From contig JAIUPC010000023.1 in assembly GCA_020161655.1 (NCBI GenBank), positions 16,231 through 80,230 on the forward strand: DNA of 64,000 bases, read 5' to 3'. This DNA is from Pseudomonadota bacterium (GTDB lineage: Bacteria > Pseudomonadota > Alphaproteobacteria > Rhodobacterales > Rhodobacteraceae). The position numbers and the translations under genes are program-made. Positions within the stretch are counted from its first letter, which is position 1. Every line of letters starts with the position of its first letter. Under the pieces are notes generated by a model that saw only the letters and a program-made list of their open reading frames with translations, was not told where the DNA came from and did not search any database. Positions 1-64,000 of this stretch are shown piece by piece.

Positions 1-1
1 A

Positions 2-370
2 ACCATCAAGAACGGCGATTCGACCACCGCCAATGTCGAGAAATGGGACCCGAAGACCTGGCCGAAGGAAGCCAAGGGCGTCGGCGCCACCGAGGCGCCG
101 CGCGGTGCGCTGGGTCACTGGATCAAGATCAAGGACGGTCGGATCGAGAACTACCAATGCGTCGTGCCGACCACGTGGAACGGCTCGCCCCGCGACGTGG
201 CCGGCAATATCGGCGCCTTCGAGGCGAGCCTGATGGACACCAAGATGGAACGCCCGGAAGAGCCGGTCGAAATCCTGCGGACGCTGCATTCCTTCGATCC
301 GTGCCTCGCCTGTTCGACCCATGTGATGTCCCCTGACGGCCACGAAATGGCCAATGTCAAAGTCCGCTGA
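2..370 (+). CDS. hupL: [NiFe] uptake hydrogenase large subunit, C-terminal fragment (5' end outside window)
   Basis: Frame is open from the window edge. Translation reads ...[35 protein letters not shown]...[26 protein letters not shown]. It has the C-terminal DPCxxCxxH Ni-Fe ligand motif plus a 15-aa tail of the kind removed by the HupD protease. Confidence 0.93.
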
Positions 371-384
371 GGGAGGGAAGGAAG

Positions 385-963
385 ATGAAGAAACTAGCAG
401 TTGCGGGCGTGGCGGCGCTGATGGCGACGCCGGCGCTGGCCCATACCGGGGATTTCGTCAGTGGCTTCCTGCCGGGTCTGGAACACCCGGTCGGCGGGCT
501 TGATCACGTCCTTGCCATGGTCGCGGTCGGGCTCTGGTCGGGCTTCGTCCTGCCCGGACGGGTCTGGGCGGGGGCGGCGACCTTCATGGGCGCGATGGTG
601 GCCGGCGCGGGCCTCAGCTGGGCCGGGATGCCACTGCCGATGGTTGAGGTCTGGATCACCCTGTCGGTCGTGGCCTTCGGGCTTCTGACCCTCCTGTCGC
701 GGCGCAGGCAATCCCTGGCGATGACCGGCTTGTCACTGGCGGCGATCGGTCTTTTCGCCGTCAGCCACGGCCATGCCCATGCGAGCGAGGCCACGGGCGG
801 CGCTGCGGCCTATATGGCGGGCTTCCTGATCTCGACCGGCCTTCTGCACCTGTGCGGCATCGGTCTGGCGCGGATGGCGGCGGACGGAGCCGTCGCGCGG
901 GTGGCGCAGCGCATTGCCGGGGCGGCCGTCGCCTTCGGCGGCCTCTGGCTTCTCGTGGGATGA
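385..963 (+). CDS. hupE: HupE/UreJ-family nickel permease (hydrogenase accessory membrane protein)
   Basis: 192-aa ORF with signal-like N-terminus MKKLAVAGVAALMATPALAHTG and a hydrophobic multi-TM body. Carries the HPVGGLDHVLAMV motif typical of HupE/UreJ. Lies between hupL and hupC. Confidence 0.85.
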   Translation: MKKLAVAGVAALMATPALAHTGDFVSGFLPGLEHPVGGLDHVLAMVAVGLWSGFVLPGRVWAGAATFMGAMVAGAGLSWAGMPLPMVEVWITLSVVAFGLLTLLSRRRQSLAMTGLSLAAIGLFAVSHGHAHASEATGGAAAYMAGFLISTGLLHLCGIGLARMAADGAVARVAQRIAGAAVAFGGLWLLVG

Positions 964-975
964 GGGGGCCATGTC

Positions 976-1725
976 ATGACGAACGTCACAACTGAGGCCC
1001 CGACATTGCGGGGCGTCCAGGCCGACCCTGAGGACCTTTCCAGCGCCAGCCGCCAGACCTCGGTCTATGTCTATGAGGCGCCGGTCAGGATCTGGCACTG
1101 GATCAACGCCGCCGCGATCCTCACGCTGATGGTCACCGGCTACTTCATCGGCTCGCCCCTGCCGACCATGGGAACGGGCGAGGCCTATGACCAGTTCGTC
1201 TTCGGCTACATCCGCTTTGTCCACTTCGCCGCCGGCATGATCCTGACGGTCGGCTTCTTCGGCCGCATCTACTGGGCCTTTGTCGGCAATCACCACTCCC
1301 GGCAATTGTTCTACTTCCCGTTCTGGAGCGGGGAATACTGGCGCGAGGTGCTTTACGAGGTGCGCTGGTACCTCTTCCTGGCGAAGGAGCCGAAGAAATA
1401 CGTGGGCCACAACCCGCTGGCCCAGCTTGCCATGTTCTTCTTCATCACCCTCGGCGTCAGCTTCATGATCATCACCGGCATGGCGCTTTATGCCGAAGGC
1501 GCGGGGCAAGGCTCGATCTTCGACACGCTCTTCGGCTGGGTGCTGGGGCTGGTGCAGAACAGCCAGCGGCTGCACACGCTGCATCACCTCGGCATGTGGT
1601 GGATCGTCGTCTTCATGGTCGTTCATATCTATGTCGCCGTGCGCGAGGACATCATGAGCCGCCAATCCATCGTCTCGACGATGATCTCGGGCCACCGGAC
1701 GTTCAAGGACGACCGGCCCGACTGA
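976..1725 (+). CDS. hupC: Ni/Fe-hydrogenase b-type cytochrome subunit
   Basis: 249 aa with four hydrophobic helices carrying conserved His (WHWINA..., HFAAGM..., HHLGMWW...). HyaC/HupC-like and directly downstream of the structural genes. Confidence 0.88.
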   Translation: MTNVTTEAPTLRGVQADPEDLSSASRQTSVYVYEAPVRIWHWINAAAILTLMVTGYFIGSPLPTMGTGEAYDQFVFGYIRFVHFAAGMILTVGFFGRIYWAFVGNHHSRQLFYFPFWSGEYWREVLYEVRWYLFLAKEPKKYVGHNPLAQLAMFFFITLGVSFMIITGMALYAEGAGQGSIFDTLFGWVLGLVQNSQRLHTLHHLGMWWIVVFMVVHIYVAVREDIMSRQSIVSTMISGHRTFKDDRPD

Positions 1726-1750
1726 GCGGGGCGCGAGTCGGATGCAGGAG

Positions 1751-1780
1751 AGGGCGGGCCAATGGCCCGCCCTTCTTCAT
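1751..1780 (+). terminator. Rho-independent terminator after hupC
   Basis: 9-bp GC stem GGGCGGGCC-aat-GGCCCGCCC (1752-1772), extendable by an A-T pair, followed by TTCTTCATT. Starts 26 nt after the hupC stop. Confidence 0.6.
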
Positions 1781-2003
1781 TGGCAGTACGCCTTTTACTT
1801 TTACCATCTAGTGATAACCAACTTTCCATTCTGCGCGACCCGGCGAAGCTCCGAATGAGTTTTTATATTTACTTATCAATAGACTACATCAGCATCGCCA
1901 GATTTAACAATTTGTTGCCCGCCGCCGCCTGCAAAGGATACTTTCAGAGATGACCAAGGGCGAAAGCCCGCCATCCAGCATCTGGGCAGGGGAGGCCCTT
2001 TTG

Positions 2004-2645
2004 ATGGACCACCAGAATGTCATGTCGCCCGACGGGCAACCGCAATCCATCCTGATCCTTGGCATCGGCAATGTCCTTTGGGCAGACGAAGGTTTTGGCG
2101 TCCGCTGTGTCGAGCGTCTGGCCGAACGCTTCAGCTTTCCGCCGACCGTCCGGGTTCTCGATGGCGGCACTCAGGGCCTCTACCTCTTGCCGTTTCTTGA
2201 GGAGGCCGATGCGCTCATCGTTTTCGACGCGGTGGATTACGGCCTCACGCCCGGCACCATGAAGATCGTCGAGGGCGACGAGGTGCCGGCCTTCATGGGC
2301 GCCAAGAAGATGAGCCTGCATCAGACCGGCTTTCAGGACGTGATCGCCACCGCGCGGCTGATGGGCTACTGCCCCGGGCGCCTCCTCCTCATCGGTTGCC
2401 AGCCCAAGGAGCTTGAGGATTTCGGCGGCGGCCTTCGTGCCGTGACTGCCGCACAGATCGACCCGGCGATTGCGGTGGCTCTCGACCAGCTCTCACGTTG
2501 GGGTGTTGCGGTCGAGACGGGCCGCGCCGATGACAGCCTTCTTGCCGATCCCGCGATCCGCCGAGATGCCTATGAGGCGGGGCGGCCTTCCGAGGATCAG
2601 GCCTGCCGCACCGGCGATAAGCGTTTCTTCCCGGAGCAGGCCTGA
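2004..2645 (+). CDS. hupD: Hydrogenase maturation endopeptidase (HyaD/HupD family)
   Basis: ILILGIGNVLWADEGFG motif and overall HupD-like sequence. The ORF opens at 1950, but ATG 2004 has GGAGG about 8 nt upstream, so the start is uncertain. Confidence 0.85.
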   Translation: MDHQNVMSPDGQPQSILILGIGNVLWADEGFGVRCVERLAERFSFPPTVRVLDGGTQGLYLLPFLEEADALIVFDAVDYGLTPGTMKIVEGDEVPAFMGAKKMSLHQTGFQDVIATARLMGYCPGRLLLIGCQPKELEDFGGGLRAVTAAQIDPAIAVALDQLSRWGVAVETGRADDSLLADPAIRRDAYEAGRPSEDQACRTGDKRFFPEQA

Positions 2646-2965
2646 TGTGCGTCGGCATCCCCATGCGCATCCTGTCGGTCGACGGCATCGCCGCCACGGC
2701 GACGGACGGGCACGATGTCAGCCGGATCGACCTCAGCCTTGTCGGCGACGTGCCGGTTGGCGCCTGGGTGCTGACCTTCCTCGGCACCGCGCATGAGGTG
2801 ATCGACGAGGCGCAGGCGGCGCTGATTTCGGCCGCGCTCGACGGGCTCCGCCGCATCATGGCGGGCGGGGAGGCCGGCGACGCCTTCGCCGATCTCGACG
2901 CCCGCACCCCCGAACTACCGCCGCATCTTCAGGCCGCGCTCGATGCCGGCCACAGCCAGGGATAG
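2645..2965 (+). CDS. hupF: HypC/HupF-family hydrogenase assembly chaperone
   Basis: 106 aa with the N-terminal MCVGIP signature. ATGA-type overlap with the hupD stop. Confidence 0.87.
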   Translation: MCVGIPMRILSVDGIAATATDGHDVSRIDLSLVGDVPVGAWVLTFLGTAHEVIDEAQAALISAALDGLRRIMAGGEAGDAFADLDARTPELPPHLQAALDAGHSQG

Positions 2966-2969
2966 ACCC

Positions 2970-3398
2970 ATGCATGACCATGCCCATCACGATGATGACG
3001 ACCACGGCAGCGGCGGCGCCTTCGACCATCCGCTGATCCGGCGGCTGGAAGCCGAGATGGGCTGGCCGCGTCTTTCCAACATGTCCGACCTTGCGGAATA
3101 CCTCGGCCGGCCCGGCGTCCATTGCCTTTTCGTGCCGGGAGACCCGGTGCGCAACCTGGAGACCGCCGACGCGGCGGTGATCCTGCCCGAGCTTCACATG
3201 ACCTTCCAGCGCGCCTTCGACTGCGCGTTGGTGGATGACGCGATCGAGGCGAAGGTGCGGGAAGGCAACGGTGTTCTCAAGACGCCCTCGTTCATCTTCT
3301 TCCGCGACGGCCAGATGATCGGCGCGATCCCCAAGGTCCGCGACTGGGACGATTACCTGATCCGCATCCAGCAGATACTGGCCAAAAAGGCGGCCTGA
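2970..3398 (+). CDS. hupG: HyaE/HupG-like hydrogenase expression protein
   Basis: Call rests on position between hupF and hupH and on size. The ORF opens at 2943; ATG 2970 avoids overlap with hupF. N-terminus MHDHAHHDDDDHGSGG is His/Asp-rich. Confidence 0.65.
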   Translation: MHDHAHHDDDDHGSGGAFDHPLIRRLEAEMGWPRLSNMSDLAEYLGRPGVHCLFVPGDPVRNLETADAAVILPELHMTFQRAFDCALVDDAIEAKVREGNGVLKTPSFIFFRDGQMIGAIPKVRDWDDYLIRIQQILAKKAA

Positions 3399-3408
3399 GG
3401 AGGAAACC

Positions 3409-4248
3409 ATGGTCCAGAACTTTCACATGCCGCCGACGGGTTTCGGCCCCGGATCGCAGCCCGCCGCCGAGGATGGGGTCGAACTCGAATACATGCCGCT
3501 GCCCTCCGGCATGCGGACCTACAGCCCGCGCCTGCCCGACCTCGGCGACCGCACCGTCGCGGCTGAGGCGCTCGCGCTCATGGGGCGCGTCGCCGATGCC
3601 GCCGGACGGGTGGCCGAAGGCGGTGCTTCGGAAAGCTTCGATCTGACCGCGCTCGACCCCGCCAACCTCGCGCTGATCGCCGAGACGCTGGGGCAGGGCG
3701 AGGTCAGCCTGAAGATCCGCGGCAAGCCGTCCGTCGCGGCGCAGGAAAGCGTCTTTGCCGGGGTCTGGGTCCTGACCGGCATGGGCGTGAACCGGATCGA
3801 GGTGGCGCCGGCCCCGGCCCTTGCCGGAACCCGCGCCTTCCTGCCGGACCGCCCGGCGATCGGCGTCCTCGCCGGCCGCAAGCCCGGCGTCGTCAACGCC
3901 CCGGCGATCTTTGCCGAACTGATCGACAAGTCGCTGGTCTTCGCCGAAGGGGCGCCGCCCCATGTCGTCAACCTCACCCTCCTGCCACATACCGAGGAAG
4001 ACCTTAGCTGGCTCGACGAGGCGCTTGGGCAAGGGTCGGTGACGATCCTGTCGCGCGGCTATGGCAATTGCCGGGTGACGGCGACGGCGCAGGCCCATGT
4101 CTGGCGGGTGCAGTTTTACAACTCCATGGATACGCTGATCCTCGACACGTTCGAGGTGACGGCCATGCCCGAGGTTGCCCTTGCCGCGCCCGAGGATCTG
4201 GCCGACAGCGCGCGCCGCATCCGCGAAGTGCTGGAGGCGATCAGATGA
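3409..4248 (+). CDS. hupH: HyaF/HupH-like hydrogenase expression/formation protein
   Basis: 279-aa ORF. Call rests on conserved hup gene order and size; no diagnostic short motif was read. Confidence 0.7.
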   Translation: MVQNFHMPPTGFGPGSQPAAEDGVELEYMPLPSGMRTYSPRLPDLGDRTVAAEALALMGRVADAAGRVAEGGASESFDLTALDPANLALIAETLGQGEVSLKIRGKPSVAAQESVFAGVWVLTGMGVNRIEVAPAPALAGTRAFLPDRPAIGVLAGRKPGVVNAPAIFAELIDKSLVFAEGAPPHVVNLTLLPHTEEDLSWLDEALGQGSVTILSRGYGNCRVTATAQAHVWRVQFYNSMDTLILDTFEVTAMPEVALAAPEDLADSARRIREVLEAIR

Positions 4249-5060
4249 GCATGGACAGCCCGCGCTTCGAAGGGTCCTACATGGGGGCGGCGGCGAAGAT
4301 CTCGCCCGCGGCGATCATGGAGTGCAAGATCTGCTGGTCGGTCTATGACCCGGCCACCGGCGACGACTACCGGCAGGTGCCGCCCGGCACCGCCTTCCTG
4401 AACCTGCCCGAGGACTGGTCCTGCCCCGATTGCGGCGCGCCGAAGGAACAGTTCATGGTGCAAAGCGATCCCGGCAGCGATGAGGCGCGCGTGGCCGAGG
4501 ATATCGCTCAGCGGGCGAAGCTTCTGGTGCAGGATTTCACCGAGGTCTACCACGCCAAGATGCGCGACGTGCCGATCATCAACCACGCGCTTCATGTCGA
4601 GGCGATTGGGTTCCGCGCGCATGAGGGCGGGCGGCTTCTGGGCGTTCTGGTGGCACCCTGGTTCATGAACCTCGTCCTCTTGCCGGCACCGGGCGAAGAT
4701 TGGTCCGACCTTCGGCCCGGGGCCAAGGAAGTGATCGGCTTCCCCTCGGGCGACTATGAATTCATCCACAATATCAGGGAGATGACCGGCGGCTACAAGG
4801 CCTGTTCGCTCTTCTCTCCGATGGAGGATTTCACCAGCCAGATGAACGCGGTCGATGTCGCCCGCGAGGTGATGGCAGCGCTTTTCGATGGCGAGAACCG
4901 CGAAGAAACCGACCGCGCCGCCGAGATCCGCGCGGCGCGGGAGGTGGAGCTTCTGCCGCCCGAATCGGAAGCGGAGCCTGAGGTGCCGCGCCTCATTCCT
5001 GTGGCCGCAAGCCGCCGCGCGGTTATCACCGGCGGTTTGTCGACGGGGGCGGAGGAGTAG
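4245..5060 (+). CDS. hupJ: Rubredoxin-domain fused to HupJ-like hydrogenase accessory protein
   Basis: Start ATG 4245 overlaps the hupH stop (ATGA). N-terminal rubredoxin motifs are CKICWSVYDP ... WSCPDCGAPK. The remainder is HupJ/HyaF-C-like. The ORF track extends upstream to 4068 inside hupH, which I rejected. Confidence 0.8.
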   Translation: MSMDSPRFEGSYMGAAAKISPAAIMECKICWSVYDPATGDDYRQVPPGTAFLNLPEDWSCPDCGAPKEQFMVQSDPGSDEARVAEDIAQRAKLLVQDFTEVYHAKMRDVPIINHALHVEAIGFRAHEGGRLLGVLVAPWFMNLVLLPAPGEDWSDLRPGAKEVIGFPSGDYEFIHNIREMTGGYKACSLFSPMEDFTSQMNAVDVAREVMAALFDGENREETDRAAEIRAAREVELLPPESEAEPEVPRLIPVAASRRAVITGGLSTGAEE

Positions 5061-5062
5061 CG

Positions 5063-5965
5063 ATGCAGGCCCGGCTGGCGATCACCCTGGCGGAAAAGGA
5101 CGGGCGTCTGGCGCCCGGCCTGACGGCGCCCGGATCGCTCGGGGCCGAGGCGCTGCTTCTTGGCCGGACGCCCGAGGCGGCGGTCGAGATGCTGGGGCGG
5201 CTCTTCAACCTTTGCCGCCATGCGCAGGAAGCGGCGGCGCGGGCGGCCTTCGGCCTGCCGGCGGTGTCGGATGACGGCATAAGGGCCGAGATCCTGCGCG
5301 ACACGCTCTTTCGCCTTTTCGTTGGTCTGCCGCGTGCGATGGGCCGCGCACCGATGCCGCTGCCGGCGGGCTGGCAGGGAAATCCGGCTTCGGTGGCACA
5401 GGCGCTTTTCGGCGCTTCGGGACGGTTTCCGCGCCGCTGGGATGAGTTTCAGGACTGGCTCGCCGGAGATGCCGGGCTTGCGCCGCTCGTGCGGGAACTA
5501 GCCGGCATGTTCGCCCCCGGCGAAGCGGCAAGCCGTGTCCTCGCCTTCGCGCCCCTCGGCCCCGGTCCTTGCGAGAATTCCGCCGCGATCCGCCATGCCG
5601 GGCGCCGGGTGATGGAACGGATCGAGCGAGAACATGGCCGGGGGCCGCTCTGGCGCACCGTCGCGCGGTTTCTCGATCTGGAGGTCTGCCTTGGCGGCTG
5701 GCAGCCCGTGGCCCAGTTGATCGAACCCGGAGAGGCCGAGGCGCCTTCGGCGCGCGGGATCTACCGGATCAGCGTCCGCGTCACCGATGGCCGCGTCACC
5801 GCCGTCCGCCGTCGGACGCCGACGGATGACTACTGCGAACGGGACGGGGCGATGCTTTCGGCGCTTGCCGCGCTGCCCGTGTCCAAACGCCATCTTGCGC
5901 CGCTTGTCGTGGAGTGCTTCGATCCCTGCCTGCCGTGGCATGTGCGGGAGATGGCCAATGCATGA
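5063..5965 (+). CDS. hupK: HupK-like hydrogenase assembly scaffold (large-subunit-related)
   Basis: 300 aa ending in [17 protein letters not shown], a degenerate version of the large-subunit DPCxxCxxH motif. Lies between hupJ and hypA. Confidence 0.75.
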
Positions 5966-6299
5966 AATGTCGCTGGCCGAAGGCATCCGGGGGATTGTCG
6001 AGGATCAGGCGAGGCAGCGCGGCTTTGGCCGGGTGACGCGGATGCGGGTCGAGATCGGGCGTTTTGCCGGCGTCCAGAAGGAGGCGCTGGCTTTCGCCTT
6101 CGACGTGGTGATGCGCGGATCGCCCGCCGAGGGCGCGGCGCTGGAGATGATCGACCTGCCGGGGCGCGCGCTCTGCTTTGACTGCGCGCATGAGGTGGAA
6201 ATCGCCGACCGGCTGGACCCATGCCCGGATTGCGGCGGCGGAAAGCTCTTGCCGCAGGGCGGCGACGAAATGCGGATCAAGGATATGGAGGTCATCTGA
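5958..6299 (+). CDS. hypA: Hydrogenase nickel incorporation protein HypA
   Basis: [11 protein letters not shown]-terminus and zinc site CFDC...CPDCGG. Overlaps the hupK stop by 8 nt. The track ORF start at 5787 is rejected. Confidence 0.9.
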
Positions 6300-7162
6300 T
6301 GTGCACGGTGTGCGGATGCGGGGGTGCGTCGTTCGAGGGGCATCGCCATGTACCTGAGAAAAAGCTGCCCTTCGGCCATGTCGATGCGCAGGGCCATGAC
6401 CATCATCACCACAACCACCAACACGGCGCGCATGGCGACATCCATTTCGGCCAGGGCCCGGCGGGGACCGAGGTTCCCGGCATGAGCCAGGCCCGGCTGA
6501 TCGAGATCGAAACCTCGATCCTGTCGAAGAATGATGGCTATGCGGCAGAGAACCGGCAGGTGCTTGAGGCGATCGGCGCCTTCGCCGTCAACCTCGTCTC
6601 CTCGCCCGGGTCGGGCAAGACCACGCTTCTTTGCGCCACCATCGCCGCCCTGAAGGGCACGCCCCTCGCGGTGATCGAGGGCGACCAGCAGACATCGAAC
6701 GACGCCGACCGCATCCGCGCCACCGGGGCGCGGGCCATCCAGGTCAACACCGGCAAGGGCTGCCACCTCGATGCGCATATGGTCGGCCATGCGATGGATC
6801 ACCTGCACCCGGCGCTTCACAGCCTTCTCTTCATCGAGAATGTTGGCAATCTCGTCTGCCCCGCCGCCTTCGATCTGGGCGAGGATGCCAAGGTGGCGAT
6901 CCTTTCGGTGACGGAGGGCGAGGACAAGCCCTTGAAATACCCTGACATGTTCACCGCCGCCCGGCTTGCCATCCTGAACAAGGTGGACCTCGCGCCGCAT
7001 TGCGACGCCGATCTGGATGCCTATGAGGCGAACCTGCGCCGGGTGAACCCGAAGATCGAAATTCTGCGCCTGTCGGCCAAGACCGGCGAGGGGATGGCGG
7101 CCTGGACAGAATGGCTGAAGGCCGGACTTCAAGCCAAGTCCCGGAGGGAGGCCGCCGAGTGA
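6299..7162 (+). CDS. hypB: Hydrogenase nickel-binding GTPase HypB
   Basis: N-terminal MCTVCGCGG (CxxCGC Ni site), His-rich stretch [16 protein letters not shown], and P-loop [16 protein letters not shown] overlap with hypA. Confidence 0.94.
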
Positions 7163-8652
7163 TGGCACGCCCCGCCCGCCCCACAATCCTTCTGGTCGAT
7201 GATGAGCCGCACTCGCTTGCCGCGATGAAGATGGCGCTTGAGGATGAGTTCGACATCCTCACCGCCGCCGACGCCGCCGCAGCGACCATGGTGCTTGAGG
7301 AGCAATGGGTTCAGGCGATCTTCTGCGACCAGCGGATGCCGGGGCAAAGCGGCGTCGCCTTCCTGACCGATGTGCGCGAACGCTGGCCGGAATGCGTGCG
7401 CATCATCATCACCGGCTATACCGATACCGCCGACATCGTCGCCGCGATCAATGACGCCGGCATCTACCAGTTCATCACCAAGCCCTGGCACCCCGACCAG
7501 CTTCTGATCGCTGCACGGAATGCGACGACGCTGTTCCAGCTGATGCGGGAACATGAACGGCTGAGCCTTGAGATGCGGCTTCTGGGCTCCACCGCGGAGT
7601 CGAAGCTGGAAACCCGGCGGCAGGTTCTTCGCGCCGGCCACGGGTTCGAAACGATCCTCCGCGCGCCGAACTCGCCGATGAACGCGGTGATCGCCACTGC
7701 CCGACAGTACGCAAGCTTCGACGTGCCGGCCCTTCTGACCGGAGAGCCGGGGACGGGCAAGGCCGCGATGGCGCGGGCGATGCATTACATCTCGCTTCGC
7801 TCTGACAAGCCCTTCTATGAGCTGAACTGTTCCGGCCTGACCGATGAGCTGATCGAGCTTGAGCTTTTCGGCGCAAGGCGCGGGGCGGTTGCGGCGCTGA
7901 ACGGATCAAAGATCGGGCTGGCGCAGAAGGCCGACCGGGGGACGTTGTTCCTCAACGGCGTCGACAGCCTGTCGCCGCGCCTGCAACTGTCGCTTCTGCG
8001 ATTGGTCCGGGAAGGCGCCTTCCAGCAGATCGGCGCGATGGAGACGACATCCACCAATCTCAGGCTCATCACTGGCGCGCACCGCGACCTGAAGGCGCTG
8101 GTCGCCGATGGCGCCTTCCGTGCCGATCTTTACTACGCGCTGTCCTTGGGTGAGGTCGCGGTGCCGCCCCTGCGCGCAAGGCCCGGCGACGTGGCGCTTC
8201 TGGCGCAGCATTCACTTTTCGAGGCTGCGCGGGTCCATTCCAAGCAGGTTCACGGGCTTGACGAGGCGGCGCTGGAATTCCTTGAGAACTATGACTGGCC
8301 GGGAAACCTGCGCGAACTGGAAAACGAAGTCACGCGGATGCTGATCTTCGCCCAAGGCTCCGTCGTCGGGGCCGAGGTCATCTCGCGCCACATCCTGCAG
8401 GCCGCACCGAATGAGGCCGGGGCGGATCGCAGCGCCGATACTGCCCTGATGGCGGCGGGAAGCCTGAAGGATCGGGTCGAACTCGTCGAAATGCGCATCT
8501 TGCGCGAAACGCTGACGCGGCTGCGCTGGAACAAGAGCCATGCCGCCGCCGAGCTTGGCCTGAGCCGGGTCGGCCTTCGCGCGAAACTCGATCGCTATGG
8601 CATCAGCCAGCCGGGCCGGGTCACGGCCGATGAGGATGAAGAGGAGGACTGA
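7162..8652 (+). CDS. hupR: NtrC-family response regulator HupR (hydrogenase transcriptional activator)
   Basis: Receiver domain (ILLVDDEP...FCDQRMPG), AAA+ core with Walker A GEPGTGKA, and a C-terminal HTH ([16 protein letters not shown]). Sits between hypB and hypC as in Rhodobacter hup clusters. TGATG overlap with hypB. Confidence 0.87.
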
Positions 8653-8654
8653 CA

Positions 8655-8945
8655 ATGTGTCTGGGTATTCCGGGGCGGATCGTCGCCATTACCGACGAGG
8701 CCCGCCTGATGGCGATGGCCGATGTGTCGGGGGTGAAACGCGAGGTGAACGTCGCCTGCATCGCCGACGGGCCGCTTGAGGCGCTCATCGGGCATTGGGC
8801 GCTGATCCATGTCGGCTTTGCCATGTCGGTGATCGACGAGGATGAGGCGGCAAAGACTCTGGAAGCGCTCCGCGATCTTGGCGAGGCGCAGGAAACGTTG
8901 CAGCAGATGGCAGAGGGCGCACGCGCACTGGAGGGCACGGCATGA
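8655..8945 (+). CDS. hypC: Hydrogenase assembly chaperone HypC
   Basis: 96 aa with the N-terminal MCLGIPGRIV signature. Confidence 0.92.
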   Translation: MCLGIPGRIVAITDEARLMAMADVSGVKREVNVACIADGPLEALIGHWALIHVGFAMSVIDEDEAAKTLEALRDLGEAQETLQQMAEGARALEGTA

Positions 8946-10078
8946 AATTCGCATCCGAATTCCGCGATCCGACGGCGGCCAAGGGCCTACTGGCGGCAAT
9001 CGCCCACAAGGCCGACGAGATCGGCGCCACGGGCGAAAAGCCCGTCCACATCATGGAGATCTGCGGCGGTCATACCCATTCGATCTTCCGCTACGGGCTC
9101 GACAAGCTGATCCACGAGGGGATCGAGTTCATCCACGGGCCGGGTTGCCCGGTTTGCGTCCTACCGATGTCGCGGGTCGATGAATGCGTGGAGATCGCCG
9201 AGCGGCCGGAGGTGATCTTCACCACCTTCGGTGACGCGATGCGGGTGCCCGGTCACAAGAAGAGCCTGTTGCAGGCAAAGGCGGCGGGGGCCGATATCCG
9301 CATGGTCTATTCACCGCTCGACGCGCTGGAAATCGCGCGGCGGAACCCCGAGCGCGAGGTAGTGTTCTTCGGCCTCGGCTTCGAGACAACGACACCCTCG
9401 ACGGCGCTGTCCATTCAACAGGCGGCGCGTGAAGGGCTGAATAATTTCAGCGTCTTCTGCAACCACATCACCGTGCCCGAGCCGATCAAGGCGCTTCTCG
9501 ACGATCCCCATATGGTTTTGGACGGGTTCATCGGGCCGGGACATGTCTCGATGGTGATCGGGGTTCATCCCTACGATTTCATCGCGGCGGATTACGGCAA
9601 GCCGCTTGTCGTCGCGGGTTTCGAGCCGACGGACCTTCTGCAATCGGTGCTGATGGTGCTGACCCAGATCGCCGAGGGGCGCGCTTCGGTCGAGAACCAA
9701 TATGCCCGCGTGGTGCCTGAGCATGGCAATCCGGTGTCGCTGGCCGCCATCGCCGATGTCTACGAACGCCGCCCCTCCTTCGAATGGCGAGGGCTTGGCG
9801 AGATCGACGCCAGCGGTTTGCGCATTCGTGAAGCTTACCGCGCCTTTGACGCCGAGGAGAAGTTCGGCATCGGCTATGCCGCCGGCCCGCGCGACGTGCC
9901 GGAGATCGAGGGCTGCGCCTGCGGCCAGGTGATGACCGGCCGGATCAAGCCCACCGCCTGCCCGCAGTTCGGCAAGGGCTGCACGCCGGAAATGCCGCTC
10001 GGCGCGCTGATGGTGTCTTCGGAAGGCGCCTGTGCGGCCTATTGGCAATATGGCGGCGCGCGGGTGGCGGCGGAGTAG
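8942..10078 (+). CDS. hypD: Hydrogenase formation protein HypD
   Basis: 378 aa with motifs ICGGHTH, GPGCPVCV and FETT. ATGA overlap with hypC. Confidence 0.94.
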   Translation: MKFASEFRDPTAAKGLLAAIAHKADEIGATGEKPVHIMEICGGHTHSIFRYGLDKLIHEGIEFIHGPGCPVCVLPMSRVDECVEIAERPEVIFTTFGDAMRVPGHKKSLLQAKAAGADIRMVYSPLDALEIARRNPEREVVFFGLGFETTTPSTALSIQQAAREGLNNFSVFCNHITVPEPIKALLDDPHMVLDGFIGPGHVSMVIGVHPYDFIAADYGKPLVVAGFEPTDLLQSVLMVLTQIAEGRASVENQYARVVPEHGNPVSLAAIADVYERRPSFEWRGLGEIDASGLRIREAYRAFDAEEKFGIGYAAGPRDVPEIEGCACGQVMTGRIKPTACPQFGKGCTPEMPLGALMVSSEGACAAYWQYGGARVAAE

Positions 10079-10110
10079 CGGGGGCCAGCCCCCGCACCCC
10101 CGGAGTACTT
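10078..10110. repeat. Intergenic repeat copy A (GC hairpin + ACCCCCGGAGTACTT tail)
   Basis: GCGGGGG-ccag-CCCCCGC hairpin followed by ACCCCCGGAGTACTT, between hypD and hypE. A near-identical element lies at 58065-58102. Confidence 0.6.
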
Positions 10111-10132
10111 TTGGACAGAAAGTGAGGGTCAG

Positions 10133-11155
10133 ATGGCCTTGCGTGATGATCGGGTGACGATGGCCCATGGCGGAGGCGGCACCGCCATGCGCGACCTCAT
10201 CGAAGAGGTCTTCGCCGCCGTCTTCCGCCCCGAGGGGATGGAGGATCAGGCCCGGCTTTCCGAGGCGGCGCTGGCCGAACCCGGCGCGCGTCTGGCCTTC
10301 ACCACCGACAGTTTCGTGGTCACGCCCTTGGAGTTTCCCGGTGGCGATATCGGCAAGATCGCCGTTTGCGGCACGGTGAACGATTTGGTTGTCGGCGGGG
10401 CGCGGCCCCTGTGGCTCTCGGCGGCCTTCATCATCGAGGAAGGCTGCGAGATTGCACTTCTGCGGCGCATTGCCCAGTCGATGCAGGCCGAGGCGGCGAA
10501 GGCCGGGGTCAGGATCGTCACCGGCGACACCAAGGTCGTCGAGCGCGGCAAGGGCGACGGCGTCTTTGTCACCACGGCGGGGGTCGGCGTGATTCCGGCA
10601 GGCTGCGACATCGGCGCGCATCGGATCAGGCCGGGCGATGTGGTGATCGTGAACGGACCACTTGGCAATCATGGCGCCGCGATCCTTGCCGCCCGAGGCG
10701 ATCTCGCGCTGACGGTCACGGTGCCCTCGGACTGCGCCGGACTTGGGCATCTGATGGCGGCGGTGCTTGATGCGGCCCCCTCTATGGCGGCGGCGCGGGA
10801 TGCGACGCGGGGCGGCATCGCCTCAGCGCTGAACGAGCTGGCCGGGGCCGCAGGCGTCGGCGTCATGATCGAGGAGGAGGCGTTGCCGCTGCACCCCGAA
10901 GTGCGGGGGCTGTGCGAGATTCTCGGGCTAGACCCCCTCTACCTCGCCAATGAAGGCACGCTTGTCGCCTTCGTTCCCGAGGCGGAGGCTGAGGCGGCGC
11001 TGGCGGCGATGCGCGCCTGTCCGGAGGGCGAGGGCGCCACGATCATCGGCCGCGCCAGCGCCGCCCATCCGGGCCGGGTGGCGATGCGGACCCTCTTCGG
11101 CGGGACGCGGATCGTCGACATGCTGGTCGGCGAACAACTGCCGCGCATCTGCTAG
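10133..11155 (+). CDS. hypE: Hydrogenase maturation carbamoyl dehydratase HypE
   Basis: 340 aa with an AIR-synthase-like fold (MAHGGGG...). The conserved C-terminus ends in PRIC. Confidence 0.94.
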   Translation: MALRDDRVTMAHGGGGTAMRDLIEEVFAAVFRPEGMEDQARLSEAALAEPGARLAFTTDSFVVTPLEFPGGDIGKIAVCGTVNDLVVGGARPLWLSAAFIIEEGCEIALLRRIAQSMQAEAAKAGVRIVTGDTKVVERGKGDGVFVTTAGVGVIPAGCDIGAHRIRPGDVVIVNGPLGNHGAAILAARGDLALTVTVPSDCAGLGHLMAAVLDAAPSMAAARDATRGGIASALNELAGAAGVGVMIEEEALPLHPEVRGLCEILGLDPLYLANEGTLVAFVPEAEAEAALAAMRACPEGEGATIIGRASAAHPGRVAMRTLFGGTRIVDMLVGEQLPRIC

Positions 11156-11167
11156 GCTGCGAGCTTG

Positions 11168-11893
11168 TCAGGCGGTGCTGCCGCCATCCACCGTCAGGAT
11201 CGTTCCGGTGATCCGCGCGGCCTCAGGGCCAAGGAGATAGGCGACCGCGCCGGCGGCATCTTCGGGCAGAGCGAGTCCCAGCGGCGCGCGGCGGCGGATC
11301 GATTCCAGCTTGTGCCCGTCAAGGCTGCTGGTCATCTCCGTTTCCATATAGCCCGGCGCCACGCAATTGACGGTAATGCCGCGCTTGCCAAGCTCGCGCG
11401 AAAGCGACCGCGTCATGCCTTCAAGGCCGGCCTTCGACGCGGCATAGGCCGCAAGACCGTGGAACCCGGTCGAGGCGATGATCGAGGAAATGCTGACGAT
11501 CCGCCCCTCACGCTTGGCGAGCATCCCGCGCGAGGCGTATTTGATGAGAACGAGAGGTGCCATCAGGTTGACCGTCAGCACCTTCTGGATGTCGGTCTGG
11601 TGCATCGTTGCCAGCACGCCGTCCATGCCGATGGCGGCGTTGTTCACGAGCCCCCAAAGCGTGCCGTGCCGGTCGACCACATCGCCGACAAGGCCGGGGA
11701 TGCTGTCGATCTCACCAAGGTCGCTCTGCACGAATTCCGCCCGGCCCTTGCTCTCTTCGACAAGCGCGCCGTATTCGTCGCTGAGGGTCCGGCTGGTCCC
11801 GACCACCCGATAAGCCTCGGCATCATCCAACAGACGCCGGGCCGTGGCGAGCCCGAGACCGCGCGAAACCCCCGTCACAAGAACCGTCTTCAT
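11168..11893 (-). CDS. Short-chain dehydrogenase/reductase (FabG-like 3-oxoacyl-ACP reductase)
   Basis: 241 aa with TGVSRGLGLA Rossmann motif, NNAA, and catalytic YxxxK (YAASKAG). Confidence 0.85.
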   Translation of the reverse strand: MKTVLVTGVSRGLGLATARRLLDDAEAYRVVGTSRTLSDEYGALVEESKGRAEFVQSDLGEIDSIPGLVGDVVDRHGTLWGLVNNAAIGMDGVLATMHQTDIQKVLTVNLMAPLVLIKYASRGMLAKREGRIVSISSIIASTGFHGLAAYAASKAGLEGMTRSLSRELGKRGITVNCVAPGYMETEMTSSLDGHKLESIRRRAPLGLALPEDAAGAVAYLLGPEAARITGTILTVDGGSTA

Positions 11894-13212
11894 CCTGAGG
11901 TCGCTCCCTTACGCACAAGTTTTCCGGCCGCGTTCGTCTCGAATCCGTCGACGAAACGCACGATGGCGGGCACCGCCTCCCGCACCAGTTTCGCTCGGCA
12001 GGTATCGAGGATGGCCTGTTTCACGATTGCCGGGTCGGCACCGTCCTGAACCTGGATCTCGGCCACGACGAGGGTGCCGGTGATCGGGTTCTTCTTGGAG
12101 GTGACCTGCACCAGCGCCACACCCGGCACGGTCTTGACCGCATCCTCCACCGTTTCGGGGAAGAACTTCACGCCGCCGACGTTGATGACGCCGTTTTCCC
12201 GGCCAAGGAAGTGCAGGCGGTCGCCCCGCGTCTCGATCATGTCGCCGGAGCGGACGTAGCCATCTGCATCGACTTCGACATCCGACCCCGGCGCGGCGGC
12301 GGTGGCCGGGCGAAGCCAGAGGATGCCGTCGACAAGCTTGAGCCTCGTGCCGCCGGGCGCTGCGGACAGATAGGCCTCGGGGAAGCCCGCCCTTCCGTCA
12401 TTCACCGAAAAGCCGACGCCCGCCTCGGTCGAAGCATAAATATGGGTCACGCGCGCCGCCGGGAACGAGACGCGGAGCGCATCCATCGTGGCCTGATCGG
12501 CGATCTCGCCACCAAGCGTGACCTGCTTCAGGGGGAGGTCGCGGTGCCCCGGCACCATCAGGATGCGCCGCCAGAGAGTCGGCGTCGCCGAAAGGTGGGT
12601 AACACCTTGGCGTGCCAAGGCCGCGATCTGCTCGGCTATCGGGCGATGGGTGTCGGCCACGACCAGCCGCCCGCCGCCAATCAGCGCCTGAAGCGTGACC
12701 TGAAGCCCGGCAAAGCGGGTCGGGTCATAGAGAAGGCCCCAGGTCGGCGCTTCGGCGGGGGCAAAGCGGTAGACGCTGCGCGCAAGGGATTTGAGGCTGT
12801 GGGGAACGATCTTCGGAATGCCGGTCGTGCCCGAGGTCGTCATCAGCCATGTCGTCTGGGTGGTGGGCGCGATATGGCCTTTACCAATGCCCTCCTCAAG
12901 GCCTGCGGCCCCCGCGACACCGCCGAGGTCGGGGTGGTCGGTCAAGAGGGCCGCGCAGCCAGCGCGGGCGATGAGTTGCCCGACGGTCGCGGCATCGAGC
13001 GAACCGGAGAGGAGCAGCATCGAGGCGACCCGGCCATCGAGCGCGACGATGGCGCGCAAGAGAAGCAGTGGATCATCGAAGCAGAGGGCGACGCGGGCGT
13101 CCGGCCCAAGGCTTTTGAGCGGCGTGAACAGGCACAAATCCTCGCGCGTGGTCACGCTGCCATCGGCAGCGAGGATCGCAGAGACGTTGATCTGGTCGCT
13201 GAGCGGGGTCAT
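11890..13212 (-). CDS. AMP-dependent synthetase/ligase (ANL superfamily, probable acyl-ACP ligase)
   Basis: 440 aa with the AMP-binding core MTTSGTTGIPK and later GDMIE...GR motifs. Overlaps both neighbours by 4 nt. Confidence 0.85.
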   Translation of the reverse strand: MTPLSDQINVSAILAADGSVTTREDLCLFTPLKSLGPDARVALCFDDPLLLLRAIVALDGRVASMLLLSGSLDAATVGQLIARAGCAALLTDHPDLGGVAGAAGLEEGIGKGHIAPTTQTTWLMTTSGTTGIPKIVPHSLKSLARSVYRFAPAEAPTWGLLYDPTRFAGLQVTLQALIGGGRLVVADTHRPIAEQIAALARQGVTHLSATPTLWRRILMVPGHRDLPLKQVTLGGEIADQATMDALRVSFPAARVTHIYASTEAGVGFSVNDGRAGFPEAYLSAAPGGTRLKLVDGILWLRPATAAAPGSDVEVDADGYVRSGDMIETRGDRLHFLGRENGVINVGGVKFFPETVEDAVKTVPGVALVQVTSKKNPITGTLVVAEIQVQDGADPAIVKQAILDTCRAKLVREAVPAIVRFVDGFETNAAGKLVRKGATSG

Positions 13213-13466
13213 GCCCTGGGCTGGTACTTTTCGTAAAACGCCACGAACTCGGCAAAGGTCTGCGGATAGTAGGAATCGTCCGAAAGCGTGAAGGGATCGA
13301 AGCCCAGTTCCTCATCAAGCATGGAGACGAAGATGGCGAAGCCCAGGCTGTCCAGCCCGCTGTCCAGAAGGACGGTGTCGGCCTTCATCTCCGGCGCGGT
13401 GGTGCCTTTTTCCTGTTTCCAGACCTCGGCAAAGACCTTGCGGATACCGGATTCGATTTCACTCAT
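13209..13466 (-). CDS. Acyl carrier protein
   Basis: 85 aa, acidic, with phosphopantetheine attachment motif LDSGLDSLG. Confidence 0.85.
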   Translation of the reverse strand: MSEIESGIRKVFAEVWKQEKGTTAPEMKADTVLLDSGLDSLGFAIFVSMLDEELGFDPFTLSDDSYYPQTFAEFVAFYEKYQPRA

Positions 13467-13489
13467 GCTCTTTCCTCACAGATTTTGGC

Positions 13490-14014
13490 TCACCGTCTGA
13501 TCGGCGAAGCATCGCCCTTGTCCAGACGGATGCCCCAGGCTCCCGTCACGATGTTCTGTTCGACGACCCGCGCCGGGTTGCCCATCACCACGCTGTTCGA
13601 CGGCACGTCGCGGCCAACGACGGAATTGGCGGTGACGATGACCGAGTCGCCAATCGTGACGCCCGGCAGGACGACGGCGCCGTAACCGATGAAGCAGTTG
13701 CTGCCGATGCGGACCTCGCGGTGCTGGCGGTTCACGAAATCATGGGTCAGGATCGCCGCGCCTGAGGTGACGACAGTGCAGTCGCCGATGTGAATGCCCT
13801 TGGGAAAGGTCTTGTCGAGACGCGCGCCCATCGAAACCCTGACATCGGTGCCAAAATCCATGCCGTAGAGGCGGCGATAGTAGAAGTTGACGCCGGGCAG
13901 CACGATGTTGCGATGGACGATCGTTCTGAGGGTTGCCAGCAGTGCCATGCGGAAAGGTCTGTCCCTGTCGTTGTGCGCGGCGATTTCCTTAAGCCCGAAA
14001 ATCCCTCCGAACAA
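13490..14014 (-). CDS. Left-handed beta-helix (hexapeptide-repeat) acyl/acetyltransferase
   Basis: 174 aa with hexapeptide repeats (IGDCTVVTSGAAIL, IGSNCFIGYGAVVLPGVTIGDSVIVTANSVV). First gene of the minus-strand cassette. Confidence 0.82.
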   Translation of the reverse strand: MFGGIFGLKEIAAHNDRDRPFRMALLATLRTIVHRNIVLPGVNFYYRRLYGMDFGTDVRVSMGARLDKTFPKGIHIGDCTVVTSGAAILTHDFVNRQHREVRIGSNCFIGYGAVVLPGVTIGDSVIVTANSVVGRDVPSNSVVMGNPARVVEQNIVTGAWGIRLDKGDASPIRR

Positions 14015-14192
14015 ACACTATGTTGCCGCCGTAGGCCAGAGCGCCGGGTGATTGGGCGCGCCGGTGGCAACAAAGCGACAATCTGCGAAGAAATCCAGCG
14101 GTGGCCGCGGGTCGGGAACAGCGAAGGTCAGGGGCGATCCCTTCGACCATCGTCCAATACTGCGGCCACCGGCGCGGGCGTAGCTTGGCCCC

Positions 14193-16262
14193 ATGCGCGC
14201 GTTCTTCCGAAACTGCCTTCTTCTTCTGGGGCTTGTCTGGTGCGGTCCGGCATCGGCGGCACCCCTTGACCGTGCCGCGCTCGAACCCCTGATCGTGCCA
14301 CCCTATGCGTTGGGCGAGCCGGTCAACGACAAGGGCGTCTGGGGCCTTCTGAACTCCGGCGGCGCCGAGGCGGGCTATGTCTTTGAAACCGCTCCGCTCG
14401 CCCCCCTGCCCGGCTTCTCCGGCGCGCCCATCGACATGCTGGTCATGCTCGACCTTGAAGGCCGCTTCATTGATGTAAGGCTCGTCTCGCATAACGAGCC
14501 GATCTTCGTATCCGGTCTGGGCGAGGCGCCTTTCAGGGCGTTCCTCGAACAATACCGGGGCCAGTCGATCAATGAGCCACTTGTCGTCGGAACGCCCTAC
14601 GGCAATGGCGGCTCGGGATCGGACCTTGTCTATCTCGACGGCGTGACCAAGGCGACGGCGAGCGTGCGGATCGCCCATGAATCGATCCTTGCCGCCGCCC
14701 TCCAGGTGGCGCGCGAAAAGATGCAGGGCGTGTCGAGCGGTCCGCCCGCGTTTCCAGACCCTGATCATGCCGAAAACCTTGCCTGGGACGACCTCGTGTC
14801 TCAAGGGATCGCCGGGCATGTCACCGTCACCAACCGCGAGCTGGACGCAGCCTTTGCCGGCACGATCTGGGCCGATGACGACCCTGAGGCGCAAGCCGAC
14901 CCCGACGGGATCTTCCTCGACCTCTGGCTTGTCGACATCGGCGCACCGTCCATCGCGCGGGCCGTGCTGACGGAGGATTCGCTCGCCGACCTCGACCGCT
15001 TCCTCGCCGTCTCGCCCTCTGACGAGCCCATTCTGGTGATCGACACCGGGCGGCATGGGCTGGTGTCGGCGGATTTCGTCCGCAACACCGCGCCCGACCG
15101 GCTTTCGGCGGAGCAGGACGGCTTTCCGGTCGCGCTCCGCGATGCCGATCTACTCTTCGAGACGCTGCCGGGGGTGCCTGAAGGTACGGCGATGATCCTG
15201 CGCACCGACCGCAGGCTCGGCTTCGATCCGACGCGGGATTGGGTGCTGACGGTGCAGGCGGTGCGCGAACACGGCATGTTCCAGCCCGAGCTTGGCAGCG
15301 CGCATTTCAGGTTGCCGCACAAGACCGATGCGCGCTTCTACACCCGCCCTGGCGCGGTAGAGGCGCTGCCGCCCTGGCGCGAGGCGATCCTGAACCGGCA
15401 GGGCGATCTTGCGGCTCTGGCAGGCTTTCTCGCCGGCCTTCTGGGGCTTCTGGCATTCGGCACGAGGCACTTTGCCGGCTGGCGCCACTTCACGGCGGCG
15501 CGGCTGACGGTGCTTGGCTTTGTCACTGTCTTCATCGGCTGGTGGGGTCAGGGACAACTCTCCGTCGTCACGCCGCTGGCAACGCTTCGTGCCAGCATCG
15601 ACCGCGCGAGCTTTGCGTTCCTGCTTTACGATCCTTTCTCGCTCCTGATATGGGCCGTCGCCGGCATCGGTTTTGTCCTCTGGGGGCGCGGGCTTTTCTG
15701 TGGCTGGCTCTGCCCGTTCGGCGCCTTGCAGGAGTTCGCCCACCACCTCGGCCGCCTGTTGCGCCTGCCAAGGATCGAGCCTTCCGCGCTTTGGGACCGG
15801 CGACTGAAATCCGTGAAGTACCTCCTCCTCGCCGGGCTGGTCGCGACCGTGGTGATCGCGCCGGAACATGTCGACAAGGCGGCCGAGATCGAGCCGTTCA
15901 AGACGGCGATCACCGTCTTCTTCGTCCGCGACTGGTACTATGTTGCCTATGCCGCCTTCTGGCTCCTGCTCGGCATGGTGACGTTCAAGGGTTTCTGCCG
16001 CTATGTCTGCCCGCTGGGCGCGGTGATGGCGATTGGCGGTCTTGTGCGCGGGCGCGACTGGATTGCGCGCCGCGCCGAATGCGGGACGCCCTGCCAGCTT
16101 TGCAAGGTCCGCTGCAACTACGGCTCGATCAGGAAGTCGGGCGCCATCGACTATTCCGAATGCTTCCAGTGCCTCGACTGCGTGACGATCCATGACGATC
16201 CGCAGCAATGCGTGCCCTTGATCCTGGCGGCGCGGCGCGGGGAAAGGCTTGCGGCGGAATGA
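14193..16262 (+). CDS. NosR/NirI-family membrane flavo-iron-sulfur protein
   Basis: 689 aa with signal peptide and a periplasmic FMN-bind-like domain bearing flavinylation-type motif DGVTKATAS (Thr codon 14655-14657). Several TM helices with two CX3CP motifs (CGWLCP, CRYVCP). C-terminal ferredoxin-like Cys clusters (CGTPCQLCKVRC, CFQCLDC...C). Confidence 0.85.
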   Translation: MRAFFRNCLLLLGLVWCGPASAAPLDRAALEPLIVPPYALGEPVNDKGVWGLLNSGGAEAGYVFETAPLAPLPGFSGAPIDMLVMLDLEGRFIDVRLVSHNEPIFVSGLGEAPFRAFLEQYRGQSINEPLVVGTPYGNGGSGSDLVYLDGVTKATASVRIAHESILAAALQVAREKMQGVSSGPPAFPDPDHAENLAWDDLVSQGIAGHVTVTNRELDAAFAGTIWADDDPEAQADPDGIFLDLWLVDIGAPSIARAVLTEDSLADLDRFLAVSPSDEPILVIDTGRHGLVSADFVRNTAPDRLSAEQDGFPVALRDADLLFETLPGVPEGTAMILRTDRRLGFDPTRDWVLTVQAVREHGMFQPELGSAHFRLPHKTDARFYTRPGAVEALPPWREAILNRQGDLAALAGFLAGLLGLLAFGTRHFAGWRHFTAARLTVLGFVTVFIGWWGQGQLSVVTPLATLRASIDRASFAFLLYDPFSLLIWAVAGIGFVLWGRGLFCGWLCPFGALQEFAHHLGRLLRLPRIEPSALWDRRLKSVKYLLLAGLVATVVIAPEHVDKAAEIEPFKTAITVFFVRDWYYVAYAAFWLLLGMVTFKGFCRYVCPLGAVMAIGGLVRGRDWIARRAECGTPCQLCKVRCNYGSIRKSGAIDYSECFQCLDCVTIHDDPQQCVPLILAARRGERLAAE

Positions 16263-17137
16263 AGCGGCGGCGGTTCCTGCAGATCGCGGCGGCGGCGGCG
16301 GCGCTTCCGGACCGGGCCATGGCCGAAACGACCTGGCAGAGCGTGGCGCTTGGCGCCGATGTCTCCGTCACCCTCAGCGGCAACGTGGCAGAGGCCGAGG
16401 CGGCCATCGCGGGGACGCAAACGATCCTCAGGCAGATGGAGGCCGAGTTCAGCCTTTTCGACCCTGAATCGACCCTGGCTCGCCTGAATCGTGCCGGACG
16501 GCTGACGCCCGACCCGGAATTCCGCGCCCTTTGCGAAGCGGCGGATCATGCGCACCACCTGACCGGCGGCCTTTTCGATCCGACCATCCAGCCGCTCTGG
16601 CTGGCCCGTGCCGCAGGGCTGGACGAAGGCGCTGCCAGTGAGAGCATAGGTTGGAACCGCGTCTCGATCGGCGACGAGGTCCGCCTCGGCGAAGGGCAGG
16701 CCCTCAGCTTCAATGGTATCGCGCAGGGCTACGCCACCGACAGGGTGCGCGATTTCCTGAGAGCGCGCGGCTTCGGACGCGCCCTCATCAATATCGGTGA
16801 GTTTGCAGCTCTGGGCGGCCCCTTCGATATCGGCATCTCCGATCCCGATTTCGGCCTTCTCGGGCGCCGTCACCTCAGCAGTACCGCGATGGCCACGTCG
16901 AGCCCATATGCCATGCGCCTGTCCGGCGGCAGCCACATCCTTGGCCCGAAAGGCGAAACGCCGCTCTGGTCGACGGTCAGCGTCGAAGCGGATCGCGCGA
17001 CACTTGCCGATGCGCTCTCGACCGCGCTGGTCTTTCTCGACCTCAAGGGGATCAAGGGCCTGCTTCGGGCCGCGCCCGAGGTTCGCTCTGTCACGCTGAT
17101 CTCAAGGGAAGGCGACCTCTCAACGCTGAGCGCCTGA
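16259..17137 (+). CDS. apbE: ApbE-family FAD:protein FMN transferase (NosX/NirX-like)
   Basis: Tat-type leader MKRRRFLQIAAAAAALPDRAMA and ApbE-like body. ATGA overlap with the NosR-like gene. The track ORF start at 16208 is rejected. Confidence 0.82.
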   Translation: MKRRRFLQIAAAAAALPDRAMAETTWQSVALGADVSVTLSGNVAEAEAAIAGTQTILRQMEAEFSLFDPESTLARLNRAGRLTPDPEFRALCEAADHAHHLTGGLFDPTIQPLWLARAAGLDEGAASESIGWNRVSIGDEVRLGEGQALSFNGIAQGYATDRVRDFLRARGFGRALINIGEFAALGGPFDIGISDPDFGLLGRRHLSSTAMATSSPYAMRLSGGSHILGPKGETPLWSTVSVEADRATLADALSTALVFLDLKGIKGLLRAAPEVRSVTLISREGDLSTLSA

Positions 17138-17229
17138 TTTCCTTTTCGTCCCGCGCAAGGACACAATGCCGGCAGCGCAGGACACCCGCGCTGGCCTAAA
17201 TCCACAACTTGTGATTTCTTCGCCGGAGA

Positions 17230-18318
17230 TTGCTGGAAAGATTTGCGGGGCCATCGGTGAGCACGACATACTCGACAATTGTCGCGACGAGAAACCGGCC
17301 CGACGCGCTGGCTCTGTCCCTGCCGCTGATCCTGGCGCAGTCCCGGCCGCCCGAATCGGTGCTGGTCGTCGACAGTTCCGATGACCCGCGCCCAAACGCC
17401 GGGCTGGTCGCGCAACTGGCGATCGGGGCGAAGATGCCGGTGGCGCATCGCTCCAGCGCCCCGGGGCTGCCGCTTCAGCGCAACATCGGCCTCGCCGGGA
17501 TCGCCTCTGATGTGACCCTCTTTCCCGATGACGACAGCCTGCTCTTTCCCGACGCGATGGAGCATGCGATGCGGATTTACGACCTTGACACCGCCGGGCG
17601 GGTCGGCGGCGTCCGCACGGCAGAGGCGCGGGTCGCGCCACCCGGTGTGCTGAACACCCCGGCGCGGGCCGCGGCCGCCCCCGCCTACAAGATGCGCACG
17701 ACGGACCGGATCAAGGCGCTGATCTCGCGCCGCCGCTACGCGCTAGAGGCGAAGCTCTTTCCCGAGCCTTTCGCGGATATCGGCGCCCGCATGACCGCGC
17801 GGATCGGCGCCATGCCCGAGGCGCTTGCGTCCGAAGGCGCGGTGACGATCCCGTGGATGACCGGGTTCCGCATGTCGTTCCGGACCGCGCTGATCCGCGC
17901 CAGGGGCTTCAACGAGAATCTCGGGCGCTATGCGCTGTTCGAGGACATCGACGCCAGCCTCGGCATCCTTCAGGGCGGGCATCTTCTGATCGGCGCACCC
18001 AAGGCCAAGATCTTCCACCACAAGGCGCCGGAGCGACGGGCAAACGGCGCGACCATCGGCGCCATGCATGTGCTCAATCGCGCCTATGTCGTGGCGCGGA
18101 CGGGTGAAACCGACCCGGCGACGCGACGGATGACCCGGCGATATCTTGCCTACAAGATCGCGCAGTATGCCTCTGGCGCGATGAGCGAGTTTGGCCGGGA
18201 ACGACTTGCGGGCGCCTTTGCCGCCTATCGGGGAACGGATGAGATCCTGACTGCCCGGCCTGAGAACCTCGATGCCACATACCTTCGCTGGCGGGCGCAA
18301 CTGATCCATGAGCGCTAA
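17230..18318 (+). CDS. Family-2 glycosyltransferase
   Basis: N-terminal STIVATRNRPDALALSLPLIL...VLVVDSSDD GT2 pattern, with FPDDDS resembling a DxD. The start is uncertain (TTG 17230 or GTG 17257). Confidence 0.75.
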   Translation: MLERFAGPSVSTTYSTIVATRNRPDALALSLPLILAQSRPPESVLVVDSSDDPRPNAGLVAQLAIGAKMPVAHRSSAPGLPLQRNIGLAGIASDVTLFPDDDSLLFPDAMEHAMRIYDLDTAGRVGGVRTAEARVAPPGVLNTPARAAAAPAYKMRTTDRIKALISRRRYALEAKLFPEPFADIGARMTARIGAMPEALASEGAVTIPWMTGFRMSFRTALIRARGFNENLGRYALFEDIDASLGILQGGHLLIGAPKAKIFHHKAPERRANGATIGAMHVLNRAYVVARTGETDPATRRMTRRYLAYKIAQYASGAMSEFGRERLAGAFAAYRGTDEILTARPENLDATYLRWRAQLIHER

Positions 18319-18321
18319 GGC

Positions 18322-18885
18322 GTGAACCTGACGCAGATGCTCTCTTATGCCGGGCTTGCCGCGGTCTATGCGCTGGCGGCGACAGTGCTCATCCTTGCCG
18401 CGCTCGCGCTCGCCCGGCGGCCGCTTGAACAGCGGGCATGGCTGGCGTTGGCGCTGGTGCTTTTTCTCATCGCGCTGGCGCTGCATCCATTGCCGGACCC
18501 GGCAACCTTCGACTGCCGCACGCAGGCGGTGCCGCCGAAGTTCATGCCCCTGCGCTGGCTGGGCACGATTGCGGAACTGCGCGCCCTCGGCGCGACGCCG
18601 GAAGACTGGCTTCGGAACCTCATGGTGACCTCGACGGTGATGAACCTGGTTCTCAGCCTCGCGATCGGCGCGGCCCTGGCCCCGCTGCGCGTCGGAACCA
18701 GGGCGGTCCTGACGTTCGGGCTGAGCCTCAGCCTCGGGATCGAACTGGCGCAGCTGACCGGGCTCTTCGGTCTTTACGGCTGCCCCTACAGGCAGTTCGA
18801 TGTGGACGACCTGATCCTGAACGTCGGCGGCATCCTCGCCGGGTTCTGGGCTGTGCGGCGCCGCTACCGCTCCGGCGCGATGTAG
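18322..18885 (+). CDS. VanZ-like membrane protein
   Basis: 187 aa with multiple TM helices, GIELAQL and DVDDLILNVGGILAGF motifs typical of the VanZ family. GTG start 3 nt after the GT2 stop. Confidence 0.65.
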   Translation: MNLTQMLSYAGLAAVYALAATVLILAALALARRPLEQRAWLALALVLFLIALALHPLPDPATFDCRTQAVPPKFMPLRWLGTIAELRALGATPEDWLRNLMVTSTVMNLVLSLAIGAALAPLRVGTRAVLTFGLSLSLGIELAQLTGLFGLYGCPYRQFDVDDLILNVGGILAGFWAVRRRYRSGAM

Positions 18886-19769
18886 CTGAGGCCCTGCGCC
18901 GCATAGATCGCCGGAATGCGGCCATCGTCCAGCGCGGCGCGGATGGCATCGTCGGCGGCATAGCCGAGGTCGCGATGGCTCATGTGAAGGGCGATGCCCA
19001 CCGTCCATGTGCCGAGCGAGAAGTTCGGCAGTGGCGGCCGATGCACGGCAAGATCGGGGGTCAACCCTGCCTCAAGCACGGCGAGCGGCCCCATTGCCGC
19101 CATCACCTCACCAGCGGCCAGCGCCTCCATCGCCTTTGCGGTCGAGGCGTAGCGGTGAACCTTGTCCTGCGCCGCGCCGACGAGCGTTGTCAGGTAGAAG
19201 TCCGAGATCGAGTCGTTTTCGACCGCGACCGTATCATAGCGGAAATAGGCCGGCTTTGGCCCGCCATCCGGGTAGTCGGCCAGACGGTAAGCGATGGCAA
19301 TGGTTTCACTGGCGTATTGCCCGGTGAAGACCGCCTGTTCCACCCGGCAGGCGTAATCGCTGTTGTATGGTACCCGCATCATCAGGTTCGACACATGGCC
19401 GTCGACCGCCGCCCCCTTCCAGACGTAGTTCAGAAGATCGGCATCAAGGTTTTCGCCGGCCTCGACGAAGCGAAAGCGCGCCTCGACGCCAAAGCTTTCG
19501 GCGATGATGCGGCCGATTTCGACGTCAATGCCCATCGGCTTGCCGCCTTCTTCCCATGAATAGGGTCGATAATCCTCATAAACCGCGATCTCGATGAAGC
19601 CGCGCGCGACGATGTCGTCAAGCGTCTGGCCCACGTCCTGCGGAAAGGTGTTCTGCGGCTTCTGGCCGGGCACGATGCCTTCGCAGCGCGCAAAGGCCCG
19701 GGGGGCGAACAGCCCCGCGAAGCCCCCGGCAAGCAGCAGTCTTGCGGCCTCGCGCCGACCGATGGTCAT
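18864..19769 (-). CDS. MxaJ/XoxJ-like periplasmic binding-fold protein (quinoprotein-dehydrogenase associated)
   Basis: 301 aa with a signal-like N-terminus and a family-3 solute-binding fold. Immediately downstream of a PedF/XoxG-like cytochrome c on the same strand. Confidence 0.65.
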   Translation of the reverse strand: MTIGRREAARLLLAGGFAGLFAPRAFARCEGIVPGQKPQNTFPQDVGQTLDDIVARGFIEIAVYEDYRPYSWEEGGKPMGIDVEIGRIIAESFGVEARFRFVEAGENLDADLLNYVWKGAAVDGHVSNLMMRVPYNSDYACRVEQAVFTGQYASETIAIAYRLADYPDGGPKPAYFRYDTVAVENDSISDFYLTTLVGAAQDKVHRYASTAKAMEALAAGEVMAAMGPLAVLEAGLTPDLAVHRPPLPNFSLGTWTVGIALHMSHRDLGYAADDAIRAALDDGRIPAIYAAQGLSYIAPER

Positions 19770-19776
19770 GGTGCCA

Positions 19777-20457
19777 TCAGTGCGCCGCGGACATGCCGAT
19801 GGTCAGGGCTTCCGCAGCCTTTTTCCAGCTGGCCGGATCATCGGAAAGCATATGCGCTGCGCGGAGCGGGGCGCTGTCCGCGACCGGCGCGCCGGAGGAA
19901 GTCTTGATCTCTGCGGCAATTGCCATGAGCTCGGTCTTCACAGCCGGGCCATCACCCGAACCGGCAGAAAGCGCGTCGCGGATTTCCTTCAGGCGCGGCG
20001 TAACCTCCCCCAGGGCGCCGTCCTCGGGCTGCGTCTCGATATAGGTCCGTATCGCCCAGGCCGCCTTCTGGCCCAGGACATCCCCGAAGGCGGGCATTCT
20101 GGTTATGTTGTCCTGCGTGTAGCCCTGACGGAAACGTTCGATGAACCATTCGTCGCCATACTCCGCCGCTTCCAGATAACGCAGGTCCGGCGCCAACCCG
20201 CCAGAGACGGCACCAAGGCCGTGGCAGCGTGCACAGTTCTGGACGAATCCGGACTCGCCGACCTCGATTGCCTTCTGCCAGACTTCATCGCCGGCCTTGT
20301 CCGCACGGAAGGGGTTCTCGGTCAGCCATTCTTCACCAACGTCGGGCAGCGCATCGGTATTGACCGGCTCAATCGTCAGCGGCAAACCCGCTGCATTCGC
20401 TACGCCTGCCGCAAACACAAGGCCGGCGGCCAGAGCGGCCTCTCGCAGAAAGGTCAT
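19777..20457 (-). CDS. Cytochrome c (c550/PedF/XoxG-like) with C-terminal extension
   Basis: Signal peptide, a single CARCH heme motif, and distal Met in ITRMPAFG. At 226 aa it is longer than I recall for PedF/ExaB-type cytochromes. Confidence 0.8.
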   Translation of the reverse strand: MTFLREAALAAGLVFAAGVANAAGLPLTIEPVNTDALPDVGEEWLTENPFRADKAGDEVWQKAIEVGESGFVQNCARCHGLGAVSGGLAPDLRYLEAAEYGDEWFIERFRQGYTQDNITRMPAFGDVLGQKAAWAIRTYIETQPEDGALGEVTPRLKEIRDALSAGSGDGPAVKTELMAIAAEIKTSSGAPVADSAPLRAAHMLSDDPASWKKAAEALTIGMSAAH

Positions 20458-20613
20458 GGAATCCTCCCGTTTGTCCTGTTCCCGCTTGGTCTAGCTTCGG
20501 AAGAGCGGCAGTCCAATTCGACCTTCGTGGCAATCGGCGACCCCCGGCTTTCTACCTTGGTCGCAATTTTCAGCCGGGGCGAACGCGGCCTACGATACGG
20601 CCCGGAGGATATC

Positions 20614-21783
20614 ATGAGATGGTTGCCCCTTTCGCTGAGCCTTCTGGCCGTCGCGGCGCCCTGCGCTGCCGAGACGGCTTTGAACGTCACCTATCTCAGG
20701 CTTGAAACGCCGCCGGTTCCGGTGCTGTCCAACCTCGACCCGATCCCCGAGGATGACGGCATCGCAGGGGCGAAGCTCGGCCAGTCGGACAATGCGACGA
20801 CGGGCAGGTTCCTTGGGCAAAGTTACAACCTCACGGTGGAAAGCGTGCCGCCCGGCGGTGACATCGCGGCAGCGGCGAAGACGGCGCTTGCCGCTTCGCC
20901 TTTCCTCATCCTCGATGCCGAAGCGGCGGCCGTCCTGACCGTGGCCGATCTGCCCGAGGCGAAAGGCGCGCTGATCCTGTCGGTCGCGGCGCCCGATACC
21001 CGGCTTCGCGATGCGGATTGCCGGGCGAATGTCCTGCACACCGGCGCCTCCTTCGACATGCGCGCCGATGCGCTGATGCAGGTATTGCTGACGAAGCGCT
21101 GGACGAAACTCGCCCTCATCACCGGCCCGCATCAGGCGGACAAGGACTGGGGCGCCGCCCTTCGCGCCGCGACAACAAAATTCGGCCTTGATCTGGTGGC
21201 CGATAAGAACTGGACCGAGCGCGCCGACCTCAGGCGCAGCGCGTCGTCCGAAGTGTCGCTCTTCACCCAGGATCTGCCCGATCATGACGTGCTGCTGATT
21301 GCCGACGAAAGCGACGATTTCGCGCGCTACGTCGCTTACAATACATGGCTGCCGCGCCCCGTCGCTGGCTCCGAGGGGATGGTGCCCGCCGGCTGGTCGC
21401 CAACGCTTGAGCAATGGGGCGCGGTGCAGCTTCAGGACCGCTTCAAGGAAGGGGCGGCGCGACCGATGCGCCCGCGCGACTATGCCGCCTGGGTCGCCAT
21501 GCGCACGCTGGGTGAGGCCCTGACCCGTGCAGGGTCGACCGACCCGGGGGTGCTCCGGAGCTATGTTCTGTCCGACGAGTTCGAGCTTGACGGCTTCAAG
21601 GGCCGGCCCCTGTCCTACCGGAACTGGAACGGCGAGCTGCGCCAGCCGATCCCTGTCGCGCAGCCGCGCGCCCTGGTGACGCTCGCCCCGGTCGAGGGCG
21701 TCCTGCACGAGTACAACGAGCTTGATACGCTCGGCCGCGACCGGGGCGAAAGCGCCTGCCGCGCTTTTGGAGAGACGCAATGA
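20614..21783 (+). CDS. Periplasmic substrate-binding protein (LivK-like, PQQ-alcohol-dehydrogenase-system type, PedA1-like)
   Basis: True start MRWLPLSLSLLAVAAPCAAE (signal peptide) lies inside a 729-aa read-through ORF. Type-1 periplasmic binding fold. Followed by YVTN propeller and ABC genes. Confidence 0.72.
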   Translation: MRWLPLSLSLLAVAAPCAAETALNVTYLRLETPPVPVLSNLDPIPEDDGIAGAKLGQSDNATTGRFLGQSYNLTVESVPPGGDIAAAAKTALAASPFLILDAEAAAVLTVADLPEAKGALILSVAAPDTRLRDADCRANVLHTGASFDMRADALMQVLLTKRWTKLALITGPHQADKDWGAALRAATTKFGLDLVADKNWTERADLRRSASSEVSLFTQDLPDHDVLLIADESDDFARYVAYNTWLPRPVAGSEGMVPAGWSPTLEQWGAVQLQDRFKEGAARPMRPRDYAAWVAMRTLGEALTRAGSTDPGVLRSYVLSDEFELDGFKGRPLSYRNWNGELRQPIPVAQPRALVTLAPVEGVLHEYNELDTLGRDRGESACRAFGETQ

Positions 21784-22733
21784 AACACCTCATCCTTGCC
21801 GCTTCCGTTCTTGCCGGGCCGGCCTTCGGCGCCGAAATCTGGGTGACGAACGAAAAGGACGACACGATCAGCGTCATCGACGTCGATACGCTGGAAGTCA
21901 CCCGCACCATCCCGACCGGCGAGCGCCCGCGCGGGATCACCTTCTCCAAGGACTACAGCAAGGTCTACATCTGCGCTTCCGACAGCAACGCCGTGCAGGT
22001 GATGGACCCGGTCAGCGGCGAGATCCTGTATGACCTGCCCTCGGGCGCCGACCCGGAACAGTTCGTCCTCCACCCGGACGACCGCCATCTCTGGATCGCC
22101 AATGAGGATGATGCGGTGACGACCGTGGTGGATACGGTCGAGCGCAAGGTCGTCGCCCAGATCGACGTCGGGATCGAGCCGGAAGGCATGGCGGTTTCGC
22201 CCGATGGCAAGATCGTCGTCACCACCTCCGAGACCACAAACATGGCGCATTGGATCGACACGACAACACACCAGATCATCGCCAATACGCTGGTCGATTC
22301 ACGCCCCCGGCACGCGGAATTCACCGACGACAATGCGCGGCTATGGGTCTCGTCCGAGATCGGCGGAACAGTGACGGTCTTCGACACCGCGACCAAGGCG
22401 GAACTCGCCAAAATCCGCTTCGCCATCACCGGTGTCAACGACGACCTTGTCCAGCCGGTCGGCTTCGAATTCACACCCGACGGCAAGACCGCCTTCGTGG
22501 CGCTTGGCCCGTCGAACCACGTTGCCGTGGTGAACATGGAAACCTTCGAGGTCGAAAGCTACATCCTTGTCGGGCGGCGGGTCTGGCACATGGCCTTTTC
22601 GCCGGACCATTCCCAGCTTTTCACCACCAATGGCGTCTCGGGGGACGTCACTGTCATCGACGTCGCCTCGCGTGAGCCGATCAAGACCATCAAGGTCGGC
22701 CGGTTCCCCTGGGGTGCCGCTACACGTCCCTGA
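21780..22733 (+). CDS. YVTN-family beta-propeller repeat protein (PedA2-like)
   Basis: 317 aa with a signal peptide. Repeated ...V.V.D..t......i..G..P.g.a.spDg... blades. ATGA overlap with the upstream gene. Confidence 0.8.
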   Translation: MKHLILAASVLAGPAFGAEIWVTNEKDDTISVIDVDTLEVTRTIPTGERPRGITFSKDYSKVYICASDSNAVQVMDPVSGEILYDLPSGADPEQFVLHPDDRHLWIANEDDAVTTVVDTVERKVVAQIDVGIEPEGMAVSPDGKIVVTTSETTNMAHWIDTTTHQIIANTLVDSRPRHAEFTDDNARLWVSSEIGGTVTVFDTATKAELAKIRFAITGVNDDLVQPVGFEFTPDGKTAFVALGPSNHVAVVNMETFEVESYILVGRRVWHMAFSPDHSQLFTTNGVSGDVTVIDVASREPIKTIKVGRFPWGAATRP

Positions 22734-22751
22734 GCCAAGGAGCCTGTCCCC

Positions 22752-23189
22752 ATGAAGCGCCTTTTTATGTCCATCCTCATCGCTGCCGCCCTGCCCGTCC
22801 CCACTCTGGCGCAGGAAGCCGCGCTGGGTCTCGCCGGACTGCTCTCGGCGGGAAACAAGGAGGAGCTGGCGCCGCTCACCCTCTCGGCCGGCGCGCCACT
22901 GTCCGACAAGCCCTGGGTCCTGACCTCGGGCCGCTACTACGATTTCGAGATCGAGGCGGATGGCAGCCAGGAGCTGGCTCTGATCGGACCGGAATTCTTC
23001 CGCGCGATATGGATCGACGAGATCGTCATCGAAGGGCTGGAAGTGCGGCCCTTGGGCCTTGATAGTGTCGAATTCGACGAAGCCGGCACGATGGAGATCG
23101 GCTTCATCGCCATCAAGCCCGGCAAGTATTACCTTGCCGTGCCCGGCACCAAGGGCGATACGCAGAGGCTCGACATCACCATCGAATGA
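22752..23189 (+). CDS. Secreted acidic protein of unknown function
   Basis: 145 aa with signal peptide MKRLFMSILIAAALPVPTLAQE, no Cys, and a beta-rich acidic sequence. No family recognised. Embedded between the propeller and ABC ATPase genes, with a 4-nt overlap with the downstream ATPase gene. Confidence 0.6.
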   Translation: MKRLFMSILIAAALPVPTLAQEAALGLAGLLSAGNKEELAPLTLSAGAPLSDKPWVLTSGRYYDFEIEADGSQELALIGPEFFRAIWIDEIVIEGLEVRPLGLDSVEFDEAGTMEIGFIAIKPGKYYLAVPGTKGDTQRLDITIE

Positions 23190-23899
23190 ACATGCGCGAC
23201 GGCCTTTCGGTCTCCGGGGTATCCTACAGTTACGGGTCGCGCCGCGCGCTGGCCGATGTGAGCTTTCATGTCCCGCCGGGGCGGTTCTGCGCGCTTCTCG
23301 GTCCGAACGGCGCGGGGAAATCGACGCTCTTCTCGCTTCTGACACGGCTTTTCACGACCCGTGAGGGCCGGATCGAGGTCGCCGGCCATGACCTTTCAAA
23401 ATCGCCCCGCGCGGCGCTGGCGCGGATCGGGGTCGTCTTCCAGCAGCCGACACTCGACCTTGACCTGACGGTGCGCCGCAACCTTCTCTACTTCGCGGCG
23501 CTCCACGGGATTTCCGGGCGCGAGGCACATAGCCGGTCTGAGGAGGCGCTCGACCGGCTCGGCATGGCCGAACGCGCCGACGAGCCGGCCCGCGCCCTCA
23601 ATGGCGGCCACCGGCGGCGGATGGAGATTGCGCGGGCGCTGATCCACCGGCCATCCGTCCTCCTCCTCGATGAGCCGACTGTTGGCCTTGATGCCGCGAC
23701 ACGGGTGGCGATCACCGACCATGTCCACCGCCTTGCCGCCGAAGACGGGCTGACCGTCCTTTGGGCCACCCACCTGACCGACGAGGTGCGGCCAGCGGAC
23801 CAACTCGTGATCCTCCATCGTGGCCAGGTCCTTCATGATGGCGAGGCAGGCGAAGGCGTCACCGAACTGTTCCTGAAGCTTACGGGAGCCGAGGCATGA
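23186..23899 (+). CDS. ABC transporter ATP-binding protein (PedB-like)
   Basis: Walker A GPNGAGKST, signature LNGGHRRR, and Walker B LLLDEP. Confidence 0.9.
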   Translation: MNMRDGLSVSGVSYSYGSRRALADVSFHVPPGRFCALLGPNGAGKSTLFSLLTRLFTTREGRIEVAGHDLSKSPRAALARIGVVFQQPTLDLDLTVRRNLLYFAALHGISGREAHSRSEEALDRLGMAERADEPARALNGGHRRRMEIARALIHRPSVLLLDEPTVGLDAATRVAITDHVHRLAAEDGLTVLWATHLTDEVRPADQLVILHRGQVLHDGEAGEGVTELFLKLTGAEA

Positions 23900-24687
23900 G
23901 GCCCGCCATCGTCGCACTCCTGGCGATCCTTCACCGCGAGGCCCTGCGCTTTCTTGGCCAGCGCGGGCGCTTCATTGCCGCGCTGGTGCGCCCGCTCGTC
24001 TGGCTTTTCGTCTTCGCCGCCGGATTCCGCGCCGCGCTTGGCCTGTCGATCATCCCGCCCTACCAGACCTACATTCCCTATGAGACCTACATCGTGCCCG
24101 GCCTTTGCGGCATGATCCTGCTCTTCAACGGGATGCAATCCTCGCTCAGCCTCGTCTATGACCGCGAGATGGGGTCGATGCGGCTTCTCTTGACCTCGCC
24201 CCTGCCGCGCTGGTGGCTTCTGGCGTCGAAACTCGTTGCCGGGGCGGCGATATCGGTGCTGCAGGCCTATGCCTTTCTCGCCATTGCCGCACTATACGGC
24301 ATCCGCGCGCCCGCCTCGGGCTATCTGACCGTTTTGCCCGCCCTCTTCCTCTCGGGCCTGATGCTCGGCGCTCTGGGGCTGATGCTGTCGTCCTTCATCC
24401 GCCAGCTTGAGAATTTCGCCGGCGTCATGAACTTCGTGATCTTTCCGATGTTCTTCCTCTCCTCCGCGCTCTACCCACTCTGGAAGATGGCTGAAGCCTC
24501 GCCCCTCTTGCGCGACATCTGCGCCGCCAATCCCTTTACCCATGCCGTCGAACTGATCCGCTTCGCGCTTTACGGCCAGTTTGAACCGATGGCGCTTCTC
24601 TGGGTTCTGCTGGCGCTCGCCATCTTCGGCACGGTCGCACTTTGGGGCTACGATCCGGCGCGGGGGACGCTGACGCGGAAGGGCTAG
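23896..24687 (+). CDS. ABC-2 type transporter permease (PedC-like)
   Basis: 263 aa with about 6 TM helices. ATGA overlap with the ATPase gene. Confidence 0.82.
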   Translation: MRPAIVALLAILHREALRFLGQRGRFIAALVRPLVWLFVFAAGFRAALGLSIIPPYQTYIPYETYIVPGLCGMILLFNGMQSSLSLVYDREMGSMRLLLTSPLPRWWLLASKLVAGAAISVLQAYAFLAIAALYGIRAPASGYLTVLPALFLSGLMLGALGLMLSSFIRQLENFAGVMNFVIFPMFFLSSALYPLWKMAEASPLLRDICAANPFTHAVELIRFALYGQFEPMALLWVLLALAIFGTVALWGYDPARGTLTRKG

Positions 24688-24759
24688 GCTCTACGACCTT
24701 CGGGCCATCGCGCCAGTAGCCCCCGCCATGGTAGCCTCCGCGCCGAAGGAGGAACCGTC

Positions 24760-25293
24760 ATGCGCCTTGTCCTGATCGCGGCCCTTGCCGCCGCCACGCC
24801 AGTCCTTGCCGAGGATGAGGCTGTCGGCACGCTCAACCCCGAGGAACTGACGATCAACCGTATCCTTGAGGATGCCGAGACCGGCGTCACCAGCATGACC
24901 TCTTGCGCCGCCGGCTACTTCATCACCAAATCCGGGCGGCATGTGGAGGCGCGGAAGCTTTTCAGCCGCTGCGCCGATGCCGGCTACACCGGGGCGATGA
25001 CCTGGATGAGCCAGCTGGAAGACAACGGGCTCGGCGCGCTGGAGAACCCCGACAGTGCGGCAGACTGGGATCTGCGCGCGGCCGAGGCGGGCGATCCGGT
25101 CGGCATGTATAACTATGGGCTCGACTTGATGCGCGGACGGGGGCGGGTGCAGGATATCGAGTCTGGCCGGGCGCTGGTGGATCGGGCCGCCTCGGCAGGC
25201 CTGCCCACGGCGCGGCGCTTGCAGGCGGCGGGCTATGACCTCGACGAGGTCACGCCGGACGCCGACAACTGGAAATACGCGCCGCTGTTCTGA
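24760..25293 (+). CDS. Sel1-repeat (TPR-like) periplasmic protein
   Basis: Signal peptide MRLVLIAALAAATPVLAE. Repeats of the A..G...A...LG..Y..G.GV type (AEAGDPVGMYNYGLDLMRGRGRVQD...). Confidence 0.6.
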   Translation: MRLVLIAALAAATPVLAEDEAVGTLNPEELTINRILEDAETGVTSMTSCAAGYFITKSGRHVEARKLFSRCADAGYTGAMTWMSQLEDNGLGALENPDSAADWDLRAAEAGDPVGMYNYGLDLMRGRGRVQDIESGRALVDRAASAGLPTARRLQAAGYDLDEVTPDADNWKYAPLF

Positions 25294-25391
25294 TCGCGGT
25301 GCCACGCCGGAAACATCCGTTTTCAGCCGTGTCAGAGCCGATTCTGGGCCACGGAACCGGCAGCGCAGGCATTTTCCCGAACCTCCCGCCG

Positions 25392-25405
25392 TGGTCGTAC
25401 GACCA
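25392..25405. promoter_or_regulatory. 14-bp perfect palindrome TGGTCGTACGACCA upstream of the cytochrome c gene
   Basis: Read directly from the sequence, 97 nt upstream of ATG 25502. The arms resemble HutC/GntR-type operators (TGGTC...GACCA). Confidence 0.35.
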
Positions 25406-25501
25406 AAGCACTAGATGCATTGGCAGCAGCGCTTGACGTGGGTCAATCCAGCCGCTTTAGCCCCACCTTACCTTGCGGCATCCCAACCGTGAGAGGCCAC
25501 C

Positions 25502-25897
25502 ATGTCCCGCTTTGCACCCACCACCCTCCTCTGCCTTGCGGCCCTTCTTCCCGCCCTTCCGGCCCTTGCCGAGACCAGCTTCGAGAAGGTCAAGATCAGC
25601 GCCGGTAGGCAGCTTTTCGACGGCGAATGCCACCGCTGCCATAGCCCCGATGCCGACCGCCAAAGCTATGGCCCGCCTTTGGAAAATGTCATCGGGCGCG
25701 TCGCCGGAACCTCCCCCGGCTATGCCTATTCCAAGGCGCTTGCCGGGTCGGGAATCGTCTGGACCCCGGCCGCGCTCCGCGCCTGGATGGAGGACAACGC
25801 CGGCTTCATGCCGGGCACGAAGATGCGCCATGTCGGCATCGAGGACCGCACCGTGCAGGACTTCATCCTGGCCTATCTCACCTCGATCTCGCACTAG
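25502..25897 (+). CDS. Class I c-type cytochrome (c2-like)
   Basis: 131 aa with a signal peptide, heme motif CHRCH, and distal Met in PGTKM. Confidence 0.85.
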
Positions 25898-25937
25898 CGC
25901 CGGGTCGGGAATTCTCCTCCGGCTGACCCCACGGCAA

Positions 25938-25950
25938 CGTCGTACGACCA
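25938..25950. promoter_or_regulatory. Second copy of GTCGTACGACCA motif upstream of the PQQ-ADH gene
   Basis: 10-bp palindrome GTCGTACGAC (25939-25948), sharing 12 nt with the site at 25392-25405. Immediately followed by palindrome ATTGGCCAAT (25950-25959). Confidence 0.3.
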
Positions 25951-26057
25951 TTGGCCAATACCGCTTCCGCAAGGGCGGTCCGAATAATGCGGGCGGCTGG
26001 GGTGCCGACATCGTCCGCTCCCCTAGTCTCGAACAGGGAACAAGAGGGAGGAAGCCG

Positions 26058-27824
26058 ATGAACCGGTTCATCATCGCCGTGACCGCCGCGCTTTGCGTCG
26101 CCGGAGCGGCTTATGCCGAGGTCACGGAAGAAGACATCGCCAACGACCAGACGTCCACAGGGGACGTCGTGACCAATGGCATGGGCCGCAGCCTGCAGCG
26201 CTACAGCCCGCTCGACATTCTCAACAAGGAGAACGTCAAGAACCTGCTGCCGGCCTGGGCCTTCTCGCTCGGGGGGGAAAAGCAGCGCGGGCAGGAAACC
26301 CAGCCGCTGGTCAGTGACGGCGTGATGTACATCACCGGATCCTATTCACGGCTATATGCGATCGACCTCAAGACCGGCAAGGAGCTTTGGCAGTTCGACG
26401 CCCGCCTGCCGGAAGGCATCCTGCCCTGCTGCGACGTCATCAACCGTGGCGCCGCGATCTACAAGGACAAGGTCTATTTCGGCACGCTCGACGCCCGCAT
26501 CGTCGCGCTGAACGCCAAGACCGGCGACGTGGTCTGGAACAAGAAGATCGCCGAATACAAGGAAGGCTACAGCTACACCGCGGCCCCTCTCATCGTGAAC
26601 GGCCTTGTCATCACCGGAAACTCGGGTGGTGAGTTCGGAATCATCGGCGAAGTGCAGGCCCGCGATGCCGAAACCGGCGAAACGGTCTGGACCCGCCCGG
26701 TGATCGAAGGCCACATGGGCACGCTGAACGGCAAGGAAAGCACCATGACCGGGACGCTGAACGCGACCTGGCCGGGCGATCTCTGGAAAACCGGCGGCGG
26801 CGCCACCTGGCTTGGCGGCTCCTATGACATCGAGACGGATACGCTCGTCTTCGGCGCCGGCAACCCGGCCCCGTGGAATTCCTGGCTCCGCAACGCCGGC
26901 ACGCCAGTCGAAGGCAATACCGGTGACAACCTCTATGCCGCCTCGCGCATCGGCATCGACCCGAAGACCGGCGAGATCAAGTGGCACTACCAGACCACGC
27001 CGCGCGAAGGCTGGGACTATGACGGCGTGAACGAGGTCGTGGCCTTCGCCGACAAGGACGGCAACAAGAAGTATGCCACTGCCGACCGCAACGGCTTCTT
27101 CTACATCCTCAACCGCGAGGACGGGAAGTTCATGAACGCCTGGCCCTTCGTGAAGGACATTTCCTGGGCCAGCGGCATCGACGAAACCGGCCGCCCGATC
27201 TACAATGAGGAAAACCGCCCCGGTGATCCTTCCAAGGCGGCTGACGGCGGCAAGGGCGAGGTCGTCTTCGCCTCTCCGTCCTTCCTCGGTGGCAAGAACT
27301 GGATGCCGATGGCCTATAGCCAGAAGACCGGCCTCTTCTACGTGCCCTCGAACGAGTGGGGCATGGACATCTGGAACGAGCCGATCACCTACAAGAAGGG
27401 CGCGGCCTACCTCGGCTCCGGCTTCACCATCAAGCCGAACTACGAGGACCACATCGGCTCACTCAAGGCGATCGACCCGGCCACCGGCGAATGGAAGTGG
27501 GAAGTGAAAAACGAGGCCCCGCTCTGGGGTGGCGTCATGACCACCGCCGGCGGCCTCGTGTTCTACGGCACGCCGGAAGGCGAGTTCCGGGCGCTTGATG
27601 ATGAGACCGGCGAAGTCCTCTGGTCGTTCCAGACCGGCTCCGGCATCGTCGGCCAGCCGATCACCTGGGACCAGGACGGCGAGCAGTATGTCTCGGTCGT
27701 CTCCGGCTGGGGCGGTGCGGTTCCGCTCTGGGGCGGCGAGGTGGCCAAGAAGGTCAACTACCTGAACCAGGGTGGCACCGTCTGGACCTTCAAACTGCCG
27801 AAACAGCTCGCCTCAGCGAACTGA
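26058..27824 (+). CDS. PQQ-dependent (quinoprotein) alcohol dehydrogenase, type I, with lanthanide-type D-Y-D signature
   Basis: Signal peptide [20 protein letters not shown]. Vicinal disulfide LPCCDV (26427-26432), W-docking propeller repeats, and WDYDGVNE (D-Y-D codons 27015-27023). The track ORF start at 25473 is rejected. Confidence 0.9.
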
Positions 27825-27847
27825 GACCGGACACATCGGGCAGAGGG

Positions 27848-27880
27848 GGCGCGCGCCGAAAGGTGCGCGCCTTCTTCGTT
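27848..27880 (+). terminator. Rho-independent terminator after the PQQ-ADH gene
   Basis: GGCGCGCGCC-gaaa-GGTGCGCGCC (10-bp stem with one G-U pair) followed by TTCTTCGTTT. Confidence 0.7.
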
Positions 27881-28005
27881 TGCGCAGTCGCATGGGACCG
27901 CCCGTAGCCGCGCCTAACCTGGTTTTCACCGTCAGTAGTCAGATCGCCCCTTGTGCGAATCGGCAACTTCCTGCAAGTTGACTGGACAACTTTGCGAGGT
28001 TGCCC

Positions 28006-28788
28006 ATGCCACCCACTCCTGACGAGCCGCTTTATGCCCAGTTGACCGCGATGCTGCGCGACCGCATTGCCGGCATGCGGCCGGGCGAGAAGATCTGGTC
28101 CGAGCCGCGCCTGGCGAAGGATCTGGGCGTCAGCCGCTTCACCGTGGCCCGCGCCATCGAACAGCTGGTGCGCGACGGGCTGGTCGTCCGGCGGCAAGGC
28201 AGCGGCACCTATGTTGCCGAACAGGTCATGCGGCAGTTGCCGAGCGTCCTTCTCGGCTTTGCGGAAGCGGTTGCCGCCTCCGGCCAGAACAGCAGCCAGG
28301 AATTGCGGAGCTTCGCCCCGGTGCGCTGGCGCCCGGACTATCCCTATCCCGAAAGCGAGGGGCTTTTTCTCCTTGACCGTCTCAGGCTGGTGAACGGGCG
28401 CAGGATGGCCTGGCACCGCTCTGTCCTGTCGCGGAGCATCGTCACTGAGACCGGGCTGGACGAAGCCGCGATCACCACCTCCGGCTTCTCGCTCTACCGG
28501 CATCTGGAAGAGCACGGCCACCGCGCCGAAAGCGCCGAGGAATCCTTCCATGCGAGGCTCGCCACCCCCGAAGAAGCAGCGCTTCTCGACCTGCCCGAAC
28601 CGGCGGCGGTGATCAGCGTGCGCCGGGTGACGCGCGACGCCCAGCGCACCGTGATCGACTTCGTCGAGGCGCTCTACGACGCCCGCGCCTACAGCTACCG
28701 CGCCGATCTGCAGCGCGGCGGACAATCCGCACTTGTCAATCTTTCAAAGGGAGAAACCGATGTTCTGCAAACCGGCCTTCGCCGCTAG
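28006..28788 (+). CDS. GntR-family transcriptional regulator (HutC-like, UTRA effector domain)
   Basis: N-terminal wHTH (PLYAQLTAMLRDRIAG...GEKIWSEPRLAKDLGVSRFTVARAIEQLVRDGLVVRRQGSGTYV) plus a roughly 170-aa C-terminal domain. TTG 28000 is an alternative start. Confidence 0.85.
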   Translation: MPPTPDEPLYAQLTAMLRDRIAGMRPGEKIWSEPRLAKDLGVSRFTVARAIEQLVRDGLVVRRQGSGTYVAEQVMRQLPSVLLGFAEAVAASGQNSSQELRSFAPVRWRPDYPYPESEGLFLLDRLRLVNGRRMAWHRSVLSRSIVTETGLDEAAITTSGFSLYRHLEEHGHRAESAEESFHARLATPEEAALLDLPEPAAVISVRRVTRDAQRTVIDFVEALYDARAYSYRADLQRGGQSALVNLSKGETDVLQTGLRR

Positions 28789-29788
28789 CACTGCCCTCGC
28801 GCTGCTTTTTGCAGCACCCGCCTTTGCCGAAGGCCGGCCGGCGGCGCTCATCATCTCGCAGTCGGGTCTGGGCGACCAGAGCTACAACGACCTCGCCTAT
28901 GCCGGGTTCGAGCGCGCCCTCGCCTCGACCGGGATCGAGGGCCGGACGGTCGAAAGCAAGGAGGTCGTGGCCCAGGCCGACGAGATCCTGCGCCGCGCCT
29001 CGGACGCCGGCTTCGGGCTGATCCTCGACCTGGAGTTCGCGCATGGCGAGCCGATCGCCGCTGTCGCCAAGGACTACCCCGACATCAACTACGTGATCCT
29101 GAACCAGGTGGTCCCGGGCGACAACATCGCCTCGGTCGTGTTCCGCGAAGAGGAAGGCTCCTACCTCGCCGGGGTTCTCGCCGCGCAGATGACCACGCTT
29201 CCCGGCGTCGAAGGGATCAACGAACAGCCCATCCTCGGCGTGATCGGCGGCACCAAATCGGCCGGGATCGACAAGTTCATCGTCGGCTTCATCGAAGGGG
29301 CGATGTCCGTGAACCCCGATATCGACGTGAAGGTCGGCTATTCGAACAACTTCGCCGATCCTGCGGTCGGGATGCAGATGGCCAATGCCATGTACGATGA
29401 TGGCGCCGACATCGTCTATCACATCGCCGGCGGCACCGGCATCGGCGTGATCGAGGCCGCAAAGGAACGCGGCGCCTTCGCCATCGGCGTCGACACCGAT
29501 CAGGACGGGCTGGCGCCGGGCCATGTGCTGACCTCGATGGTGAAGCGCGGCGATGTCGCGGTCGAGCGCATCGTCGCCGATTATGCCGGCGACAAGTTCC
29601 CGAAGGGGCAGACCATCTCGCTTGGCCTCGCCGAGGATGGCGTCGGCCTTTCGCCGATGGAGCATACCAAGGACATCATTCCCGCCGACGTCATGGCAAA
29701 GGTCGATGCCGCCAGGGCCGGCATCCTCGACGGGTCGATCAAGGTCTGGGACGTGCTTTCGCAGGGCGCGCCCGACTATCTGAAGTAG
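28760..29788 (+). CDS. BMP-family (PnrA/Med-like) ABC substrate-binding protein
   Basis: Signal peptide MFCKPAFAASTALALLFAAPAFA. BMP-type motifs (GLGDQSYNDLAYAG, VIGGTKS, GVDTDQ). GGGAGA lies upstream of ATG 28760, which overlaps the 3' end of gntR. Confidence 0.85.
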   Translation: MFCKPAFAASTALALLFAAPAFAEGRPAALIISQSGLGDQSYNDLAYAGFERALASTGIEGRTVESKEVVAQADEILRRASDAGFGLILDLEFAHGEPIAAVAKDYPDINYVILNQVVPGDNIASVVFREEEGSYLAGVLAAQMTTLPGVEGINEQPILGVIGGTKSAGIDKFIVGFIEGAMSVNPDIDVKVGYSNNFADPAVGMQMANAMYDDGADIVYHIAGGTGIGVIEAAKERGAFAIGVDTDQDGLAPGHVLTSMVKRGDVAVERIVADYAGDKFPKGQTISLGLAEDGVGLSPMEHTKDIIPADVMAKVDAARAGILDGSIKVWDVLSQGAPDYLK

Positions 29789-29810
29789 GCCGCACGGGCA
29801 GGGTCAGGTC

Positions 29811-31349
29811 ATGAGCGAGATGAAACAGGCTGATGCGGCCAGGGGGCCGCGTCTCGGCGGGCAGGGGCTTTCCAAAAGCTTCGGCCCGCTCATGGCGAAC
29901 GACCGCATCGACTTTGTCGCGCGGCGTGGCACCATCCATGCCATCGTCGGCGGCAATGGCGCGGGGAAATCCACGCTCATGAACATCCTTCAGGGGTTGC
30001 TGACCCCTGACGCGGGCACGGTCCTGGTGAATGGCGCGCCTGTCGCCTTCCGCAGCCCCAATGATGCGATCCGCGCCGGGATCGGCATGGTGCATCAGGA
30101 ATTCACGCTGATCCCCGGCCTGACGCTTCTGGAAAACCTCATCCTCGGCGCCGAGCCGCGCCGGGGTCTTGGCGCCATCGACCGTCAGGCCGCCGAGGCG
30201 CGCGCCGCGGCGCTGGCCGAGCTTGCCGGCGTCCGCATCGACTGGTCGCTGACGGAAGAGGATGCGCCCGTCCACATGCGCCAGGCCGTCGAGATTCTGC
30301 GCCTGATCTACCGGGGCGCGGATGTTCTCATCCTTGATGAGCCGACGGCAGTTCTCGCGCCGCCGCAGATCCGCGAGCTTCTGGCCCTGATGCGGAACCT
30401 CCGCGAAAAGGGCAACACCATCCTCTTCATCAGCCACAAGCTTGATGAGGTGCTGGCGGTGGCCGATGAGGTCACCGTGCTGCGTTCGGGCCGCGTCGTC
30501 GTCTCGCGCCCCGCCGAGGGGCTGGACAAGGCCGAACTGGCTCGCCTGATGACCGGGGAACCGGTCGAGGCGCCGACGGCGAAACCCGCTCTGCCGGGCG
30601 CCGCGGTCCTTGAACTTGACCGCATCGGCGCCGGCGGCGAAGGCGCCGTGGCGTTTCAGGATTTCTCACTGACGCTTCGCGCCGGCGAAATCGTCGGCAT
30701 CGCCGGCGTCGCGGGCAATGGTCAGGATGAGATTGTCGGCCTCGTTTCTGGCATGATGCCGGCGGCAAGGGGCGCGATCCGCCTTGCCGGGCAGGACATC
30801 ACCCGCCATTCGACCCGCGAAAGACGGGCGCTGGGGCTGGCCTACCTGTCGCCCGACCGCAAGAAGGAAGGGCTTTGCCTTGATGCCTCGATCGCGGACA
30901 ACCTCATCGCCTCGCATCAGCACAAGCCGCGCTTTGCTGCGCAGGGGTTTCTGAAACCCCGCGCCATCGCCGATTTCGCCGCCGAGCGTGTTGCAGCCTT
31001 CGAGATCAAATGCGCCTCGCCGCGCCAGCCGGTGCGCGCGCTTTCGGGCGGCAACCAGCAGAAGGTCGCTATGGCGCGCGAGCTTTACGACAACCCCCGT
31101 GTGCTTCTGGCCTGCCAGCCGACACGCGGTGTCGATATCCGCGGCATCGCCGCCATCCATGAGGAAATCCTCGGCTTCCGCGACAGCGGTGGCGCCGTGC
31201 TTCTGATCTCGGAAGAGCTGGAGGAGCTGGTGCAGCTTTCGGACCGTATCGTGACGATCTACAGCGGCCGCATCACCGGAGAGTTTCCCCGTGGCGGTGC
31301 CGGGATGGAACGGATCGGCCGCACCATGCTGGGCGAGGTGGCGGCATGA
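29811..31349 (+). CDS. ABC transporter ATP-binding protein (duplicated ATPase, sugar/nucleoside type)
   Basis: 512 aa with Walker A GGNGAGKST and a second degenerate NBD with LSGGNQQK. Confidence 0.9.
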   Translation: MSEMKQADAARGPRLGGQGLSKSFGPLMANDRIDFVARRGTIHAIVGGNGAGKSTLMNILQGLLTPDAGTVLVNGAPVAFRSPNDAIRAGIGMVHQEFTLIPGLTLLENLILGAEPRRGLGAIDRQAAEARAAALAELAGVRIDWSLTEEDAPVHMRQAVEILRLIYRGADVLILDEPTAVLAPPQIRELLALMRNLREKGNTILFISHKLDEVLAVADEVTVLRSGRVVVSRPAEGLDKAELARLMTGEPVEAPTAKPALPGAAVLELDRIGAGGEGAVAFQDFSLTLRAGEIVGIAGVAGNGQDEIVGLVSGMMPAARGAIRLAGQDITRHSTRERRALGLAYLSPDRKKEGLCLDASIADNLIASHQHKPRFAAQGFLKPRAIADFAAERVAAFEIKCASPRQPVRALSGGNQQKVAMARELYDNPRVLLACQPTRGVDIRGIAAIHEEILGFRDSGGAVLLISEELEELVQLSDRIVTIYSGRITGEFPRGGAGMERIGRTMLGEVAA

Positions 31350-32401
31350 AATCCCTGCAAGCGGCGCTGACCATCCTCTTCCCCATCGCCATCGTTCTTC
31401 TGATCGGCGCGGCGGCCCTTCTGGCGGCAGGGCATGATCCCGTGGCCGTCTATGCCGACCTGATGACCGAGGCCTTCGGCGGCACCCGCCGCATCGCCGC
31501 GTCGCTTTCGGCGGCAACGCCCCTGATCTTCACCGGCCTCGCCGCCGCCGTCGCCTTCCGCGTCGGGGTCTTCACCGTGGGGGCGGAGGGGTCGCTTTAC
31601 GTCGGCGCGCTGATGGCGGCCTGGCTCGGCTTCACCCTGACGGGACTGAACGGCTGGCTCCTCGCGCCGCTTTGCCTTCTGGCGGGGACGGTGGCGGGCA
31701 CGCTCTGGATGCTGCCGCCGGGCCTGATGAAGGCGCGGCTTGGCATTGATGAGATCGTGACGACGCTGATGCTGAACTTCATCGCCATCGGCCTGACGAC
31801 CTGGCTCGTGAACGGCCCCTTGCTGGCGCCCGGTGCGGCCAACAGCTCCACCCCGCAGGTGGTTGAGACGGCGCGGCTGACGCGGCTGATGCCGCCAAGC
31901 ACGCTGACCACCGGCTTCCTGATCGCGCTGGCGCTGCTTTTTGCCTACGCCTTCTGGCAACGCCGCCGCGTCGGCGGGTACGAGACGCTGATCGGCGGCC
32001 TCGCCCCGCGCTTCGCCGGCGCCTCGGGTATCGACATGCCGGGGCTGATGCTGCGGATGCTCCTCCTGTCGGGCGCCATCGCCGGCTTGGGTGGGGCGCT
32101 GCAGGTCCTTGGCCCCATCGGCCGTTTCGTCGCCGGGTTTTCGACCGGCTACGGCTTTACCGGCATCGCGGTCGCCATCCTCGCGCGCGGCAATCCCTTC
32201 GGCATCCTGATCGGGGCCGTCCTCTTTGGCGGGCTTTCGACAGCCGGGGCGACGATCCAGCTATTCAGCGACGTGCCGATCGAGATCGTCAACATCCTGC
32301 AGGGCCTCATCATGATCTTTGCCGTCGCCGATTTCGGCCTGCGCGGCTGGTTTGCGCGCCGGGCAGGCCGACAGGCCGCCAACGGAGGAGCAACGCCATG
32401 A
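31346..32401 (+). CDS. ABC transporter permease
   Basis: 351 aa, polytopic. ATGA overlap with the ATPase gene. Confidence 0.85.
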   Translation: MKSLQAALTILFPIAIVLLIGAAALLAAGHDPVAVYADLMTEAFGGTRRIAASLSAATPLIFTGLAAAVAFRVGVFTVGAEGSLYVGALMAAWLGFTLTGLNGWLLAPLCLLAGTVAGTLWMLPPGLMKARLGIDEIVTTLMLNFIAIGLTTWLVNGPLLAPGAANSSTPQVVETARLTRLMPPSTLTTGFLIALALLFAYAFWQRRRVGGYETLIGGLAPRFAGASGIDMPGLMLRMLLLSGAIAGLGGALQVLGPIGRFVAGFSTGYGFTGIAVAILARGNPFGILIGAVLFGGLSTAGATIQLFSDVPIEIVNILQGLIMIFAVADFGLRGWFARRAGRQAANGGATP

Positions 32402-33294
32402 TCACCGAGATCCTGTTTTCGGCGCTGGTGATGACGACGCCCCTGGTCCTTGCCTCACTTGGCGGGCTCATCCACCGCAGTTCCGGCATCGTCAACGTCG
32501 GGCTTGACGGCATGATGCTTCTTGGCGCGCTGGTGGCGCTGATCCTGGCCTCGGGCGGCAACTGGGCGGTGGCCCTTGTCGGCGCGGCGCTGTCGGCGGG
32601 GGTGGCCGGCTGGCTGATGAGCCTTGGCATCACCCGTCTCAGCGCTAATGAGATCATCGTGGGCCTCGGCCTCAACATCGCCATCGCCGGGGCGGTTCGC
32701 TTTTATCTCAAGGCGGCCTACGGGTCTTCGGGCAACCTCAGGCTGCCCGACGTCTCGCGCCTGCCGAAGATCGATCTGCCGCTGCCCGGCCCCTTCGGCG
32801 CGGTGCTTTCGGGGCATTCGGTCCTGACCTGGATCGCCTGGGCGCTGGTGCCGCTGACGGCCTGGGTGCTGACACGGACCGCCCTTGGCCTCCGCTTGCG
32901 TGCCTGCGGCACCTCGGCTGTCTCCTCGGCTGCCATCGGCCTGCATCCGAAGCGGATGCGCGAAGGCGCGGGCTTCGTCGCCGGGGCGCTTTCCGGCCTC
33001 GCCGGGGCCTATCTCTCCATCGGCGTCGTCGGCCTTTTCAACGAAGGCATCACTGGCGGGCGCGGCTTCATCGCGCTCGCCGCCTTCTACTTCGGGGCCA
33101 ACCGGCCCTGGGCGACCGCCGCCTGCGCGCTGCTCTTCGGCATCTTCGATGCCGTGCAGATCCGCCTGCAGGGCCGGGGTTTCCCCGCCGAACTGATCCA
33201 GACGCTTCCCTACATCATGGTCTGCGTCGTGCTGCTGCTTCTGGGGCTGGCGGCGCGGCGTCGCGCTGAAGGAAAGGCCGCTTCCCATGGCTGA
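32398..33294 (+). CDS. ABC transporter permease
   Basis: 298 aa, polytopic. ATGA overlap with the preceding permease. Confidence 0.85.
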   Translation: MITEILFSALVMTTPLVLASLGGLIHRSSGIVNVGLDGMMLLGALVALILASGGNWAVALVGAALSAGVAGWLMSLGITRLSANEIIVGLGLNIAIAGAVRFYLKAAYGSSGNLRLPDVSRLPKIDLPLPGPFGAVLSGHSVLTWIAWALVPLTAWVLTRTALGLRLRACGTSAVSSAAIGLHPKRMREGAGFVAGALSGLAGAYLSIGVVGLFNEGITGGRGFIALAAFYFGANRPWATAACALLFGIFDAVQIRLQGRGFPAELIQTLPYIMVCVVLLLLGLAARRRAEGKAASHG

Positions 33295-33859
33295 TATCGC
33301 ACCCCGTCCGAAAACCGCGCTGATCCTTGTCGACGTGATCAAGTCGTTCTTCGACCCGCAGCACCCGAACTACTACCCCGGCGTGACGAATGTGCTGGAA
33401 CCGATGCGCCAGATGCGGGCGAAGGCACGCGAGACGGGCGCCATCGTGGTTCATGCCGTCGAACGCCACCGCAAGGGCTTTGACGATCACGAATGGCGCC
33501 GCCTGCCGGTCCACCATATCGAGGGCGCCGACGATGCCGCCTTCTTCGAGGAGTTCTTCCCCGAGGGCGAGAATGAGACGCTCGTGCTGAAGCGGCGGTT
33601 CAGCGCCTTCTTCGCCACCGACCTTGCGCTTTTTCTGCAGGAACAGGGCGTGACCCGCATCATCGTGGCGGGGGTAAAGACCAACGTCTGCATCCGCGCC
33701 ACCGCGCAGGACGGTTTCGCCAACGGCTTCGATGTCGTGATCGCGCGCGAGGCGACGAATTCGAACCGCGCCCATCTGGCCGAAGCCTCGCTTGAGGATA
33801 TCGACCGCTACATCGGCCGCGTCGTGCCCCTGGCCGAGGCGCTGGAGATGCTGGAATGA
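33287..33859 (+). CDS. Isochorismatase-family cysteine hydrolase (amidohydrolase)
   Basis: 190 aa with ALILVDV (Asp), LKRRFSAFF (Lys) and GVKTNVCIRAT (Cys), giving a D-K-C triad. Confidence 0.82.
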   Translation: MADIAPRPKTALILVDVIKSFFDPQHPNYYPGVTNVLEPMRQMRAKARETGAIVVHAVERHRKGFDDHEWRRLPVHHIEGADDAAFFEEFFPEGENETLVLKRRFSAFFATDLALFLQEQGVTRIIVAGVKTNVCIRATAQDGFANGFDVVIAREATNSNRAHLAEASLEDIDRYIGRVVPLAEALEMLE

Positions 33860-34743
33860 CCGGCAGCTCGACCCCGGCGCGCGTGGCGGTGATCGGCTAT
33901 GCCTCGCTCGACCACATGGCGTTTCTCGACCGTGCCGCCCGGCCGGGGCAGACCGCGACGATGATCGGGCGGCGGGCCGAAAGCTGGCCGCGCCTTGGCG
34001 GCAGCCCGGCCTATGTCGCGGCGGGCCTTGCGCGGGCCGGCGTCAGCGCCGCGCCGATCACCTGGATCGGCGATGATGCCGGGGGCCGGGCCTACGGCGA
34101 CAAGCTTGCGGCGGAGGGGGCTTCCCGCGCCGGCCTCGCGGTCGTCGAGGGTGCTGCGACGCCGATGGCGATCCTGACCTATGATCCCGATGGCGGCTGC
34201 ATCTGCCTTTTCGATCCCGGTGTTCCCGATGCCGAAGGGCTTTCGCCCGGACAGGCCGCGGTCCTTGCCGGGGCCGACTGGCTCTGCATCACCATAGGCC
34301 CGGAAGGTGCTACCCGCGCGGCGCTCGCCGCCTTGCGGCCTGACCAGCGGCTGATGTGGGTGGTCAAGTACGACCCACGCGCCATCCCGCCCGACCTCGC
34401 CCACGCCATTGCCGCCCGCGCCGATGTGATCTGCCACAGCGCCGCCGAGGCCGATTTCGTCGCCGGAGCCGGGGCCGCATCACCCCGCAAAGGCCAGACC
34501 ATCATTCGCACCGCCGCCGCGGCGGGTGCGACGATCATGACCGCCACCGGCACACATCAAGTTGTGGCAGAGCCCCTCAGCGTCACCGACCCGACCGGCG
34601 CCGGCGACAGCTTTGCCGGCGGCGTTCTCGCCGCCCTCGCCAAGGGCGAAACCGACCCCGAGACAATCGTGAAAGCCGGCCACGCGGCAGCCCGTCAGGT
34701 GCTGGCCACGCGGCAGGCAAGACAGACTGGAGAGAAGACGTGA
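33856..34743 (+). CDS. PfkB-family carbohydrate/nucleoside kinase
   Basis: 295 aa with an LGGSPAY-type N-terminal motif and DPTGAGDSFAGG near the C-terminus. ATGA overlap upstream. Confidence 0.85.
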   Translation: MTGSSTPARVAVIGYASLDHMAFLDRAARPGQTATMIGRRAESWPRLGGSPAYVAAGLARAGVSAAPITWIGDDAGGRAYGDKLAAEGASRAGLAVVEGAATPMAILTYDPDGGCICLFDPGVPDAEGLSPGQAAVLAGADWLCITIGPEGATRAALAALRPDQRLMWVVKYDPRAIPPDLAHAIAARADVICHSAAEADFVAGAGAASPRKGQTIIRTAAAAGATIMTATGTHQVVAEPLSVTDPTGAGDSFAGGVLAALAKGETDPETIVKAGHAAARQVLATRQARQTGEKT

Positions 34744-35492
34744 CCGATCAGGCAACCGACAAGGCATGGTACATCGGGGCGACCCGCGACGACGTCGGCA
34801 AGGCCGCCATTCTGATCGGCGACCCCGCCCGCGTCGACCGCATCGCGCTGAAGATGACCGACGTGCACAGGGTGCCGGAAAACCGCGGCCTGAAGACGAT
34901 CACCGGCAGCTATGACGGTAAACGGATCACCGTTTCGGCCTTCGGCATGGGTGCGCCCATCGCCACCATCGTCCTTCATGAGCTTTTCGCCGTCGGTGTC
35001 CGCAGCTTCCTGCGCATCGGCACGGCGATGGCAGTGCCGCCGGCGAAACTCGGAGACTTCGTTCTGGCGGATGGCGCGATGCGGGCTGAGGGGACGTCCA
35101 ACACCTATGCGCCGCTCGGCTATCCGGCCATTGCCGATCATGACCTGAACACGACCCTGCGCGGGCTTCTTGCCGCGTCGGACCGGCCCTGGCACGCCGG
35201 CATCTTCGGCACCTATGACGGCTTTTACACCGAGATGTTCGGCATCTCCTCTGGCTCGCGCAGCCTGATCCAGTCGTTGAAGGACGACATTCACCGCATG
35301 GGGCTGATCGGGACCGACATGGAGACATCGGCGCTTCTCGTCGCCGCCCGCATCCTTGGCGCGCGCGCCGGATGCCTCTGCGTCGCGACCGTCGACGCCT
35401 TCGCCCAGACCAAGATTTCAGACGCCGACATGGCGGTGGCCGAAGACCAGATGTTCGATCTGGCCCTGAAAGGCATTGCGCGCTTCGCCTGA
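34740..35492 (+). CDS. Nucleoside phosphorylase (PNP/UDP-1 family, uridine-phosphorylase-like)
   Basis: GTG 34740 overlaps the PfkB stop (GTGA). Motifs include ILIGDPARVDRIA, SAFGMGAPIATIVLHEL, RIGTA and TDMETSAL. The track ORF start at 34356 is rejected. Confidence 0.82.
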   Translation: MTDQATDKAWYIGATRDDVGKAAILIGDPARVDRIALKMTDVHRVPENRGLKTITGSYDGKRITVSAFGMGAPIATIVLHELFAVGVRSFLRIGTAMAVPPAKLGDFVLADGAMRAEGTSNTYAPLGYPAIADHDLNTTLRGLLAASDRPWHAGIFGTYDGFYTEMFGISSGSRSLIQSLKDDIHRMGLIGTDMETSALLVAARILGARAGCLCVATVDAFAQTKISDADMAVAEDQMFDLALKGIARFA

Positions 35493-35517
35493 GGCGCCCT
35501 CACGAAAGGATGAAAAG

Positions 35518-36285
35518 ATGAGCACGATTGTAGACCGCTATTTCCAGACGCTTGCCGAACGGCTTGAGACCGTCCGCGCGACCCAGGGCGATAGCATCGA
35601 CGCCGCCGCCCGGATCGCGGCCGCATCCATCGCCGCCGGCAAGCTCGTCTTCACCTTCGGCACCGGGCACGGCTCGCTGCCGGCGATCGAGAGCTTTCCG
35701 CGCACCGGCACCATCGTCGGCTTCCGGCCCATCGTCGAAAGCTCGATGATCTCCTTCCACCGGGTTCTCGGCGACATGGGCGCACGACAGTACCGCTTCA
35801 TCCATTCGCAGGAAGGCTACGGCAAGGCGATTCTCGCCTCCCACCAGATCGTCAAGGGCGACAGCATGGTGCTCTTCTCGCATTCCGGGATCAACGCGGT
35901 GATCCTCGACATCGCGCTCGACTGCAAGGAACGCGGCATGAAGGTGATCGCCGTCACCTCGATCCCGCATTCCTCGGCGACGCCGTCACGGCATTCCTCG
36001 GGCAAGCGGCTTTACGAAGTGGCGGACGTGGTGATCGACACCCATGCGCCGAAGGCGGATGCCAACCTTCAGATCGAGGGGCTGGAAAGTCCGGTCGGCG
36101 CTTCCTCCACCTCTGTCACCATCGCCATCGCCCATGCGATCAACGCCCGCACGGCGGAGCTTCTGGTGGAACGCGGCATCACCCCGCATGTCATGGTCAG
36201 CCCCAACACCACCGACAAGGTGAAGGCCACGGCGCAGAACGACGACAACTATGCCGAGCTGTGGAAGCGGCTCAGGGACCGCTGA
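35518..36285 (+). CDS. SIS-domain protein (UPF0309-like, function unknown)
   Basis: 255 aa from MSTIVDRYFQ, with GAAAGGA upstream. Carries GKLVFTFGTGHGS and LFSHSGINAV SIS-type motifs. Confidence 0.7.
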   Translation: MSTIVDRYFQTLAERLETVRATQGDSIDAAARIAAASIAAGKLVFTFGTGHGSLPAIESFPRTGTIVGFRPIVESSMISFHRVLGDMGARQYRFIHSQEGYGKAILASHQIVKGDSMVLFSHSGINAVILDIALDCKERGMKVIAVTSIPHSSATPSRHSSGKRLYEVADVVIDTHAPKADANLQIEGLESPVGASSTSVTIAIAHAINARTAELLVERGITPHVMVSPNTTDKVKATAQNDDNYAELWKRLRDR

Positions 36286-36286
36286 G

Positions 36287-37729
36287 ATGGACCGCAAGCT
36301 TTTCATCGGCGGCAAGTGGGTCGGACCACTAGGCGGCGAGGTGGTCGAGATCCGGGACCCCGCGACGGGCGGGATGGTCGGAACCTCGGCCCTTGCCATG
36401 CGCGCCGATCTCGACCGCGCTGTCGCTGCGGCAAAGGCCGCGCTGCCCGGCTGGGCATCCATGCACGCCGACGCGCGGGCGAAGATCCTGCACCGCGCCG
36501 CCGACCTGATCGAGGAACGCGTCGATGCCATCGCGATGGTGCTGACCCGCGAACAGGGCAAGCCGGTGCCGGACAGCCGCAAAGAGATCCTCTTTTCCTG
36601 CGAGGTTTATCGCTACTACGCCGAGGAAGGCCGCCGCATCGGCGGCGATATCCGGCCATCGTCACGGTCGGACATCCGTTCCATCGTGACCTCGGCCCCG
36701 GTTGGCGTGGTGGGCGGCATCGTGCCCTGGAACTATCCGGTCGATCTTTATGCCTGGAAGGTGGCCCCGGTTCTTGCCGCGGGCTGCACGGCGGTGGTGA
36801 AGCCGCCGCATGAAACCCCGCTCGCCATCGGCATGGTCGTAAAGTGCCTTGAGGAAGCGGGTCTGCCACCGGGTGTCCTCAACGACATTCCCGGCACCGG
36901 GCCGGAGGTCGGCGCGGGGCTTTCGGCGCATCCCGATGTGGCGATGATTTCGGCCACCGCCTCGGTTCCGGCCGGGCAGGCGATCATGCGCGACAGTGCC
37001 GCCACGCTGAAACGGCTCTCGCTGGAACTGGGCGGGCACAGCCCCTTCGTGGTTCTCGACGATGCCGACGTGGAAGAGGCCGCGCAGGCCGCCTTCCGCC
37101 GGGGCTTTTCCAACATGGGCCAGATCTGCATCGCGGTGAACCGGATCATCGTGGCCGACGCCGTCTATGACCGCTTCGTCGAGGCGATCACGGCGATCAC
37201 CGCCGCGACGGAGCTTGGCCACGGCATCAACCCCGGCGTCCTCTATGGCCCCTGCACCACCGACAAGGTGCGGCGGAACGTGCAGAACCAGCTCGACGAC
37301 GCCTTGTCACGCGGGGCGCGACTTCTGACCGGAGGCAGCGCGCCAAAGGGCGAGGCCTATGACAAGGGCTTTTTCTACCGCCCGACGCTGATCGACAACA
37401 TCGCCGCAGGCTCGGCCGTGCTGAGGGAGGAAACCTTCGGCCCGATGACCGCGATCCAGCGCGCGGCGTCGGACACCGAGGCGCTGCACCTTGCCAACGC
37501 CACGCCCTTCGGCCTTGCCGCCTATGTCTATTCGCGCGACGTGGGCCGCGCCTGGCTTTTCGCCGAAAAGCTGGAGGCCGGGCAGATCGGCGTCAACGTC
37601 AACGACACGACCGAGCTTCAGGCCCCCTTCGGCGGCTGGAAGATGAGCGGGATCGGCCGAGAGCTTGGCCCCGAAGGCCTGATGACCTTCCGCGAAAGGA
37701 AGCATATCAAGCTGAGGCTTGGCGGCTAA
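36287..37729 (+). CDS. NAD(P)-dependent aldehyde dehydrogenase
   Basis: 480 aa from MDRKLFIGGKWVG. ALDH motifs are PWNYP, catalytic-Glu region LELGGHSP, a GQICIA stretch at the position of the catalytic-Cys motif, and EETFGP. Confidence 0.9.
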   Translation: MDRKLFIGGKWVGPLGGEVVEIRDPATGGMVGTSALAMRADLDRAVAAAKAALPGWASMHADARAKILHRAADLIEERVDAIAMVLTREQGKPVPDSRKEILFSCEVYRYYAEEGRRIGGDIRPSSRSDIRSIVTSAPVGVVGGIVPWNYPVDLYAWKVAPVLAAGCTAVVKPPHETPLAIGMVVKCLEEAGLPPGVLNDIPGTGPEVGAGLSAHPDVAMISATASVPAGQAIMRDSAATLKRLSLELGGHSPFVVLDDADVEEAAQAAFRRGFSNMGQICIAVNRIIVADAVYDRFVEAITAITAATELGHGINPGVLYGPCTTDKVRRNVQNQLDDALSRGARLLTGGSAPKGEAYDKGFFYRPTLIDNIAAGSAVLREETFGPMTAIQRAASDTEALHLANATPFGLAAYVYSRDVGRAWLFAEKLEAGQIGVNVNDTTELQAPFGGWKMSGIGRELGPEGLMTFRERKHIKLRLGG

Positions 37730-37824
37730 ACGGATCCGGGGCGCCGCGCCGGGCGCTGGAAGGCGGGGTCGGTCGCGCGCCGGAGTGCGGGACCCGGCAT
37801 GGCCGCCGCCCCTGGAGGCTTTCG

Positions 37825-38490
37825 TCAGATCTTGCCTTCCTTCATCAGCGCGAAGCGCTTGGGGAAATACCACTGCAGCACCTTGCGGAAGCGGTCCGAA
37901 CTTTCCCGCGCCCAGTTGCGCATCAGTTCCGAGCCGAAGGAGATCGCCGTCACCGGATGGGCACCGGCCTGGATCATCCGCTCGAAGGCGCGGTCATGCG
38001 AGACGGGGGAAATGCCGCCCACGGCATCGGCGACGGGATAGACCTCAAAGCCCTCCGCCAGCATGTCGAGCGTCGGGAAGGTCAGGCAGACCTCGGTCCA
38101 GAGCCCGGCGATGACGATCTTCTTCCGCCCGGTCGCCTTGATGGCGTTGCGAGACTCCTCATCCTCCCAGGCATTGACGCCTGAGCGGTCGATTTCCTTC
38201 ACGCCGGGCAGTTCGGCCATGATCGCCTCGGCGGTGCCGGTGTTGACACCCATGTCGACGCCGACGGTCGAGATGATGACCGGGATGTCATAGGCCCGCG
38301 CCAGCTTGCAGACCGCGATCACGTTGAGGTCGATCTCCTCCCGCGTCGAGGAGGTGACGGTGCGGTACTGCTCGGGCTGATAGTCGATCAGCACGACGGC
38401 GCAGTTTTCCGGCGTCAGCAGGTGGTCGGATTTCGGGTCACGGACGGGTTCCGGTTGGCTTTTGGCCATATCAGTGTCCTTCTCTGGCAA
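37825..38490 (-). CDS. Isochorismatase-family hydrolase (YcaC-like)
   Basis: 221 aa with AVVLIDYQ, RKKIVIAGLWTEVCLTFP and the cysteine-hydrolase triad pattern. Confidence 0.8.
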   Translation of the reverse strand: MPEKDTDMAKSQPEPVRDPKSDHLLTPENCAVVLIDYQPEQYRTVTSSTREEIDLNVIAVCKLARAYDIPVIISTVGVDMGVNTGTAEAIMAELPGVKEIDRSGVNAWEDEESRNAIKATGRKKIVIAGLWTEVCLTFPTLDMLAEGFEVYPVADAVGGISPVSHDRAFERMIQAGAHPVTAISFGSELMRNWARESSDRFRKVLQWYFPKRFALMKEGKI

Positions 38491-38499
38491 ATGTCAGGT

Positions 38500-38823
38500 T
38501 CAAATCTTCGGCTTCTCGCCGGGCTTCGTCGTGAAAAGATCGGCCCATTCGGGGTGCTTTTCGTACTGGCCCCGGACATAGGGACAGATCGGGATGATGC
38601 GGAAATGGTTGGCGCGGGCGTCGTCGAGCATGAAGTTCAGGAGCTTTCCCGCCACGCCCTTCCCCGCCATCGTTTCCGGCACGCCGGTGTGATCGGCGCT
38701 GATGATCCCCTCGCCCCGCCGGGTGAAGGTGATCTCGCCCTCGCCGTCGATGCCCTCGATCCGGGCGACATAGCGGCCATGCCGGGCGTCGCGGTCTTGC
38801 TTGGCGATGGTAAGGTCTGACAT
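38500..38823 (-). CDS. Small GNAT-like N-acetyltransferase-domain protein (YjdJ-like)
   Basis: 107 aa from MSDLTIAKQD. Has a MAGKGVAGKLL acetyl-CoA-loop-like motif and ICPYV near the C-terminus. The upstream part of the 247-aa track ORF is rejected. Confidence 0.6.
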   Translation of the reverse strand: MSDLTIAKQDRDARHGRYVARIEGIDGEGEITFTRRGEGIISADHTGVPETMAGKGVAGKLLNFMLDDARANHFRIIPICPYVRGQYEKHPEWADLFTTKPGEKPKI

Positions 38824-39032
38824 CTCTTCCCTCTCTTTCAACCTCATCCGCGGGGCTGACTCGCAGCCCGTCTTGGCCAACAGGATTGCATCTGGGAATG
38901 TTCCGCGCGAGTACCGATTTTCTGATCCGGCGTTCTCTTTTCCAGAACACTTCGGGCATTGCCGTGCGGCGTGGCGCGCCCCATCTTTCTGGCAAGCGGG
39001 GCGATCAGGCCCCATCCGAAACGGAGGATGAG

Positions 39033-39893
39033 ATGAGAAAGGTTCTTTCCGGCGGCAACGCACCCCAGGGCCATTGGGTCGGCGACGGTTTTCCCGTCCG
39101 CTCGCTCTTTTCCCATATGGGCGGCGCGAACGAGAACACGCCCTTCCTGATGCTCGACTATGCCGGGCCTGAGGAGTTTCAGCCCACGACCAGGCCGCGC
39201 GGTGTCGGCGTCCACCCCCACAAGGGGTTCGAGACGGTGACAATCGTCTACCAGGGCGAGGTTGAGCATGGCGATTCCACTGGCCGGGGCGGCGTGATCC
39301 GCGAAGGCGATGTGCAGTGGATGACGGCGGCGAAGGGCATCCTGCACAAGGAGTTCCACAGCGACGATTTCACCCGCAAGGGCGGCATGCTTGAGATGGT
39401 GCAGCTTTGGGTCAACCTCCCCGCTGCCGACAAGTCGGCTGAAGCCGGCTATCAGGCAATCACCGATGCCGACATTCCTTCGGTCGATCTCGCGGAGGGC
39501 GCGGGGCGGGTCCGGGTGATTGCCGGCAGCTTCGGCGGCAAGGCAGGACCCGCGCGGACTTTCACGGCGATGGAGGTCTGGGATACACGGCTCAAGGCCG
39601 GCAAGACCGTGCATTTTGCGCCGGAAGAGGGTCACAACGTCATCGTCGTGGTGCTTGACGGCAAGGTCACGCTGAACGGCAGCCACCGCCTAGAAGGCGC
39701 GGCCCAGGCCCGACTGTCGCGCGACGGTGGCGGCTTCACGGTCGAGGCCGAAACGGACGCGAAGCTCCTGATCCTCGCCGGTGCGCCGATCGACGAGCCG
39801 GTGGCCGCCTACGGGCCTTTCGTGATGAACACCGAAGCCGAAATCCGGCAGGCGATCACCGACTTCAATTCGGGGTGCTTCGGCCAGCTTTGA
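39033..39893 (+). CDS. Pirin-family protein
   Basis: 286 aa from MRKVLSGG, with cupin motif GVGVHPHKGFETVTIVYQGEVEH. Confidence 0.85.
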   Translation: MRKVLSGGNAPQGHWVGDGFPVRSLFSHMGGANENTPFLMLDYAGPEEFQPTTRPRGVGVHPHKGFETVTIVYQGEVEHGDSTGRGGVIREGDVQWMTAAKGILHKEFHSDDFTRKGGMLEMVQLWVNLPAADKSAEAGYQAITDADIPSVDLAEGAGRVRVIAGSFGGKAGPARTFTAMEVWDTRLKAGKTVHFAPEEGHNVIVVVLDGKVTLNGSHRLEGAAQARLSRDGGGFTVEAETDAKLLILAGAPIDEPVAAYGPFVMNTEAEIRQAITDFNSGCFGQL

Positions 39894-39911
39894 GGCTTCG
39901 CCGACCATCAG

Positions 39912-39944
39912 AAAACCGGGCGGCAGTCAGCCGCCCGGTTTTTT
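39912..39944. terminator. Bidirectional rho-independent terminator between convergent genes
   Basis: AAAA-CCGGGCGGC-agtca-GCCGCCCGG-TTTTTT: a perfect 9-bp stem with A-tract and T-tract flanks. Confidence 0.75.
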
Positions 39945-39963
39945 CAGCCTCGCCCCCTGCCCT

Positions 39964-41481
39964 TCAGGCCAGCCAGTCCTTGGCGGCCTGAAGGTCTTCG
40001 GTGCCAAGCTCATGCCCGGCGCTGAGCATTTTCGCCGTCACCTCGGCGCCCCCTGCCCGCAGCGCCTTTTCCAGCGCCGGGGCCATGTGGCCATAGGGAT
40101 CGCGGGCGCCGTTCAGCATCAGGACGCGAGCGCCCGCCACATTGGTCGCCGGTATCGTCTCAAGCACCTGGATGCCGCGGAGCAGGATCGCGCTTCGCAC
40201 CGTTCCGGGGTGCAGTTCAAGGATCGCGCCCAAGAGGTTCGCGCCGTTGGAATAGCCAAGGAAGGTCATCCGCGCGGGGTCGAGCCCGTAGCCGGTGATT
40301 GCGCCTTCGACGAAGCCCACGAAGGCCTCCGCTTCGCCCCGGATATCTTCCTGATCGTAGGTCACGGCGTCGAAGCGGCGGAACCAGCGGTTGATACCCT
40401 CCTCGGTCGACCTTCCGCGCACGCCCAGAAGCGTCGCCCTCGGATTGATCCGGGCGGCCAGCGGCATCAGGTCGGATTCGTTGCCGCCGGTGCCGTGGAG
40501 AAGCACGATAACGCTTCCGTCGGGATCGGCGGGGGTGTGAAAGCGGTGGGTGAAAGGCAGGTCACGCATCGGCATCCTTTCCTCGCCCGGCAGGGCGAAT
40601 TGCGGCAGGATCAGGCGCAGATCCTCGGCGCGGTTGTGGTCATGGGGCGGAATAAACAGTGTCTGCCCCATCTGATCCGCGGCTTCATCCACGGTAAAAC
40701 CGGGGGCGTCGGTCGCGTATTCGAAGAGCGTCCCGGCAGGTTCGCGGACATAGAGCGACAGGAAATACTTCCGGTCGTGGACATTGGTGATGTCCGCTGC
40801 ATCGCGAAGGTCAAGCCGCATCCGGCGGACGGCATCGGCATCCGCGGCGCGGAAGGCGACATGGTCGAAGACGCCAGTGCCGGGAATGCCGGGGAAGTAG
40901 CCGCCGGCATCGCGGATGTCGATCACGTCGCTGTCGGAGATCATGCGCAGGGTCGAGCCCTCGCGCAGTCCGGCACGGTAGCCGAAGCGGGCGGCGAAGG
41001 CTGCGGTTTCCTCCGGCTGTTCAGTCAGGATGGTGACCGACCGGATGCGCGTCGGCGCGATCGGATCGGGCAGCGGCGCTGCGGCGGGCATGTCCGTGCC
41101 CACCAGCTTGACGATGATCCCGTCCGGGTCCTTCAGGCGCAGCACCGTCTCGCCCATCTCGCGCTTCGGCCCCTCGACCGGCACCCTTGCGGCGAGCGCG
41201 CGGGTCAGCCAGTCGCCGATGCTGCCGGGCGGCACCGCAAAGGCGATCTCGGAGACCTGGACAAGCCCTGCCCGCCCCGGAGAGCCGCTTTCCCAGACAA
41301 GGAAGGTGACGACGGAACCGGGCGAGCCCAGCGCATCGCCGTAAAAGAGGTGCAACTGCTCGGCATCCTCGTATCCGCCAGTCTGCTTGACCAGCTTCAG
41401 GCCGAGAAAGCCCGCGTAGAAATCGACATTGGCCTGCACCCGACGGGTGATGCCGGTGACATGATGGATGCCGGTCGTCAC
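39964..41481 (-). CDS. Fusion protein: VOC/glyoxalase-type ring-cleaving dioxygenase (two modules) + phospholipase/carboxylesterase-type alpha/beta hydrolase
   Basis: GTG 41481 is preceded by AAGGAG. The N-terminal part starts TTGIHHVTGI... with a second VOC module (FDHVAFRA). The C-terminal roughly 200 aa carry VLLHGTGGNE and nucleophile elbow GYSNG. Confidence 0.78.
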   Translation of the reverse strand: MTTGIHHVTGITRRVQANVDFYAGFLGLKLVKQTGGYEDAEQLHLFYGDALGSPGSVVTFLVWESGSPGRAGLVQVSEIAFAVPPGSIGDWLTRALAARVPVEGPKREMGETVLRLKDPDGIIVKLVGTDMPAAAPLPDPIAPTRIRSVTILTEQPEETAAFAARFGYRAGLREGSTLRMISDSDVIDIRDAGGYFPGIPGTGVFDHVAFRAADADAVRRMRLDLRDAADITNVHDRKYFLSLYVREPAGTLFEYATDAPGFTVDEAADQMGQTLFIPPHDHNRAEDLRLILPQFALPGEERMPMRDLPFTHRFHTPADPDGSVIVLLHGTGGNESDLMPLAARINPRATLLGVRGRSTEEGINRWFRRFDAVTYDQEDIRGEAEAFVGFVEGAITGYGLDPARMTFLGYSNGANLLGAILELHPGTVRSAILLRGIQVLETIPATNVAGARVLMLNGARDPYGHMAPALEKALRAGGAEVTAKMLSAGHELGTEDLQAAKDWLA

Positions 41482-41640
41482 GATGCACTCCTTTGCCTTG
41501 TCCGGTTCCAAGATGGGGCAGGCGCGATGCGGCAACAGACCCATCATGGCAAACCCCGCGTTCGCGGCGGGCGAACAGGCTCCCTGTTTCATCTCATGGC
41601 GTCAAGGCGTAGGCTTTCCAGACCTAGTGAGGAGTCGACC

Positions 41641-42573
41641 ATGAGCTGGAACCCCGCCCTTGACCCCGGCTGCCCGGATGAAATCGGTGTCGACGCGATC
41701 GAGACCCTTATCATCCCGCGCGCCCGCGACCTTGGCGATTTCGAGGTGCGCCGCGCGCTGCCCTCGCCGAAGCGGCAGATGGTCGGGCCCTTCATTTTCT
41801 TCGATCAGGCCGGACCGGCCGAGTTCCTGACCGGACAAGACGTCGATGTGCGGCCGCATCCACATATCGGGCTTGGCACCGTGACCTATCTTTACCGGGG
41901 CGATTTCCACCATCGCGACAGCATCGGCTCGGACCACATCATCACGCCCGGCGCCTTGAACTGGATGGTCGCCGGCAAGGGCGTTTCCCATTCCGAGCGC
42001 ACCAGCTCCACCGCGCGCAAGGGGCCGCACAGCCTTTACGGCATCCAGACCTGGATCGCGCTGCCGGAAGAGTGTGAGGATATGGACCCGATCTTTGAGC
42101 ATCACGGCAAGGACGCGCTGCCGGAGATCGAGGCTGAGGGCATCAACGCAAGGCTGATCCTCGGCAATGCCTACGGCGAGAAAGCCCCGGCGACGCTTTA
42201 TTCGGAAACCTTCTATCTCGACGTGACGCTGGCGCCCGGTGCGCGGTTTCCACTGCCCGACGATCATGAGGACCGCGGGCTTTACATCACCGAAGGCAGC
42301 GTCAGCATCGCCGGCCAAAGCTTCGAGGCGATGCAGATGATGGTGTTCCGGCACGGCGACAAGATCACCGTTGCCGCCGGGCCGCAGGGGGCGCGGCTGA
42401 TGGCGCTTGGCGGGGCGACGCTGAACGGGCCGCGCTATGTCTGGTGGAATTTCGTCGCCTCGTCGAAGGACCGGATCGAACAGGCCAAGATCGACTGGCG
42501 CGCAGCCGACTGGGGACAGGGGCTTTTCGACCTGCCGGTGGGCGACCGGCGGGAGTTCATCCCCCTGCCCTGA
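41641..42573 (+). CDS. Pirin-family protein
   Basis: 310 aa from MSWNPALDPG, with cupin motif DVDVRPHPHIGLGTVTYLYRGDFHHRDS. The 853-aa track ORF is antisense read-through upstream of this start. Confidence 0.85.
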   Translation: MSWNPALDPGCPDEIGVDAIETLIIPRARDLGDFEVRRALPSPKRQMVGPFIFFDQAGPAEFLTGQDVDVRPHPHIGLGTVTYLYRGDFHHRDSIGSDHIITPGALNWMVAGKGVSHSERTSSTARKGPHSLYGIQTWIALPEECEDMDPIFEHHGKDALPEIEAEGINARLILGNAYGEKAPATLYSETFYLDVTLAPGARFPLPDDHEDRGLYITEGSVSIAGQSFEAMQMMVFRHGDKITVAAGPQGARLMALGGATLNGPRYVWWNFVASSKDRIEQAKIDWRAADWGQGLFDLPVGDRREFIPLP

Positions 42574-42579
42574 TCCCGG

Positions 42580-43275
42580 TCAGCCGGAGAACCTTTTCCA
42601 GAGTGCAGCCTCGCCCAGCGAGGCGACGAAAGCGGCGTGGGCCTCGGCTTCCGTCGGCGAAAGCCTTGGCGGAAGCGGGGTGGAACGCGGGCGCGGGCGC
42701 CAGGCGTCCGTCGCCGCCGGTCCCTCGGTCGAGGCGCTGACAGAGAGGCCGAAGTCGGGCTGGCGGCCGCCGATCAGCTCCAGATAGACCTCGGCCAGAA
42801 GCTCGCTGTCCAGAAGCGCGCCGTGCTTTTCCCGGGCGGAATTGTCGATGCCGAAGCGCCGGCACAGCGCATCGAGCGAGGCCGGCGAGCCGGGGAATTT
42901 GCGCCGCGCCATCGCCACCGTGTCGATGGCGCGGTCCATCGGCATGACGGGATGCCCGGCCCAGCCAAGCTCGGCGTTCAGGAACTTCATGTCGAAGGCG
43001 GCATTGTGGATCACGAGGCGCGAATCGGCGCCGATGAACTCGATGAACGCGGCGGCGATCTGGGCGAACTTCGGCTTGTCGCGCAGGAAGTCGTCGCCAA
43101 GACCGTGGACCTGAAACGCCGCCGCCGGCATGGAGCGTTCGGGGTTGATGTATTGGTGATAGCTGCGCCCGGTCGGGACGTGGTTCAGAAGCTCGATCGC
43201 GCCGATCTCGACGATGCGGTCGCCTTCGCCCGGCTCAAAGCCGGTGGTTTCGGTATCGAGGACGATTTCACGCAT
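42580..43275 (-). CDS. dnaQ: DNA polymerase III epsilon subunit (3'-5' exonuclease)
   Basis: [15 protein letters not shown] (ExoI), HNAAFD (ExoII) and [14 protein letters not shown] (ExoIII). Confidence 0.92.
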
Positions 43276-43870
43276 CTCGCTTCCTCACCTCCTCCAGTAC
43301 CCGGGCGACGGCGGCCCGCGCCCCCTCCATCGTCGTGGTGTCGATGACGTAATCCGCCCGTTTGTGCTTTTCGGCGTCCGGCATCTGCCGGTCAAGGATG
43401 GTTTCAAGAAGCGCCGCCGTCATGCCGGGCCGTTCCAGCACGCGCTGGCGCTGAAGATCGGCGGGGGCCGAGACCACGACGACGGCATCGACAGACTTTT
43501 CCGCCCCGGTTTCGAAAAGAAGCGGGATGTCGAGGAGGACCACGCGCTGCCCGTCGCGAGCCGCCGATGCGATGAAAGCGGCGCGGTCGGCGGTGACGAG
43601 CGGATGCACGACGGCTTCAAGTTTCGCGATGGCGCCGGGGTCACGGGCGATCCAGGCTTTCAGGCGGGTACGATCCACTGCGCCGCCCTGAACCGCGTCC
43701 GGGCAGATCGCGGCGACCGGTCCCGCCGCGCCGCCGCCCGGTGCATAAAGTCGGTGGACGGCGGCGTCGGCATCCCAGACCGGGACGCCCTCTGCGGCAA
43801 ACATCGCTGCGGTCGTGGATTTTCCCATGCCGATGGAGCCGGTCAGCCCTATCAGGAAAGGCTTTGTCAT
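43268..43870 (-). CDS. coaE: Dephospho-CoA kinase
   Basis: 200 aa with [14 protein letters not shown]-loop. Confidence 0.9.
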
Positions 43871-44706
43871 TCGCCGAGAATGGCGGCGCGCGTCGCGTCA
43901 TCGACCTCGGGCCGGATGCCGAACCAGCGTTCGAAGGCGGGCGCTGCCTGGTGCAGGAGCATCCCGAGTCCGTCGACGGTGACGCAGCCATTTGCCGCCG
44001 CCTCATCGAGGAACTTTGTCCTGAGCGGGGTATAGACGAGGTCGCTGACGACAGCCCTTGGCGAGAGCGCGTCGAGCGGCACCCGGAACTCCGGCTTGCC
44101 CTCCATCCCGAGGGAGGAGGTGTTCACCACCGTGGTCGCGCCATCAAGCATGTTGCCGGCCTGAACCCAGTCGCTGACCACGACCTTGGCGCCAAACTCG
44201 GCGCGCAGCGCCTCGGCCCGCGCCCGGGTCCGGTTGGCAAGGCGGATCTCGGGCGCGCCGACCTCGATCAGCGAGGCGATGACGGCCCGCGCGGCACCAC
44301 CGGCACCGATCACCGCCGCCGGACCGGCTTCGGGAGTCCAGCTCGGCGCGTTCTGCCGAAGATTGGCGATGAAGCCATAACCATCGGTATTGTCGGCATG
44401 AAGCCGGCCATCCTTGCGGAAGATGAGCGTGTTGGCCGCCCCGATCAGCGCCGCGCGGTCGGTCACCACATCGGCGAGCGCCAGCACGGTTTCCTTGTGC
44501 GGGATGGTGACATTGCAGCCGACGAACCCGGCCTTGGGCAGCGCGGCGATCACCGCCTTGAGGTCAGCCTGGGCTACATCCATCGGCACGTAATGGCCAC
44601 GTATGCCATAGGTCTTCAGCCAATGGTGATGCAGTTTCGGCGATTTCGAATGCGCCACGGGCGAGCCGATGACGCCGGCGAGGGGAATGCGGGGATGGTC
44701 GGTCAT
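43867..44706 (-). CDS. aroE: Shikimate dehydrogenase
   Basis: 279 aa with [20 protein letters not shown] and GAGGAARA motifs. Confidence 0.9.
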
Positions 44707-45314
44707 GCGGCGATGTCGCCCCGAATGGAGAGCCAGGTCAAGAGTTCGATCAGGGGCAGGCCGAGAATGGTGAAGTAATCCCCCTCGATGCGCGAAAAAA
44801 GGCGCACGCCCTCGGATTCAAGCTGATAGGAACCCACGCTGGCGCCGATTTCAGGCCAGTTCCGGGCGAGGTAAGCGTCGAGATAGCCAGGCGAAAACTC
44901 CCGCATGGTCAGCCGCGCGATGCCGACATGACGCCAGAGCGGTTCGCCATTCTCGACGACAACCGCCGCCGAGAGGAGGCGGTGGGTCTTGCCGCGCAAG
45001 CCCAGAAGCTGCGCCCGCGCTGCCGCTTCGTTGTCCGGTTTGCTCAGAACCCGGCCATCGAGGTCAAGCACCTGATCGCAGCCGATGACCAGCGCACCGG
45101 GGTTCTTCTCGGAGACCTTGCGCGCCTTCATCTCGGCGAGCGTATCGGCCACATCGCGCGGGCCTGCACCTTCGGCTTCAAGCGCGGCGCGGATCGCCTC
45201 TTCATCGACGCGGGGCAGGACGGTTTCGCAGGCGAGACCGGCGTTCCTGAGAAGCGTCGCCCGGATTTCGGAGCCGGAGGCGAGGACAATGCGGCGGGTC
45301 TCTGGAGGGGTCAT
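44703..45314 (-). CDS. maf: Maf-family nucleoside triphosphate pyrophosphatase
   Basis: 203 aa from [16 protein letters not shown] used the internal Met at 45314 because homologues start near the LASxS motif. The track ORF extends to 45413 into the putative origin. Confidence 0.82.
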
Positions 45315-45319
45315 GTGGG

Positions 45320-45710
45320 CCACGCTGTGGAAAAGGACGCCTGTGCTCTGAGGGCGCGGGGGTGTGTAACTCCGGGTCTGGGACTGGTTGGGGAAAACCG
45401 GGGGTGTTGTCAATCAACCCGGCACCGGTCGCCCCCATGTGGAACGCGCTTCAGCCGGCATGTGGAAGATCGGTATCTCCACAGGGCGGGGGGTTCGTGG
45501 CACGGTATCCGTCCCAGCTACATCTTCGCAATATATTGAAATATATACGAATCTCAAGGCGGAGGGACGTCACGCCCGGTTATCCAGACCTTTTCCACAG
45601 AGTCGTTCCGCTGTGGGTTTCTTGCCCGGAACCGGCGATATCCACGCCATCCACAGCCTCTAAATCAACCACATCCCTTTTCTTTCTATTTCTTGATTCA
45701 TTAGAAGGCA
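45320..45710. other. Candidate chromosomal replication origin (oriC): DnaA-box cluster plus AT-rich unwinding tract
   Basis: At least nine 9-mers within 1-2 mismatches of TTATCCACA on both strands: 45326, 45438, 45461, 45475, 45580, 45591, 45612, 45638, 45647. AT-rich tract at 45529-45552. Flanking gene orientation is divergent, and parS and parAB lie nearby. Confidence 0.65.
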
Positions 45711-45737
45711 GATGAAACCGAAAGGGATGGCAAAGCG

Positions 45738-46190
45738 ATGATCACGGATTTTCTGGCTTCCGCCTATCCCTGGACCAAGGCTCTGCACATCATATCCATC
45801 GTGGCCTGGATGGCGGGGGTCTTCTACCTGCCGCGGCTTTTCGTCTATCACGTCGAAAAGGTGGAGCCGGGAAGCGAGACCGACAGGCTTTTTCAGCTGA
45901 TGGAGCGGCGGCTTCTGAGGGCGATCATGAATCCGGCGATGACGGCGGCCTGGGTCTTTGGCCTTTGCCTTGTCTTCACGCCGGGGATCGTCGACTGGTC
46001 GATGCTCTGGCCCTGGACCAAGGCGGCGGCGGTGATCGGCATGACCTGGTTTCATCACTGGCTCGGATACCGGCGGAAGGATTTCGTCGCCGGCAGCAAC
46101 GAGGTCAGCGGCCGCACCTACCGGATCATGAACGAAGTGCCGACCGTGCTTCTGGTCGTGATTGTCTTCTCCGTGATCCTGAAATTCTGA
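45738..46190 (+). CDS. hemJ: Protoporphyrinogen IX oxidase HemJ (UPF0093/CopD-like membrane protein)
   Basis: 150 aa with 4 TM helices. N-terminus [27 protein letters not shown] is typical of HemJ. Confidence 0.8.
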
Positions 46191-46308
46191 TCGGATTGAC
46201 TTTTCCGCTCCGGAGGGTGTAGGAAGTCGCGCCCGCCGTCCGGATGGGCATCATCCCCCTCGTATATCCAGCACGCAGCCCGGTGGCTGTCTGCCGAAAG
46301 ACCGACCC

Positions 46309-47580
46309 ATGACCAAAGACCGCCTGAACCTTGCCGATCTCAAGGCCAAGAGCCCCGCCGACCTTCTGTCGATGGCCGAAGAGCTTGAGATCGAGAACGC
46401 ATCGACGATGCGCAAGGGCGAGATGATGTTCTCGATCCTCCGTGAATATGCGGAGGAGGGCTATGAGATCGGTGGCGACGGCGTGCTGGAGGTTCTCCAG
46501 GACGGGTTCGGCTTCCTGCGCTCGCCCTCGGCGAACTATCTGCCCGGCCCGGATGACATCTATGTCAGCCCCGACATGCTGAGGCAGCATTCGCTCCGGA
46601 CCGGCGACACCATCGAGGGCGTGATCCGCGCGCCGGGCGAAAACGAGCGCTACTTCGCGCTGACCAAGGTCACGCTCATCAACTTCGAGGACCCGGAGAA
46701 GGCGCGCCACAAGGTCGCCTTCGACAACCTCACCCCGCTTTACCCGGATGAGCGGCTGAAGATGGAGATCGAGGATCCGACGATCCGCGACCGTTCGGCC
46801 CGGATCATCGACCTTGTCGCACCCATCGGGAAGGGCCAGCGCGGGCTGATCGTGGCGCCGCCGCGCACCGGCAAGACGGTTCTTTTGCAGAACATCGCCC
46901 ATTCCATCGCGACCAACCACCCGGAATGCTATCTGATCGTCCTTCTGATCGATGAACGCCCCGAAGAGGTTACCGACATGCAGCGCTCGGTCCGGGGCGA
47001 GGTGATCTCCTCGACCTTCGACGAACCGGCGACGCGGCACGTCGCGGTTTCGGAAATGGTGATCGAGAAGGCGAAACGCCTCGTCGAGCACAAGCGCGAC
47101 GTGGTGATCCTCTTGGATTCGATCACCCGCCTTGGCCGCGCCTTCAACACCGTTGTGCCGTCCTCGGGCAAGGTGCTGACCGGCGGTGTCGACGCCAACG
47201 CCCTGCAGCGGCCGAAGCGCTTCTTCGGTGCGGCGCGGAACATCGAGGAGGGCGGATCGCTCACCATCATCGCCACCGCGCTGATCGACACTGGAAGCCG
47301 GATGGACGAGGTGATCTTCGAAGAGTTCAAGGGCACCGGCAACTCCGAAATCGTGCTCGACCGCAAGGTCGCCGACAAGCGCGTGTTCCCGGCGATGGAC
47401 ATCCTGAAGTCCGGCACACGGAAAGAGGATCTGCTGGTCGACAAGAACGACCTGCAGAAGACCTATGTGCTGCGGCGTATCCTGAACCCGATGGGCACCA
47501 CCGATGCAATCGAGTTCCTGATCTCCAAGCTCAAGCAGACGAAGACGAACTCGGAATTCTTCGATTCCATGAACGCCTGA
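46309..47580 (+). CDS. rho: Transcription termination factor Rho
   Basis: 423 aa with N-terminal [25 protein letters not shown], Walker A APPRTGKT and LIDERPEEV. Confidence 0.96.
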
Positions 47581-47610
47581 CTTGTTGTTATAAAACAATA
47601 GGTTACAAGG

Positions 47611-48906
47611 ATGGACACGATCTATGCCCTGGCCTCGGCGCGCGGGCGCGCGGGCGTTGCGGTGATCCGTGTCTCGGGGCCGCTGGCTTTTGACGCTGTG
47701 CAGCGGCTGGCGGGACGGGTGCCTGAGGCGCGGCGTGCGACGGTGATGGTGCTGCGGGATGCGGCTGGCGGCGCTCTCGATTCCGCGCTGGTGCTGGCCT
47801 TTCCGGAAGGGGCGAGCTTCACCGGCGAGCCGACGGTCGAGTTTCAGCTGCATGGAGCGATGACGACGGTTTCGGCGGTCTTGCGCGCCCTGTCCGGGAT
47901 CGACGACTTCCGCGCGGCTGAGGCGGGGGAGTTCACGCGGCGGGCGCTTGCCAACGGGCGCATGGACCTCGCGCAGGTCGAGGGGCTGGCGGATCTGCTG
48001 GACTCGGAGACCGAGGCGCAGTGTCGGCAGGCTCTGGGCATTCTGTCGGGGGCGGTCGGCGAAAGGGCAGGGCGCTGGCGCCGCGATTTGGTGCGGGCGG
48101 CGGCGCTTCTATCGGCGACGATCGATTTCGCCGATGAGGATGTTCCGGTCGATGTGACGCCGGAAGTGCTTGATCTGGTTGGCGGCGTGTTGTCGGAGCT
48201 GGAGCGCGAGATTGCCGGCCACGGCGCGGCGGAACGTATCCGCGGCGGGTTCGAGGTCGCGATCCTCGGCGCGCCGAATGCCGGAAAATCCACACTTCTC
48301 AATGCCTTGGCGGGCCGCGAGGCGGCGATTACCTCAGAACACGCCGGCACGACGCGCGACGTGATCGAGGTCCGGATGGAGATTGGCGGGCTGGCGGTGA
48401 CGCTTCTCGACACGGCAGGCTTGCGGGATGCAGACGACCCGGTGGAGCGGATCGGCATCGACCGGGCGCTGGCAAGGGCGAAAGCGGCGGACCTGCGCCT
48501 GTTCCTGACCGGGGCGGGAAGTGACCTCATGTTGCTGCCTCAAGCCGGGGATATCGAGGCGATCGGCAAGGCAGACCTGGTGACTGGGCGCGAGGCTGGC
48601 CGGCTTTACGTTTCCGGGGCGACAGGTGAGGGCCTGGGCGACCTTGTCGAGCGTATCCGGCTTGCGCTTGCCGACCGGGTATCGGGGGCGGGAATCGTTG
48701 TGCGCGAACGCCATCGCCTGGCAGCCGTGAGGGCCGCCGAAGCGCTTCGTACAGGCCTTGCCGAGATAGCTCGCGGCCCCGACCGGGTGGAATTCGCCGC
48801 CGATGGTCTGCGCTCGGCTGTCATGGCGCTTGATTCTCTGATAGGGCGTGTCGATGTAGAAGACCTGCTGGACGAGATCTTCGCCAGCTTCTGCATCGGC
48901 AAGTAA
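47611..48906 (+). CDS. mnmE: tRNA modification GTPase MnmE
   Basis: 431 aa with [24 protein letters not shown]1 [10 protein letters not shown] and the C-terminal CIGK motif. Confidence 0.94.
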
Positions 48907-48910
48907 GGAG

Positions 48911-48926
48911 TGTTTCACGTGAAACA
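48911..48926. promoter_or_regulatory. parS centromere-like site (perfect palindrome TGTTTCACGTGAAACA)
   Basis: Exact 16-bp palindrome matching the conserved ParB-binding consensus tGTTtCAcGTGAAAcA. Spans the mnmE-mnmG junction and the mnmG start codon. Confidence 0.85.
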
Positions 48927-50784
48927 TTTTGACGTCATCGTCATCGGCGGCGGCCATGCCGGCACCGAGGCAGCCCATGCCGCGGCCCGGATGGGTGCGC
49001 GTACGGCATTGGTGACGCTTCGGCGCGATGCGATTGGCGTGATGTCCTGCAATCCGGCCATCGGCGGACTCGGCAAGGGCCATCTGGTGCGCGAGATCGA
49101 TGCGCTGGACGGCGTGATGGGCCGGGTCGCGGATCGCGCGGGCATCCAGTTCCGGCTGCTGAACCGCCGCAAGGGGCCGGCGGTGCAGGGTCCGCGCGCC
49201 CAGGCCGACCGGCGGCTTTACCGCGAGGCGATGCTAGCGGAAACCGAGGCGTTCCAAGGGCTTAAGGTGGTCGAGGGTGAGGTTGTCGATCTTGTCACCG
49301 AGGGCAATCGCGTCGCCGGGGTGGCGCTGGACGACGGGTCGCGGCTGACGGCGGGGGCAGTGATCCTGACCTCCGGCACCTTCTTGCGCGGCGTCATTCA
49401 TATCGGCGATGTGCAGAAGCCGGGGGGCCGTATGGGCGACCGGCCGTCGGTGCGGCTTGCTGAGCGACTGGACGGTTTCGGGTTGCCGCTCGGCCGCCTG
49501 AAGACCGGCACGCCGCCGCGGCTCGATGGGCGCACGATCAACTGGGATGTGCTCGAATCGCAGCCGGGCGACGATGAACCGACGATGTTCTCTTTCCTGA
49601 ACCGAAAGCCTTTCGCCAGGCAGATCGCCTGCGGCATCACCCATACCAACGCCCGGACGCACGACATCATCCGTGCGAATCTCGAACGATCCGCGATGTA
49701 TGGCGGGCATATCTCCGGCGTTGGCCCGCGCTATTGCCCGTCGATCGAGGACAAGGTCGTGCGCTTCGCCGACAAGGACTCGCACCAGGTTTTCCTTGAG
49801 CCTGAAGGACTTGATGACCCGACGGTCTATCCGAACGGCATTTCCAGTTCGCTTCCCGTCGATGTGCAGGAGGCTTACGTCCGCTCTATCGCCGGGCTGG
49901 AGGTGGTGACGATCCTGCAGCCCGCCTACGCCATCGAATACGACTATGTCGATCCGCGTGCGCTGACGCCGACGCTCAGGCTGAAGGATGTCGCGGGGCT
50001 CTATCTCGCCGGCCAGATCAACGGAACGACGGGCTATGAAGAGGCCGCGGCGCAGGGGCTGGTCGCCGGACTGAATGCCGCGCGCGACGTGCTTGGGGGC
50101 GATCCGGTGATCTTCAGCCGGTCGGAAAGCTATATCGGCGTCATGATCGACGATCTGGTGACTCGCGGCGTCAGCGAGCCTTACCGCATGTTCACTTCGC
50201 GCGCGGAGTTCCGCCTGTCTCTCCGCGCCGACAATGCCGACCAGCGGCTGACGCCTCTCGGCATTGCCATCGGTTGCGTCGGCGACGACCGTCGCGAAGC
50301 CTTCGAAGCGAAGGCGGAAGCGCTCGCCGCGGCGCGGGATGCTCTGGAAAGCCGCAGCTATTCGCCGAATGAGGCCGCGGCGCAGGGCGTCAAGGTTGGG
50401 CAAGATGGGCAGCGCCGCAGCGGTTTCGCTTTGCTGGCCTATCCCGAGGTGACGTTCGCCGATCTGGAACGCCTCGACCCCGCGCTCGCCGGCATCGCGC
50501 CGGAGATCAAGGAACAGGTCGGGCGCGACGCGCTCTACGCGACCTTTGTCGACCGGCAGCGGGCGGAGGTTGAAACGCTCCGCCGCGACGAAGCGCATGA
50601 AATCCCACAAGATTTCGACTATGGCGCGCTCAGCAGCCTGTCACGCGAGCTGACTGACAAGCTGCAACGGGGCCGACCGGCGACTCTGGCGCAAGCGGGC
50701 CGGATCGACGGAATGACCCCGGCCGCGCTGACGCTGATCCTCGCGGCGCTGAAGCGGCGCGAGCGTACGCGTGCTGCGGGATGA
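48919..50784 (+). CDS. mnmG: tRNA uridine 5-carboxymethylaminomethyl modification enzyme MnmG (GidA)
   Basis: [19 protein letters not shown] motif in an overall GidA-like protein. GTG 48919 lies 8 nt after TAAGGAG; GTG 48910 is the alternative start. Confidence 0.94.
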
Positions 50785-51404
50785 CGACGGATAACCGCGG
50801 TCTCGCCGGCCTCGATGTTTCACGTGAAACATTTGAGCGGCTGGAGGTCTACGAAGCACTCCTTGCCAAATGGAACCCGGCGATCAACCTCGTCGCGAAA
50901 GGCACGCTTGGCGAGGCCTGGAGCCGTCACTTCATTGATTCCGCTCAGGTTTTATCGCTCGCCCCGCCCGAGGCCCGGATCTGGCTCGATGTCGGTTCGG
51001 GTGGCGGTTTCCCCGGAATGGTCGTCGCGATCATCGCGGCGGAGCTGCGCCCCGACCTTTCTATAACCCTGGTCGATAGCGACCTGCGCAAATCAGCGTT
51101 CCTGGGTGAGGTCGCGCGCAACACCGGCGTGGCGGTCACAATCAACGCCGTTCGGGCCGAAGAGCTTCCCCCCGCCAACGCCGATGTGATGACCGCCCGC
51201 GCCTTCGCGCCGCTGACAACGCTCCTCTCCCTCGCCTCCCGCCACCTCAACCCGCAGGGCAGGGGCATCTTCCTCAAGGGCGCGCGGCATGAGGCCGAGG
51301 TTTCCGACGCGCTTGAATCCTTCCGGTTTGACCTTCAGAAGGTTCCGAGCCAGACCGACCCGCAGGCGGTCATCCTTTCCGTCGGAGGAATCACGCGTGT
51401 CTGA
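50781..51404 (+). CDS. rsmG: 16S rRNA (guanine527-N7)-methyltransferase RsmG (GidB)
   Basis: 207 aa with [12 protein letters not shown] and the SAM motif [15 protein letters not shown] overlap with mnmG. Confidence 0.9.
50816..50831. promoter_or_regulatory. parS centromere-like site (second perfect copy, inside rsmG codons 12-17)
   Basis: Exact TGTTTCACGTGAAACA, read in frame as D-V-S-R-E-T-F. Confidence 0.85.
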
Positions 51405-52206
51405 CCTCAGCCGGCCCAAAGGCCCGAAAATCGTCGCGATCGCCAACCAGAAGGGCGGCGTCGGCAAGACCACGACGGCGATCAATCTGGCTGCCGCGCT
51501 CGCCGAAAGCGGCCGCAAGGTGCTGCTTGTGGATATCGACCCGCAGGGCAACGCCTCGACCGGCCTCGGCATTGACCCTTCGGCTCGGCAGAAGACGACC
51601 TATGACCTGCTGGTCGAGGATGCCGGCATCGCCGACGTGATCCAGAAGACCAACACCGATGGCGTCTGGATCTGCCCAGCCACGACCGACCTTTCCTCGG
51701 CGGACCTCGCGCTTTTCTCCAGCGAGAAGCGCAGCTTTCTCCTCCATGACGCGCTCCGCCAGCAAGAAATCGACGCTTTCGGCTTCGATTATGTGCTGAT
51801 CGACTGCCCGCCTTCGCTCAGCCTTCTGACGGTGAACGCGATGGTGGCGGCGCATTCCGTGCTGGTGCCACTGCAGGCAGAATTCTACGCGCTCGAAGGC
51901 CTGTCGCAGTTGATGCTGACGATCAGGGACGTGCGCCACGCCGCAAACAAGGACTTGCGCATCGAAGGTGTTGTGTTGACCATGTATGACACACGCAACA
52001 ACTTGTCCCAACAGGTCGAGGATGACGCCCGCGAAAATCTCGGCGAACTGGTGTTCCGCACCCGGATTCCACGCAATGTCCGGCTGAGCGAGGCGCCGTC
52101 CTTCTCCGTGCCGGTGCTGGCATACGACACCCTGTCGCGCGGCAGCATGGCCTATCGCGCGCTGGCGCAGGAATTGCTCGGCCGCCACGACCGGGCCGCA
52201 AGGTAA
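51397..52206 (+). CDS. parA: Chromosome partitioning ATPase ParA
   Basis: GTG 51397 overlaps the rsmG end. Deviant Walker A is [13 protein letters not shown]. The track ORF start at 51289 is rejected. Confidence 0.92.
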
Positions 52207-52215
52207 GAGGGTAAC

Positions 52216-53106
52216 ATGTCCGACAAACGCATCGAACGTCGCGGCCTTGGTCGCGGTCTTTCCGCCCTGATGGCGGATGTCGTCCAGCCCGCCACGGCGG
52301 CGGAGGACGGTCCGCGCCGCCCCGACCTGCGCGTCCCGATCGAGCGGGTGGAGCCGAACCCGAACCAGCCGCGCCGCGATTTTCCCGAAGAGGCGCTGGC
52401 CGAACTTGCCGCCTCAATCCGCGAAAAGGGCATCATCCAGCCCCTGATCGTCAGGAATAACCCAAGAAATCCAGATGGTTATGAGATTGTCGCCGGTGAG
52501 CGCCGCTGGCGCGCCGCGCAGATCGCGCAACTGCATGAGGTGCCGGTTCTCCTCCGCGAATTCGACGATGGCGAGGTTCTTGAGATCGCGATCATCGAAA
52601 ACATCCAGCGCGCCGATCTCAACCCTGTCGAGGAGGCGATGGGCTATCGTCAGCTCATGGACCGCTTCGGACATACCCAGGAGAGGCTGGCCGAGGCCCT
52701 GTCGAAATCCCGCAGCCACATCGCGAACCTCCTCCGCCTTCTCAACCTTCCGGCCGAAGTGCAGGCCTGGCTGCGAGAAGGCAAGCTCAGCGCCGGCCAC
52801 GCCCGCGCCCTGGTGACCGCCGAAAACCCGGTGGCGCTGGCGCGGCAGGTGATCGCGCGCGGGCTTTCGGTGCGTGAGACGGAGCAACTTGCCAGGACCG
52901 CCGGAGGCGGATCGCGCAAGACCTCCGGCGCTGGTCACAGCGACAAGGATGCCGACACGCGGGTGCTGGAGCAGGACCTTTCCGCCAATCTCGGCATGGG
53001 GGTGGTGATCGACCACCGCGGCCATGACGGCGGCAAGCTGACCATCAGCTACCGCAACCTCGACCAGCTTGATGAGCTTTGCCAGTTGCTGGCCGGCGCG
53101 CGTTAA
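52216..53106 (+). CDS. parB: Chromosome partitioning protein ParB (parS-binding CTPase)
   Basis: 296 aa with ParB box GERRWRAA, an HTH region, and NPNQPRRDF in the N-terminus. Confidence 0.93.
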   Translation: MSDKRIERRGLGRGLSALMADVVQPATAAEDGPRRPDLRVPIERVEPNPNQPRRDFPEEALAELAASIREKGIIQPLIVRNNPRNPDGYEIVAGERRWRAAQIAQLHEVPVLLREFDDGEVLEIAIIENIQRADLNPVEEAMGYRQLMDRFGHTQERLAEALSKSRSHIANLLRLLNLPAEVQAWLREGKLSAGHARALVTAENPVALARQVIARGLSVRETEQLARTAGGGSRKTSGAGHSDKDADTRVLEQDLSANLGMGVVIDHRGHDGGKLTISYRNLDQLDELCQLLAGAR

Positions 53107-53459
53107 GCGTCTGGCCGCGACCAGATGAAGACTGCCACGCCGATCAGGCAAACCGCCTGAACGCCCAGGACCAGCGGCCCGAAGCCGAGCAGCATCGCGA
53201 TGACGAAGCTGCCGACGAATGAGGCGGAGGCGAGCCACTTGGCATTTCGGCCGATCGCCCCGCGTTCATTCCAGTCCTGGATCGGCGGTCCGAAGATCGG
53301 GTGCGACAGAAGCCAGTTGTGCAAGCGCTCCGAGGCATTGGCGAAGCAGATGGCGGCGAGAAGCAGGAATGGCACCGTCGGCATGATCGGCAGGAAGATC
53401 CCGATCACGCCGATCGCCAGCGAGACAAGCCCGACGATGACCAGGATGATGCGGATCAC
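53103..53459 (-). CDS. DUF454/YbaN-family inner membrane protein
   Basis: 118 aa with two long hydrophobic segments and a LPIMPTVPFLLLAA motif. Confidence 0.65.
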   Translation of the reverse strand: MIRIILVIVGLVSLAIGVIGIFLPIMPTVPFLLLAAICFANASERLHNWLLSHPIFGPPIQDWNERGAIGRNAKWLASASFVGSFVIAMLLGFGPLVLGVQAVCLIGVAVFIWSRPDA

Positions 53460-54610
53460 GGCACGATGTCGCGCAGGATGGCGTTCAGGACGATGCGGCC
53501 CGGTGCCGTGGTCGCGATCCGGCCGTCGGCCAGCGCCAGAAGCCCAAGGTCGGCAAGCCGCGCCACGGCATCCTGCCGCAATGTCCGTCCTGCCAGCGCC
53601 TCATACCGCGCCACTTCCGCACCCTCACTCAGCCGCATCGACATCATGATATATTCATCGGCGCATTCGGAAGCGGAAAGTTCGGTGCGCGGCATTTCAC
53701 CAGACCCCCGTTTTCCCACGGAATCGAGCCACATTTGCGGCGCGCGCGGGGCTTCCGTCGCATAGCGCCGCCCGCCCAGCGTCAGCCGACCATGCGCGCC
53801 GGGGCCGATCCCGAGGTAGTCGCCATAGCGCCAGTAGATCAGGTTGTGCCGGCTTTCCGCGCCCACCCGCGCATGGTTGGAAACCTCGTAGCCGGGCATC
53901 CCCAGGCCGCCCAGAACCTCCTGCGTCACCTGATACATGTCGGCAGAGACGTCATCATCCGGCAGGCCCTTCAGCCCGCCCGCCGCATGGCGCGCGCCAA
54001 AGGCGGTGCCGTCCTCGATGGTCAGCTGGTAAAGCGACAGGTGATCGACCGCCATCGCCGCCGCCTCGGCCAGTTCGCGGCGCCAGTCCTCCAGCGTCTG
54101 ATCCTGGCGCGCATAGATCAGGTCGAAGCTGACCCGCCCGAAATGGTCGCGCGCGATGTCGAAGGCCCGCCGCGCCTCGGCAAGGCTGTGAAGCCGCCCG
54201 AGCCGACGCAGATCCTCGTCGTTCAGCGCCTGTACGCCCATGGACAAACGGTTGACGCCAGCCTCGGCATATCCGCGGAATCGGCTGGAATCGACACTGT
54301 TCGGGTTGGCTTCCAGCGAGATTTCAAGGTCATTGGCAAGGGGCCAGAGGGCGCGAACCTCGGTCAGGATCGCATCGACCAGATCGGCGTCCATCAGCGA
54401 AGGCGTACCGCCGCCGAAGAACACCGTGTTCAGAACGCGGCCCCCGGTTTCCGCCGCAGCCCGCCGCAGCTCCGAAATATAGGCCTCGCGCCAGACCGAC
54501 TGGTCGATGCTGGCCGCGACATGGCTGTTGAAATCGCAATAGGGGCATTTGGAGGCGCAGAAGGGCCAGTGCAGGTAAAGCCCGAACCCCCCGTGGCGCC
54601 AGTCTTCCAC
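53456..54610 (-). CDS. hemW: Radical SAM heme chaperone HemW (HemN-like, oxygen-independent coproporphyrinogen oxidase family)
   Basis: 384 aa with LYLHWPFCASKCPYCDFNS (CxxxCxxC) and GGGTPS. Confidence 0.88.
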   Translation of the reverse strand: MEDWRHGGFGLYLHWPFCASKCPYCDFNSHVAASIDQSVWREAYISELRRAAAETGGRVLNTVFFGGGTPSLMDADLVDAILTEVRALWPLANDLEISLEANPNSVDSSRFRGYAEAGVNRLSMGVQALNDEDLRRLGRLHSLAEARRAFDIARDHFGRVSFDLIYARQDQTLEDWRRELAEAAAMAVDHLSLYQLTIEDGTAFGARHAAGGLKGLPDDDVSADMYQVTQEVLGGLGMPGYEVSNHARVGAESRHNLIYWRYGDYLGIGPGAHGRLTLGGRRYATEAPRAPQMWLDSVGKRGSGEMPRTELSASECADEYIMMSMRLSEGAEVARYEALAGRTLRQDAVARLADLGLLALADGRIATTAPGRIVLNAILRDIVP

Positions 54611-54614
54611 CGCC

Positions 54615-54989
54615 TCAGCCCTTGAACGCCGTGACTTCGATCTCGACCTTCATCTCGGGCGTGAAAAGCCCGGCGATTACCATGGTCGCGGCGGGCCGTA
54701 TCTCATCCAAGGTCTCGCCCAGCACCGGAACGATGGCATTGGCGATGTCACGGTCGGTCACCGTGTACTGGACCCGCACGATGTCCCCCATGGCAAAGCC
54801 CGCCTCGACCAGCACCTTTCCGATGGTGGCAAAACAGTTCCGCGCCTGCGCCACCGGGTCCTCCGGGATCGCCATCGTCGCATAGTCATAGCCGGTGACG
54901 CCGGAGACGAAGCACCAGCCGCCCTTCACCACCGCGCGGCTGTAGCCCATGGTCTTCTCGAAGGGCGATCCGGTCGAAATGCGCTTCAT
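54615..54989 (-). CDS. RidA/YjgF-family protein
   Basis: 124 aa with a YjgF-like fold pattern (YSRAV..G...FVSG ... VEIEV). Confidence 0.7.
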   Translation of the reverse strand: MKRISTGSPFEKTMGYSRAVVKGGWCFVSGVTGYDYATMAIPEDPVAQARNCFATIGKVLVEAGFAMGDIVRVQYTVTDRDIANAIVPVLGETLDEIRPAATMVIAGLFTPEMKVEIEVTAFKG

Positions 54990-55603
54990 GCCGTCTGATC
55001 CTCGAATGCCGCCACGAGCTTGCCGAAAGCGTCGGCGCGGTGGCTGATGCGGTTCTTCTCCTCAGGCGCCATCTCGGCGAAGGTCACGTCATGGCCATCG
55101 GGCTGGAACATCGGGTCATAGCCATGACCCTGCCCCCCCCGCATCGGCCAGACGACCTGACCTTCGACCTTGCCCTCGAAAACCTCGTCATGGCCATCGG
55201 GCCAGGCCAGCACCATCGTCGCCCGGAACCGGGCGCGGCGCGGGTAGGGCGCTTCGGCCTTCTCCAGCGCTTCCCATGTCCGGGTCATCGCCTGCACGAA
55301 GTCGCGGCCCGCCGGGGTTTCCGCCCAATTGGCAGTATAGACCCCCGGCGCACCGCCCAAGGCATCGACCTCGATCCCGCTGTCGTCGGCCAAGGCGGGA
55401 AGGCCGGTGGCCTTCGCCGCCGCATGGGCCTTGATCCGGGCATTGCCGACGAAGGTGGCCTCGGTCTCTTCCGGTTCGGGCAGGCCCATCTCGCCAGCGC
55501 TGACGCAGGCGATGCCATAGGGCTGCAGAAGGGCGGCAATTTCCTCAAGCTTCCCCATGTTATGGGTCGCCACCAGAAGCTGCCTGCCCGCAAACCGCCT
55601 CAC
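54986..55603 (-). CDS. rdgB: Non-canonical purine NTP pyrophosphatase RdgB/HAM1
   Basis: 205 aa with [30 protein letters not shown] and GHGYDPMF. Confidence 0.9.
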
Positions 55604-56313
55604 GCCAGCGCCGCCTTCTGCGCCGTGACCAGTTCGGCGATTCCCGCCTCGGCGAGATCAAGAAGCCGGGTCATCTCGTCACGTGAAAAAGTGGCGCCCT
55701 CCGCCGACATCTGCACTTCGACGAGCCGCCCGCGCCCGGTCAGGATGAAATTCCCGTCCGTCCCGGCCTCGCTGTCCTCGGCATAGTCGAGGTCCACGAC
55801 CGCCTGCCCGGCATAGATGCCGCAGGAAACCGCCGCGACATGATCGACGATCGGGTCCGAGGTGACGGCGCCGGCCTTGATAAGCTTGTTGACCGCCAGC
55901 CGAAGCGCAACCCAGCCGCCGGTGATCGAGGCGCAGCGGGTGCCGCCATCGGCCTGGATCACGTCGCAGTCGACGACGATCTGCCGTTCGCCCAAGGCCA
56001 CGCGGTCCACGCCCGCGCGCAGAGCACGACCGATAAGCCGTTGAATTTCCTGCGTCCGCCCCGATTGCTTGCCCGCCGCCGCCTCGCGCCGGTTGCGTGT
56101 GTTGGTGGCGCGCGGCAGCATCCCGTACTCCGCCGTGACCCAGCCAAGGCCGGAGCCTTTCAGGAAGGGCGGCGCCTTGTCCTCGATCGTCGCGGTACAA
56201 AGCACATGGGTATCGCCGCACCGGATGAGGCAGGAGCCCTCGGCATGTTTGGTGACGCCCGTTTCGATGGAAATCGGGCGCATCGCTTCCAGTTTCCTGC
56301 CAGAAGGTCGCAT
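55600..56313 (-). CDS. rph: Ribonuclease PH
   Basis: 237 aa from [30 protein letters not shown]. The track ORF adds 10 upstream codons, which I rejected. Confidence 0.92.
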
Positions 56314-56390
56314 CGGCTCATCCTTTTGTTGCTGTCGGGCCAATTACAGGCGCGGCCACGGCAGACGCAACCCCGATTGACCGCGCCGCC

Positions 56391-56422
56391 TCTCGCTCTT
56401 TAACTGGCAAAGGCCCATATAT
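56391..56422 (+). promoter_or_regulatory. Possible sigma-32 (RpoH)-type promoter upstream of hrcA-grpE
   Basis: TCTCGCTCTTTAA (compare TCTCnCCCTTGAA) and CCCATATAT (compare CCCCATnTA). The spacer looks short (about 10 nt) and the -10 lies only about 9 nt before the ATG, so this is tentative. Confidence 0.3.
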
Positions 56423-56430
56423 GGCAGGCA

Positions 56431-57498
56431 ATGACCGAGCAAAGATCGAGAATCCTGACCGAGATGAACGACCGCTCGCGCGAGGTCTTTCGCCGCGTCG
56501 TCGAAAGCTATCTCTCGTCGGGCGAGCCGGTCGGCTCGCGCACCCTGACGCGGTCCCTGAGCGAAAGGGTCTCTGCCGCGACCGTGCGCAACGTGATGCA
56601 GGATCTCGAATTCCTCGGCCTTCTCGACAGCCCGCATACCTCTGCTGGCCGGGTTCCAACGCAGCTTGGCCTTCGCATGTTCGTCGATGGGCTGATGGAG
56701 GTCGGCACCCTGACCGCCGAGGACCGCGAGGCGATTGACGCGACCACGGCAGGCGAAGCGGGCGTCGCCTCGCTTCTCGACCGGGTCGGCCATGCGCTGT
56801 CGGGCATCACCCATGGCGCGAGCCTTGTCCTGACACCAAAGCGCGAAGCGCCGATCCGGCATATCGAATTCGTCAGCCTCGCCCCCGACCGGGCGCTCGT
56901 TGTCCTCGTCTTCGCTGATGGCCAGGTGGAGAACCGCGTCTTCTCGCCGCCCCTCGGCCATACGCCTTCCGCCATGCGCGAGGCCGGGAATTTCCTCAAT
57001 GCCATGGCCGAAGGCCGGACGGTGTCGGAACTGCGCGGCCATCTCGTCGCGGAAATCACCCGGCGCCGGCAGGAGCTTGACGTGGCCGCCCGCGACCTTG
57101 TGGAGCGCGGGCTGGCAGTCTGGGACGGCTCCGATGCCTCGACCGAACGGCTGATCGTGCGGGGCCGCGCCAACCTTCTCGATCAGGGCGATCAGGTCGA
57201 TCTCGACCGGATCCGCGTGCTCTTCGACGATCTTGAACGCAAGCGCGACATCGCCGAATTCCTCGAACTGACCGAGGCGGGCGAGGGCGTGCGCATTTTC
57301 ATCGGCTCGGAGAACAAACTTTTTTCACTTTCGGGTTCCTCTCTGGTGGTCTCTCCCTATATGAACGCTGACCGTAAGATCATCGGCGCCGTCGGCGTCA
57401 TCGGTCCGACGCGGCTGAACTACGGGCGCATCGTGCCGATCGTCGACTACACGGCGCAGCTTGTCGGGCGCCTTCTGTCCGGAGAGCGCAAGGGATAG
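56431..57498 (+). CDS. hrcA: Heat-inducible transcription repressor HrcA
   Basis: 355 aa with LTEMNDRSREVFRRVVESYLSSGEPVGSRTL in the N-terminus. Followed by grpE. Confidence 0.92.
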   Translation: MTEQRSRILTEMNDRSREVFRRVVESYLSSGEPVGSRTLTRSLSERVSAATVRNVMQDLEFLGLLDSPHTSAGRVPTQLGLRMFVDGLMEVGTLTAEDREAIDATTAGEAGVASLLDRVGHALSGITHGASLVLTPKREAPIRHIEFVSLAPDRALVVLVFADGQVENRVFSPPLGHTPSAMREAGNFLNAMAEGRTVSELRGHLVAEITRRRQELDVAARDLVERGLAVWDGSDASTERLIVRGRANLLDQGDQVDLDRIRVLFDDLERKRDIAEFLELTEAGEGVRIFIGSENKLFSLSGSSLVVSPYMNADRKIIGAVGVIGPTRLNYGRIVPIVDYTAQLVGRLLSGERKG

Positions 57499-57501
57499 AC
57501 C

Positions 57502-58050
57502 ATGAGTGAGATGAAGAAAGACGAACTTGCCGAAGACCAGGCGCTGATGGGCGACGAGATGCTTGAGGCCGATGATGCTCAGGCCGAGATCGAAGCACTC
57601 CGCGCCGAACGCGACGACATGCGCGACCGTTTCATGCGGGCGCTGGCGGATGCCGAGAATATCCGCAAGCGCGGCGAGCGTGACCGGCGCGAGGCGGAAC
57701 AATATGGCGGCTCCAAGCTCGCCCGCGACCTTCTGCCGGTCTATGACAACCTGAAGCGCGCGCTCGACCATGCGACGGATGAGCAGAAGGAAGGCGCCAA
57801 GGCGCTTTTCGACGGCGTCGAGCTGACGATGAAGGAGCTTGTCTCGGTCCTCGGCAAGCACGGCGTCCAGCAGGTGGTGCCCGCGATCGGCGAGAAGTTC
57901 GATCCGCAGATGCATCAGGCGATGTTCGAGGCGCCGGTGCCGGGGACCAAGGCCGGCGACATCATCCAGGTGATGACCGAGGGCTTTCTTCTTCACGACC
58001 GGCTTTTGCGCCCCGCGCAGGTCGGCGTCAGTTCGATGCCGAAGTCCTGA
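57502..58050 (+). CDS. grpE: Nucleotide exchange factor GrpE
   Basis: 182 aa with an acidic N-terminus, RALADAENIRKR and FDPQMHQA motifs. Confidence 0.93.
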   Translation: MSEMKKDELAEDQALMGDEMLEADDAQAEIEALRAERDDMRDRFMRALADAENIRKRGERDRREAEQYGGSKLARDLLPVYDNLKRALDHATDEQKEGAKALFDGVELTMKELVSVLGKHGVQQVVPAIGEKFDPQMHQAMFEAPVPGTKAGDIIQVMTEGFLLHDRLLRPAQVGVSSMPKS

Positions 58051-58064
58051 CTTCGGCGGCGGAA

Positions 58065-58102
58065 GCGGGGGTTTCACACCCCCGCACCCCCGTGGAGTAC
58101 TT
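58065..58102. repeat. Intergenic repeat copy B (GC hairpin + ACCCCCGTGGAGTACTT tail)
   Basis: GCGGGGG-tttcaca-CCCCCGC followed by ACCCCCGTGGAGTACTT. Matches the element at 10078-10110. Confidence 0.6.
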
Positions 58103-58121
58103 GCACCACAATGAATGCAAA

Positions 58122-58139
58122 GGCGGGGTTCACCCCGCC
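58122..58139. terminator. Bidirectional terminator hairpin between convergent grpE and mutS
   Basis: GGCGGGG-ttca-CCCCGCC, with TTATTCTTTC on the plus side and TTTGCATTCATT on the minus side. Abuts the mutS stop. Confidence 0.65.
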
Positions 58140-60791
58140 TTATTCTTTCAACGCACGCTTGAGATCGTAGAGCGCCGCCAAGGCCTGCAAGGGTGTCATT
58201 TCGTCGGGATGAAGGCCGCGGAGCTGCTCTTCCAGCGGCGAGGGTCCTTTCGCCGGGCGCGGCGCGGGCGGGGCGGCGGGCATGGCGCTGAACAAGGGCA
58301 GGTCGTCGATCAGCGCGTGTTTCCGTGTGCCGCCCTCACGCTCGCCCTTCTCAAGCGCCTCCAGCACCACTTTCGCCCGCTCGACGACGGCGGCGGGCAG
58401 TCCGGCGAGGCGGGCGACCTGAACGCCGTAGCTGCGGTCAGCGGCACCCTGCCGGACCTCATGGAGGAATATGACGTCGCCCTCCCATTCCTTCACCGTG
58501 ACGGTCGCGTTCTCGACCCCGGAAAGCTTCCCCGCCAGCGCCGTCATCTCATGGTAATGGGTGGCGAAAAGCGCGCGGCAGCGGTTCACGTCATGGAGGT
58601 GTTCGAGCGTCGCCCAGGCGATGGAAAGCCCGTCATAGGTCGCGGTGCCGCGACCGATCTCATCGAGGATCACCAGCGCGCGGTCGTCGGCCTGATTGAG
58701 GATGGCCGCGGTTTCCACCATCTCGACCATGAAAGTCGACCGTCCCCGCGCGAGGTCATCGGCGGCGCCGACGCGGCTGAAGAGCTGGCTGACAAGGCCG
58801 ATATGGGCGGCGCGGGCGGGAACGAAGCTCCCGGCCTGCGCCAGAAGGGCGATCACCGCGTTCTGCCGGAGGAAGGTCGATTTGCCGGCCATGTTCGGAC
58901 CGGTCAGAAGCCAGATCGCCGGGGTATCGCCAGAGGTCAGGGCGCAATCGTTCTCGACGAAGCTTTCGCCCGCGCGCTTCAGGGCGCGCTCCACCACCGG
59001 GTGGCGGCCGCCTTCGACGCTGAAGGCGCGGCTTGCGTCCACCTTCGGCTCGGACCAGTCGTCCGACCGCGCGAGATCGGCGAAAGCGGCAAAAAGGTCG
59101 ATCTCGGCCAGCGCCCTTGCGGCCCCGGAGATCAGCGCGGCAGCGTCGAGAACCATAACTTTCAGGCCGTCATAGAGCCGCTTTTCGATCTCGATGGCCC
59201 GGTTGCCGGCATTGAGGATCTTCGTCTCCATCTCGGAGAGCGGCACCGTGGTGAAGCGCACCTGATTGGCCGTGGTCTGGCGGTGGATGAAGGTTTCCGA
59301 AAGCGGCGGCGACAGCATCCGTTCGGCATGGGTCGCGGTCGTTTCGATGAAATAGCCAAGCACGTTGTTGTGCTTGATCTTCAGGCTCTGCACCCCGGTG
59401 TCGCGGATGTAATCGGCCTGCATCGCCGCAATGACGCTCCGCCCCTCGTCGCGAAGCCGGCGGGCATCGTCGAGATCGGCATCGAAGCCCTTGGCGATGA
59501 AACCGCCGTCGCGGGTCAGAAGCGGCAGGTCATCGGCGAGCGCGCGGGCGAAAAGGGCGGCGAGGTCGTCAAATCCGGTCATCGCGCGGGCGGCGGCGGT
59601 GATCTTCTCCGGCAGGCCACCCTGCAATCCGACCGCGATGGCGCCTGCCTGCTCCAGCCCGGCGCGGATCGCAGCCAGATCGCGCGGCCCGCCCCGGTCA
59701 AGGGCGAGGCGCGACAGCGCCCGGTCGATGTCGGGCACCCGGCGCAGGGCATCGCGAAGTGTATCGGCGAGGCGCGGGTCGTCGGCAAAGGCCCGGACCG
59801 CATCGAGCCGGGCGCGTATCTCGGCCAGATCGCGCGACGGCGCCGAAAGCCGCCGATCGAGAAGCCGCGCGCCCGCCGCTGTCACCGTCCTGTCCACGGC
59901 AGCGATGAGCGAGCCTTCGCGCTCACCCGAGAGCGCCCGAGTGATCTCAAGGTTGCGCCGTGTCGCCGCATCTATCTGAAGCGCGGTGCCCGTCGCCTCT
60001 TTCACCGGCGGGCGCAGCAGCGGCAGCTTTCCGCGCTGCGTGAGGTCGAGATAGGCGAGGACCGCGCCCAATGCCGCGACATCGGCGCGCTCGAAGTTGC
60101 CGAAGGCATCGGCGGTCGCCACGCCGAATTGCGCCACCAGCCGCTTCTCCGCCCCGGCGCTGTCGAAGCTTGCCCGCGCCAGCGGCGTCAGCGCAACGCG
60201 CTGGTCGGCCGCGATGGCCTCCACATCGGAAACCCTAGTCTCCGCCACCAGAATCTCGCTTGGGGCCAGCCGCGCCAGCTCCGGCCCGAGGCGGATCAGC
60301 GGGCAGGCCATGACGCGGAATTCGCCGGTCGAGATATCGGCCCAGGCCAGCGCGCCCTCATCCCGGACCTCGGCCCAGGCGGCAAGGAAATTGTGCCGCC
60401 GCGCCTCAAGCAAGGTTTCCTCGGTCAGCGTCCCCGGAGTCACCAGCCGCACCACATCGCGCGCCACCACCGACTTGGCACCACGCTTCTTCGCCTCGGC
60501 CGGGTCCTCCATCTGCTCGGCGATGGCGACGCGGAAGCCCTTGCGGATCAGCGTGAGAAGATAGCCCTCGGCGGCATGGACCGGCACGCCGCACATCGGG
60601 ATGTCCTGGCCGAGATGCTGGCCACGTTTCGTCAGCGCGATGTCGAGCGCCGCCGCCGCCGCCTCGGCATCGGCGAAGAACATCTCGTAGAAATCGCCCA
60701 TCCGGTAGAAAAGCAGCGCCTCCGGGTAGCGCCCCTTGATTTCAAGATATTGCGCCATCATCGGCGTGACTGTGCCGTCGCTCGTATCCAC
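58140..60791 (-). CDS. mutS: DNA mismatch repair protein MutS
   Basis: 883 aa with TPMMAQYLEIK, GDFYEMF and Walker A GPNMAGKST. Confidence 0.96.
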   Translation of the reverse strand: MDTSDGTVTPMMAQYLEIKGRYPEALLFYRMGDFYEMFFADAEAAAAALDIALTKRGQHLGQDIPMCGVPVHAAEGYLLTLIRKGFRVAIAEQMEDPAEAKKRGAKSVVARDVVRLVTPGTLTEETLLEARRHNFLAAWAEVRDEGALAWADISTGEFRVMACPLIRLGPELARLAPSEILVAETRVSDVEAIAADQRVALTPLARASFDSAGAEKRLVAQFGVATADAFGNFERADVAALGAVLAYLDLTQRGKLPLLRPPVKEATGTALQIDAATRRNLEITRALSGEREGSLIAAVDRTVTAAGARLLDRRLSAPSRDLAEIRARLDAVRAFADDPRLADTLRDALRRVPDIDRALSRLALDRGGPRDLAAIRAGLEQAGAIAVGLQGGLPEKITAAARAMTGFDDLAALFARALADDLPLLTRDGGFIAKGFDADLDDARRLRDEGRSVIAAMQADYIRDTGVQSLKIKHNNVLGYFIETTATHAERMLSPPLSETFIHRQTTANQVRFTTVPLSEMETKILNAGNRAIEIEKRLYDGLKVMVLDAAALISGAARALAEIDLFAAFADLARSDDWSEPKVDASRAFSVEGGRHPVVERALKRAGESFVENDCALTSGDTPAIWLLTGPNMAGKSTFLRQNAVIALLAQAGSFVPARAAHIGLVSQLFSRVGAADDLARGRSTFMVEMVETAAILNQADDRALVILDEIGRGTATYDGLSIAWATLEHLHDVNRCRALFATHYHEMTALAGKLSGVENATVTVKEWEGDVIFLHEVRQGAADRSYGVQVARLAGLPAAVVERAKVVLEALEKGEREGGTRKHALIDDLPLFSAMPAAPPAPRPAKGPSPLEEQLRGLHPDEMTPLQALAALYDLKRALKE

Positions 60792-60935
60792 AGGGTCCCC
60801 CGGTTTCCGGCGAAACCTACAGAAGCGCCCAAGGCCGGGAAAGCCGAAATAATGGTGGCGCTAACGGCCCTCAGCGGCGTTGTCGGCTTCGATGGCGGGC
60901 GCTATGACGGCGGGAAGCAAGGGAGAGCTCCAGAG

Positions 60936-63197
<2,262 letters not shown>

Positions 63198-63217
63198 CCG
63201 GCAAGGAAGGGTGAGGC

Positions 63218-64000
63218 ATGACGATCTACAATCTCGGTTCGATCAATATCGACCATTTCTACCGCCTGCCGCACCTGCCCGAACCCGGTGAAACCCTCGC
63301 CGCGACCAGCTATTCGGTCGGCCTCGGCGGCAAGGGCGCCAACCAGTCGGCGGCGGCGGCCAAGGCCGGGGCGCGGGTCGTCCATATCGGCGCGGTCGGG
63401 CCGGAGGGCGGCTGGACCGTCGACCGACTGAAGGGCTGGGGCGTCGATACTGGCGCCATCGCAAGGATCGAGACGCCGACCGGCCATGCCATCATCAATG
63501 TCGATGCCGGGGCCGAAAACACGATCATCCTTTTCCCCGGAGCGAACCGGGCGATGCCCTTCGAGGTGGTGGAAAAGGCGCTCGCCGGGGCCAGCCGTGG
63601 CGATACGCTGATGATGCAGAATGAAACCGCGCATCAGGCGGCGGCGGCGAAGCTTGCGCGCGAGAAGGGCCTGCATGTCATGTATTCGGCGGCACCCTTC
63701 GACGTGGACGCCGTGCGCGCGGTCCTGAAATACGTCTCTATCCTTGCGGTAAACGCCGTCGAGGCGCAGCAACTCTCCGAGGCGATGGGCGTAGCCCCCG
63801 ACGATCTCGGCCTGCCGGAACTCCTCATCACAAGGGGCGGCGACGGTGCCGAATGGCGCGGCGACGACAAGATCTTCCGCGCCGCACCGATCAAGGTCGA
63901 AGCCGTGGACACGACCGGCGCCGGCGACACTTTCGCCGGCTATTTCGCCGCCGGCCGCGATGCCGGGCTGACGCCATCGCAGGCGCTCGACCTTGCCGGG
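63218..64000 (+). CDS. rbsK: Ribokinase-like PfkB kinase, 5' part (runs off window)
   Basis: Translated by eye as MTIYNLGSINIDHFYRLPHLPEPGETLAATSYSVGLGGKGANQS...DTTGAGDTFAGYF. Open to the window end and not in the ORF track because no stop is reached. Confidence 0.8.
   Translation, partial: MTIYNLGSINIDHFYRLPHLPEPGETLAATSYSVGLGGKGANQSAAAAKAGARVVHIGAVGPEGGWTVDRLKGWGVDTGAIARIETPTGHAIINVDAGAENTIILFPGANRAMPFEVVEKALAGASRGDTLMMQNETAHQAAAAKLAREKGLHVMYSAAPFDVDAVRAVLKYVSILAVNAVEAQQLSEAMGVAPDDLGLPELLITRGGDGAEWRGDDKIFRAAPIKVEAVDTTGAGDTFAGYFAAGRDAGLTPSQALDLAG

Follow-up and report, generated by a model that had tools for sequence, protein, structure and literature searches.

A conserved DnaA-box cluster between maf and hemJ as the probable chromosomal replication origin of an uncultured Paracoccaceae bacterium

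The stretch of DNA analysed here (64 kb; hereafter the window) belongs to an uncultured bacterium of the Paracoccaceae (Rhodobacterales), which an exact-protein look-up found only in metagenome assemblies, each at most 34 kb. Samples containing it include JGI 3300026286, SRR5424787, SRR33838325 and SRR27422821. Within the window, a 423-bp gap separates the minus-strand genes dnaQ, coaE, aroE and maf from the plus-strand genes hemJ, rho, mnmE, mnmG, rsmG, parA and parB (Table 1), in the order and on the strands described in the original prediction. The gap has a GC content of 56%, compared to approximately 65% for the window. Six independent metagenome assemblies of this organism have no gene called inside it. 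A coding reading was rejected: the open reading frame at 45362-45715 has no family match and other gene callers leave the gap empty. An Rfam search of the gap gave no match at E<=1, and no structured RNA or tRNA was identified in it.

Table 1. Features of the maf-hemJ gap and its surroundings (positions in the window).
Feature	Position	Strand	Basis or remarks
maf, left boundary, last of dnaQ-coaE-aroE-maf	44703..45314	-	NCBIfam Maf-like protein, E = 1.8e-67
Candidate oriC, non-coding, maf start to hemJ start	45315..45737		Box enrichment, conservation
DnaA box TTTTCCACA, 1 mismatch, 12 nt from maf start	45326..45334	-	Sequence scan
Weak box TTTTCCCCA, 2 mismatches, overlaps expected -10 of leftward promoter	45389..45397	-	Scan
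TTGACA, perfect sigma-70 -35 hexamer toward maf, candidate maf-operon promoter element	45408..45413	-	Sequence; putative role
Degenerate box CGTTCCACA, 3 mismatches	45438..45446	-	Scan and alignment
DnaA box TCTTCCACA, 2 mismatches	45461..45469	-	TGTGGA conserved in alignment
DnaA box ATCTCCACA, 2 mismatches, faces 45461 box	45475..45483	+	Kept only in closest relatives
IHF-type site TTTCAATATATTG, 1 mismatch to WATCAANNNNTTR, inside central AT-rich tract	45529..45541	-	Consensus; predicted binding
Sigma-70-like promoter match TTGAGA-16-TATATT, leftward, overlaps IHF-type site	45530..45557	-	Consensus scan
DnaA box TTATCCAGA, 1 mismatch	45580..45588	+	Weakly conserved (Tt.tccc)
DnaA box TTTTCCACA, 1 mismatch	45591..45599	+	Alignment consensus TT.TcCaCAg
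Degenerate box AAACCCACA, 3 mismatches	45612..45620	-	Scan and alignment position
Two abutting DnaA boxes ATATCCACG and CCATCCACA, 2 mismatches each, toward hemJ	45638..45655	+	Scan
3-nt periodic tract CTAAATCAACCACATCCC (CCTACATCATCATCATC in most relatives), contains box-like TCAACCACA at 45665-45673	45659..45676	+	
T-rich tract CTTTTCTTTCTATTTCTTGATTCATTA, candidate DNA unwinding element	45677..45703	+	Stability, conservation, trio rule
hemJ, right boundary, first of hemJ-rho-mnmE-mnmG-rsmG-parA-parB	45738..46190	+	TIGR00701 HemJ, 138.4 bits (cut-off 138.05)
Perfect parS TGTTTCACGTGAAACA, mnmG 5' end	48911..48926		Motif search
Perfect parS TGTTTCACGTGAAACA, near rsmG 5' end	50816..50831		Motif search

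The surroundings of the gap are those expected of an origin, with maf, mnmG (gidA), rsmG (gidB), parAB and two parS sites all within 7 kb. The two perfect 16-bp parS sites (0.06 expected in the window) lie 3.2 and 5.1 kb from the gap and parAB approximately 6 kb from it, in agreement with the distances first proposed. In closed Rhodobacteraceae genomes, ori has been placed at the GC-disparity minimum adjoining parAB (PMC6699656, PMC8116508), cumulative skew puts the D. shibae ori between dnaA and parA (PMC5786225), and the Ori-Finder indicator genes include maf, gidA and hemE (PMC3794950). The maf-hemJ gap of Tabrizicola sp. M-4 (closed genome NZ_CP128606.1, gap at 3,978,200-3,978,600) is 92.5 kb short of the end of the record. 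The corresponding distance for the curated oriC of the related Gemmobacter sp. HYN0069 is 90.2 kb, a comparison that is circumstantial. A literature search found no experimentally defined chromosomal origin for the order Rhodobacterales.

DnaA boxes were defined as 9-mers within two mismatches of TTATCCACA on either strand. The nine 9-mers listed in the original prediction are all present where it had placed them. Seven have one or two mismatches as claimed, but those at 45438-45446 and 45612-45620 have three each. Because two further sites, 45389-45397 (TTTTCCCCA, minus strand) and 45665-45673 (TCAACCACA, plus strand), fall within two mismatches, the total for the gap is still nine, three of them within one mismatch. 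No perfect box was found in the gap or in the whole window, which contains 89 boxes within two mismatches and seven within one. Dinucleotide-preserving shuffles of the gap (n = 2000) had a mean of 0.97 boxes, and none reached nine boxes, three near-perfect boxes or six core hexamers. The TCCACA core occurs six times (0.26 expected from the shuffles), and outside the gap no 420-bp stretch of the window contains more than three boxes. The box cluster is therefore well above both the genomic and the compositional background.

The arrangement is not particular to this organism. The order dnaQ-coaE-aroE-maf, gap, hemJ-rho-mnmE-mnmG-rsmG-parA-parB is found at 79/79 related Paracoccaceae loci, with gaps of 340-475 bp. 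All of these gaps are enriched in boxes (3-11 each, with 0.25-1.1 expected; 512 in sum, with 86.9 expected), and the gap is the single densest 420-bp box stretch in 59 of the 67 loci of at least 15 kb. An unbiased k-mer search returned TCCACAGG, ATCCACAG and TATCCACA as top 8-mers, from which the logo TTATCCACAG was derived. The gap is 89.6% identical to that of the nearest relative (L014), compared to 69-84% for third codon positions of the flanking genes; identity rises to 92-98% in the box-bearing parts and to 96-98% in the right-hand module. Judged by these alignments, constraint on the gap exceeds that on third codon positions of the neighbouring genes. The boxes, the IHF-type site, the 3-nt repeat and the T-rich tract hold their position and orientation across the family.

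Individual boxes are conserved to different degrees. In 33/80 gaps (1.6 expected), TGTGGA lies no more than 45 nt from the maf start; this is the position of the 45326 box, which forms a 15-nt inverted repeat (93% complementary) with the box at 45591. The weak box at 45389 coincides with a block, TGGGGAAA, that is conserved in the family alignment, and GGG[GAC]AA is present at its position in 27/80 gaps (4.9 expected). The degenerate box at 45438 is a member of a direct-repeat family (GCCnnCATGTGGAA); its core, TGTG[GC]A, is a conserved alignment column found in 40/80 gaps (3.5 expected). To the right of the centre, [CG]CACA is present at the position of the 45591 box in 50/80 gaps (7.4 expected) and TGTGG at that of the 45612 box in 49/80 (5.0 expected). 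The two abutting boxes are the best-conserved element of the gap, with the family consensus (A/T)ATCC(C/A)C..T.TCCACAGG; TCCACAGG is present in 60/80 gaps where 1.35 are expected.

The AT-rich tract that had been noted between the boxes does exist, 45530-45555 being second lowest in stability among the 26-mers of the window. It carries an IHF-type site. Exact matches to the IHF consensus occur in 14/80 gaps (0.75 expected) and matches with at most one mismatch in 60/80 (18.8 expected); 52 of the matches lie 176-225 nt before hemJ in minus-strand orientation. By its sequence, the gap would have a single IHF site (45529-45541, one mismatch, fixed in position in 52 relatives) among weak boxes, as in Caulobacter. 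An alternative or additional reading of the same tract is the sigma-70-like match, which agrees with the consensus at 10/12 positions (one site, compared to 0.3 in shuffles). Divergent promoters of the maf and hemJ-rho operons must also lie within the gap. A candidate element of the former is TTGACA at 45408: its reverse complement, TGTCAA, is found 60-140 nt from maf in 40/80 gaps (1.0 expected), and a consensus promoter scan of the gap did not call it. With a conserved IHF-type site and possibly the -10 element of a leftward promoter in it, the central tract is probably not where the DNA is unwound.

The T-rich tract at the hemJ end is the likelier unwinding element. The original prediction had placed a T-rich tract after the boxes, and in stability 45678-45703 ranks third lowest among the 26-mers of the window, so that two of the three least stable 26-mers fall in the gap. 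A T-rich run is present at this hemJ-proximal position in 77/80 gaps. Between the abutting boxes and the T-rich tract lies the 3-nt periodic tract, in which relatives have a conserved C at +13, +16, +19, +22 and +25 from the box. CATCATC occurs in 55/80 gaps (4.7 expected), and CA[TA]CA[TA] or CAACCA at the position of the tract in 75/80 (8.4 expected). The repeat is degenerate in the source organism and its closest relatives, which have CAACCACATC in place of CATCATCATC. These triplets may be DnaA-trio-like single-strand binding sites.

The basal unwinding system (BUS) rule calls for a box, a spacer of <=16 and (NAN)>=3 (PMC8287927). It was applied here as a box within two mismatches, a 0-16 bp spacer and, on the complementary strand, three or more NAN triplets, followed by AT-rich DNA. 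In the window, the box at 45665-45673 is followed by a 3-bp spacer and six triplets; the lower strand of 45677-45694 reads 3'-GAA AAG AAA GAT AAA GAA-5', which fits [G/A]A[T/A]. Trio runs of at least five are present in 34/80 real gaps and in 4/400 shuffles, and the best BUS candidate is the hemJ-proximal plus-strand site in 47/80 gaps. An AT-rich candidate unwinding element lies beside the boxes.

The reported absence of CtrA sites extends to the whole window, in which TTAA-N7-TTAA has no match even at one mismatch. There are three GANTC methylation sites in the gap, and in relatives these are neither enriched nor conserved (0.98 per gap, compared to 1.55 when shuffled).

Gene orientation and skew are of less use. 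The diverging gene strands that had been read as a sign of departing forks hold locally but not beyond dnaQ, where approximately 37 kb is mostly plus strand; 32/43 called genes left of dnaQ are on that strand, head-on to a leftward fork. The raw cumulative GC skew of the window is lowest at about 36-38 kb. When third-position GC skew was regressed gene by gene, it tracked gene orientation (-0.108), and no skew switch at the gap was detected within the 64-kb window (side effect -0.004 +/- 0.014). As the left 37 kb is accessory DNA, skew within the window is uninformative at 64 kb. When the regression was pooled over 80 loci (relatives +/-10 kb), the side effect had the expected sign (+0.036 +/- 0.005). 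It was not used as support, because shared genes and noisy ORF calls confound it; the outer genes had no side effect. In the window, the E. coli-type orienting motif GGGNAGGG diverges around the gap, with five minus-strand matches to its left (38.6-42.6 kb) and four plus-strand matches versus one minus-strand match to its right. It was rejected as an origin test: in relatives it is plus-biased on both sides, with counts that come from recurrent homologous positions, and an E. coli-type motif may not apply to Rhodobacterales.

The gap resembles several known or predicted origins. Predicted oriCs of Rhodobacteraceae/Paracoccaceae (Ori-Finder/DoriC; Kopejtka et al. 2019, PMC6699656) likewise have a box cluster and a local GC minimum and lie near parAB and far from dnaA, and maf and gidA are indicator genes common to them and the gap. 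The predictions of Kopejtka et al. (PMC6699656) are coordinates only, for example 3,633,477 in D. shibae, 3,604,341 in Gemmobacter sp. HYN0069, 4,481,877 in Defluviimonas alba cai42 and 188,444 in Jannaschia sp. CCS1 (Table S4), and may or may not coincide with the maf-hemJ gap. A layout of IHF-type site, tandem boxes, CAT repeat and T-rich tract was not found described in the literature on Rhodobacteraceae origins. BUS calls for five Rhodobacterales (PMC8287927 supplement) are different short sequences with only three trios. They were tried as equivalents of the gap and gave no convincing match; only that of P. denitrificans, TTTTCCACAGCTTGTGGGCTG, resembles the 45591-45620 pair.

The Caulobacter crescentus origin, Cori, is also alphaproteobacterial and away from dnaA. 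It too spans approximately 400 bp and contains weak boxes together with a single IHF site and an AT-rich region. The wider neighbourhood is presumably the same, parAB-gidAB-rho lying to one side of Cori and maf-aroE-coaE-dnaQ to the other. Cori differs in having five TTAA-N7-TTAA CtrA sites, where the window has none, and in its boundaries, hemE and CC0001 (COG1806/DUF299; PMC1914354), where those of the gap are maf and hemJ. The Cori boundary gene RP001/CC0001 is thus COG1806/DUF299 and not HemJ. Neither hemE (URO-D) nor DUF299 was found among the called genes within +/-10 kb of the gap.

The Bacillus subtilis BUS (DnaA-box 6/7) and the gap both have two boxes in the same orientation, a short G+C-rich spacer, 3-nt repeats and an AT-rich tract, and in both the purine-rich strand with a central A per triplet is the complement of the TTATCCACA strand. 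The BUS triplet is 3'-GAT-5', whereas CAT on the box strand of the gap relatives corresponds to 3'-TAG-5' in the central-A frame or 3'-GTA-5' in the conserved-G frame. The best-conserved base of the repeat is C in these relatives (G on the lower strand) and the central A in the BUS. The gap also differs from the B. subtilis BUS in that the repeat is degenerate in the window, dnaA is not adjacent, an IHF-type site is present and the element is known from sequence alone. In both the gap and E. coli oriC, a box adjoins the unwinding element, an IHF site lies between groups of boxes, the left and right arrays are opposed and there is no linkage to dnaA. Unlike E. coli oriC, it has no 13-mers and no GATC clustering, and its T-rich strand is opposite relative to the adjacent box (derived from the known E. 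coli sequence).

Taken together, the box cluster, its uniqueness in the window, its conservation in the family, the synteny and the constraint support the original reading of the gap as an origin. The 423-bp maf-hemJ gap is very probably (roughly 85%) the ordinary DnaA-dependent chromosomal oriC of this bacterium. The finding is solid but of the expected type, with a layout common to approximately 80 related genomes. More speculatively, and with the odds somewhat against it, origins of the Paracoccaceae and the roseobacter group might share a fixed unwinding module undescribed in alphaproteobacteria, composed of abutting boxes (..ATCCnC..nTCCACAGG), GCC, (CAT)4-5 and a T-rich tract, with an IHF site approximately 100 bp upstream and no CtrA control.

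Other explanations are much less probable. The gap could be a DnaA-binding regulatory locus, acting in titration or recycling with IHF as datA and DARS loci do or as DnaA-controlled divergent promoters, with oriC elsewhere, for instance by dnaA. E. coli datA and DARS2 (the latter cited in PMC13643167), which are not origins, are likewise built of clustered DnaA boxes and one IHF site, and boxes and an IHF-type site are present here. The conserved TTGACA toward maf and the sigma-70-like match at 45557-45530 are in keeping with the promoters that the gap must hold, and the window has no visible skew switch. A titration site needs neither a conserved 3-nt repeat nor a destabilised T-rich tract; in the gap both follow the tandem boxes on the right side and strand. 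Moreover, parS and parAB adjoin, whole-replicon analyses put the ori of the family by parAB and not dnaA, and the density and conservation over approximately 80 genomes exceed the needs of a single promoter operator. A purely regulatory locus is therefore unlikely.

Less probable still is a reading of the gap as a former origin in decay, or as one member of a pair of origin-like loci, retained because of its promoters and of DnaA-dependent regulation. For another family, a preprint has proposed dual predicted oriCs (bioRxiv 10.1101/2025.08.05.668638). The window has no perfect box, and its 3-nt repeat is degenerate; however, the whole architecture is constrained, the right-hand module being 96-98% identical to that of L014, and every element is kept family-wide. 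Weak DnaA boxes are usual in alphaproteobacterial origins, as in Caulobacter Cori. Finally, the lower GC content of the gap by itself favours AT-containing words, but a chance cluster of TCCACA-like words is refuted by the shuffles and by the recurrence of the same words at the same positions in approximately 80 genomes.

A model for initiation at the maf-hemJ origin can be outlined as follows. DnaA would first bind the better boxes (45326, 45580 and 45591), and the weaker ones would be filled cooperatively. This would give a left array (45326-45469), mostly in minus orientation, and a right array (45580-45655), mostly in plus orientation, between which IHF may bend the DNA at its conserved site. 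A DnaA oligomer seeded on the abutting boxes would then extend onto the A-rich lower strand of 45659-45703 and open the tract. Helicase would be loaded there and forks would leave in both directions, and the new origins would be segregated by ParB occupying the two parS sites, 3-5 kb from the gap. Each of these steps is inferred.

Although the maf-hemJ gap does not overturn the current understanding of origins, its position would allow an organism known only from metagenomes to be oriented into replichores and its growth rate to be estimated from peak-to-trough read coverage. The gap is also a fragment to try in shuttle vectors. For the family, the alignment amounts to a testable map of Rhodobacterales origins, with conserved boxes, a probable IHF site and the strand and tract expected to open. 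If the CAT repeat is a true DnaA-trio variant specific to this lineage, it would extend the Bacillus BUS to origins that have moved away from dnaA and would mean that the trio sequence itself can drift.

The gap between maf and hemJ (423 bp, bounded by the maf start and the hemJ start) contains nine DnaA-box-like 9-mers within two mismatches of TTATCCACA, including three within one mismatch; no perfect box is present in the gap. All nine 9-mers listed in the original prediction were found at the positions given there. Their predicted distance of one to two mismatches holds for seven, but those at 45438-45446 and 45612-45620 have three each, and two boxes had been overlooked. The whole 64-kb window contains 89 boxes with up to two mismatches and 7 with up to one. 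Because G+C content is lower in the gap (56%) than in the window (about 65%), the gap's own sequence was shuffled as the null model (dinucleotide-preserving, n = 2000). The shuffled sequences had a mean of 0.97 boxes and none had nine; three near-perfect boxes or six TCCACA cores were likewise reached by 0/2000. The densest 420-bp stretch elsewhere in the window has three boxes. These counts bear out the predicted dense cluster, which is the only one near parAB in the window. The left half of the gap (45312-45467) also holds a direct-repeat family, GCCnnC(A/T)TGTGGAA, with copies at 45319, 45431 and 45454. These copies share a 5' extension of the DnaA-box core, which suggests either that box units were duplicated locally or that the recognition sequence is extended.

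NCBIfam assignments agree with the predicted gene order and strands. Left of the gap are dnaQ, coaE, aroE and maf (minus strand); right of it come hemJ, rho, mnmE, mnmG, rsmG, parA and parB (plus strand) and then hemW (minus strand). The parS sites expected nearby are present as two perfect 16-bp copies. Both palindromes lie within genes and not between them. An AT-rich 26-mer between rho and mnmE (47581-47606) ranks fifth among the window's least stable sites and holds a short palindrome, TTGTTATAAAACAA. Rfam and tRNA scans of the gap gave no match, and a coding reading was rejected, the longest ORF having no family match. The organism is known from metagenomes only; in six independent assemblies of it, the gap is empty in the gene calls.

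A HemJ-based scan (one genome per species) gave 80 related loci, all from Paracoccaceae or other Rhodobacterales and including Albidovulum/Defluviimonas, Frigidibacter, Tabrizicola, Rhodobacter, Gemmobacter, Roseovarius and Nioella. The order dnaQ-coaE-aroE-maf, gap, hemJ-rho-mnmE through parB is found in 79/79 loci with both flanks, with gaps of 340-475 bp. In L041 and L074 (Rhodobacter calidifons and one Tabrizicola MAG; about 10450-11460), the distance from hemJ to the rho start exceeds that in the other 77 loci by ~890 bp, which points to an extra insert or gene between them. Boxes are enriched in every relative's gap (3-11 versus 0.25-1.1 expected from its own locus) and total 512, versus 86.9 from own-sequence shuffles. 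Of the 67 loci spanning 15 kb or more, 59 have no other 420-bp stretch as box-dense as the gap. In an unbiased k-mer search, the top-ranked words of the gaps were TCCACAGG (60/80 gaps versus 1.35 expected), ATCCACAG and TATCCACA, followed by ATCATCAT and TTTCTTTCT. The logo built around the CCACA core, TTATCCACAG, is the canonical DnaA box. Identity to the nearest relative (L014) is 89.6% over the gap and 92-98% in its box-bearing parts, versus 69-84% at third codon positions of maf, aroE, hemJ, rho and mnmE. This higher conservation of a non-coding gap indicates purifying selection.

Alignment and anchored counts across the relatives indicate that the layout from maf to hemJ is common to the whole family. 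A conserved TGTCAA, which reads TTGACA on the minus strand, probably serves as the -35 element in the promoter of the maf operon. A variable stretch separates the left boxes from the central AT-rich tract, whose conserved core is a minus-strand match to the IHF consensus WATCAANNNNTTR. Exact consensus matches occur in 14/80 gaps (0.75 expected) and matches with up to one mismatch in 60/80 (18.8 expected); 52 matches lie on the minus strand at 176-225 nt before hemJ. On the 3' side of the two abutting boxes, a G+C-rich spacer is followed by a tract with C kept at every third base. This tract is CCTACATCATCATCATC in most relatives and degenerate, CTAAATCAACCACATCC, in the window organism and its nearest kin.

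Features of the maf-hemJ gap and its surroundings (window positions)
Feature	Position	Strand	Remark
Accessory genes	1-37729		cytochrome b561 of Ni-hydrogenase, HupH, HypD, HypE-like, 4Fe-4S protein, PQQ-dependent dehydrogenase cluster, ABC ATPase (ABC transporter), aldehyde dehydrogenase
maf	44703-45314	minus	left boundary gene
Gap	45315-45737		non-coding
Box	45326-45334	minus	12 nt from maf start
Conserved block TGGGGAAA	45389		
Box TTTTCCCCA	45389-45397	minus	within two mismatches; overlooked in the original prediction
TTGACA	45408-45413	minus	conserved; TGTCAA on the plus strand
Two TGTGGA-type boxes	45438 and 45461		
Facing box	45475		present in closest relatives
IHF-type site TTTCAATATATTG	45529-45541	minus	in AT-rich tract; one mismatch to consensus
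Boxes	45580 and 45591	plus	
TGTGG	45612	minus	
Two abutting boxes	45638-45655	plus	best-conserved element of gap
Box TCAACCACA	45665-45673	plus	within two mismatches; overlooked in the original prediction
T-rich tract	45677-45703		followed by hemJ
hemJ	45738-46190	plus	right boundary gene
parS 1	48911-48926		inside coding sequence, extreme 5' end of mnmG (start 48910)
parS 2	50816-50831		inside coding sequence, about 35 nt into rsmG (start 50781)

Among the 26-mers of the window, the central AT-rich tract is second least stable and the T-rich tract third. The least stable DNA of all (1792-1886), made up of TTTTATATTTACTTATCAATAGACTA and a neighbour, falls in the interval separating the cytochrome b561 gene from the next ORF of the hydrogenase cluster and could be a promoter/operator region or an insertion junction. 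The central tract, noted in the original prediction as AT-rich, could be taken for the unwinding element, but its conserved letters are those of an IHF site and it also overlaps a leftward sigma-70-like promoter match. The T-rich tract is the better candidate; it is directly downstream of two same-orientation boxes, with a 3-nt repeat in between. The search rule for the Bacillus basal unwinding system (BUS) specifies a box with up to two mismatches, a spacer of 0-16 bp and then at least three NAN triplets (PMC8287927). For the triplets, the complement of the TTATCCACA strand is read in the 3'-5' direction, a convention confirmed by the supplement (PMC8287927). The window contains such a site, consisting of box 45665-45673, a 3-bp spacer and six triplets (3'-GAA AAG AAA GAT AAA GAA-5'). 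Runs of at least five triplets occur in 34/80 real gaps versus 4/400 shuffles, and the best candidate under the rule is the hemJ-proximal plus-strand site in 47/80 gaps. The repeat of most relatives is CAT on the box strand and not the canonical 3'-GAT-5'; on the complementary strand, the reading is 3'-TAG-5' if each triplet is centred on A and 3'-GTA-5' if the frame follows the conserved G. Conservation is highest at the C on the box strand, not at the A in the centre of the complementary triplet. For these two reasons, the module is best described as trio-like, not as a proven trio array.

The box cluster, the conserved architecture and the parAB neighbourhood all support the original prediction that the maf-hemJ gap is the oriC of a Paracoccaceae chromosome, to which we assign a probability of roughly 85%. 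It would behave as a DnaA/IHF-type origin. In 101 closed Rhodobacteraceae genomes, oriC was assigned to a local GC minimum adjoining parAB, where GC disparity is lowest (PMC6699656). parAB is near ori in almost all genomes of an alphaproteobacterial survey (PMC8116508), oriC of Dinoroseobacter shibae was placed between dnaA and parA by cumulative skew (PMC5786225) and the Ori-Finder indicator genes include maf, gidA and hemE (PMC3794950). In the closed genome of Tabrizicola sp. M-4, the gap is 92.5 kb before the record end, and the curated oriC of the related Gemmobacter sp. HYN0069 is 90.2 kb before the record end; this agreement is circumstantial.

It is improbable that the gap is instead a locus regulating DnaA, similar to datA or DARS, or that it holds two divergent promoters under DnaA control. 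Boxes and an IHF site would be expected there too, but neither a conserved repeat nor a destabilised tract would be required on the correct side of tandem boxes, and a position next to parS in all genomes would be unexpected. A second or decayed origin is slightly less probable still. A chance cluster is excluded, as the gap shuffles, the relatives' alignment and the anchored counts are all against it.

The putative oriC does not qualify as a strict Caulobacter-type Cori. The Cori boundary genes, hemE and COG1806/DUF299 (PMC1914354), are absent within 10 kb of this gap. The CtrA sites of Cori are also lacking: as predicted, no TTAA-N7-TTAA is present anywhere in the window, and allowing one mismatch gives none either. 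GANTC sites are neither enriched nor conserved in the gaps. The layout is similar to that of the Bacillus BUS, although the repeat differs and an IHF-type site is added. The purine-rich strand has the same place relative to the adjacent box in Bacillus as in this gap, whereas in E. coli oriC, as derived from its known sequence, it is opposite.

Third-position GC skew in the window has a gene-orientation effect of -0.108 +/- 0.014, and over the 64 kb, with all called genes included, the replication side has no detectable effect (-0.004 +/- 0.014). The coding strand is C-rich by about 0.11 at these positions. The raw cumulative skew minimum is near 36-38 kb. Skew inside the window is uninformative on origin location. 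The 37 kb left of dnaQ carries accessory genes, those for hydrogenase maturation among them, mostly on the plus strand and head-on to a leftward fork; left of the gap, 32 genes are on the plus strand versus 11 on the minus strand. The predicted divergence of gene strands from the gap thus holds for the first four genes to the left and is weaker beyond them. Accessory DNA is reported to be more frequent near oriC in Rhodobacteraceae (PMC6699656), which fits this plus-strand block. Also left of dnaQ (38814-42573), two pirin-family genes flank a 542-aa minus-strand ORF (39964-41592) with a C-terminal carboxylesterase-like region and a weak glyoxalase match. A mechanically called 853-aa plus-strand ORF (40012-42573) overlaps the pirin genes and the 542-aa ORF, has no family match and is probably spurious. 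Within 10 kb of the gap in the 80 loci, GGGNAGGG is strongly plus-biased on both sides (left 97 versus 28, right 130 versus 17). This bias extends to positions within the minus-strand maf and aroE, and the matches recur at homologous positions.

An origin in its expected neighbourhood is an expected feature of a bacterial chromosome. What might be new is only the family-wide architecture, above all the CAT repeat between the tandem boxes and the T-rich tract.
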